64,000 nt of DNA from Diadema antillarum (Eukaryota). Under the pieces are notes generated by a model. That model did not search any database. It worked only from the letters and a program-made list of their open reading frames with translations, and had not been told where the DNA came from. The DNA is taken from positions 1 through 64,000 of the forward strand of contig NW_027270906.1 in assembly GCF_040938485.1 (NCBI RefSeq), read 5' to 3'. The position numbers and the translations under genes were made by a program. The stretch's first letter is position 1, and the number at the start of each line of letters is the position of its first letter. Of the stretch, positions 1-64,000 are shown one piece after another.

Positions 1-1123
1 TGAACAACAGCGAAAAGGTCTACTGGTCAAACATTACTTATTCATAACGTTTATTAATTATTGACGAACAGAGAGAGCGAATACAAAGGGTACAACGCAA
101 CCCACAGTCATAAAATATCCATGATTATGGGGGACGAGCAACGTACTCTCAATTTTGTATGACATTTCCACACAAAGATAGCTTTTGGAACTCGGGTAGA
201 AATTGTTTTCCTGAATCTTCATAGTGCATGACACATTTCTCCAAATCATCTGTTCAGCAATGCCACCCTATAGCGATTTTTAAAGACAATTATTTACGAT
301 ATGTTTATCATTATCATTCCCTCGAAGGATTTTAATCAACATTGCTACTCTCTGTGCTGAATCATTCATTTTGTTTCTCAAATTAGATCTTTCATATTCT
401 ACCATGGAGCTTCTATACATGTTTCTACCATTCTCCAAGTTATCAAAGAGAAGCCCGATGAGCATTACGTATCACATTCAATGTCCCGAACTAATTCTGT
501 GATCACAGCGTTTAGTGAATCTATGTCAATTTGTATCTTTACTAGGAATGGAATTTGTTTTGTTTTTCTTCTTCTGCTATTCCTTCTCAGCAGACTGCAA
601 TAATCTATTCGATAGAACAATGTAGAATGCATGTGCAATGTAAAATCATTTTCCATTATTGGGTAATGAGTCATCAAGGAGTCAAGCTCTATATCCATTA
701 CAGACAGAAGTTACGATCAGACAATTATCTTTAACCTCGAGGATAGCTAACTTCGAGGGTAACTTTTATGGAGAGTCAAATGTCGAACAGACGATTTTGT
801 TACGAAATCAGTCATTTCGTTGGTGAAATGACTTATAGGTCCCTTTAACTGTCAATTGGAAATTCAATGGACCCCAAAGGTCAACATCAATGGTCAACAA
901 GTTTTATAACAGCCACAGATGTTAGGATAGCAACTTTTGGTAGGACGTCACTTCCCATAGCAACCACACGGCGACAGCCATTCAGGAAGCTGGATTCTTG
1001 TCGTTACAATGATAATTGCCATTCCAGCAAGAGTTACTATCACATCATTCTTTTTTTAATGAAACGAGGCCCAGAAGTTGATCCCTTTGCAAATACTAAT
1101 CCACGTTTTTTTCTTTCAACAAG

Positions 1124-4100
1124 CCGACATCACGGCCCTGATCGTCGTCCTGTTCCACATCACGGAGTTCTACCCGAGCACTTGGACGATGTTGTGGGCG
1201 TACAACATCCAGTGTCAGATCCACCGGTGTGCGAGGTTTGTCGGATTCAACTGTACCGTCTTCACCATGATGGCCATTGCAGTGGACAGGTGAGTGAGTA
1301 CACTGGACATTGATCTCTCTCATTCTCTTTTCCTTGCTGTCTACATTCAGCACGACATACAGACATAAACACCGTATATGTCGACAGAATCTATATAGAT
1401 GTAGACATGATTTAAATAGCCATGTAGAAATCATGTAGGCCTACATGTANNNNNNNNNNNNNNNNNNNNNNNNNNNNNNNNNNNNNNNNNNNNNNNNNNN
1501 NNNNNNNNNNNNNNNNNNNNNNNNNNNNNNNNNNNNNNNNNNNNNNNNNNNNNNNNNNNNNNNNNNNNNNNNNNNNNNTATCTTTCTATCCAACTTTTTC
1601 TCCAGCTTTTCTGCCCTTTTCTCTGCATATCTCTATATTTGTCTCTTTTTTCTCTTTCTCTTTTTCTCTTTCTCTTTTTTTTCCAGTTCTTCCAGTCTCT
1701 TCCTTCTCTCCGATTTGTCATTTCAAGTCAATACAATTTGATTTCTCTCTATCTGTTCTTCTTCTCTTTCTGTTCCTCATCCGATTCTTGTATTCTTTCT
1801 CTCAATCATCATTCTCTCCTTCCTCCTCTCTTTTCTTCCTTTGTCTTCCTGTCTCCTTCTTCTCTTTCTTTCATTTGCATCCTTGAGCAACTCACTCAGT
1901 CAGTAGTTCTCTCCTCACATAGACACTTTGCCCAGGTGTATTAAGTACGTACAGGTGAAAAGCTGAACATTGATGTGGTTGGATATTAATAGCGCCGCCA
2001 CAAGATAGCTTGAGTGGAATCCTTCCCAAGTGAATGATTAGAGTGCCCCTGAAGGCGTCCTGTAATCCCAGTGAAAGAAGCACTTGAGTGCAGGGAAGAG
2101 ATTCGATAAATTATGACGTGGTGGGAATCTTAGGAGCGTTATAATTTCTTTTCCTAACTTGCCCCCATCCCACCCCACCCCACCCTCGATTCCCGCGATT
2201 CCCGCGGCTCCCCCAGCTGGAAAGAACACTGTGTCCCACAGTATGTTAACATGGTGTTCACATTATCGACTATGCGAAAAACGCTCGAACATGTTGAATT
2301 TAACAGATGGAAGATTGTCTCACACCGTGGTGTGGTTTTTCACAGACTATTCACATAGTGAAATTCTGTTTCACACAGTGAATTGATGATTCACAATGTG
2401 TTCACACTGTGTTTCACACTTGTGTCACAGCGTGTTTACACTGTGTTTCACATTGTGTCATAACGTGTTCACACTGTTTCACACTGTGTCACAGCGTGTT
2501 TACACTGTGTTTCACATTGTGTCACAACGTGTTCACACTGTGTTTCACACTTGTGTCACAGCGTGTTTACACTGTGTTTCACATTGTGTCACAACGTGTT
2601 CACACTGTGTTATCACTACTTGTGTCACAGCGTGTTTACACTGTGTTTCACATTGTGTCACAACGTGTTCACAGTGTGTTTCACATTGTGTCACATTGTG
2701 GGACACTGTGTTCCATTTAGTAGGGCCGCCTTTCAGGTTGTCTTTATAAACAATAAGATATAAGACAGTTTTTACGCTCCATTTACAGAATGTGTATTTG
2801 GTTTTGTTAGATATCCTTTTTTTCAGCGTCCTTGCTATCCTTTCGTCAGTAACGAGGAAGCTTAGCAGTAGTGAGAAGTAGAAAGTCCATTAGGTGCATA
2901 TCCTTTGAACATTCCGGTATTTGCACTAAAGGAGTGCATCTGCCGAATTAAAAACTACGGACCACTGCAGGGCTTTTGGTGCGCGTATAAAGGAAACAAC
3001 CAGATTGCAGTTTACGTTGAATAAGTATCATTGTTTGGAGGGTGCAATACACTTTCAGTATACTTGCGTTCATGCGTGCATATCTCTGTGTCTTTGTGTG
3101 AATTAATGAGAGAACAAATGGAGAATATTGAAATATAGCTTCTCAGAGAAAAAAAAATAATGGAATTAATATTCAACCGAAAAGGCAAACCAGGGGAAAT
3201 CGAAAAATGAATTTCATCAACTTATTTTCCTTATTTTATTATTTCTCGCATGTAGGAAATACTGAATATTATGACATGAATATATCTACAAGCCTACATA
3301 CATATTTTACATCTATATCGCCCACTTGATCCGGCAAAGAGTAATTATCAATCAAATCACTGAGACTTGAGGTCTTCAGTTCATGCAACCAATATCTTGG
3401 AATTAGTTTTAATGACAGTCATATCCATCTGATGAATGCGAGAGAGTTCCGATTGCGATTTTTGCGGAATTGAAAAGTATAATCCATGGATATCTTGAGA
3501 ATTTGTGGAGATAGAATAGCAATTCTGACAAATCTCCCTACCCGTATCTCTATCTGTATTCATAATGATATTATGTATGGGACTGATTGCTAGCGCCCTG
3601 GGGTGCCATGTCATTGAAATAGATGGGCAAGGATTGCACGGGGGCGTCCTACTTGCTCGACACCCACGTGTCATAATTATAACGCCCACGAGCTAGACAT
3701 TGGAAAACGGTCCAAGAGACATACAGCCACGAGTCATGCCGACGAGTCAGACGGCCCACGAGCCTAGACACCAAGTAAAACAGGCCAACGACCCATATGC
3801 TATATAGATACTTAGGCCCCTTTGACCCACGAGCTCGACGCAAGCAAGAAATTTCCACAGACTCGACACTAAACATGAATTAAGCCCCGTGATCCACGTG
3901 TATATTCATATGTATACGACTGTTCAAGAATTGTTTTGTGAAAATTAGCGCATCCTCACAATAGATATAGGCCTATACCTTCCCCAATCCCCTTTATCTA
4001 ATTTTGATCACATATTCACTCTTGTGCTTATAAAACTCCACTTCTTCCTTTTCAAATTTCCTTTAAGTGGTCTATATCATTGTGGGATCCATACAATTAC

Positions 4101-6237
4101 GGAATCCCCCGGTTGGAAAACCAAATTAATGTGCATCATGTCCGTATGAGCATGTCCCAAATTTGTGATAATACTAATATCTTTGCCTCCTGTTATCATT
4201 ATAGCATCGCATTTCGTAGGACGCGAGTTCTCTCAGATCATTTTGCTACCAATTGCTCTATTTGATAGAATAAAGTCGTGTGACCCAAACATGCCTAAAT
4301 TTCAATGATTCATGTCCTCACCGCTTTAACCCAAGAATTGTAGTAGCTAGCTGGAAGTTCTGGCCCTTTTAGAACGTTTGTCCATGAACCTGTCTGTCTC
4401 AGTAGAAAAAAAAAATCACAAACTACCATCAAGGGTCTAATTCATAGCACCGGTAAGTATGTGTCACATTTATATCAATTCTATATCAGTGCTATTGATA
4501 TACCTTATTTCTGTTCAGGTCATTCACACTCATTCATCTGTCCTACTTTGCCTAAAGGAGAGAAGAGACGACCAATCAAAATCTGAATGTAGAGATGTAC
4601 TTAGCATGTTATGCTGGATGCAAAGTTTTCACTCAGCATGCGGAGAGGTATCTGAGTCAGGAAATCATAACATTGCACTATCAATGAAAGTTGTAAATAG
4701 AGATGATTTTGATCATGAAAGAGGCATAACTCTTAATGTCACTGAGTTCGTATCTAACAATAAGGTAGAGCCGAATACGGCAGGTTCTCGGAAGTGAACG
4801 CCATTAACAGAGCAAACCAGTGAAGTGGCCGCTACCGCATTGCCTCCGGATTATACCCTCATACCCTACGCATTAATCTTTCCCCGCCTCAATGGGCTGT
4901 TGCCATGGAACTATACGGCTAGCATCACAGTCCGATCATGCATCCCCGAAATTGAACGTTTTAATGGTTTTGTCATAACAGAGCGCGAGCGCCGAGGTTG
5001 TTTGCCCTTTGCTTGAAGGAAATTGAATCTTACTGTATGTTTGTAAACAGGAGAAAACATAGCGATTAGGAAAAAAAAAATAATCGTCTGTTTTTCCCCA
5101 AAGCTCTGTAAGGGAAGAGTTTTGGAGGAATCATGTACCATGTTGGAGTAAAGATTATTTTCTTACAAATTTGATTCGCCTACCCTGCGGACGAAATCCA
5201 TTATCCCCGAAGAACATGACGCGTTATAAAATCCATCAACCTTTCTAAGGTCGTTCAGTGAGTTGAAATAATTCACGGTACCTTGATGACTCTACTGAGG
5301 GGTGATTTAATCTATTTTGCCCTCACGTCTAATGTCATAGTGTATAAAATTATACATCATGTACTCATGTTCATTGTTGTATGTGTACTGTTGTTGTTTT
5401 TTATTTATTAAAGGAATTGAGGAAGAAGATGTGTTTATTCGAGTTTCTCATAAGTAAATAGATAAATGAATAAATAAATATATGAATATATGAATATATA
5501 TGTATATATATATATAAGAGAGAGAGATAGATGAATGAATAAATCAATAAATAACTGAATTAACAAATAAAGATGATAAAATAAAGATAACTCAATTGAT
5601 AGATAGATAGATATACATACTACATACATACATAAATAGATGGATAAATAACTAGATAAATAAATAAATGAATAAACAAGCGTGTCTATCTAAATCATGT
5701 CATCGTTGTCTCCTCAAGGGGACTTGAATTTTCCAGTGAGACTGGATGCGTACTAGACGGAGGAGCATACATGTATTGATATGAGCTACAAGAAATCCTA
5801 AAACCTCTCCGGCGCCTTTGTCCGTCGCTAATCCATGCGCAATGTTATCCGTGTTTTACGCAGATTAAATCTTTAACCTTGCCCAAGCCTTCCCTTGTGA
5901 GGACTTTTCAGCTTTAGCAAAATGTTATTTAATACAGGCAACATGACGCACGCACAAAGTGTCATGTATTATTGTCATTATTATCAGTATTGTTTTATTA
6001 TTATCGTAGTTACTATTATTATTATCATCATTACTATTATTACATTATCATTACTATTATCATTATTATAATTATTATCATTATTATCATTATTGTCTTT
6101 TTGTCTCACAGATTCTTCGCCGTAAAGGACCCTGTGGCCTTCAAGAGCAGATTTACGAGAAGGCGCACTAAACTGATCATCGTCTTCATCTGGCATCAGC
6201 CATCGTTGCTGCCATTCCTGTGGCCTTTATGTTTGAG
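1124..6237 (+). CDS. Class A (rhodopsin-like) GPCR, partial: exons 1124-1289 (TM2-TM3) and 6112-6237 (ICL2-TM4); apparent 1-bp deletion at ~6191-6194; other exons not found
   Basis: Exon 1124-1289 reads (A)DITALIVVLFHITEFYPSTWTMLWAYNIQCQIHRCARFVGFNCTVFTMMAIAVDR, with the TM3 Cys and the DR of the DRY motif, and ends at a gtgagt donor in phase 2. The cacag acceptor at 6111 continues in phase as FFAVKDPVAFKSRFTRRRTKLIIVFIW. Restoring one G gives ASAIVAAIPVAFMFE up to a gt donor at 6238. Confidence 0.8.
1450..1578. other. Assembly gap (129 N)
   Basis: Run of N in the sequence, followed by a CT-rich low-complexity tract to ~1900. Confidence 1.
2397..2710. repeat. Minisatellite with ~33-35 bp units alternating as a ~67 bp higher-order dimer
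   Basis: Alternating ttcacactgtgtttcacacttgtgtcacagcgtgt and ttacactgtgtttcacattgtgtcacaacgtg units, about 4.5 dimers. Confidence 0.9.
5980..6095. repeat. (ATT/ATC)n-type low-complexity repeat upstream of the GPCR acceptor
   Basis: tattattatcatcattactatt... tract; it explains the poly-Y/poly-I spurious ORF 5972..6241. Confidence 0.9.
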
Positions 6238-7009
6238 GTGACGCCCTCACTTGACAAGTTACAGTATAGTGTCCAATGATTTCGCTGATAATAAAGTAGG
6301 AAGGGGAAGATTTGAAGAAACACCACAATATAGGCCGATACTATAGTTGAAAGTCACTTCTTATTAGTTAGTACAGGGCATTCAATTTGGTCTGTCAGCT
6401 ATGTTCAATTATTGATATGCGTATAAGTGCGTCTGGCGTTTGATTCTCCACTCTCCCTCTCTCTTAATCTGTACCATATTTGTCATCATTCTCTAACTCC
6501 ATAAAAAAGACTGAAGGATCGCTAAATTTTTGTGTAAGAGTTCCTCAAGACACATCAAACAATTTTCTTGCAAAAAAAAATAGCAAAATCAAAATCAGTT
6601 TCTTTTGTTTTTTATTGTTTTGTTAATTTCTTATGTATTTTAGTGTTTTTTTACCTTTTGTTTTCTATTGGTTTTTTTGCCAAAATTTGTTGCAGGCACT
6701 TTTTCAAGCTTCTCTACATTACAATTGATTAATTTCACTGGTCAAAGGTTGAAACAATCTAGTTGATATCAAATTAACAAAAAAACACAATTTGCATTGG
6801 ATTTGCACACGATATCATGAATTTGAGCTATTTTCAGGTCGACATGCATTTATGTAAAACATTACATAACTGCAGAACGGTGTACCCGGACGTCGCAAAT
6901 TTGGTCTCAAAATATGCGGGAGACTTCAATGAAAAAAAGTCATGAGACGATGCGGCAAAATCTTTGCGCGTTGCGAAATCGTGGTGGGAAATGTTGGGGG
7001 GGGGGGGGG

Positions 7010-8291
7010 TCTACAGCATTCGCATCACTACAGAAGGCTCACAAGGTGCACATTGAGTGATTTTTTTTTTTGCCACTTCGAAGGGGCAATTGATGGAATC
7101 TGTGGGCCAGCAGAGCATTTTGTGTGGAAAGTAGTGTTAAAAACAATTGAGGCCATCACTTCAAATTTTCTGTCCCAATTTGAAATTATCATAGAATGGT
7201 TTGTCGGGGTTAATTACGCTTCAGGTACAGCGAACAGACTTTTGTTTTCAGAACAATGCAGAGATTAGACATTCAAACTGGTCTAAAAGATAAAAAAATA
7301 CAAGTCTCTAGACTTGAATAAACATGAATTCAACTAATACACTGTATTATTTGAGTTAATGTCATATGACTTACAATTTTTGTAAACTACTTTCACAATA
7401 ATATAAAACATTGCATTATGCTGGATTCCTATTATGCAATGACTACGCACACCACAATTGGCCATACACTGTACATACTACAATTTTTATACCGGTACAT
7501 TAGTTTTTGCTCTTTGATTTCTTTCCCCTTTATTAAAGGTACTCTTGATAAGGAACACATTAACTGTTTTGCTCAATAAAACAGGCTACTTTTGTGAATT
7601 ACTGTGAGTCATGATGAACAGTGATTGGCAAAGTTATAAAACTGTGGATATCACTTGACCCAGTCTTTAAAAGTGGTACTTTTTTTTAGTTTGTAATTTA
7701 TGCAAACTTTTTTTCTAGTCTTTTTTAACATGTACAAGTACAATGGTACTATACTGCATGAGTTTGATGATTGAAATAAGAGTTTAATGTCTTATCTGAT
7801 GTTTCTTAGCTTTAACTTTGCATTCTCATGGGGAAACATGTAATGATTTGAGTTAACACACAATTCTGTAACCACTGGACAAACCGTAACGTTACTAACC
7901 GTAACGTTACTAACCATGATTTTTGTACATAATTTTCAAACAAAGTTATAATAAGAAAGGATATTTGGGGTAGATATTGCCCTTAAAGCTAGAAATGAAA
8001 AATAAGTGTTGATATATTTCAAGCTATACCAGTTTTAGCAAACTTTTTGTTCAAAGATGCTCATCATTTTTTTATGTCCTTTTTTTGTAACGTTACTAAC
8101 CGGCATTAAAAGCAGACCTTTCTTCTAAAATAATTCATGAAATGATTTCATTCTTTGCTCTGTTCTAGGTCTACACTAGAATGATCTCTGGTGACATTAA
8201 TGAGACTTCACATCCACAGATAGAGAAATGAGTCTAATCTAAATCATGACAATGTCCCTAAAATGTAACGTTACTAACCGCGGAATTGCCC
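7010..8291 (+). mobile_element. One-ended, decayed Sola2-like DDE DNA transposon fragment
   Basis: KVHIE*FFFCHFEGAIDGICG at ~7045-7105 resembles the W.FF...HGKG..DG.GG transposase motif. Subterminal taacgttactaacc repeats occur at ~7887, 7900, 8087 and 8266. Terminus ggaattgccc ends at 8291. No matching left terminus was found. Confidence 0.6.
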
Positions 8292-8413
8292 ATCTAAAGA
8301 AAATTCTACATCTGAAATGGGTAAATCCATCATTCTAATCAAACATGTTTTGTGCATGCAGCAGCACACACTGGTCCTTTTTGGCTCTATAGTTCAGAGA
8401 TGTGTTAACTCAC

Positions 8414-11400
8414 CAGTCTTCAGTTCCTGAATGTCGTAGAATATCCTGAGGTTGGGGTCAAGCCCCTGGAGGGTGTCTACAATGTGCTTGGCTGCCTCCG
8501 AGTCAGCGTGACTGTAGGAGACGAAGACGTCGTAGCAGAATGGGTCACCATCGGACTCGGCCTCGCCCTCACCATCATCAGTCGCCATGACAGGCAAGGT
8601 CTTGATAAGCTGCTGACAGGTACTGGCTATCTTCTCAGATGAATCATCTCTGTTGAGGTGATAATCAAACAGACAAAGAATGCTACTTACAAACTTCAAA
8701 GACCAAACCGTAAGCCCCACTGCATGGATCCATCAAATGCATATAGAGTAGTGTAGACAAGAACTTTTGTGTGCACTTTAATTTTCGGAATATCGGTTCT
8801 CCTGAAATTCACAAAATAAAATGCATACAAAAATTTCTGGTTTTACAGCATGTAGAAAAAAATCGAACCAGGCTAGATGGTAATTACAGGTGTTCGTGTT
8901 ATTACTAGTGTTATTAATTACTGGTAAGAAACTGTATGCTAACCCATTTTGAAACAGTCTTTTAGATTTTTAGAAATATCTCCTTGTTTGTGTCAAACTA
9001 TCCAAAACAAGAATCCCAATTAACAAGCCCCACCTCCAAACAACTGGAGACCTCTGTCAATTCATCTTCACATCTGTCTTAAATCACAATAAATCTATTT
9101 GGAATACCAATGTTATATTCAAAGACATTGAGTAAGTTCATTGATTAGGGCTTAAAACTCCAAGACATAATGACAATCACCTTTATGATCAAAAGGACAG
9201 AAGACAACCCAAGCCTGAATATGAAATGAATGAGAATCAATACATTCACATTTTTACCACAACAAAAACTGCAATCTGATGTTAAAATATGGCCCTGACT
9301 GTATTCCAATGCTAACCATCACCTACATTTTACTCACCTGCAGTCAGCATACTGCACAAGACCCATGTAAGTGGGCAAGGTGACAGTTTCCACAAAGAAC
9401 GGTGCCAAAATATCCCTCTGAGCTTGGCGGTTACAGCACAGGGCAATGTTATACTGCTCCAAACAGTCTGGTGACTCCAAGTAGTTTGGACTCAACACTG
9501 TGACAGAAGACACAATTCTTTATGCATATTTCACTCATTTTGTGAAACACAGAGAACCCCTGTGTACCACATTTATATGAGAATTGATTGTATGGACAGA
9601 GAATTCACATAATTTTGAGAAACTGAGCTTTTGTCGGTACTTCTTTGTGTGAAAGGAATTGTGAACAGTTCTCTGCTCAATAGTTCACCATATGACTTTC
9701 CTCTAAGCCCAACCTGGCCAATAAAATTCATCTAACTGTACATATTTCAATACAAGTTTTGATGAATCATTTTGCTAAAACCTAGTTAATGAATAAATCA
9801 ATTCTAATCTCTAGTGATAGAGGATATCTACAACTGTAAGTCTGGGGGCTAATTTCACGAGGATTTTTGAAGCCATTTCAACTGACCATAATTATATACC
9901 TCTATCTTCAAGCAACTTAGAGTTAGCGACTGAATGGTTGTTTTCTAACTGTTGCCATAGTAACTGAAATCACTGAGATGTACACTGACTGCAAACCCCC
10001 TTAACCTATTGAGGACGAATCCCGAGTATACTCGGGCAAGTGTCTATGGGAAATGCCTGTTGTAGCAAAATCAGCCTGTCCTCAACGGGTTAAATATCTG
10101 GCCGCGTGGTGAATTTTTACATCTATATAATAAGACTACAACTGACCAGTGATGACCCGGGCACACCTGGTCATAACAGAGTAGATGTCCTGCTGCCAAA
10201 TAGCATCTCCGTCCACCTTCTGCTGCGAGGCGTAGATTCGTACGTCAGGCTTGAGCTGCTGTAGAGTGGCCTGGATGTCGTCGACTACCTTCTGGTCTTT
10301 GTTGCTGTACGACAGGTAGACATCGAAGTCCAGTTCGACTTCCTGTGGGAGAGAAACAATGAGAAACCCCTCATCGTAACATCACTCTAGTAACAACAAA
10401 AGCACTTATTCTCCTTTTCCTCTGGAGTAGAAGAAAGTCAAATGGGGATAACAGATGATAAAATGTCAATTTATGTTATATGCTTCCTTTCTGTTGACAG
10501 GAAGACTTGCATTGAGATACTTTATCACACATTGTATCATTTACATTGCTACATACAATAACACATTGTAAAGGTGTGATGAATTAGGTGACCTTACAAA
10601 ATAAGGTATGTTTGACAAAGCACACACATATGTCCAAAAATGTACAGGAATGGCTGGTAACACTTTTATTCAATTCATGCATGATGTTGTGTTGATTAAT
10701 AATTCTCAAAATAATTCAAAAAAGGCACAAATAACAAAAATTAAATACTGTATTGTTGGCCGCAAAGAAGGATTTCAAATAAGATGCACAGGAATTTTTT
10801 TCTTCTGTGTTTCTTCTACGTCCCTTCTGTCAAACGGCATGAAGAATGGTATGGCACCTCCAATGGCATGGAGATACCTTAGACTCTTTATGGGACATTG
10901 AAATTATGTAATTTATTGCACAGCTTGCAGGGAATGAGTCATATTACAATTACACTCTACCTTTGTGATGGAGAGTTTGGTCTCGAACCTCTCCTTGAGA
11001 TCAGAGAAGAGCTTGAGGATGTCGTCATCATTTGGTCTCTGGAGGATCATCGCTGCCTTTGTCTTGCTGAGGACCTTGGCATAGATGACAATCTTGAGGA
11101 GGCGGAGAGGAAGACCCGCCTTCATCCAGCTCACAGCATTCTCCACCATCCCTTTTAGCATCTCACACTCATCACATCCCTGGGGTTATTCAAGGCAGCA
11201 AAGTTGACATCAAGTACTGTAAAGTCAAGTTGTACTCTTAAAACAAATGTACAATTGACTGTTATGGTAAAAAGATATTTTTTTCAACTCCAGGAGAAAG
11301 TTGTCTATTCCTGTTTATGACTCTATATCCCAACAGCTTTCTTTACCATCTCTTTAAGCATTTTGCCTTCATCATATTACTAACGTCATTTCAGCAACAG

Positions 11401-14096
11401 ATTTTACATGAAAGATAAGTCTAGCCTCCTGCCAGAGCTAAAGCTCCAAAAACTATTAATATTTTGTGGTGGTCCTTTTTGATCCAATATTCAAAGGCAC
11501 AAGCAATGCACTTCATCCTATGATTTCAATTACCTTATTCTTGATCCTTAGTAAACAAGACAGGACAAGCCAAGAGTACTGCCCACAGAGAAGGCATCAT
11601 ATCTACACACAACAGTATCAGGCCATTTATCAGTAATATTCAATCTATCATAACAATTTTTGTCATCTTCCAACTTTTTGCAGAGCTTCCCCAATTTTCA
11701 TTGAAAAATAAATCTTCATGGTAATACAGTATTTCCTTCAAGATTAGATTACTGTAAGAGTGGACATTTTGAGGCAATTGTTTTTGTTTTCTGTATTTAC
11801 TGAAATATTTCCCAAATTTGAAAGCCCTAATCTGCAGTGTGCAAAATTTGTGAAAAATTTCACAATATGCAACATTTACAGTAGAATGAAACTCAGACAC
11901 TAAATGACCATATCCCCTTAAACTTAAATTTGATCTGTTAAGCGAAGTCAATGTCCCACCTGGCTCCCAGCATTCAATAGTGGTGTGATGACTGAGCCGT
12001 CCTGGTTGTTTAGGATGGGGACAAGGCAACGGAAGGCGTGGGAAACCAACTCCTGGGGGCGCCCTCTTGCCCCTCTACTTGGGTCATAGTACCTTGACAA
12101 TCAAAATGAGAAGTTAGTCATGACTTGTCAATTGCTGCAGAGATTGTATCAAAAGTGTGATGTAATTCGATATAGTAAAGTTTACTGAACATATTGTTAA
12201 CATATGAATGTACAAACATGTACACATATAAATATATAGAAAATAATACAGATTAATCACCTTCCTCTCAGAAGATTCCCTACAAGAGCACAACACTTTT
12301 TTTCATTGGTATAACTATAGTCCTTGATAATCATGAGATAAGCACATAAGAAAATCTAAAGGACAGGTCAGGGTGTGGCATTTCATCAAGTGTTTTGTCA
12401 GTGATTTTCAGTGACGAATTTGCTCTTAGCAAATCAGATGTGAGGATTTCAGCTAAAAACAGTTGTAAGTGACTGACAAGTTTCATGAAATGCTGTTCTG
12501 ATGTTGGATTGCGACTATAACTGCTTGTTTCATTGCTCCCAGCATCACCCTTTTATATTAGACCAGCACATTTCATCTTTACACCTGTGATACATTACAA
12601 CAATAAAAACACAAAACTTCTTGTCTATGCTTCTGTATACTCGTTCTTTGCAATACACATACCACCTTACAAACATACACACACATACACATTCTCACAC
12701 TACTTTACAACAATTTGAATAATGAGGGTGATTACCACTGCACTTCACAAGGCAAACATACATAACCTTGGTATTGACTCTGTGCAAAATAACAAACAAT
12801 GTACAAGGAACACTTACAGTAAATAACCAGGAGACATCAAATCAATTCTCAAAAGAGTCTAGGAAATACTGTATATGCCGAATATTTTGCGAATTTCGTG
12901 AGTCAGGTGCTATTCGCAAAATAACAGACACACGAAAATAATGGCTCTGATCCTAATATGAATGAGACTTACACATAACAATTTCTCTGTTCAGTAAATT
13001 ACTCCACAATCGCAAATTAAGCCACTTGCAAAATCGTCGAGAAGTCCCGATTCACGGAAAATATGGCATATACAGTAGTTTACAAAATAAGATTTATCAA
13101 AAACAAACAAAACAAAACAAAAAACAAGAAGACATTCTGGCAAACACGTCATACTTTTTTCCAGAAAATTCTCCCCCTCTGCTCTCAAAGCAAAGCAATC
13201 TATGATAAGGCAGGTGGTCAGGGAGAGGCTTGGTCCACCAGCAGGAATACAGGGCACGAAGATCCTCCTCTTGGTGGCTCCTTTTCAGCTGGGCCACATC
13301 AATCTCAAGATTCTTATAGAGGGCGCCCATCACACCTATGCCTTTGCTGTAGCTTCCTACAAAGCAGAGAGAGAAATAAATTCCCAACAATTTTCCTTTG
13401 GACTAAGAGCACCTGTTGAATATGTCCTGATAAAGATATTGACAAGATTTGTCGATGACATGTCAGACTTTCCAGTCCTGACCACCTGAAATGTTTTAAA
13501 ATATTACAAGCAAGTTTAATGCAAATACATGAAAAAACTTACCCTGAGTTGCATGTCAAGATTACAATAAAAGAATATCCTTTTGTGATAAAATGTATTT
13601 CAATAAAACTTGCTAGAAAAATGTATCAGATACTAAATAATGGCAGAGAATCATCACATGTTTACAGTGTATTGGGAAGAAATGTAGCAAAACAAACAAA
13701 ATTGCATGAAAATACTAAAAACAAAGTACAAAAAACAACAAACAAGCAAACAAACATACCATTTCCCTGGTATAGTTTTGCTTGGTAAAAAAATTAAAAT
13801 TTTTTTTTTTTTTAAATATGGAGAGGCTCCATCTGCCCTTGGGATTAGTTAATCTTTTACGGATTCTACATGATAGGAAAAACAAATTACAAAACAACCT
13901 TACCTCCAAAGGCTGATACCAGGATGACATCTACTTTGTCTGAGTTAGGAAGCTTGGTGATATCTCCAAGGCAGAGCTCAATCCTACAGTCTCCTCCAGG
14001 TGTCCGCACGCACAAGGTGTCCTTTACAAGGAGGCCTGGAACCGGACCATCCGCATCACTGGGCCCCTCGGGACAATCGGTCAGAGTCGAACTCAT
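8414..14096 (-). CDS. Uncharacterised Macro-like domain + TIR + TIR protein, 3'-incomplete. Coding exons 14096-13904, 13356-13155, 12092-11960, 11179-10961, 10342-10147, 9497-9338, 8649-8414 (1339 nt, ~446 aa)
   Basis: All six introns are GT-AG with matching phases (1,2,0,0,1,2) and no internal stop. Macro-like motifs: [60 protein letters not shown]1: [11 protein letters not shown]...[40 protein letters not shown]2 starts [22 protein letters not shown]...[13 protein letters not shown] and ends at a gtgagt donor at 8413. An in-frame upstream stop in the putative UTR exon supports the ATG at 14096. Confidence 0.88.
10005..10089. mobile_element. 85-bp piggyBac-like MITE (TTAA TSD, CC...GG termini), copy 1
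   Basis: ttaa|cctattgaggac...gtcctcaacggg|ttaa; a closely similar copy lies at 26378-26462. Confidence 0.75.
12867..13077. mobile_element. MITE with tactgtatatgcc...ggcatatacagta terminal inverted repeats
   Basis: TIR of ~20 bp (tactgtatatgccgaatattt versus aaaatatggcatatacagta). Confidence 0.65.
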
Positions 14097-14725
14097 CTTG
14101 GCTCGCCTCCCTAGCCTGTATTGGTGTCATTTTCAAACCCAGATTATCATACTGACCAAAAGTCAAGGGTGCAACCACTTTAAGGCAAGTTGAACTGATT
14201 GAGTTTCAGTTTCAGTTTAATTTGTCCACTTGTACATATGGAATCTTTATGATAGATTGCCTACAATGTCCTTATCAGAATATAAATAAGAGTACGTAGA
14301 GAGCTTTTCAAGGAATAAATCTAATTCCATGTACATGAGAACAGAACAATATCATATTTGAAGGTACAAGTGGAGGAATCATGTGACTGTCAAACAAGAG
14401 AAGAGATCATTAGACAGTGAGTGCTAACCAATTGAGAACCAGTAATAACTTGCATAGTATATAATTAAAGTATTCCTCAAATCATTCATGCTATGTAATG
14501 CTTACATTGATACCTTATAAAAGTTTATATTTCATCCAGCAAGAAAGAGAATGACACTGAAACTGTTCTATCCTTGTTATCAGTTTAAAATGATTATTTA
14601 GAGAATAAGTACTGGTAGACAGGATTTCATATATTTGTAATGTGTTGCATGACACTGGAATGAAAAAACATAAAAAACAGATGACATTTCATTATACGTT
14701 GTAGTGCTGCTTGTTAAAAAAATAT

Positions 14726-17700
14726 GGTCAATTCCAGCGTAACGGACATGACATCCAGACCACTTTTTTGTGATTCAAACCATCACACAGTGAAATTGGG
14801 AGTCTCCAAAAGATTCTAATTGAGTTTATCAGACACATTTAAGTATATGTAATGTACACAGAAAATTTCATGGAAATTTGTCAAGTGGTTGTTGAGAAAT
14901 TGCATTTTTAGCGAGCGTAACGGACATGACACTAAATGGACAAGGCATTTTGATGTACTTACCATTATGAAAATTCCTGTGAATTTTTGGATAAGATGCA
15001 GCTGGTTTTGGTCTTGATTAAACCTTTAGGTCATGCTTTACTCATAAAGTCCTAATTTAGAGTAGTTTTACTGTTCATTCTTTTTTAATAGTTTAAAATA
15101 TTGCGTAACGGACATGACACTTCGAGTGTAACGGACATGACAGTTTTGTCCACTTTTTGTAAGCTAAGAGAATTTTTTTATTACAAGGTATAGCAGATAT
15201 TCAATTGTTGGCATAGTAAGGTTAGAAGATAGGGACACACATCATAACTGCAATCATGTAATATTTCTTATATTTATATCATTTAAGGGGGGTTAGTCTT
15301 TGTTTATATTTACAAAACAAACAAATATAAAACAAATTCGCTCCTGCACCAGCTAGCTACAATTAGTGACAAATTTCCAGTTACTACCACCCACCATAGC
15401 AAAACAGGACATATTACTATTTTATACTATGGTTATTTTTTTCTTAGTGGCCTAATATTTGATACTTAGTATTATACACTAGCGTAACGGACATGACACC
15501 CTTGTAAGGTGAACCATATTTTCTTTTCTTTGTTTCAAAATAAAAAGATTAAAATAACTGCACACTGCTAACTACATTATATTCTTGAACAAAACATCAA
15601 AAAGTCCATTTATTGCAGGTTTCAGTGATCTAACAGCTACTCTCAAGCACATGGAGTACAATGCCAAGAGTACCACAATGACATACATGTACAACACAGA
15701 AGACCATGTCTCCATATCTGCGGATAGGCAAAGAAAATAGAACGAACCAGATCTGTATGAAATAAAAAGTTTGAATACAACATCATTAAAATGCACTCAG
15801 GATTGCATCAACTTTTATGCAATGAAACAGGACCACAAAACTGTTTGGTACCATTATCAAATTAGTGTTATCATCTGAAAGAAATAAGGTACAGTATGTA
15901 AATTTCACTTCGGCAAAGTTCTTTCATTTGGCATTAATTACATCCTTGGAGTAGAATCATCCTCTGTTATCCAGTCTTGGATAGACTATTGTAAAAACTT
16001 CCACTGCTAGTACCAGTATTTTATCATTGTCAACAAATGCTTTCTTTTCTTGGCTAGAAGTGAATGATGAAGCCCCCTTTTTTCTGAGAATTTTCACAAC
16101 GTAATCCATTTCCATGTAGAGTGGTCACCTGGGCAACAAAGTATTTCTTGTTTTCTTCACGGCAAATTCAACTCGTACAAATTGTATAATCAACTTATTG
16201 CTTGCTTAGGCACTTCTTAAGGCTTGTCAGAGTGGTGTACTGGTTACATTATTCTCACCAGCTTGTGAGTAGGACTTTTTGAAATACTGGATGCTTTCCC
16301 TACCAACTGGTTGTAACTGATTATACAGTGTACCTTTCAGTAGATAAACATTTTCTCATACATGTAGCATCTCAAAATTGTGCTTTTTGTACGATGCTGT
16401 GCGCTGTCATATGGTCGGTATATCCCTTGGCATAGAGGTACATCTAGTTTAGTTGTATTGATGAAATGGATAGGAAGCATTCAGACCGACTTTCTCTGAC
16501 GATAGAGCTACAGCACTGTACATGTTCTGTCAACATGCTTAATAAAGCAAACAATTCCATTCTCAGCCCTCTTGGCAAGTGATATCTCATTAACATGCCA
16601 CTGAAGGTGTGGATTTATAGAGTCATAGAGATGAGGGAGGTACATGCATGGATGCAGCACAAACATTTTTTTTTTTTAAATTATGAGGCAACACCATCAG
16701 TGAAGACATTGATGCTGGTGACATATATGGATTCTTTGTTGTATCATCAGTGATCATTGGATGCACGAGGATCCATTTGTGCAGGAGTTCCAGGCTGTTG
16801 TGTTGACTCCATGGTGGATATGCTATGCATTAAATGTGGTCTACAATGTACTTTAGTATAAAGTGCTCATTTTAAGTATTGAAGGGAAGGCCAACAGTGA
16901 AAACTCCATTGTCTAAATACTCCTTGGAATGACAGCTGCTGTCTATCAGTCAGGATTACAAGAGGTGGGAATGGATCAAACTGGTGTAACAGGGTAGCAA
17001 GATCATCTAAAATCAAGTCTTCCAGTGGCAGAAAGCAAAGTCTGCTTGTTTTTGTTATATTGAGTGATGTGCAGACTTAAATATTTACTCAAGTATAGAA
17101 ATGTCCTACTATCCTCAAGCAATTAAAACTGATCACCACCCTGTGTCACTGGGCCACAGTGTTATTTCTGCCATTTCTAATATGAGGTGTCATGTCCGTT
17201 ACGCAAAGTGTCATGTCCGTTACGCCATTTACAGGAAAACTAGAAGTGGTATAGAAAAATGGTTTCCACACATGCAAGGGGATTCAATCCTAACATAGAA
17301 AATGAATTTACAGCAACTTTACACTAATTTCCTCATGGCTATGAAAACTTATAGTAAAAAACGTAACGGACATGACGCTCCAAATGTTATAGAAATCACA
17401 CAACTTTGAGGATCAATGGGTCAAAAACTTATGAATGTTAAGGAAGTTGGTTGTGATTTTCCGTTGATATATACACTGGACTATGATTTAAAAGTTGAAG
17501 GAGGCTTCTAGGACATATCTGGCCTTCTTTAGAGACAGGAACACTAAACTCTTTAAAAATAGCAAAATTTTTGCATCATTGCAACATATCATACAGTATT
17601 TTCATTGACTGAGAAAAATACAAAATTTTGTAATGACAATGATGCGACTAGTGAAAAATGAAAATATATATGTTGCTTTTTTAGAATATTTGAGAACTTA

Positions 17701-17757
17701 AGTGAAACTCAAAACTTCATTTTTTCACCAAAGTGAACATTTCTCATGGAATTGCCC
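14726..17757 (-). mobile_element. Apparently full-length (3.03 kb) decayed Sola2-like DNA transposon in intron 1 of the Macro-TIR gene
   Basis: Termini ggtcaattcca / tggaattgccc with 4-bp ATAT TSD (14722-14725, 17758-17761). About eight subterminal cgtaacggacatgac repeats occur in both orientations. Minus-strand transposase remnants INVFTDGVAS*FKK (~16680-16712) and QWHVNEISLAKRAENGI (~16555-16603) are broken by stops. Confidence 0.75.
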
Positions 17758-18329
17758 ATATACGGAATAAAGTAAGACCATTACTTATACTGCAAGCATG
17801 TCTGTTTATTAAACGAAGCTATTTTTTTTCCCCAGGAATTTTTCCCATCTAGAGAAAAAACAAATCAGCTAAGAGTTCTCTTCCAGTGATTTCAAAATAA
17901 AAGGAAAGTTCACCTCTATTACTCAATTTTTTTTCCTTCTGTTGTAACATCAATTGTATGCCAGAGGATAACATTCTGAAGGAGTTCTAACTGCACAAGT
18001 CTAAAAAATATCTGTATTTTCCTGTCCTTCTACTTGCATTGTAATCAATTCAGCTATAACTTACAAATCCATGGTTTCCAGGCACTGCTTCTTTGACCTT
18101 CTGTGCTTGAGCTGGTGTTGACAAAACTGGTTTTACTGCTATACCTTGGTCAACTTTGGTACCACATTTCATGTCATGCCGATGGCATTGGGAGGAATGT
18201 TGCTTCAAGATTTGTTGACTTGTAACAGATTTAGATGCCTGTTGAAATCAGTCAAAAGGAAAAACAAGAACAGCATAAATAAAGTAAGCAATACGCTTCA
18301 TATCTTACTATTTTATCACACTGTCTCAG

Positions 18330-18743
18330 CGTAATGCTGAAAGTGTAATGTCCATAACGTAACATTTGTGAACCTGTAGAGTAAATGCTGAATCTGTTTT
18401 ACACAATTATCAATCTACAACTTAAATAGGACCGGAGTACTCATTTCACAAGAAAATTTCCTTTACTTATAATGCTCCAATTCATAAATATTTCAACATA
18501 TCCACATAAGAGGTACATTATCGTGTCCAAAAAATGTAATGTCGGTAACGGCAAGTATTTTGTGTAATAACTACCACATGATTCTGTAACTAATCAAAAC
18601 TGGGACTGTTAACACTTCAGGATGACTGGATTAGAATAAACCTAGTTGAATGGATTCAGAATGATTATGCTGAAATGTTGATATAGGGCCACAAAGTCAC
18701 AGAAAATTCTCTGAATGTAATGTCTGTAACGCTGGAATTGCCC
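18330..18743. mobile_element. Terminal fragment of a related Sola2-like element
   Basis: Repeated tgtaatgtc(c/g/t)(a/g)taacg motifs and terminus ctggaattgccc at 18743, similar to the ends of the 14726-17757 element. Confidence 0.5.
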
Positions 18744-21042
18744 ATAACACTATTAACAGTAATGTTTTGTAAGAACAATCACTAAAGCAGCATACAGAAA
18801 TTCTGTTCACTGTTATGGCAGCTGTTTGTTGGAAGTCATTCTCAATGCACATCTTTATAAAACAAGACCATGTTCAAAGTATTTTTAGCGGCACGTAAGC
18901 TAAAAAGAACTACCTTGCATAAACTTTGATAACAAGTTTGCTTTGAACTCGAAGCAACCTCAATATCAAAGCAATTAACAAGACAAATAAAAGGACCATA
19001 TTTATCAAAACTCAAATACAATGTAAGATGAATGCATACAAAGAGAAATTGTCCAGAAATATAGGATCCTAATGAATGAGAAATGAGAAAAGAAAAAGGA
19101 TTCAATCTCAATGGAATAACATTTTCTTTGCTTATTTTCAAGTACAGTGTAGTACATTAATCTAGGTTTGTGTTTTTTTTTTCTATCAAAATCATATGCC
19201 AATAAAATAATGAAATATCACTCAGTATCAAATTCATACACTTACAGTGCTACTAATCCCCTCTGTTTAGTATACAGACCAGTCATTAGAATGTCATCCT
19301 GCTCTCCTGGTACATTATTTAAAACACACACACACACAACACACACATACACACATACACATTTAGTGGCATTTTGAGTGAGTGTGGTATATATGCACAA
19401 AAACATTGAATGCTGTTCCATCCACGCAACATTTTACAAAAGAACATATATTTATTATGATGAAATGATAAAGCCTAAATTCTTGTAGCCTAGCTCCTTC
19501 AAATCAGAAAACTTTTGAGTGAATAAAAAGTTATAAGCCAACCATGGGTGCTATTCATAGCTATTATGGCATGTTTATTGAGACTTTCTTCAGTGTTGCA
19601 GAACATACACTGTAATCACTCCTTTTTACTCAAGGACTTTACTTGTACAATAGACAGTTCAATACATTATTCATGAGGTGACTTGAATGGTATGTCCAAA
19701 TAAGGCATTGGTGGTAGCACGCACAGCAAACACAAAAGCTTTATGAACTGTATGCCACAGCTTTCAGTATACATGGACTATTGCACCACACACCCCTCAA
19801 CAACAACAACAAAATACACACGTGTAAATGTCTAACTTAGCAAAGGTATGACACTCTATGATACATCGCCTAACAATCACACTGACTAGTCTACGTATCT
19901 AGACTCCTTTAATGGTACTGTGCAGACTCTGGTAGTCTCTCCTGTTATCTTTGCAATTAGTTGTTTAATCTCCCTCTCTAATACTTTGAGATTATATTTT
20001 GCATTTCCAGCCAGTGTCTTTCCCTACAATGCATTTTTAAAGAATCTTTGTTTTATCTTAAGTAACTGATAAAGTACATAATCATATTGTGTCATGTATA
20101 TAATTATGTGAACATTTCATACCGATCCATGCCTAGATTACATTAGAAATACATCTGGGCTTCAAACTTTGCCCCCCCCCCCCCCCCTTCATAATGGTCT
20201 GATACATCCGATATAAAAATACAAACATACACTGTACTTGCATGGGAAGAATTAGATCAAACTTGGAAAGTTGACATAAACTTTCTATCTTCATGTGGCG
20301 TCAATAAACCCCGGGGTGCTCTTTTACACAGTTTTTTTTTTGCATTCGGGCTGGTCGCAGTTACAGTTGCCAATTGCTAGTTGCTGCTCAGATTTGTGTG
20401 TGTTCTTTTGATGGGCTACATACAGGACTGACCTCTAGGCACTATTTTAATTCAAATAACAGCACCACTGCTCAGGGCTGCCACGATCCTGCCCAGCTAT
20501 AATGAGTCATACAGTCCCTCATTTGTGTCTCTTCCTGCATGAAACAATAGCAAGCCATGAATCAAATTCTGAGACAAGAAGCTATGACAACACAATTTAC
20601 GCTAAAAATATTCAATAACTTGTCAAATTAACTTATGTAATTATGCATTCTTTTCTTCTAAGCTTCTTCTTCTTCAGGGTATGAATGTGCCTCCTTCAAT
20701 CCTGAAAATTATTCCTAATAATTATCATGTGGTATGATTTGTTTGGTGTTGATCAAATTGGATTTACACTAAATCATACTGCGATTACTGGTACAGGATT
20801 ACAGACAGAAAAATCTGCCTGTCCGTAGGAGTTTTTCAATTATTATTATTTTTTTTTTTACATGCACGGCCCTCCTCTGTAGGTTTGAACATATCCACGA
20901 CAAGATCAAATTCAAAGATACAGACCGTTCTATTGGTCAAATCTTACCGTTTAAAACAGGAAAAGAGCACTAAATTACACAAAATCAGTAAAAATTCTGG
21001 AAGAGAGGAGATTAATTTGTAAAAGTACAATGTTGTACATAC

Positions 21043-21300
21043 CTCGTTCTGTCTGTCAGGAGGGTGAATAGCGTTGGAGGATCAGTGGTATCGTTTGGCC
21101 TACTCCACCGAGATCAACATCACTTCCGCAGTACGCCCTTGGCCCTTGCTGATGTGCCGCTGTAGCGGCTGCTCTGGCTAGCTACCGGGCTACTCTCCCG
21201 GAGGAAAGGGGCCACACGGGCGGGAGAGCTCGAGAGGCTAAACCAGTAGTGTCAGTACGCGTGGGAAACACTAATCCATGTCCAAGCAGCTCAGCAGTAA
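21043..21300 (-). promoter_or_regulatory. Putative non-coding first exon / CpG-rich promoter of the Macro-TIR gene
   Basis: CpG-rich island containing an ETS-type gcggaagtg motif (~21121-21129, minus strand), ending in a strong gag|gtatgt donor at 21043/21042. It could splice to the tacag acceptor at 14115. The 5' boundary is approximate. Confidence 0.5.
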
Positions 21301-22137
21301 AGTGTTTCAAAAGTGAATCATAGTATGGCGTTTTCTACTTCCTACTCTTTCCTGTCCAACCCTGGCATTAGCCTTTCACCTGGCAAATCCTGTTCTTTTT
21401 ATATTTACAGGAAACAACTTTAATCTCGTCTACGATGTACACGCCACCAGCAGATGTTCACGGTAATGACTGTATTAAAACGCTAGACTGATGACCAGTC
21501 GCGGCAGGTACGTCGTCGGCGAATGTAAGATCCTCTCTCTTTCGGTTTTGGTGTCGGCGCGATCACAGGATTCGCAACAGCTGTACATTTATGTAAATAA
21601 TGAGTACATGTACGTCCCCTCTCCCACCGGAAGTATCAGAATCGCAGGTGTACGGAATACGGTAGTCATGTCTGTGAGCTTTGACAGTGGAGGAAGCTGC
21701 AAAATTAGGCCTACTTCGGATAAAAGTTATCGCTCTTTTATAAACCAAAATGGAGCTTATCTATATCAATCTCTCCCTCCCTCTCTCTGACTCTCTGCTA
21801 TACCTACTCTTTCCTATGAAATCAAGTCATCTGTGTATCTGAACATCTACATTTATTGATCTATTTCTTTCTTTCTTTCTCTCTTTCTTTCTTACTTTCT
21901 TTCTTTCTCTCTTTATTTATTCATTCATTTATTTATTTATTCATTTATTTATGTATTCATCTATCTATCAGTCTATCTATCTGACAGTATCTAGCCATCT
22001 ATCTATAATTCATCTCTCTGTAATTGATCTAAAGGTATCTATCTACATAATATATTATGTATCCGTCTTTGTATTTAGCAATTAATCTATCCATCCAGCA
22101 TCCATCCATTCATTTTTCCATCTAGCTATCTTTCTAT

Positions 22138-22650
22138 TATAGAATGGGTAGCGAGAATCCTGCGATCTGATTGGTCGAGAGCTATGTGTTCATTTTTACT
22201 GGCCGCACGCTGAGTCACAGTGGTAAACATGTTATCGCGCACTTAGCAAGAGTACGCGTACTTGTAACAAAGGTTCGCGCACTAAAGCAAGCGTTCGCGC
22301 ACTCAGCTTGGCCATGCATCCAGTAAAAACTTATGCATGGCTGGCCATGCATCCAGTAAAAACGGTAAGTACGGGTATGCATGCCCTTTACGGAAAGCCA
22401 AAACGAAATGCATCCAGTAATTTTGTCATCGGGTAACACGATAGAAAACTGGGTTTTTGACAAGAAAATTACCCATTCTATAAATCAAATGACGCACATG
22501 TCTTTTCGTGCGTCAGTCGGAATATAGTGTGCATGCGGTAACTATGGAATTTAGCCTAAACCCACTCGGCTTCGCCTCGTGGGTTAAGCATTCCATAGTT
22601 ACCTTATGCACACAATTCCGACTGACGCACTCAGACCTGTGCGTCATTTG
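22138..22650. mobile_element. Adjacent inverted-repeat elements: TIR element 22138-22482 and 165-bp hairpin 22486-22650
   Basis: tatagaatggg...cccattctata termini; then caaatgacgcaca...tgtgcgtcatttg with arms pairing almost to a central ctcggcttcgcctcg loop. Confidence 0.7.
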
Positions 22651-23221
22651 TATACTGTTCTATACTGTTGTTCTAATCATCAATCACTTCATTTTAATTT
22701 GTGAACCTTCTACTTTATACCTAAATAATCTACCTTCTGATCTATCTTCCATGAAATCATCATCTTTATCTTCTTTCAACCTGTTTTCCTTTGCATAGTA
22801 TGCGTTCATTCTTCATTATCTCTGATGAACCGTATTTTTGTGTCCATGCATGTATTTTCCAAAGAATTATTTATACATTGTATGTCACCTTATGCACCAT
22901 ACTAACTCTCTATCAGAGTTTATTCCATGCATTACTTTTAAGTTGACAATCCACCTAGCTAGTGACATTATTAAGAAAGTACCAGGAGTTGGGACCTTTA
23001 CAGAGTGTAGATGTAGAATAGATCACCCTGAACTTCTTTCTGTGGTATTCAGTTAGCTGATTATCTCTCCATTATCTATTTATCACACTTTTTTCACAGA
23101 GCAATGAACTACTTGTATAATTGGTCTTCTGATTCAAATCTGAATTGTAAACTCATCTCTTGGCATTAAACCAAACCATGACTTTATTCAAGATTCTACC
23201 CTCTAACACTACTTTATAAAA

Positions 23222-23474
23222 CAGTGGCGGACCAGGTGTGCCAGGCATGCGCCCCCTTTAATTTTTGTTTAAATAAAAGAAAGAAAAAGAAAGAAATGAA
23301 AATGGGTGTTTAATTTTTGTTCGCCAGAAAATTGCACTGAAGTCTTTTTTTTTTTTGCTTGTCAGCAGGTGAAACCCGAAAGTGGCACGGAAAAAATGCA
23401 AGGGGGAGATCTTTTTTTTTTTTTTTTTGCTTGTCAATTGTCAGGTGATGAAACCCGAAAGAGGCTTTATCCTA

Positions 23475-23537
<63 letters not shown>

Positions 23538-23622
23538 GTGTGCTTGTCACATGATTAAACCCGGAAGTGGCACCAGAAATATTTTGCCGCCCCCCTTTAC
23601 TGAAATCCTGGATCCGCCCCTG
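23222..23622. mobile_element. cagtggcgga...ggatccgcccctg MITE family member with internal (TG)n microsatellite (~23478-23541)
   Basis: Same termini as the copies at 29762, 57719 and 62465; no matching TSD, so it may be composite. Confidence 0.6.
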
Positions 23623-36600: not shown

Positions 36601-39600
36601 AATGTTACGTTTAGACTCAACATTTTGTTATGTGTATGTGCTTATTGTCATCATCAAGTATTTCTTTACTGAAATAAACTGAAAGACTCCAAATATCAAG
36701 GCTGACAACAAGCTATTTTTTTCAGTGGTAGTCACAGATGATTTTGTTTAGATAATTGATCATATATTTTGGGGGATATGAGGTGTTCTTTCATTCATTT
36801 ACAAATCTCTAATCATCTGTCTATACTAAAAGTGAATATCGGTATATATTCTTTCTTCCTGGAAGATTGTAGGTTGTCAGTTCCGCAGATTGCCAGAGGG
36901 ATCCACACCGCGCTTCACTGACTGGTGTAACAGACTGCAACCTGAACAACTCTACACACAGGTAAGTAAGGGTAAACAAAGTGGAGTCCTTAGCTTGGCT
37001 GTGGCTGGCATCAAGGGTCTCTGATTGATAGTAGACATCCTCATTGTAGATTCTTTAGCGATGGTGTGATGATGCTGTTGTTGTTGTTGTTGATGCTGAT
37101 GCTGATGAAGATGATGGCTGTGTTGGTGGTGGTATTGATGATGATAATGAAGTTTGATAATGAATTATACATGCTTATGTTTCAGCAATCTGAAACATTT
37201 CCCGACTACCCCAAATCTTTAAATGGAATGAAGAAATTAAGTGCATGATTGTAGTTGTATATTACAGAAAATTATCATCAAACAAATAGAACTTACAAGA
37301 AGATTAATGATTGACAGATGTGGATTAAAAAAGTTTGTTCCAGAGTAAAGAAAGAAACACATAGTGAAAGAAAATAAAAATTTGGTGTCACTGTGGAGTT
37401 GTGATGGAAGGCTAAAGCAGGGTGAAATGCACTTGGGATTGCAAAGGAATTTGGATGAAGAAGGTGTAGATTTGTGCTTGAACTTGACTAGTTTATGGTT
37501 GTGTAAGTGTGAATAGATTGGCATACAGCATTCAATGACAAGAAACATTTTTTTTTAATTTGTGTGTTTTTTTCTGATGAACATGATTTTATTGATCCTG
37601 TTCCATTTGGTTGATGCATTTGTTTAGTTTTGTTTTTCACTTGTGTTTTGTTTCAGATATACACATCACATGGTCCAGCTGTAGCCATGCCAACTTGGTT
37701 CTGTTCAAGACAAGTTTATGTGAAAGTTGGAAAGTTTGATGAAGGTGGAAAAGTAAGTAATACGCCTGTTTGAAAGGGATATTCTGGGCTGTGTAGTCTC
37801 ACCTGTCTATGAATTTTAGAAGGTATGAATGTCTTTTGTCCTGAGTAGGGCTACTTACGTTAAGTGCGATTTAAGATTAGTGTTGCATTTTGGGGGCACT
37901 TGGATGCTAATGTATCTCCATTGTGTAAGATTTGAATCAGAACACCAAAATAACATTTGGTTTTATGCATATTCATATTAAGCTAGCTACAACTTCTGTA
38001 TAGTTTGTGTAAGAAGTAAAATATATTTGATTCCATATGTATACACAATCTTTGTTGTTGTTTTGCTCATATATATATGTGTAACATATGTTAGAAAAGA
38101 ATTATCTATAGCTTGCAATGTGGAGCATAATCTTTGCTTGTTTGTGGTGGATATGAAAATAGAGAGATAGAGCATTCTCATCATTGTTATGTGAAAAGCT
38201 CTTTCTTTCGTTATTTGATTCATCGTAATCTCCATCTCTGTTCCTTTCATTATTTCTTCCTTCATTTTCCCTTCTCAGTTTTTCCATTGCTCCTTCCCTC
38301 GCTCACTATCTTTGCTCACCTTTGATAAATATAATGTGCCTACCAATGGTACTCCCCTGCGCAGGGTGTCCCAGAAGACTTGATATTCTTCATGGCTCAC
38401 CTACGGGGAGGAGGAGAGCTCTTCCGAGTGGACACCTGTCTGATGACTTACAGATACCATCCCACCGCTGCCACCCATTCAGTCCACAGGTTAGGGTCAA
38501 AGGTCATCTGTAATTACTATGAATGTCATTTGCCAAATACACCATGTATGACCTAAATGCAGTTACAAATAAACATTACTGCATTTTATGAAATTCACAC
38601 TGAGTTCAAGAGACTTGAAAATTTAAGTCTTGAAAGTACTTTGATACAAGAAATCAGATTCATGTGCTATACAGAAGATGAGCATTAAGTCTCATCTTGT
38701 TACAGGGTGTACATGTCCTTGATATAAATGTTTTCTTTCAGTTTGTTTTACTAGTTTAATTTGAGCTTGTACATAGTTTTGGAATATGAGCATTTGTTTT
38801 CGTGAGTCAGGGTAGCACAGTAAATCAATAATATATGATTTAAAGATTTTTCAATCTTTCCTTACCCATTTAGATGATTAGATTTAGATTGATTTATTGA
38901 TAGATGATATAGATTTTAATGGTTAGATGATTAAGTTTTATTTCTTTTTTCTGTTTTGTTTTAGAGACACCATCTGGGCTATTCAGGTGTCATCACTGGA
39001 AGAGACCGTTCTCAGTGGCTGGAGTCAGTTCACCATCTGGAATGCAGGGAAGCAAGGGAGACGGTTTTATCGGTCCCTCAGACCGGAGAATAGGGCAAAG
39101 GTTAGACTTTACTATGCTCTGTCTCTTTATGCATTCTGTAGAATATTTCTATATATCTTTCTCCCTCTATCTCTTTTCCATCTGTCTTCATCTATTTCCA
39201 TCTCTCTGTTCCATTTATTTATTTCTTTTATCATGAATGTTGTTTTAGTGAACCCCAGTTTTGAATATCCAGGACATCCTCAAAGATAATATTTGCGGTT
39301 TTGTACGGTGTAATGCTGTGTTAATTTTTGTGAGTTTATATCTACCCTAATGGACTAACTCAGTATGTAACAGATATGTATATGTGTGACTGTGTGTGTG
39401 TGTGTGTGTGTTTTCATGAACTAGTGTGCAGATTACTCAATGATCTTGAGCAGTGTTTGTGAGATGTCAGAGATATCAAGTAGATAATTAATCTCAGTAT
39501 TTGCTAAATAATAATCCAACATCTCATGTCTATGTGCCTGTCTTCTCATCATTTCTGCATCGTCCTTCTTGCAGGTAAAGTCTTTTTGCGATGTGGATGA

Positions 39601-40981
39601 GAAGAAGATTCAGAAAGGTGTCTATATCTATGAAGAAAGTGAGGTATGCGAAACAGGATTGTACAAGTTATGATTATGCATATTTCCTTCAAGTTCATTG
39701 TGTTTTATAAGTATTTCACATTCATCATGAATAGAATAAGATAAAAGTTGTAAAATATGTTTTATGTAGATCTCTGCATGTATGATTGCATCTATGCCTT
39801 TCCATATTAGCACACTCCACAACAGTAAATAGAGGGATGATTGAATGCATAATTTTTTTTCACTGTCACTTTTTCTGAAAAGCAAATACCCAAGCCAAGG
39901 ATTCCAATAGTTCACTTCACAAAAGCGACACCGCCCTTCATCATCTGTGTCAAACAGGTCAGTATACATCCACAGGGTATAGAGTGATACAGAGATCATC
40001 TTGTTACCATGGAGAGATTTCACTTGGTTGATGTGAATCTATCTGAAAGAAGTCAGAGTCATCTCACTGTCCTGTATCAGAATGGTTCACAACTTGAAAT
40101 TTGAGCATGTTGCAAGCTCAGAATCTGAGAATATTGCAGAAATTGTATGTGCGCAGAGCGCACATCGCGAGCACATAGTACACAATATTTTGCAGCTTAT
40201 CTCTCTTTTTCCTGCTTACATTCAATGTTCTCCCTCATATTTTTCACACAAATATCTCTGTACCAGGTTTCTTCTGTTTTTCACGTTTTTCATGTGTGAA
40301 TACATTTTATTTTGAGCTTGTTGCAAATTCTTGAGGATGTTGCACAACATGTTGCTGGAATTTGAGCATGTTGCATAAGAATTTGAGCATGTTGCAGCAA
40401 CATGCTGAAACCCTTTGTGGACCACCTTGCTGTAACATTGCTCTGTGTCTCCATTCTTTTTCTCCATCTCTCCTTAGCGTATTGCTCGCCTCTCTTTCTC
40501 GAAACAAACAACTTCAACCTGACAACCCCTATTCATTTACTACATTACGCTCCACAATAAAGCCTTGACCATAGTAATATACATATGTCAGTGTACATCT
40601 TTTGTTGCCTTTCTGTGATTTGATAGGCAAACAAAAGCACAGTATAAGGTATACAGAATTAAATCGCCTTCAGTGACATTGTGAGAAGAGTTCACTTAAT
40701 TTTCCTGTGTGGTGTGAATTCTATAGAACAGGTTACTAGTACTTGAATTTGAATTACTCTAATGGCTTAGTGCAGAAGATAACCTTTTTTGTTTTGTTTC
40801 CACAGATCATGCATTTTATTAATTTATTTATATATTTATTATTTATTCATTTATTTATTAATTAATTTATTTATTTATTTGTTTGTTTGTTTGTTTACAG
40901 GATCTGACAGGTGGTAGCTTTGAGGAAAACTTGTCATCATTAAATCTTAAGGAGGGAAGTGATTATTTCTTCTGCAGCTGA
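33681..40981 (+). CDS. B3GNTL1: B3GNTL1 / QTGAL (GT2-family queuosine-tRNA galactosyltransferase), 5'-incomplete; exons 33681-33797, 34134-34230, 35035-35099, 35901-35966, 36866-36961, 37657-37752, 38365-38489, 38965-39100, 39575-39643, 39883-39957, 40901-40981
   Basis: Eleven phase-consistent GT-AG exons, 1023 nt, ending in TGA. Diagnostic segments: [31 protein letters not shown] (DxD), [74 protein letters not shown]. Confidence 0.95.
36037..36475. mobile_element. hAT-like MITE with ggtggccc/gggccacc subterminal repeats
   Basis: TIR (t/c)a(t/g)ggctcgacactaac; flanking cctaatg(t) duplicated on both sides (7-8 bp TSD). Confidence 0.75.
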
Positions 40982-42955
40982 TGAAGGCTTATCTCACAGG
41001 AGGCGAGCATTACTTATGTCAACTACAATTTATTTGTAGTTATTTTGTCAATCAGTGGCAATACTATTTATTCATATGTAGATCCATATATGTTGCTGCA
41101 GTCTTGATGTGAATGTTCTCCCAACCTCCAAAAAGGGATTAAATAGGGAAGGAGAATAAAAAAATACACTGTACATTGTTTTAGTTTCTGTTTTATGTAT
41201 TTCACCTGTTGTTTCTTTCAAGAGATGCACATTAGAGTTTGTAATTTTAAAATTTGTCAAAATTGCATTTGATTATAAACAAAAACAAATGAAAAAATAG
41301 ACATGACTGCAATGTGTATGTTTTGCTGATGTCACTATTAAATTTTTACCCAATGAAAGACTTAGGACTTATCCCCTATTGTGAAATGAACACTTATTAT
41401 GCAAAAACAAATGAAAAGGTGAAAGATTTGTTATCATCTCACTTTGTCTCCACCTTCCTGCAAAAGAGTGAAACATAGAACTTGAGTGGAATGGGTTCAC
41501 TTGTAAGTATATATGTAGAAGTCTGCAAAACAAGCAAAGTAAATAACAGATGCTCTCTGTGGAACATAAGCTGCCATACAATAGCTTATGGCTGCTTTGA
41601 ACTGAACTCATTGCTTGTAAGTGTATCATTCAATAATTACCTGTTCAATTGTCCTTTTCAAGTCATTTCACAAGTTTGTCATTTTTTGTGAAATAATATT
41701 GCCCTCTAGAATTGTAGCAGAAAAAGCATGTACTGACTGATTGTGAGACCCAACATACAGTATTTCTGACACAGCTCACAATTTGCATAGTCAGTTAGCA
41801 TGCACACATGAAATTCACAAGTGACAAATCAGACACAAACTAGGGAGTGATGTGACTTTCCAATCTTTACTCATATCTTCACCAATTTACAAATATGAGC
41901 ATTTATTACATTGTATTACTCTGAGTTAGCTATTGTGATTTTTTTGAAAGTATATACATCATTTATTGCACAATAACCCGGGGAGGTGATTTCACCTCTT
42001 AGTCACAGACCGTAATGTGAATAAGTTACACATGGAAAATAAACAAATTGCTATGACATAAGCAAATGTTTATCAGCTGTTTATCTTTCTTGTTGTTGTG
42101 CTCATTTAAATTGGTATCAATTTGCTGACACTGTATCTGTACATACTAATGGTCGGTGTCATCTTGGGGTTGATTTATATTCATAGAGTTGCACCCAAGT
42201 TGGATTAAGTATTCCAGAAGGTGAACACAAAGTCTGTATTACAGAAGAGGGACAGGGAGATGGTAGCTGGAGGAGGGGGGGGGGGGGGGGGGGGTTGTCA
42301 AGTGGTCCAAAGGGTCGAGATGATCAGAAGAGGAATGTGGAAACTTGAACTGTATGTCAGCATCACTTTCTCCTTCCTTTGAATGCAAAGAATACATGAC
42401 TGTAGGTACAGAATATTCTGCCACCCTGTGAGTACTTTGGTGGGGACGAAAGACACATCATTGTCATCTTCCTGTGGAAGTGTGTCATTGATGATAAAAT
42501 ATTGTTTAGTCCTTCACCTTTGAAATCCATTTCTCATGCGCGAAAAGAGGGATGGAATGCACCAACACTTTCAGGTTGCTTAGCTCATGCCAGTACGAAA
42601 CAGCAATACACAGTAGAATTTCTGATTTTTACTGTTTCACTGGGTGCACTGGTCAAGGCAGTTTGCTTTCCACCACAGCAAAGGTCATCTACTTCCTAGC
42701 CTATGTTGTCTATCGAATCTATTAAAGTCTGCTGCAAGCTGCTTGCAACTTTGTGTAGAGTGCATGCCACCTCAGACATGTACCTTTCCAGAGACATGCC
42801 CACTTTAGGTGTTAGTACTTCAGTATGTGTTTACATACCACAATATTTTCAACAAGGTGTGAGGAAAGAGCAGACGTATCTGAACAAGTGGTCAGAACAA
42901 TGAAATCTTTGAAGGCTTCTGTGGCGGTAGAACGTTTGGTGGTAGAAGGCTTAAC

Positions 42956-43074
42956 GGTGCACCAGGTATTCTTTCTTGGGTATGTAAGAGCCTACCCACT
43001 CTGGTGGCTATGAAAAGGGGTAGGGCCCCTTTTTAGAGCCACATACATACCCAAGAAAGAACACTTGGTTCACC
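42956..43074. repeat. ~120-bp imperfect hairpin (small MITE-like element)
   Basis: ccaggtattctttcttgggtatgta pairs with tacatacccaagaaagaacacttgg; inner gtggctatgaaaagggg pairs with cccctttttagagccac. Confidence 0.7.
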
Positions 43075-44116
43075 CAATGGTCAGAACAAGCAAAAAGTTT
43101 AGAAGAGGAATGCTGAAGTTTTGAGGAGAGAGAGAGAGAACGAGAGAAAGAGAAGAGGTAATCTTGTGTGGTTTATGGCAAAGTGAAGTAGGTTGTTAAT
43201 CAATATTTCATGGAAATTAATTTATGGCGTTGATCGCAGCTTACAGACAATAACTTAACGGTGCAAAGGATATTGTGATTCGAAACATTCTACCAAAAGT
43301 AGTCCCATGTTGGACAACCTCCTTGGGATAAACTGAAACAGGAGACATACCGTGGCGAGAGATTGTGACATGTGCCATCATTCATAGTTCAAACAATTTT
43401 TTACACTGATCAATTAATCTGATATCCGTCTACATCACTGTGTCTCAAGAAGCGAGAATATTCATACTATCCCTGGTTTGGCATCAAACGAATGCTACCA
43501 CTTACAGGAGGAGTAGGACGTTTAAACAGTAAAAGAACCAACAACGTCCCTATGTCTAATAGAGTTATACGATATCATGAGAAAAGGCATTAATATTTAA
43601 GAGTATGTTTCTTTTTATTCAAGGTCAGCCTTTATAAGTCACTTACTTTGCAGTCAGAATACTTTGAGTTCAAGATGTGACATCTTCATTAAAATAGAGA
43701 CTCTTGCATGAACACAATTTCCACATTTAAATATTCCCATACGAGTGACTTCGATCATTCCAGCAGTGCGTCTATTGATCCACTTGATATTTTCTTATGT
43801 TCCGTACATCAGCCCACTTATCTAAGACGGCATTACGTTTTTGACTGAACTTGCTTTATTTTACTTTCCTTGTTTTCAGCACCAGAGCTCTAATAACACA
43901 AAGTAGCTTACATTTGCAAGTCTTTTTATGTTTGCGTTCATGAGATGAATTCTTACTGTATCTTGATATTCTTACAACCGTTCTTACTCGCTTGATCTCT
44001 TTGGCATAGCACAGAGGAAAACAGAATTTTCATTTATACTGTACAGTCAAACCTCAGTTATCCAGCCTAATTGTCGGGACCGGCGGCCATCCGAATAAGC
44101 GGTATGGCTGGATAAG

Positions 44117-44465
44117 GTTGTTGTTCATTTTCCATCTGTGAAGATGGTTGGATAGCCCATATTCAGCTACACTAAGCTGGTCTTCCATGGGGTCCAGTTG
44201 GATGTGGGGTGGGACCACTTCACCGGGTTAGACACTCTGGTCTTTGCGATGAATGAATGAAGCGGGATCTTTTACGTGCATGAGCTGTGACTCTCTCATA
44301 CACGGGACCTCCATTTTATGTCCTATCCGAGGGACAGAGTGCTTTGCCTCTTGCTAGAGGGGACGGTATGTTTACACACAACATTGCTCAGTCCAGACTC
44401 GGGTTCGAACCCGGGCCGCGTGATCGTGAGGCAGACGCGCTACCGACTGAGCCAACTCACCGCCC
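44117..44465 (-). mobile_element. tRNA-derived SINE, apparently full length
   Basis: Minus-strand head gggcggtgagtTGGCTCAGTCGGtagcgcgtctgcctcacg...GGTTCGAACCC (Pol III A and B boxes), followed by a non-tRNA body and a (caa)n tail. Confidence 0.8.
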
Positions 44466-44659
44466 TATGTAGGTTATAAGCAGTATGGCCGGATAAGCGA
44501 GATATGCTGTGCTGGTGTATACAGAAGCCATTGTCAATTCACTATCCAGTGATTATCGATATGATATTAGTTGTGCATGTTAAGTTCCATGATTGCACAT
44601 AAATGACTCCGAAGACACAAACACGTAAGCGGGTACTGTATCTCATTGTTTAGAAGATC

Positions 44660-45020
44660 TGGTGGCGACTCGGGTCTCGCTAGTCGCGGAGACGTCTCCG
44701 CGACGTCTCCTGGAGACCGACCGGGTCTCCAGGGAGACGGAGAGATGTTTTCACTCTCTAGCTGGTCGCGGAGACTTTTTGCGAAGTCTCCGCAACGTCT
44801 CCTTGATTGCGCCACGCCGCGGAGACATGTTTGACCGCGACGTCTCCGAGACGTCTCCGCAGTCTTGCGGAGACCCATGGAGACTTATCAGAGACGATGT
44901 GGAAACGTTACGGAGAGGTCTCCACACCTGAGAAGTCGAGAAGACGTCTCGGAGAGTCTCGGCAACGTTGCCGCGACTTCGCGTCTCCGGAGTCGATTAG
45001 CACAAGTCTCCGCGACTGAT
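44660..45020. mobile_element. GAGACG/CGTCTC-rich repeat element, copy 1
   Basis: Dense gagacgtctc palindromic motifs; the start tggtggcgactcgggtctcgct resembles the reverse complement of the end of the copy at ~52320-52687. Confidence 0.6.
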
Positions 45021-45729
45021 GAGTCGTGTCCTCCAGTTACCTAGGCCCTTTAGTGTCAATGTCTTTTGAGTTTACAGAGAGATAATCAAAGCTTGGATCA
45101 TCCAAGGTTAGATGTTTCACCCCCTCCCCCATCTCCCATCTGAGAAATGTGCACTGTAACGGAGTGATCGACATCCATTACATGTATGTCCCGACTTTCA
45201 AAGAGTACAGGGGAACCTTGTTATAATGTGGACCTAAAACCATCCTTACAATTACTTTGTTATATCAAGTTTCTCACTATATCAGCGTACAAAGACGAAG
45301 AAATATAAAAGAGTTGGGACGTGCCAAACCACCTTCGTTACTTGAGGGTTTTGTTACATGACATCCGTCCTTTTTATAATGAGGGCCCCTTGTATACCAG
45401 GTAATCAGATACGCATGAAAATGCGAATCGTGAGCCAGCGCCTTGTCCGGATAATAGAGAGTCACGGAAAAGTGTTGAGTGGGTAACTGAGGTCGGACTG
45501 TACAGTAGATTTAGTTTGCTATAATACTTGTCCACATATACATTTACTCTCTGACATACCGGTACACACGTGGTATCTATAAATACATCGCCTGTCCCCT
45601 TAATAAGGGGAAAGATATTTGTGCATAAATAAAATAAATAAAGACATTGCGTATAATCTATAACTTTTTAAAACACTTCTTACAAACAGGTCCAGTGAAA
45701 TTAGAATCATCGTGACGAAAATACTTCTG

Positions 45730-45883
45730 GGGTGTTTCATCAACGTTTGTCAGCGCTGACAACTGTCAGCGCTGACAATTTCAGCAAAATCCTTGGTTTT
45801 GATTGGCTGAGATGCTCTGGTCACTGACTGTTACTATGGTGATTCAAGTTGTCAGCGCTGACAAACGTTGATGAAACACCCCC
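45730..45883. mobile_element. Harbinger-like MITE (ggggtgtttcatcaacgtttgtcagcgctgaca TIR), copy 1
   Basis: ~33-bp TIRs, flanking ctg; a near-identical copy lies at ~62250-62406. Confidence 0.75.
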
Positions 45884-45986
45884 CTGGACCCAACATTCCA
45901 CATTGGCTTCATTACAACTGATAAGACATTTGATGAAATATGTTATACTTGTTTTCCGTATCCAAATTCATGCCGCAACTGTATTA

Positions 45987-46139
45987 GCCTTTTGCCAAGG
46001 CTCTCTCGTTATATGATGGTGAGCGAATGGGGGCGAACGAAGTGAGCGAAGCTGAGTTGGACACTGTCGCGCTCAGCCGGTGCTCCTTCGCTCGCCTATT
46101 ATGACCGTCATACAGCGAGAGGGCCTTGACAAAAGGCTA
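45987..46139. mobile_element. MITE with tagccttttg(c/t)caaggc TIRs, just downstream of the SLC29A4 stop; related copy at ~51880-52008
   Basis: tagccttttgccaaggctctctcg ... cgagagggccttgacaaaaggcta. Confidence 0.7.
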
Positions 46140-46177
46140 CTACTGTATAGGCCTACTGTACTATAGAGGACCAAGTA

Positions 46178-49100
46178 TTAGGTCATAGACACAAGGTTCC
46201 CGCTTGGTGATGGAGGGGTAGTACTTCCGGACAAGTAGCATAATTTTCCCAGCTGGGACGGACCGATGATAAACTTTAGAAGATATGCAGTGATTGCACC
46301 CAGCGTCAGGCCAGTGTTGTAGGACACGGTCATGACATTTCCTGTAGAAGAAGATGAAAATGAGTCAGCCCTTGATTAGCCTCTTGCCGAAGACCCTATG
46401 GTGCTGTTGGAATCCGTAGAGTCCAGAGAAATGGCTCGCTTCGCTCACCAGAATTTTCGCCTCGATATCGACTCTTAGACGGATTCCAACTGCGCCATGC
46501 AGGGCCGACGACGAGAAGCTATACTTAACTTTTGGTAGACGCTACGCGCATTTTCATTTTTAGTACCTTTGGTGATACGTTTACAGATCGTTTACCATTT
46601 TAACGGGTCACGAACTTGGTTCATTACAATCTTTTAGAACATGATTGTATGGGGTCGTACAGTGTACCGCTCTTTCTCCGAGGATATTTGCAGGAAGAAA
46701 CGCGGACCCCTGACTTGCGACAAGCATATTCCTGTGCATTTTGTACTAAAAGATCTGATGATAGCTTTCCCTTTTTGCACCATGACTCATGCATACATTT
46801 ACTACCAACTATTTAAAGAGCATGCGTTGTCACACTAGAAATACAAAAGTCAGAAAAAAAAAAACACTATACATGTAGCGAGAAAGGCACACTCTTATCC
46901 ATGCCTGATAGGGTTGTCGTGAACATGCGCAAACTGTCGAAATCATATATGACAGCTAACTGAGATATGTTGTTTTCAATAATGTTCAAGGAATCATAAA
47001 TTGGCTTATTTTCTTTGCCATTTTTTGCTCAGCACACGCTAAATTTCAGATTAAAATTACCTGCTAATTCTTTGTGCTCTTCCGGAACTTTGCCCGGTGC
47101 CAGGATCATGGGCACGCTGCCGAAGTAGCCGTTGGAAATCCCGAGGAGGGCGGAGAAGAGTACGGGCCAGAAGGGATGGGCGAGTGCAGGGTGGGCTCGT
47201 GGTGCCACACAGATTACAACGAGTGGGACGATGATGAATCTGGCACAGCTGGCCAGTACTAGACGACCGGGTGGCCAGTCGTATGGCACCGCTGCGATGA
47301 GCTGTACAGGTTGTCGGCAAAACAAATGAAAAGGGGGAGGAGGGGGGGGGGGGGGGGGAGGTGCAGTGAATTTTCAGATCATTACATTCTGCAGGCCTAT
47401 TCATGACATATTTTCCACCTGGGCTTAGTAGGAAACGTCACGTGTAGGCCTTTATAATTATGTACTGATAAAATTATGTTCAATCAATTAGTTTATTCCA
47501 GACACTGATGAAATTCAGTTTTAATAAAATGATATATATATTTTTCATTATTCTATGAAGCCTTAGTATTTCCCACGAGGTAGGTCCTAGAGCCCTAGGA
47601 TAAACATTAGGACCTCTTTGACGATTCCATGGAGAATCAAGAATTAAGTATAGAAGATATCATTCCTTTGCACATTATCGTCATAATTTTCAAAACCATC
47701 AAACTAAGGAAACGTTGAAAAATGTATTAATGTTGTCCAGCACGAATTAAGTTTATTTGATGATAGCATAAATTTCCAAAAATCCGCAATGTATAAAAAG
47801 CGAAAGTTTTAAACGCTAGATGTTGTGACGACATTACAATAGTAACTCAGATAATGACGTAACATTTGGTAGAACTTTTCTCAAAAAATGTTCTCGCCTT
47901 AGACAACTCATGCAAGAATTATTGGTGTGGGATTTATATACCATGAACAAATTCATTTAAATCTAAGGGACTTTGTCATCCACTGGGTCTCCTCCGCGAC
48001 ATGCATCACTCTTCAGAAAGACCATTAATTCCGATAACCCTTTTACTGATTTTGTCGCTTGAAATGGTGGAGATGAAGGCGCGATTTTTACGCACCTTGC
48101 CGCAGAGATCCGTAAAGTTGAATATTGCCATGAGAATAATGGGCATCCATTCATGAAGCTTGCAGTTGGCCACCTCAGACTCGATGCCGGGAAACAGACA
48201 AAGGGTGATGTAATACGTCACACCAATAGACAGCATGTATGGCCAGATGTCACGTGACAGCCTCCACCTGTCCCGAAACCCACCTAGGTAAAGATTGATG
48301 GAAAGTAACGCCTTTAAGACCACAAGTAGTCACTGCTTATGCACTTGTCTTTGTGTTGATTTGATCTGTTACAATGTAAACCAAACGTTTTCAGGCGCAC
48401 CATGAAGGAAGAATGATTTGATTTATGAATTTAAACTACATGCAGTCTCAACCGGATCACAGTACACTTTTACAGATGAGAACCTGAGTATGTTCGCATG
48501 GTTTCCTGGACGACACTGACCACATAGGCCTACCATGTTTAATCTAATTCCAAAAATCAATGTAAAACGTGTAAAGTGGAGTGTTGTTGCGCTCTCTCAT
48601 TGGCCCCCGATTACGTAGGCCGATTTGGGTTACTAGTAAGGTTGAAATCTATATTACTCCTCTTTCATTAACCGATAATAATGATGATGATAAAAATGAT
48701 AATGATACTAATGATAATGATAATTTGATACATGAAAACGGCCGGTTGCAACTATATTCAGCCAGGAAGAGGTACAGATGCTACAATATAGGCGTAGCAG
48801 CTGGTATTTGAGGAGGATTATAACAAGTAACAGTACGGCGACTGTACGATTTGTGATGCGTTATGAGCACGTTTGTTTATCTTTGTTTCACTTCCACGGA
48901 AGTTTTTGAGAGAAGTCATGACGAAAACTTACAAATTCCTCTATTCTAGCGTGAAATTCACTCATGGTGGTTTGATGTAATGCCTTTTCTTGCTGAACGA
49001 TCTCTACTAATGCATCTAATTCCTTCCACACTTTCTCTTTTTCGATGACAAGATTGGGTTTCAAATCGATTCACATTAGCCGCGGCTTACCAGCTATTGA

Positions 49101-52100
49101 TCGCCAACAGGTGGAAAGGGGAGAACGGCCCGGGGTGCTTCCGCGTAATGGTGATAACTTCAGTATTTGACTGTGAATGCGACCCGCTGTCACTTCGTGT
49201 GGTGTCGCTCTGAAGACTAGCGTCGTCCACACTTACGGACGCTCCCGAGATCTGAAAAGGCGGAAACAAATTCCGAAAAGCCACTCGATAGGATAAAACT
49301 GCATTCTGTTAATGTTAATGGTGAATTCATAATTGATAGTCTCATTAAAGATGATGTTACATAATATAACTACACCTACTATTGAATGTGTGGCGTGTGC
49401 CAGTGGCAAATCGTCAGCACGGGACGATGTCCTTTGTCTTGATTTCGTGTGCAACAAAGCTAGGGAAGATGGCTACCTCCCTGCGCGCATGGTGCTATAT
49501 GGTTCTCGGTGTGTGTCGTTTAAAATGTGCGTTTTATCCCGGTACATTTAAAGACTACCTTGGTGCCAGTCACAGTCGTTGTGATTAAGTGGAAAGGGTA
49601 AAAACTGTACTTGGACGTACAATGGAAGAAAAACATAAAAAGATCCTATGGAATGTACATGTCATTAACTATACACCATAATGACATTGTGTGCAGAGGT
49701 GATTAAGTTCTTGCTGTTGGAATTTACTTCTATTGTCGTTTCTGTCGTTCTTTTTGTTGATGATGATGATGATGTTGTTGTTGCATTTTATTTTCCATGT
49801 CGGTCTGCAGTAACATTTTAAAGATGTAGATCTGTCATACACTTGTGATAAGTTCAGCGTGCCTGATCTACCTGAGATGTAAACCTATCACCGAGATTTT
49901 CAGATCGATATGAGATCTCATGAATAACAGAGGCGAGCTTTCTTGTTACTCGGATGTGGGGCTTGGAGAGAGGTATTGAAGGTAACCACCAATATCAATG
50001 ATTTATGTTGTGTAAAAGTTATGCCACTGTTACCAGTGAACTCCTCTTGACTCAGAACCATTACTATGATGTTGCTTCAGATACGACACGATATTATGTG
50101 AATACATACATTACACAATCATCAATATGATATTGACCAACAGTTGATTTTACTGAAATAGGCCTACACGCATGTGCGACCTTGTAGTAAAGTCTGCGGC
50201 TGAAGTTTCGGCAATTTTAGATTCCAGAGTCTTACTATTCCATACTTTGATATAGTTTCCACTGGGCTTTACACGGTACAGGTACTAAAAACAAACCAAA
50301 AACAAACCAAAACAAAAAACCAAAACAAAACAAAAAACAAACAAACATTGGAAGTATTTTAAAATATATACTCAGAGGATGACGAGATTGTTCTTAACAC
50401 TCGCCTCTGAACTAAGTTGTAGGCTTCTTTCGTCCTCTCCAAGGCCCGCGTTCTGGCAGACGTTGGTGTAATGTCGCACCAGCCGAGTCCGACGGGCGAG
50501 TTGGTGCAATGATGAGACACGAGAGGAGAGCGATGCCGGAGATCATAAAGAAAATGAGTGTGTTGATCTTCTCGTTGGGCACAAGCAGTTTAGTGATGAT
50601 GCGATTCAGTGACGTCACCACTCCAGCAGTACCTACAGCATTATCAGATACACAAAGGATTGTAATGTTTGCTCACTTCGGAGTGCCCTACACACTATCG
50701 TCCTCCCTTTTCTTCATTCCACTGGAGAAAATATGATAGGAATATAGCCTATACAGGATAATCCTTCGCTGCAGGGTAACGTACAGTAATACTGCCAAAC
50801 ACATGACCCTATAACCATTCTGAGTTTTTCTTCGGTGTAAAAGGGATACAAAATCCAGAGGCTGTTCGGTAACTAATACTTATATATGATGTTAATGTTC
50901 TGATTTCGAAGGGATGAAATTATTGTTGCTGTCAATCCCTTACAATGAATAGAACATACAAGAAACCCGAAGTATCACTGCATTCCGCATATTTGCCATT
51001 TTCCCCTTGATAATTTTGAGTGTGCGTGAGTATGTGTGTGTTTGTGTTTGTATGCGTGCGTGTGTGCTCTTGTGTGTGTAAATTTGTTTTTTTTTTACTA
51101 TAGACCTGGATTGGAAAACTTGCATTGATTGCACCGTGATTGCACTGGGGCTCTGTGGCACAGTTGGTAAGACGCCCGACTCCCGATTGGAGGACCTGAC
51201 TTTGAATCCCGCCCAGTACATACGTCCTTGGACAAGATTTTTTTTACCCACCATGACCCTCTCGACCCAGGTGTGTAAATGGGTACCTGCTATGGCAACG
51301 CTAGGGTAATAATAATGGCAGGGTCCTCTGGTATAGAGCAGTGGCAACACTGGAGAGGTTACCCTGGATAATTAAGACCTTATTGTTATAACTTCATCCC
51401 GGCACACAAGAGCTATCCTGTTGTGTGTTGTTTCAAGAGTGCGACGAAGCAGCCCATGCTATAATTGCTTTGATTTTGAAAACAAACAATGTGGAATTAC
51501 AAGCGCAGACGTCGACATCACCTCTATAACCACCTCCGCGCTTCTCTTGTTGAACTCCTACAGGATGAGGTTAATAGGCCTACTTAAGTCTCATGTAACA
51601 GATGGTATCACTTTGGTACAGTGCTCGTTTATATTTGCTTTTGTTTTGTTTTGATTTGGTCAGGTTTAGTCTTTCTCTTTTTTTTTTTTTCATTTTCGTG
51701 CTAGCTTTGTCAAAGGTTGACAAACTGCAAACCCAAATGCCCTGTATAATTTCGCTTGTTAACCCTTTCTGTGCCAGCTGGGACTTTGGACAGTGTGCGC
51801 GGACGTGCAACTCTGTTTGTGTGCCAATCGGCATTCAAAGCACAAATATTAGGGTAAATCAAGCAAATTGGGAATTATTTAGCCTTTTGTCAAGGCCCTC
51901 TAGCCGTAACGGGCGAGCGAAGCGAGCCCAGCCGAGCGCGACATCGCGAGGAAACCACTCGGATTGGCTTCCTTCACCATACAGCGAGAGGGCCTTGACA
52001 GAAGGGTAGGAATCATTCATGAATGACCTACATAGTATCTCAGTGATGCAGGAGACGTCGCTACGACTCGTGCGACTCGAAAGAGCACAGAAGAAAACGA

Positions 52101-54475
52101 TTTCAGGGTGACGTCCGAGTCGTCTCCAGACAAGGGCCCGTTGCATAAAACTTACCGTTGAATTTCAATGGTAACTACCGTCAAAATTAGGCGTCACAGC
52201 CAATCAGCATCAAGGATTATAAAATTTACCGCTAATTTGAAGACTTACCGCTAGAAACGAGCGGTAAGTCCAGCGGTAAGGGTTATATGCAACAGGGCCA
52301 AGGTGACAACTTTATTTGCCCGGAAGTCGCCTGGAAGTTGCCCGCGACGTCTCCGAGACGTCTTCTAAGTTTTGGAGATGTCTCCGAAACGTCTTTTCAA
52401 TTTCGGAGACGTCTCTGAGACGTATACGCATTGTCTCTGCTATGGCATGGGTCACCACCGGGTCTCAGCAATGTTGCGGAGACGTCTCGAATATGTCGCT
52501 GGCAAAATTAGTCTCCACGACATGGCCGCAACTATAAGGAGACGTCGCGGAGACGTCTTCGAGGGGTATGGAGAATGCACAAAGTCTTCAATTAAAATGG
52601 AACATGTTCTATTCTCCTGCGACTTCTTCAGACTCCATGATCGAGACGTCTCCGCTACCATCGCAGCGAGACTCGAGTTTTACACCAATATATGCATGAC
52701 TGTGTGAGCTTTATGAATCACATCACCTATAGGCTAGCTGTTACATGTATTTTATCCGTGTAGAGTGAGAATACAGACCAGCTGGTATACAGGCAGCATT
52801 CAGGCAACACTCTTGACTTTTTTGGAAGTACACCATCATGGAACTAAGTATTATCTAATAATCATAAATGTGAATTCCGCCGTTGGGTATCACAATCCCT
52901 TCCTGTTAAAGTGAATAAATTGTGAACAAAGACAAACTCACTTTCTCCTGCCATGACGGCCTGTGTGAATCTCTTGGGTAGCATGCCCGCGTAGCCATAG
53001 AAACTCGACTGCTGAACTGGAAAGGCAACAGAGAACGGACATTCTTGATTACGGGCAAGGAAGTTTATTATGTTTGCATGAATCCATTATTTTCTGGCAT
53101 TGTGCATATATTCATCCTATCGTCAAAGAACATGCCACATACGGAACTAATTTTTTTTTTGCGCAAATTAAATGACTAATTATTTGAACAGTGAAAACAG
53201 CTCGCTCGTGAGGGTCACTGTCCAATAAGCTCGCAGTCCTTGATTCAGATACTATATTATACGTTATCTAATCATGGCCGAGTCATTACAGTAATGACAC
53301 GCCAAGGCAGTGAGCTTGGCGACTTTTGAATTTAGGCACAGGTTATATGAGCCATTAGTCCCAAGACGGTGTCCTTGTGTGAGAAACCAGACAATTTTAT
53401 GCCCGGCCATTCATACAGACATTCGAAATTAGAACCCGAGACAAACACAGAAGGAAATGCATGTACGTGCATAACAGAAGAAAAAAAATGGAAAGAGAAG
53501 TTCGGGGTAAGGTCCTGCTGAGACACAGATTACAGTTGTTGGTAATATAATTTCTCAGTTCTTATATAGTTGACATCAATACTTTGACTCCAATATACGA
53601 GGGGGAGTGGAAGGGACCGATGCATGGTAGAAGACCACTTCCTAACACAATAACAAACCAGACAATGTAACGACAAATGGATTTGAAAAGTGGACGTGAA
53701 GTGAGACTAATAATTGACAAACATGATGTCTTACAAAAGCAATGCGTTGTTCATTACTATATTAAGGGCATCATTTGGCGTGAACTAATAGGCATGCAGT
53801 TTTAACGACCCATAATTGTGTCGCAGACAGTTCTAATTTGATTTTTAAAGCCGATAAGGATTATATGTATTTTCTATCAACAAAGGTATAAGATTGTCTT
53901 CTCGGGTAAAATGATTGATCAGTAATGACACTACCTGTGCATCCAAACGCAGTGACAGCTACGGCGAGGAGGATGACCGCGTAGGCGGTCTGTTGGGAGA
54001 GACTGGCGTCGAGACCGACGACGAGGAAAGCAGCAAGGAGGAGAGCACAGAGGGCCATGATTTGCCCCATCAGGATCCGCCGCTGCACCGAGATCTTTAC
54101 CACCAGGGCGTTGTTCAGCATGACCGCCGCGAAACCGACGAGGAGGTACACGAGGCTCATGTCGAACACGATAGTGGTGTTCGGGAAATGAGAGTGAAAG
54201 AAATCGACGGCGGTGACGAAGCTGTTGTATGGCAAGAGGAACCCCGTGCCGGCGAGCAGGAGCGAGACGTAGACGCAGTTGAAAGGGTCGCGTGGCTGTC
54301 GGACTCGAATTCGTGAATGAGAGTCGTTGATATCCGGGGAATCGGAGTCGGCGTCATCGTTCACGTTTGCATTGTCCGTCCAGCTGGTTGGGGTGGTCAC
54401 CGTCCGTGAATTCTGATTCGCCTCCATGCTGGGAGAGGCGGTTTCAGGTTCTCGGTGAAGACGATTGTCTTTCAT
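46178..54475 (-). CDS. SLC29A4: Equilibrative nucleoside transporter 4 (ENT4/PMAT)-like; exons 54475-53935, 53016-52942, 50632-50405, 49251-49091, 48283-48096, 47301-47061, 46341-46178; two apparent +1 frameshifts
   Basis: LLLAGTGFLLPYNSFVTAVD, TTIVFDMSLVY, AFGCTVQQSSFYGYAGMLPKRFTQAVMAGES, DIWPYMLSIGVTYYITLCLFPGIESE, GISNGYFGSVPMILAPGKV and ELAGNVMTVSY are ENT4-type motifs. Exons 3 and 4 are each one base too long to keep frame (see findings). Confidence 0.9.
51147..51360 (+). mobile_element. Degenerate tRNA-derived SINE
   Basis: ggggctctgTGGCACAGTTGGtaagacg...ctTTGAATCCc head followed by a ctctcgacccaggtgtgtaaatgggtacc core typical of SINE bodies. Confidence 0.65.
52136..52299. mobile_element. 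MITE with ggcccgttgcataaaactt...aagggttatatgcaacagggcc termini
   Basis: Imperfect TIRs with internal ttaccg/cggtaa repeats; boundaries approximate. Confidence 0.55.
52320..52687. mobile_element. GAGACG/CGTCTC-rich repeat element, copy 2 (inverted relative to copy 1)
   Basis: Same dense gagacgtctc motifs as 44660-45020. Confidence 0.6.
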
Positions 54476-55185
54476 AAAATATAATTCATTATTCGGACTT
54501 GAGGGATCCGATATCCGTATCTAGTTCACAGCCCTGTTGGAGTGATAATAATTGATAGTGAGAATAGTGTGTACAGTCACAAAGATAATCGGCTGTAATC
54601 GGTTGTGTTCCCCATTGTGAGCTAGACTGGTCAATTCTTATTCATTTCATTCTTTATTCTAAATCTTGGAGTTATTAAACTTCAATAAGAAAAAAAGTAC
54701 ATGTACATGTATATCAAAAAAAGTATTTCGAGTATGATAAATTATAGTTGTTGTTTTCTTTTACGACCATCATAATTATACTGTAACAGTAAAGCTGGGA
54801 TAATTCAGCAGAATAACCGTCAAGTCTCTCTGACTAATATGAACAAGTACAACCATGGATACTAGCTCCGTGGTACAACTACTCTATGCTAAAAAAAAGA
54901 GAGTCCAATCTTCCGAAACGATATTACGTAACAGCAAATCAGGGACTGTGTAATGACGTCACAAACGGATGAGAGCTCGTTCTAAATGTTTCATGCATGC
55001 ATTGGAGGAAGTGAATGTCAGGATGATATTCATGCAGAACAGGTGGAATGCGTCGCTGTAAAGGCGATAACGCGCTCTGTTAAATCGTATGGAGTGCGAT
55101 TAACAGGAATAATCTTATCTATTTGTATATACGCACTATGTCAACTAATGCAGTATACACGATGCTTTCCATGTGAGAATATCAT

Positions 55186-55189
<4 letters not shown>

Positions 55190-55264
<75 letters not shown>

Positions 55265-55265
55265 T
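55190..55265. repeat. (TA)n microsatellite
   Basis: Direct inspection. Other microsatellites: (TG)n ~27167-27204, (CA)n ~56935-56995, (TA)n ~63376-63428, (GTTT)n ~27612-27668. Confidence 0.95.
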
Positions 55266-56938
55266 AGTTATATATAAGCGTGAGATAATGTCGAAAGAAG
55301 TCGCCCTCCAATATGAAGGCGGAGAAATAAAAGAAAATGCAATGGAAAATACCTAGGCGTCGCCCACCTTTATTTTTTACTTGTTCTATATCTGTTCCCG
55401 AAATGCTGTTGCTTGCCTTTAAAGAATGTTATGCCAATATAATGCAGAGTATCTCGTTAAGAATAATTACCATGGCGACAAAAGGGCTTGCTAAGAGCGG
55501 AAATGTCTCTGGAGAGAAAGGTGTATTGATTATAATATAGCATGGCCTTCATTACGTATAACAAGTGTGGGATGGAAGAAGTCGGGAGTATCGAGGTTGA
55601 GTAAACGAACAGATTATACACAGCTTTTAAATTGCCATGGTTACGAAAGGAAATTATTCAACTACAGGTGCTTATGATACTTTTAGAATGTTTGTTAACA
55701 TTGATGGAAAAGCCGAGTATAATCGAAAAATGTCTGTTTTTTGTTTGTTTGTTATTATTGTTGTTGCTGCTGCTGCTGCTGTTGTTTTGTTTTGTACAGT
55801 ACAAAGGCACATGTTGCAGTTTGCATGTTTCCTATATAAAACGGCATCAGCCGGTAGAAGCGGAGTAGATAATGTAGCATATTTCGTGGAACTCAAAGAG
55901 ATACTCCCTGTAATAAAAATAGACATAAAATATGAAATTAAGCTCTAACACATGCCGTGGATTATTGGTTGCTTATCACTTATTTGAGGCACTAGCGACA
56001 AGGAAACTGTCACCGCATGGCATCATATTTCAGTCAATTTTATTGATTCCCTAACGGCAATGCATTTGCTCCACATTCCTATACTTCACCTCGAAATTTA
56101 TTGTGTTGTTTTCTAATCTACCAACACCTTTTTTCTCTCTCGCTCTGAATTAAATTTTGCTTACTCTCAATTTGCGTCAAACGTTTTCCTTTGGTGACGT
56201 CCACTCTGAGACCATTAAAATTGGAGAAGGAAAACTGATTCTGAGAACGTATAAACTCAAATGATGATGATGATGAGTATTTGTTGATCTTGTGGAGAAT
56301 TTTCAAGTTCTCAAACCGGTGATAGAGCTGCTCTTCTTGCAACCAAACTACATCACGAAAGAGATGACTCCTTTTGTTTTTGTCCAACCTTTATGTATCA
56401 GTCCGACGCGCTGATAAAGGGTTCATCATTTCTCAGGTCCTAACGCTAATGAACTGAGTTCGTTTTACCCATGCACGTACTTTACGACCTCCCTTGTGGG
56501 TCAGCATGATAATGGGTCACCGGTAAAATTTATAGGCTTTATTGAAAGCAGGGTTGGGTTTTATTGGGTTTGTCCAATCAAAATGTTAATTAAGGTCGCA
56601 TTCATTTCCGTGCAGTATCCGAGTTCATTATAGGTAGGGACAAATAACAGCAACATTCACGGATGCATGGGTTCGCGAAACACGTAACCGAGACGAGTGT
56701 ACACTTCGTATTGTTTGTTTTTGCTCTTCGAGTCACTGCTTTGTCGAGAATAGGTTCTCATCTACAAAGCGCAAGCACCCCCCCTCCCCCCTCCCCGGAC
56801 TCCCCATCCCCAATCTCCCCCATCCCATGAGTCATTACTCACCGTCATCTGAAGATGAGTTGACAGCCGCAGGACTGTGCTGTTTTTCCTTCTGTCTCTT
56901 TGTCTTTCTCTCTTGCTTCCTTTTCTACGCACAGCACA

Positions 56939-56998
<60 letters not shown>

Positions 56999-57718
56999 TG
57001 CAGACGCCTATACACACATAATTATACGCACTTACACACAAATTTCACATTATTTATCAAATCCCATTACATCAGTTTTTATATTTCTATTTGATATAAT
57101 TATGCTACCCTCAAAAGTTCATGTTAACAAGAATGCTTGCAGGTGTTTTGCCCGACAAAGCAACACACCAGTAAATCAGTCCAATAGTAATTGTTGATTA
57201 CTAGATTCTCGGAAGCACTATACTAAGATTTAAAAATAATTTCACACTATAGTATAATCTGGTCTTTGTAAAAAAAGAAAAAAGAAAAAAATGATGTCTG
57301 AATGGATGTCTCGTTTATCATAAAATATGAACAATATTTAGCCCTTTTAGAAATCAAATCTTTATCATCATTCGGCTATAAATCATTTTGTCGTAATGCT
57401 GTGCATTCTGTTCTAGCTGGTCAGCTAGGAGAGACTGGAGAGAGAGAAAGGGGGTGGGGGAGTCTATCCATTATAGTATTTGGTTACATACGACCAGCTG
57501 TGTCACGCACTTATTATACGCATGATTGTCTGCCCATGCTTTTAATAAAGTTGGCCAGCCAGGGGCAAGTTCCATTAATATTGTGTTAAGTCGTCCAGAG
57601 CGTCGGTCTATCAATAAAAAAGGGTGATGACCTCGTAGGCTATTCCTTAAGCAGATCGACGCCTTATAGCTTTCTACAAAATGATGTCCCGACGTATGCG
57701 ATGATGCATGTTATGATT

Positions 57719-57885
57719 CAGTGGCGGATCCAGAGGGGGACGCAACCGGCGCACGCCCCCCCCCCTTTATTTTTCGTGAAAAACAAAAGAAATAAAAAGA
57801 AAAAACATGAAATAAAAACCGGAAGTGCCACCAGAAATATTAGTCACGCCCCCCCCCCTTTACAGAATTCCTGGATCCGCCCCTG
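57719..57885. mobile_element. cagtggcggatccag MITE with 5-bp TSD (TGATT)
   Basis: tgatt|cagtggcggatccag...ctggatccgcccctg|tgatt. Confidence 0.85.
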
Positions 57886-60800
57886 TGATTGTCCTTTAAT
57901 CAAATCATTCCTGCACTATATGGTTTTCGTTTTCGTGGTGAAAGTATGGCCATCAAACCGGGATCTTTACATCTTTTTTTTTCATTAAAATGTATGATTT
58001 AAATGCACTTTCATGTTCGCATCTCTCACAAAATAATAGTGTCTTCAATCTCTTCTGCTCAACCGTGCTCAGTATAATCGCCACTGGAAGAGAACAAAAA
58101 ACAGACACTATTTTGCACATACTGTATCTTTTTTTTTTTCTCGCGACTGTTGCCTTTTCGCTATTTGTCATAGGATCGATTTTGACATTGATATCAGGAA
58201 TAATGTGGGATTGCTTACAATGTGCACAGAGCTTCGACAATGTTTTGAAGTGCTACACTTGAGAAGGACAATAATGTAGCAGTTTTCGATATTGTGGAAA
58301 ACAAGAGGCCCTTTCCTGCGCAAACTTCCGCCATGACCATCCGCTTTCAAATATCAGATAACATGCAAAGACAAAATGTTCGGAAACGATTGCAAAATAA
58401 TGATGTATAAGAGATAGGTGCAGACTGATGTCGTTAGCGTATCTTAAACATCCTTCTAAAGTGATTACTTGTGATATACACGTGTTTATTTTCAGAGTGA
58501 GCTTAGGCCTAATGCATATGTCACTGATATGTCATGCATTCATGTCCTAAGCAACATGCATTTCCTGGTATGCGCTATACTGACGTTACTATACATCACA
58601 CGCCGACTATAATGCTCATATCCTCGTCTAAGTTAACAACAGTGCATGCATGGGGTGAAACGGTTATTATCATCTCTTGCGTTCTGACTGATGGTGATTA
58701 CACGTTATCATTATACTTTCCTATACAGAGATTATTATATCCAGAGAGACGAAGTCTAATTTACTGTTCTGCGGGATGATCTGACCTTCCCGATATTTTT
58801 ATTTCCGGCATTCAAAAACATCTTTTTTTCTTCTTATCTATCTAGCGGACAGGAAAAACGTATAGGGCCTATACGTGTGATGAGAGGTATACCTCTTAGT
58901 CATATTCCTTGTGCGCAAAACAGAAGGTCTATTTTCGATACTGGTCTTACAAGAGTTAGAGTCATAGGATGCATTCTACATTGAAACAAGTGCTTTCAAC
59001 ACCCATTTATAAGAATGACAACGCTAAAGGTCCTCTCATGTGTATCCAAAGAGAGTATATACCATGCACGTTTAAACATGTTTAACGAATTTGAGCGCAG
59101 ATGGGCCACGGCGCCTGGGCAAAAACTTGAATGAGACTCTGCGTGACGTTGCGAGTAAATTAAAAAAATATATAATATATTTATGAAAACGCAAGTTTAC
59201 TTTCAATCAACGACATTCAAATATGATTCCAGAATATTTTGTTTGATGTAAACATTTGAGGTCATACGTGTGATTCTTCAAGAAAAAAAAAGAGGCATTA
59301 CTGTCAACTTTAAAAAAAACTGTCGTGGTATAGCGACTGCATCATGATCGAGCACTATATACATTGGATTTCCTTTGGCAGGTGCAATTTGTTGTGTTAG
59401 CACTGGGGATGCGTCGGCCTTCTTTCCGGAGTAACTTCCGCCAAGTTTCGTATGGCCGCTCTCTATACTTCACCGGGCCGTATATCGAAGAATGATGACG
59501 TCCTATCATAATGTATGCCCTGTCAACCAGGGAGTCGTCCGCTTAGCCGTTCCTTTTCACACCACCTGTCTTTAATGCATCCCGATCGTGCTCATAAGGC
59601 TCTATATTGTTGGTTTGTTCGTTCGCTTGTTTTTCTCGTATATACCTGATGTCGCATTTAGATCCTAGACAATGATGTTATTTCGCATTATCCATCTGAG
59701 TATATACCTTCACACCTGTCAAGGACTAATCTAAAACCTACCGTTAGTGGTAAATATCAAGATATTTAGATTGCTATCACAAAGTGAATTATCTGACATA
59801 ATAATACTGCACCTCTCGAACTATAGTAACCAGAACAAGGTTTATTATTGGTCTCTGATATTCTTGGAAGCCGCAATTTATATATTCCGCTTTTGATTCG
59901 GACAAAGGCCTCATGCCTAGACATAAGCTTGCAAACCAACGCACACAAGACTCGTTTTAGTTAACTTTACACGGCATTCTCACCCATTTCATCTTGACAA
60001 GAGACAGACATGAGTGAGGAAAGATATTTTGGATCCATCGAGGGTGAAATATTCTTTCAATCCAAAATATTTCAGCTTGATTCATCTAAATTCAGCAACG
60101 AGTGCGCACTGCATGCCTAACTTATGAGCGTTAATATTATGCGAATGTATGCGATGAACTCCTTATCACATGCAGTGAAGTATAACCACTCACATAATTG
60201 TGTTACATGGGTTTCCAAGATATAATTGCATGGGTTACGTGTAAAAATAAGGGGAGAGAGTGGTTTGAAAACGTTGATGACGCTCAGATGTACTGGTCTA
60301 CGTTAGGGTATTATTTTCATCTTCTCGTGTACGCACGGAGTGACTATGCTAGTACAGTATTACTCGGTGGCGCCTGAAATGAAGAGACGGCTGGCGGGAT
60401 GCACGCACAGTACTTAGTTGAGTATCTTGATTGAAACATGCAGAACGAAAAACGACCGCATCCACGTTAATGTTTGGATGAAAGTAAGTTACTCACCAAA
60501 GAATCAATAGATAAAACAATCAGCATGATGCATTACTGGTGTGATGAAACAGGTCTTGAGGCTGGAAGCACAATTCATTCCAGGAAGACACCAAGAATAC
60601 GAATGGCCATTGGGGAGGATGCGTACACACACTAACGCTGTGGACTATAGGATGTGCCGACTCGATTGATGGTGTCGCAGCTCAACTCACTAAATCGAGG
60701 AGAATGTGTTGTGAGCGTGAGCAAGCGCTCACAACGTGGACAGAACTGCGTGTGCATTATAGTGTATGGCCATTATGTCTAAACATCTGGGTTTGTTCCC

Positions 60801-62249
60801 ATTCTGAGTTAAGTACATGATTGTAATTGGTGTCCGTCCGGCTGCAGTAGAGACTTACCTGCACAAATTGCAATTGTCGCGGGTGAATATGAATTCAAGC
60901 GACACATTAATATCTAAAAAGACAATTCACTGACAGCTGAAGATGAGTTGGGGCACTAAAATTTGATGAGATGTGCCTATTGTAGCTACCTTAATTGATT
61001 ATCATTTTTGTCTTATATGCCGGCCTACACATCAGGATCGAGGGACCGCGCAAGGGGGGTGCGGCGGGTTCAACGAGGGACAACAGACTGCCATTTTTTG
61101 GCTCTTAAAAAAGGAAATAAAAGTAATGGAAAAATAAGAGTATGGAAAAAAATGGCTCTCAGCCTTCCGCCCAGAGATTCCTCCCATCAATAAAAGGGGT
61201 AGGCCTACAAAATGTGCATTGACCCTTCAAGTTGACCCCACCCTATCCCCCCATACTTGCACCCCGCAGCCATCATGGGGTATCATTCTCGCGACCAGCG
61301 TGAACATGAATTCCGTGATCAGCAACCATAAGAAGCAGGGGCCGCGGAACCGGGGGGGGGGGGGGGGTGCAGTATATTCCACTGAGTAGCTGCACCAAAA
61401 CTTTGCACCAGATCGCTGAATTTCAGGTCTGAAATGTAAAATCACCTTCGTGTGGGAGGAGAATCCCTTATGTTACACCGGCCTTGTGTGCATGCCTTTT
61501 CTGTTTGATTGCTTAACCGACAGCGTTCATGAAATTCATTGTAAGAATTAATAAAAGAAGTTAATTTGAATGCTATACCACTTTATAGGCAAATTGTTTA
61601 ATAATCCACGTCAAACATCCTGCTACCTTAAACAAGTGGGGCCGTTTCAAAAGTCGCCCCCTCTCGCTCCCTCCCCTCGGGCTCGGTCGCTTCGCTCCCT
61701 CGCATACCCACCCCCCCCCCCCAAAGATCATATCCTGGCTACACCGGTGCGTCTAAGCGGGGGGGGGGGGGGGGGGGGGGGGGCTTGACCATGACACCCC
61801 CTCCTTCCGGTCCCCCCCCTCCTTCCGGTCCGGCAGCCCCCCCCCCCCCCCCCCCCGAAAAACGTTCCGCGGCCCCTGAGAAGTGTGGCATGGAAAGAGA
61901 AGAGAGTGTAATTTTGTGTTGTTGGCAATGTGCATTTTAACCGCTGTTTATTTTCAAGAGGCCGACGGTTAAAAATGAAGTGGCGCCCCGCTATTCAAGT
62001 AAGCCATACTTCTACTAGGATCAGTATAGTGACAATGTCCTGAAAAGAGTATACCCCCTAAAAATCCCAATGTTTAAAAATATCTTCATGTCCAGCAGAA
62101 CGGGTCCATTCTAATTTCCTGTCATGTCCTTTCAAATGTCAGCATTAATCTTTATCAACTTTGGGCAGATTGTCGACCAAAATAAATATCTTTTTGAGTC
62201 ACTGCATTAGAAATGTCTTTTTTTTCTATCATTTAGTATTCCTCTCCTG

Positions 62250-62406
62250 GGGGGTGTTTCATCAACGCTTGTCAGCGCCGACAACTGTCGGCGCTGACCA
62301 ATTTCGGCAAAATCTTTGGTTTTGATTGGCTGATATGCTCTGGTCACTGACTGTTACTATGGTGATTCAAGTTGTCAGCGCCGACAAACGTTGATGAAAC
62401 ACCCCC
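62250..62406. mobile_element. Harbinger-like MITE, copy 2
   Basis: Near-identical to 45730-45883. Confidence 0.75.
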
Positions 62407-62464
62407 GGGTGTTTCGCAGCCGGAGAAAACATGGTTCATTGTTGTTGTTGCCTCCTTTTGTTGT

Positions 62465-62625
62465 CAGGGGCGGATCCAGGAATTCTCTAAAGGGGGGAGG
62501 CGTGACTAATATTTCTGGTGCCACTTCCGGGTTTCATTTCATTTTTTTTTCATTTCTTTTGTTTTTAACGAAAAATAAAGGGGGGGGGCGTGCGCCGGTT
62601 GCGCCCCCCTCTGGATCCACCACTG
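62465..62625. mobile_element. caggggcggatccag MITE with 5-bp TSD (GTTGT)
   Basis: gttgt|caggggcggatccag...ctggatccaccactg|gttgt; inverted relative to 57719-57885. Confidence 0.85.
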
Positions 62626-63371
62626 GTTGTTAATTGCATTTAGGAAGATCTATAGATCACGTGACAACCTTGTATGCAGTAACTCCACCCAATTTATCAT
62701 ATCAACCTTGGATGTTAATGGCGTTCGAAAGAAAACAATATAAAGGCGATCCGATTATCATGAAAAAATAATAATTAGGCAATAATGCTATATCGCCTTC
62801 ATTTCATTTCATTTCATTTTCATTCATTTATTTAAGCACGGCACATAGGCTTCAGTCCAGAGACTGTTCTTCCGCAGGTCCATGCGGATAAAATACAACA
62901 TAAATACATTAGAAATAAAAAACAAAATTCATACATAAAAGAAAACAGACAAACATGGTGGTGAAACTATACGGCACACATCTATATAATAGACAGAAAA
63001 AAACATGATCGGGATATATCCATATACACAATTACTATACAAGTACATCGCCGCAGTTTAAAGTGAAAGAGACGAAAACAAAGGAGAGTTCAGGAGAGAG
63101 AGAGAGAGACAGAAAGGGAGAGAGAGGAGATAAGGAGAGAGAAGTGCATGCAAAGAAAAACCAGGAAAGTTATCTATTAACAGTTTCGGTCGAATGCATT
63201 TTTAAAGCCTATAAACATTGGTGTTTGTTTCAGTTCAAATGCATGGTAACTTTATTATTTCAATTTATTGTTTTGATCCAGATGTCAAATTTTTATGTTC
63301 TAGTAAAACAAGTCTTAATCCGAGGTAACACAAAATCTAACGATGAATTCCTTACATTCACATAGGGCCTA

Positions 63372-63419
<48 letters not shown>

Positions 63420-64000
63420 CTATATATATCTGACATAGGCCTATAGGACTCTGTCTGGTGCAAGTATGATGTGTATCGGTGATATAACAAAACAACTAAT
63501 AAGAGACTAGCTTACGATGCGAATTACCTCGTCGACCTACGCGAGAGAGATATATTTCCTACAAGTCAAACAATTTTAGTCATTTTTCAGCTCTCTTATT
63601 TTTCTAACTGGAGTATAATATATAGATCGACTTTATCTTGTGCTTTTTTTAGTTTGATGTCTGTTATAGAAACTCCTAATGAACACAAAGCAGGTGTTAA
63701 TATATTAATACTATGAGTGACTCGCCCGTACTTTACGATCGATTACAAAGAACTGATGTGTAACCAGTCGTAGCGACGATTGAACAGTTTATAATCAGCG
63801 ATGATGCGGCTTTGTTGCATCTAAAAGTTCTCAAAAAGTTACATGCAACCGTCCAAAATAAAATATGATATTTTCTTTGTATATTGATTCAATAACTTTA
63901 CCCTGTTTGACAGTGCGACAATATTGTATAAATTTGTAGGACAAAAGTTATCACTGCACTGTTACGCATTTCCGGCCACAATCGATCATACAATCCCCGT

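Follow-up and report, generated by a model that had tools for sequence, protein, structure and literature searches.

A truncated gene copy near a contig end

Diadema antillarum contig JBFRCO010000018.1 begins with the 64-kb window analysed here, which carries seven exons of a gene; they run on the minus strand from 14096 to 8414, are joined at GT-AG junctions and yield a reading frame of 446 aa (Table 1). This seven-exon, phase-consistent reading, proposed in an earlier note, is confirmed by the junctions and by the NCBI model XP_071492495.1 (Diadema antillarum, 452 aa), which contains the same 446-aa reading followed by six read-through residues. Exon 4 is 97% identical to residues 177–249 of P0001. 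The note had also described a resident animal gene, and contamination or horizontal insertion is indeed ruled out, because the gene has spliceosomal introns, its surroundings are syntenic in two Diadema species and its tree follows animal phylogeny. As a whole, the observation made in the note is confirmed as real, and its interpretation is partly supported.

Table 1. Features of the gene copy and its flank, in window coordinates
Feature	Position	Strand	Description
Exon 1, aa 1-65	13904..14096	-	ATG, disordered N-terminus, strands 1-2, GDIT; = P0109
Exon 2, aa 65-132	13155..13356	-	Macro-like: remodelled loop 1, helix; invariant Y67, D96, W104, F121, E122
Exon 3, aa 132-176	11960..12092	-	Low-confidence insert, FR motif, strand ITPLL, start of loop 2
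Exon 4, aa 177-249	10961..11179	-	Macro-like C-terminal helix (W194, GLP), KIVIY strand, helical linker
Exon 5, aa 250-315	10147..10342	-	TIR1 half 1; TIR_2 profile 1-55
Exon 6, aa 315-368	9338..9497	-	TIR1 half 2; TIR_2 profile 58-107
Exon 7, aa 368-446	8414..8649	-	End of TIR1, acidic linker, TIR2 residues 1-40
Macro-like domain, aa 23-243	10979..14030 (exons 1-4 + introns)	-	Predicted from AF2 models; Foldseek, VIA-align
TIR1, aa 255-385	8598..10327 (exons 5-7 + introns)	-	Pfam TIR_2 257-374; AF2 pLDDT 82-97
Gln329 codon CAG	9454..9456	-	Motif C-L-E-Q-Y, catalytic-Glu position of NADase TIRs
TIR2 stub, aa 407-446	8415..8534	-	First strand, helix, strand only; conserved Glu-Glu part absent
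GTGAGT donor of exon 7, unused	8394..8413	-	NCBI model reads through: six codons (GELTHL), then TGA
Intron 7, last conserved piece	8291..8413	-	100% identity to full-length D. antillarum copy
GTAACGTTACTAACC copies, n=4, all same strand	7886..8279	+	Directly beyond breakpoint
Repeat-rich tail to contig end	1..8290	.	No recognisable coding sequence

The locus is a truncated member of a larger family. Homology to the complete gene ends abruptly at position 8291, 123 nt inside intron 7, and the contig itself ends 8.3 kb past this breakpoint, so that only the first third of TIR2 follows the Macro-like domain and TIR1. A full D. antillarum copy of 13 exons and 849 aa (XP_071510139.1) lies on another contig, JBFRCO010001025.1, at 1.31-1.36 Mb; the two proteins are 98.2% identical over 446 aa (pN/pS 0.11, pS 0.068), and both contigs carry an FTCD-like neighbour gene. 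Exons 8–13, sought in the window with TIR1, P0001 and the locus DNA of both relatives, were not found, the sole match being an interspersed repeat at 6573-7005, and residues 448–841 of P0001 gave no tblastn match anywhere in the 64 kb. The tail, which includes a masked N run at 1450-1578, showed no homology to the orthologous intron, and its open frames, compared with Pfam, revealed no domain and no recognisable transposase or second gene. One open frame at 5987-6226, containing EWQQ, was rejected as a further exon, having neither acceptor context nor a family match. Repeat-bearing foreign sequence begins at the breakpoint within intron 7, and directly beyond it GTAACGTTACTAACC was observed four times against an expected 0.01; these copies are possibly subterminal repeats of an inserted element.

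Because the full copy is 98% identical and pN/pS is 0.11, the truncation most likely reflects an insertion combined with either a break in the contig or a haplotype left uncollapsed, rather than an old pseudogene. The 452-aa product might instead be real, an expressed truncated duplicate (Macro, TIR1 and stub) that would serve its full-length paralogue as decoy or regulator, a role that short TIR-only isoforms play in other pathways. Consistent with such a duplicate, NCBI models a protein ending by read-through, all seven exons are intact at the pN/pS given above, the pS between the copies is high for alleles, and both Macro and TIR1 are well folded by AF2. However, the break lies close to the contig end and adjoins a repeat array, which is typical of an assembly break or a haplotype-specific insertion, and an FTCD-like neighbour on both contigs is what uncollapsed haplotypes would be expected to show. 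We consider an expressed duplicate improbable.

The full-length family and its Macro-like domain

Full-length relatives combine the Macro-like domain with three TIRs and a C-terminal helical tail in about 770-1000 aa, encoded by 13 exons in Diadema. They include Diadema setosum XP_072167951.1 (95.5% identical to the window product over 446 aa), the full D. antillarum copy, Lytechinus variegatus LOC121422541 and Nematostella LOC5508685. The window copy shares the exon 1–7 structure and the FTCD-like upstream neighbour of its Diadema relatives, together with the invariant residues that the invertebrate proteins display in the Macro-like domain and TIR1, but it lacks exons 8–13 and with them the remainder of TIR2, TIR3 and the tail. 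When compared with the full domain set of the family, it therefore presents TIR1 and 40 residues of TIR2 only, and the two TIR domains claimed in the earlier note reduce to one whole domain and a stub. The family spans cnidarians, spiralians and ambulacrarians (echinoderms and hemichordates); no vertebrate, arthropod or nematode member was present among 70 search matches, and the AFDB match B3S091 hints at a placozoan member. It is an old, cytosolic animal family in which a divergent Macro fold precedes three TIRs.

No hydrophobic segment capable of forming a transmembrane helix was detected (maximum KD 1.44), and Pfam found only TIR in P0109, P0110 and eight relatives, in line with the reported absence of transmembrane, death and ARM domains. 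With its N-terminal Macro fold, the architecture is accordingly distinct from those of MyD88 and SARM1, as had been proposed. In databases, family proteins carry no label beyond that of a TIR protein, or receive the name ADP-ribosyl cyclase/cADPR hydrolase from an automatic rule. The statement that this architecture had not been functionally described in animals agrees with our literature search on TIR, Macro, metazoa/invertebrate and Thoeris, which returned no paper on the family and none using the terms "Macro-TIR" or "TIR-Macro". In 2017 Gerdol and colleagues reportedly sorted invertebrate TIR proteins into classes in a scheme named "ecTIR-DC", which may already include the family among multi-TIR proteins.

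The N-terminal Macro fold rests on structure prediction, since Pfam gave no usable Macro match: none of the Macro profiles (PF01661, Macro_2, ThsA_Macro) matched the seven exon pieces, and only 1 of 46 N-terminal domains reached E 0.3 with PF01661. A profile search of the PDB with the N-domain gave E values of 0.25-2 only, although 8 of 8 matches were Macro domains. AF2 models display the architecture of a Macro domain, an alpha/beta/alpha sandwich of three layers with a mixed central sheet, and every Foldseek and VIA-align match was again a Macro domain, the closest being the non-catalytic readers PARP9, PARP14 and macroH2A. The domain is thus confidently predicted to be a divergent Macro fold invisible to profiles, as the earlier note had suggested. 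A SLOG/LOG-type Rossmann fold, considered on the basis of the SAFGG...G.G.MG pattern, was ruled out by these structural matches.

Of the motifs by which Macro domains contact ADP-ribose, the GD of GDIT, with its Asp after strand 2, and loop 2 (G-x-x-G after the strand, here P-L-L-x-T-G-x-Q-G) are kept, but the Gly-rich loop 1 has given way to Y-x-P...[ST]-V-I-G-A-L, rebuilt around an invariant Y-x-P. In the GD motif, G occurs in all sequences and D in 40/45 animals and 10/14 bacteria. The window protein has the entire invariant set (G44, D56, S61, Y67, D96, W104, F121, E122, A191, W194 and G198), and a low-confidence insert of ~20 residues belongs to the sea-urchin subclade. R98, R153 and Q176 are likewise invariant. 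The remodelling of loop 1 affects the binding cleft, so that binding of ADP-ribose cannot be taken for granted. MacroD-type residues are absent, with an invariant Ser-Ala-Phe in place of N-A-A-N and no GGG-V-D; the domain consequently looks, from its sequence, like a binder.

An active hydrolase that destroys the TIR product or removes ADP-ribose from proteins, forming a self-limiting enzyme pair with the TIRs, as in the removal option of the note, appears very improbable given the missing MacroD residues. The Macro fold itself would suit such an enzyme, and an unconventional active site could be made up of E122, D96 and S61, none of which varies across the animal and bacterial sequences. Also in its favour is the prediction, made in a review (PMC9503650), that certain Macro domains act on cADPR and in this way regulate the TIR-containing phage-defence systems to which they belong.

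TIR domains and bacterial relatives

The exon pieces match the TIR_2 profile in collinear order, and Pfam recognised TIR_2 in P0109 with 82.8 bits in two stretches (cut-off 28) and TIR with 33 bits. The best PDB sequence match of TIR1 is the MyD88 TIR (E 2e-6), whereas TIR2 of the full-length proteins best matches the TLR15/TLR2 TIR among solved structures (E 6e-8) and, weakly, the NADases AbTIR and RUN1; TIR3 had no sequence match among solved TIRs. At the catalytic position, TIR1 carries Gln in 42/47 animal members and, as Gln329, in the window copy, while the conserved Glu is kept in TIR2 of 45/47 and in TIR3 of 42/47 full-length relatives. The catalytic Glu of NADase TIRs such as SARM1, plant TIRs, ThsB and AbTIR, which sits in the helix following strand C (W/C-x-x-E-L), is absent from the window copy: TIR1 has Gln there, and the TIR2 stub stops before that position. 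The suggestion that this protein makes an ADPR-type signal is thus not supported for the window copy itself, but finds a possible basis in TIR2 and TIR3 of its relatives. Their Glu is no proof of catalysis, since TLR TIRs carry the conserved Glu and are not known to have NADase activity.

Protein search also recovered a bacterial family, in which the metagenome and MAG-contig proteins P0094-P0108 consist of a Macro-like and a TIR domain and can be aligned over their whole length with the animal unit of Macro-like domain plus TIR1. These relatives are 26-30% identical to the window protein and share with the animal proteins the motifs GD..VD..VSAF, Y-x-P, DLR, W-x-S and CFE, followed by FR, W..GLP and a C-terminal DCR(E). 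Of 16 bacterial proteins, 14 have a TIR that resembles animal TIR1 most closely. By sequence comparison, the Macro-like–TIR1 unit is a single module shared with bacteria. The bacterial proteins differ in having one TIR only (with P0093 carrying a ThsB-like TIR in front), in being intronless and in possessing Glu where animal TIR1 has Gln; this Glu lines up with the one in CLDEL, a motif of plant TIRs. The closeness to bacterial Macro-TIR proteins about which the note asked takes the form of a sister family that aligns over both domains. One fully supported branch of the tree parts the bacterial relatives from all animal members.

The bacterial genes lie in four unrelated neighbourhoods, and PADLOC identified no defence gene among nine neighbouring genes from these four contexts; because of this varied setting without adjacent known defence genes, context does not support an immune role. 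Bacterial genomes searched with a single bacterial Macro part yielded no relative.

Possible mechanism and relation to known TIR systems

That exons 1–7 of a family member are truncated here in intron 7, with a full copy elsewhere, we hold with near certainty. For the full-length protein, fold, motifs and analogy point tentatively to a Macro-like ligand sensor that would control a TIR array. The Macro-like domain would be no hydrolase but a sensor that binds an NAD+-/ADP-ribose-derived nucleotide or an ADP-ribosylated protein, and this binding would control assembly of the array. TIR1, MyD88-like and with Gln for Glu, might serve as a non-catalytic scaffold, leaving TIR2 and TIR3, which keep Glu, to cleave NAD+ or recruit partners. 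This logic resembles that of SARM1, in which a metabolite-sensing domain gates the TIR, and of bacterial Macro plus TIR pairs. The explanation in its entirety, truncated copy and sensor-gated array together, comes close to an even chance without reaching it.

Like SARM1, an ARM-SAM-SAM-TIR NADase, the family consists of cytosolic animal proteins whose TIRs, two of them retaining the conserved Glu, could be gated by a nucleotide-sensing domain at the N-terminus. Unlike SARM1, it has no ARM or SAM domains and three tandem TIRs instead of a SAM-ring octamer, and the sole complete TIR of the window copy has Gln at the catalytic position. The resemblance to MyD88 lies in TIR1, which matches its TIR best and has the same Gln; in contrast to MyD88 and TLRs, the family lacks a death domain, LRRs and a transmembrane segment and places a Macro-like domain in front of several TIRs. 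From the reader Macros of PARP9, PARP14 and macroH2A1.1 it is separated by 11-14% identity, by the loop 1 rebuilt around the invariant Tyr-x-Pro and by its fusion partners, which are TIRs and not PARP or histone folds.

A pure adaptor is a rather unlikely alternative reading of these similarities. In it no TIR would be enzymatic, the three TIRs would scaffold Toll/IL-1-type signalling and the Macro-like domain would dock ADP-ribosylated proteins, such as products of PARP9/14-type antiviral ADP-ribosylation, or another partner. The MyD88-type TIR1 with its Gln, the TLR15/TLR2 match of TIR2 and the non-catalytic readers nearest the Macro-like domain are all consistent with an adaptor. Retention of Glu in TIR2 and TIR3 argues against it, as do the weak matches of TIR2 to AbTIR and RUN1 and the Glu of the bacterial sister proteins, which occur in organisms not known to have a Toll pathway.

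In type II Thoeris, the ThsB TIR makes His-ADPR, which is sensed by the ThsA Macro-TM effector. The earlier comparison with this system does not extend to separate ThsB and ThsA genes, a transmembrane segment or a ThsA_Macro match: Thoeris has two genes in one operon and works through a membrane effector, whereas the sea urchin protein is one soluble chain from one spliced gene, has no Pfam ThsA_Macro match and is structurally nearer to macroH2A and PARP9. PADLOC returned generic TIR matches only (ThsB, PDC-S66 and SAVED_TIR), and no match covered the Macro part. That the full-length family is nonetheless a single-chain animal relative of bacterial TIR nucleotide-signalling immunity, its Macro-like domain sensing an NAD+-derived signal of TIR2/TIR3, we regard as unlikely. 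The Macro-like–TIR module shared with bacteria would then predate the cnidarian–bilaterian split, the Glu-bearing TIR2 and TIR3 would either produce a signal from NAD+ or use NAD+ up, and the Macro-like domain would respond to this signal, or to an ADPR/NAD+ metabolite linked to infection, by switching the protein on.

TIR domains are known signal-making NADases in bacteria and plants. If the immunity reading were true, the family would constitute a further enzymatically active animal TIR family beyond SARM1. The window locus itself, an incomplete copy where the contig ends, is of lower value; the wider point is that current annotation overlooks the Macro domain in these proteins. Because a Macro fold is joined to Glu-keeping TIRs and a two-domain bacterial sister family exists, the family offers a testable entry to the question of TIR-derived nucleotide signalling in animal innate immunity.

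Gene model and domain architecture

The seven exons of the minus-strand gene join across GT...AG introns with consistent phases, giving an open reading of 1339 nt (446 codons and one further base); an earlier note on the raw sequence had described this seven-exon, phase-consistent frame. The exon-7 donor GTGAGT at 8413 is not used by the public model, which reads through for six codons to a stop at 8394; the resulting protein, XP_071492495.1 (P0109, 452 aa), equals our 446-aa model exactly plus the six read-through residues. P0109 is coded in positions 1–24096 of contig JBFRCO010000018.1 (GCA_040938485.1), which match the window fully outside a masked N run; the window is therefore the first 64 kb of that contig, whose end lies 8.4 kb from the last exon. 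Exon 4 alone, used as the HMMER query against 1.84 billion representative proteins, matched an 841-aa Diadema setosum protein, XP_072167951.1 (P0001), at 97% identity and in the same residue numbering. Its 90% cluster includes two D. antillarum proteins, P0109 and the full-length P0110 (849 aa).

Features of the window
Feature	Position (nt)	Strand	Remarks
Exon 1	13904–14096	minus	
Exon 2	13155–13356	minus	
Exon 3	11960–12092	minus	
Exon 4	10961–11179	minus	
Exon 5	10147–10342	minus	donor 10146–10145 keeps the frame open
Exon 6	9338–9497	minus	
Exon 7	8414–8649	minus	
FTCD-like (formiminotransferase) gene	about 24100–27700	minus	upstream of the Macro-TIR gene
15-mer GTAACGTTACTAACC, four copies	7886–8279	same strand	expected 0.01
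Tandem array	2391–2695		67-nt unit, 4.6 copies, 93% matches, built of 33-nt half units
Repeat matching D. setosum locus	6573–7005		70–72% match to two separate sites, 23528–23955 and 31895–32323
Repeat matching second D. antillarum contig	33068–33582		75% match to 21600–22103, within an intron of the full-length copy
Open frame	53861–54475	minus	204 aa, several hydrophobic helices, no Pfam match

The Pfam profile TIR_2 was found in exons 5, 6 and 7, in profile order, and scored 82.8 bits against whole P0109 (cut-off 28). Pfam matched nothing in the first 250 residues, searched exon by exon and across 46 family members, of which one reached E = 0.3 for Macro. A profile of 46 N-terminal domains (alignment A1) searched against PDB sequences gave weak matches (E = 0.25–2), all eight of them Macro domains with motifs in order. 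In the alignment with PARP14 macro 3, likewise of weak E-value, GDIT...VDVIV of the N-domain corresponded to the macro 3 N-terminus, and ITPLL-x-TG-x-QG...KIVLY to its second phosphate loop and last strand. The AlphaFold2 model built from A1 (pLDDT 85, pTM 0.83) retrieved only Macro domains at the top of a Foldseek search of the PDB, namely macroH2A1.1, Af1521, YmdB, PARP14 and PARP9 (E = 3e-8 to 1e-6, probability 1.00, TM by target 0.6–0.74), and Macro domains again among Swiss-Prot models. The Macro fold proposed from raw sequence was thus right at fold level, by the structural check that the earlier note had suggested.

A model of P0109 (59-row alignment, pLDDT 82.5) shows a well-defined Macro part (23–243) and TIR1 (255–385), followed by a TIR2 stub of three elements and a disordered tail. 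Of the two TIR domains claimed, the first is therefore whole, whereas the second is only a stub in this copy. No 19-residue window of P0109 reaches the hydrophobicity of a membrane helix, in keeping with the claimed absence of a TM helix. Overall, the earlier observation is confirmed and its domain calls are correct. The protein, a single soluble chain, is not a member of type II Thoeris, having neither a ThsA_Macro profile match nor a membrane effector. It contains no ARM or SAM domain, so its architecture is not SARM1-like, and unlike MyD88 it has no death domain; the claimed distinctness from both proteins holds.

Truncation at the contig end

The window locus lies at a contig end and contains only part of the gene. 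The D. setosum gene has 13 exons over 23 kb, with exon 8 lying 0.6 kb past exon 7, and the full-length D. antillarum copy has the same layout; family members carry three TIR stretches. By tblastn, residues 1–447 of P0001 were found in the window and residues 448–841 were not. Between the window and the other D. antillarum contig, identity is 95–97% over the gene and 94% over the FTCD-like gene, a neighbour also present at the D. setosum locus. Past exon 7, 123 nt are 100% identical to the other D. antillarum contig, after which similarity stops abruptly at 8291; similarity to the D. setosum locus is lost at the same place (8301).

The copies of GTAACGTTACTAACC, which contains the palindrome GTAACGTTAC, are confined to 400 nt beside this breakpoint, at spacings of 15, 186 and 178 nt. 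They resemble subterminal repeats at one end of a transposon; neither a second end nor a transposase was found in the window. Past them, 8.3 kb of satellite- and microsatellite-rich DNA extends to the contig end, with no coding sequence recognised between breakpoint and end. Two explanations are jointly favoured: insertion of an element into intron 7 of this allele combined with a contig break, or a mis-join at the contig end. A young truncated duplicate is less favoured. The same FTCD-like gene lies upstream on both D. antillarum contigs. Across exons 1–7, 20 synonymous and 8 non-synonymous changes separate the two D. antillarum copies (pS 0.068, pN/pS 0.11), and comparison of the window copy with D. 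setosum gives pS 0.22 and pN/pS 0.09; by these ratios the window copy is not a decayed pseudogene.

Elsewhere in the window, the tandem array yields spurious long ORFs on both strands. The segment matching two D. setosum sites represents an interspersed repeat instead of orthologous intron sequence, and that matching the full-length copy's intron is another dispersed repeat family, common to both D. antillarum contigs. The 204-aa open frame is possibly a membrane transporter's first exon.

Relatives in animals and bacteria

The window gene belongs, in truncated form, to an invertebrate family that has no name. Searching 5.8 billion proteins with P0001 returned 70 relatives, from echinoderms (sea urchins, starfish, brittle stars, sea cucumbers, crinoids), hemichordates, a nemertean, annelids, molluscs and cnidarians (Nematostella, Rhopilema); none of the 70 was from a vertebrate, arthropod or nematode. 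An AFDB cluster search added B3S091 (1015 aa, 32% identity, E = 2e-39), presumably from Trichoplax, judging by its accession. D. antillarum itself has at least five members. In one member, P0074 (EukProt, 1385 aa), the chain continues as a Glu/Leu/Phe/Val dehydrogenase (PF02812, PF00208); the likeliest explanation is that two genes were fused in the model, not that the architecture is real. Gerdol and co-workers reportedly classed invertebrate multi-TIR proteins as 'ecTIR-DC' families in 2017; such surveys probably listed the family's proteins as TIR-only because Pfam misses the Macro domain. In the literature searched, the terms 'Macro-TIR' and 'TIR-Macro' did not occur, and combined searches yielded nothing beyond general works on NAD+/ADPR conflict systems and Thoeris.

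The comparison with bacteria that the earlier note had proposed gave uncharacterised bacterial Macro-like + TIR proteins as the nearest non-animal relatives. Among the P0001 matches was P0093, a 573-aa, intronless protein at 1118–2839 of a 4.6-kb metagenome contig with the order ThsB-like TIR, Macro-like domain, second TIR, which parallels, in a prokaryote, the multi-TIR architecture of the animal proteins. It adjoins a CdiI_N immunity-type gene. Its Macro-like part retrieved 15 further proteins (338–506 aa); three examined for context sit on contigs whose genes are packed as in bacteria, with neighbours including PGK, GAPDH, transketolase, ZapA and an autotransporter. All 16 carry Macro-like + TIR and are collinear with the Macro-like + TIR1 module of animals from end to end, sharing motifs that include GD, VD..VSAF, Y-x-P, DLR, W-x-S, CFE, FR, W..GLP and a C-terminal DCR(E), and the bacterial TIR is nearest animal TIR1 in 14 of them. 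PADLOC gave no defence match among nine neighbouring genes in four bacterial contexts, so a defence role is not supported by context. Canonical Pfam Macro + TIR fusions are common in bacteria (ESM Atlas clusters of 1234 and 144 members).

A quick maximum-likelihood search on 60 rows of the module gave a tree in which bacteria and animals are split by a single branch of 100% support; the tree is unrooted between kingdoms and hence does not give the direction of any transfer. Among animals, cnidarian-type sequences branch first, and Spiralia and Ambulacraria are each recovered as a single group (support 95 and 86, respectively). The pattern fits vertical descent since before the cnidarian–bilaterian split, followed by losses.

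Putative ligand pocket, catalytic residues and possible mechanism

The Macro-like domain retains the GD of GDIT and the second loop. At the position of the hydrolase NAAN Asn it has an invariant Ser-Ala-Phe, and the GGG-V-D loop is replaced by Tyr-x-Pro...Ser/Thr-Val-Ile-Gly-Ala-Leu. The Gly-rich loop described earlier, GIGVMGAL, is present but special to the window protein's sea-urchin subclade. S61, Y67, D96, R98, W104, E122, R153 and Q176 are polar and invariant, or nearly so, in animals and bacteria. These residue changes, together with higher structural scores for reader macros, point to a putative ligand-binding module whose pocket has been rebuilt, and away from a MacroD-type hydrolase.

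NADase TIRs (SARM1 E642, plant TIRs, AbTIR) depend on a Glu at the beginning of the helix that follows strand C. Bacterial relatives have C-x-E-E-L, whose second Glu is aligned by HMMER with the Glu of CLDEL, the plant TIR motif in entry 3jrn; in the same register, C-x-E-E-Y of TIR2 aligns with C-x-Y-E-L of TLR2/TLR15. TIR1, with C-L-E-Q-Y, aligns with C-D-F-Q-T of MyD88. Across 47 full-length members, the catalytic position is Gln (42) or Leu (5) in TIR1, Glu in 45 of 47 in TIR2, and Glu in 42 of 47 in TIR3, the last placed by motif only, as TIR3 had no sequence match in the PDB. These counts indicate that in animals the catalytic residue was lost from the TIR beside the Macro domain and retained in the two added TIRs. 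With only TIR1 and the stub, the window copy has the canonical Glu in none of its TIRs.

In the full-length protein, the Macro-like domain would sense an NAD+/ADP-ribose-type ligand or an ADP-ribosylated partner and thereby control assembly of the TIR array, with TIR1 as a non-catalytic scaffold and TIR2 and TIR3 as NAD+-cleaving enzymes or recruiting surfaces. We hold this sensor-gated reading tentatively, at somewhat below even chances. A purely adaptor role, to be set beside both the TIR1–MyD88 correspondence and the Glu conserved in TIR2 and TIR3, appears unlikely. Given less weight than either are a hydrolase role for the Macro-like domain and a decoy role for the truncated product. The earlier proposal that one chain makes and senses or removes an ADPR-type signal is partly supported for the family and weakened for the window copy. 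The family is a variant of the Macro + TIR nucleotide-signalling architecture and is worth experimental study.
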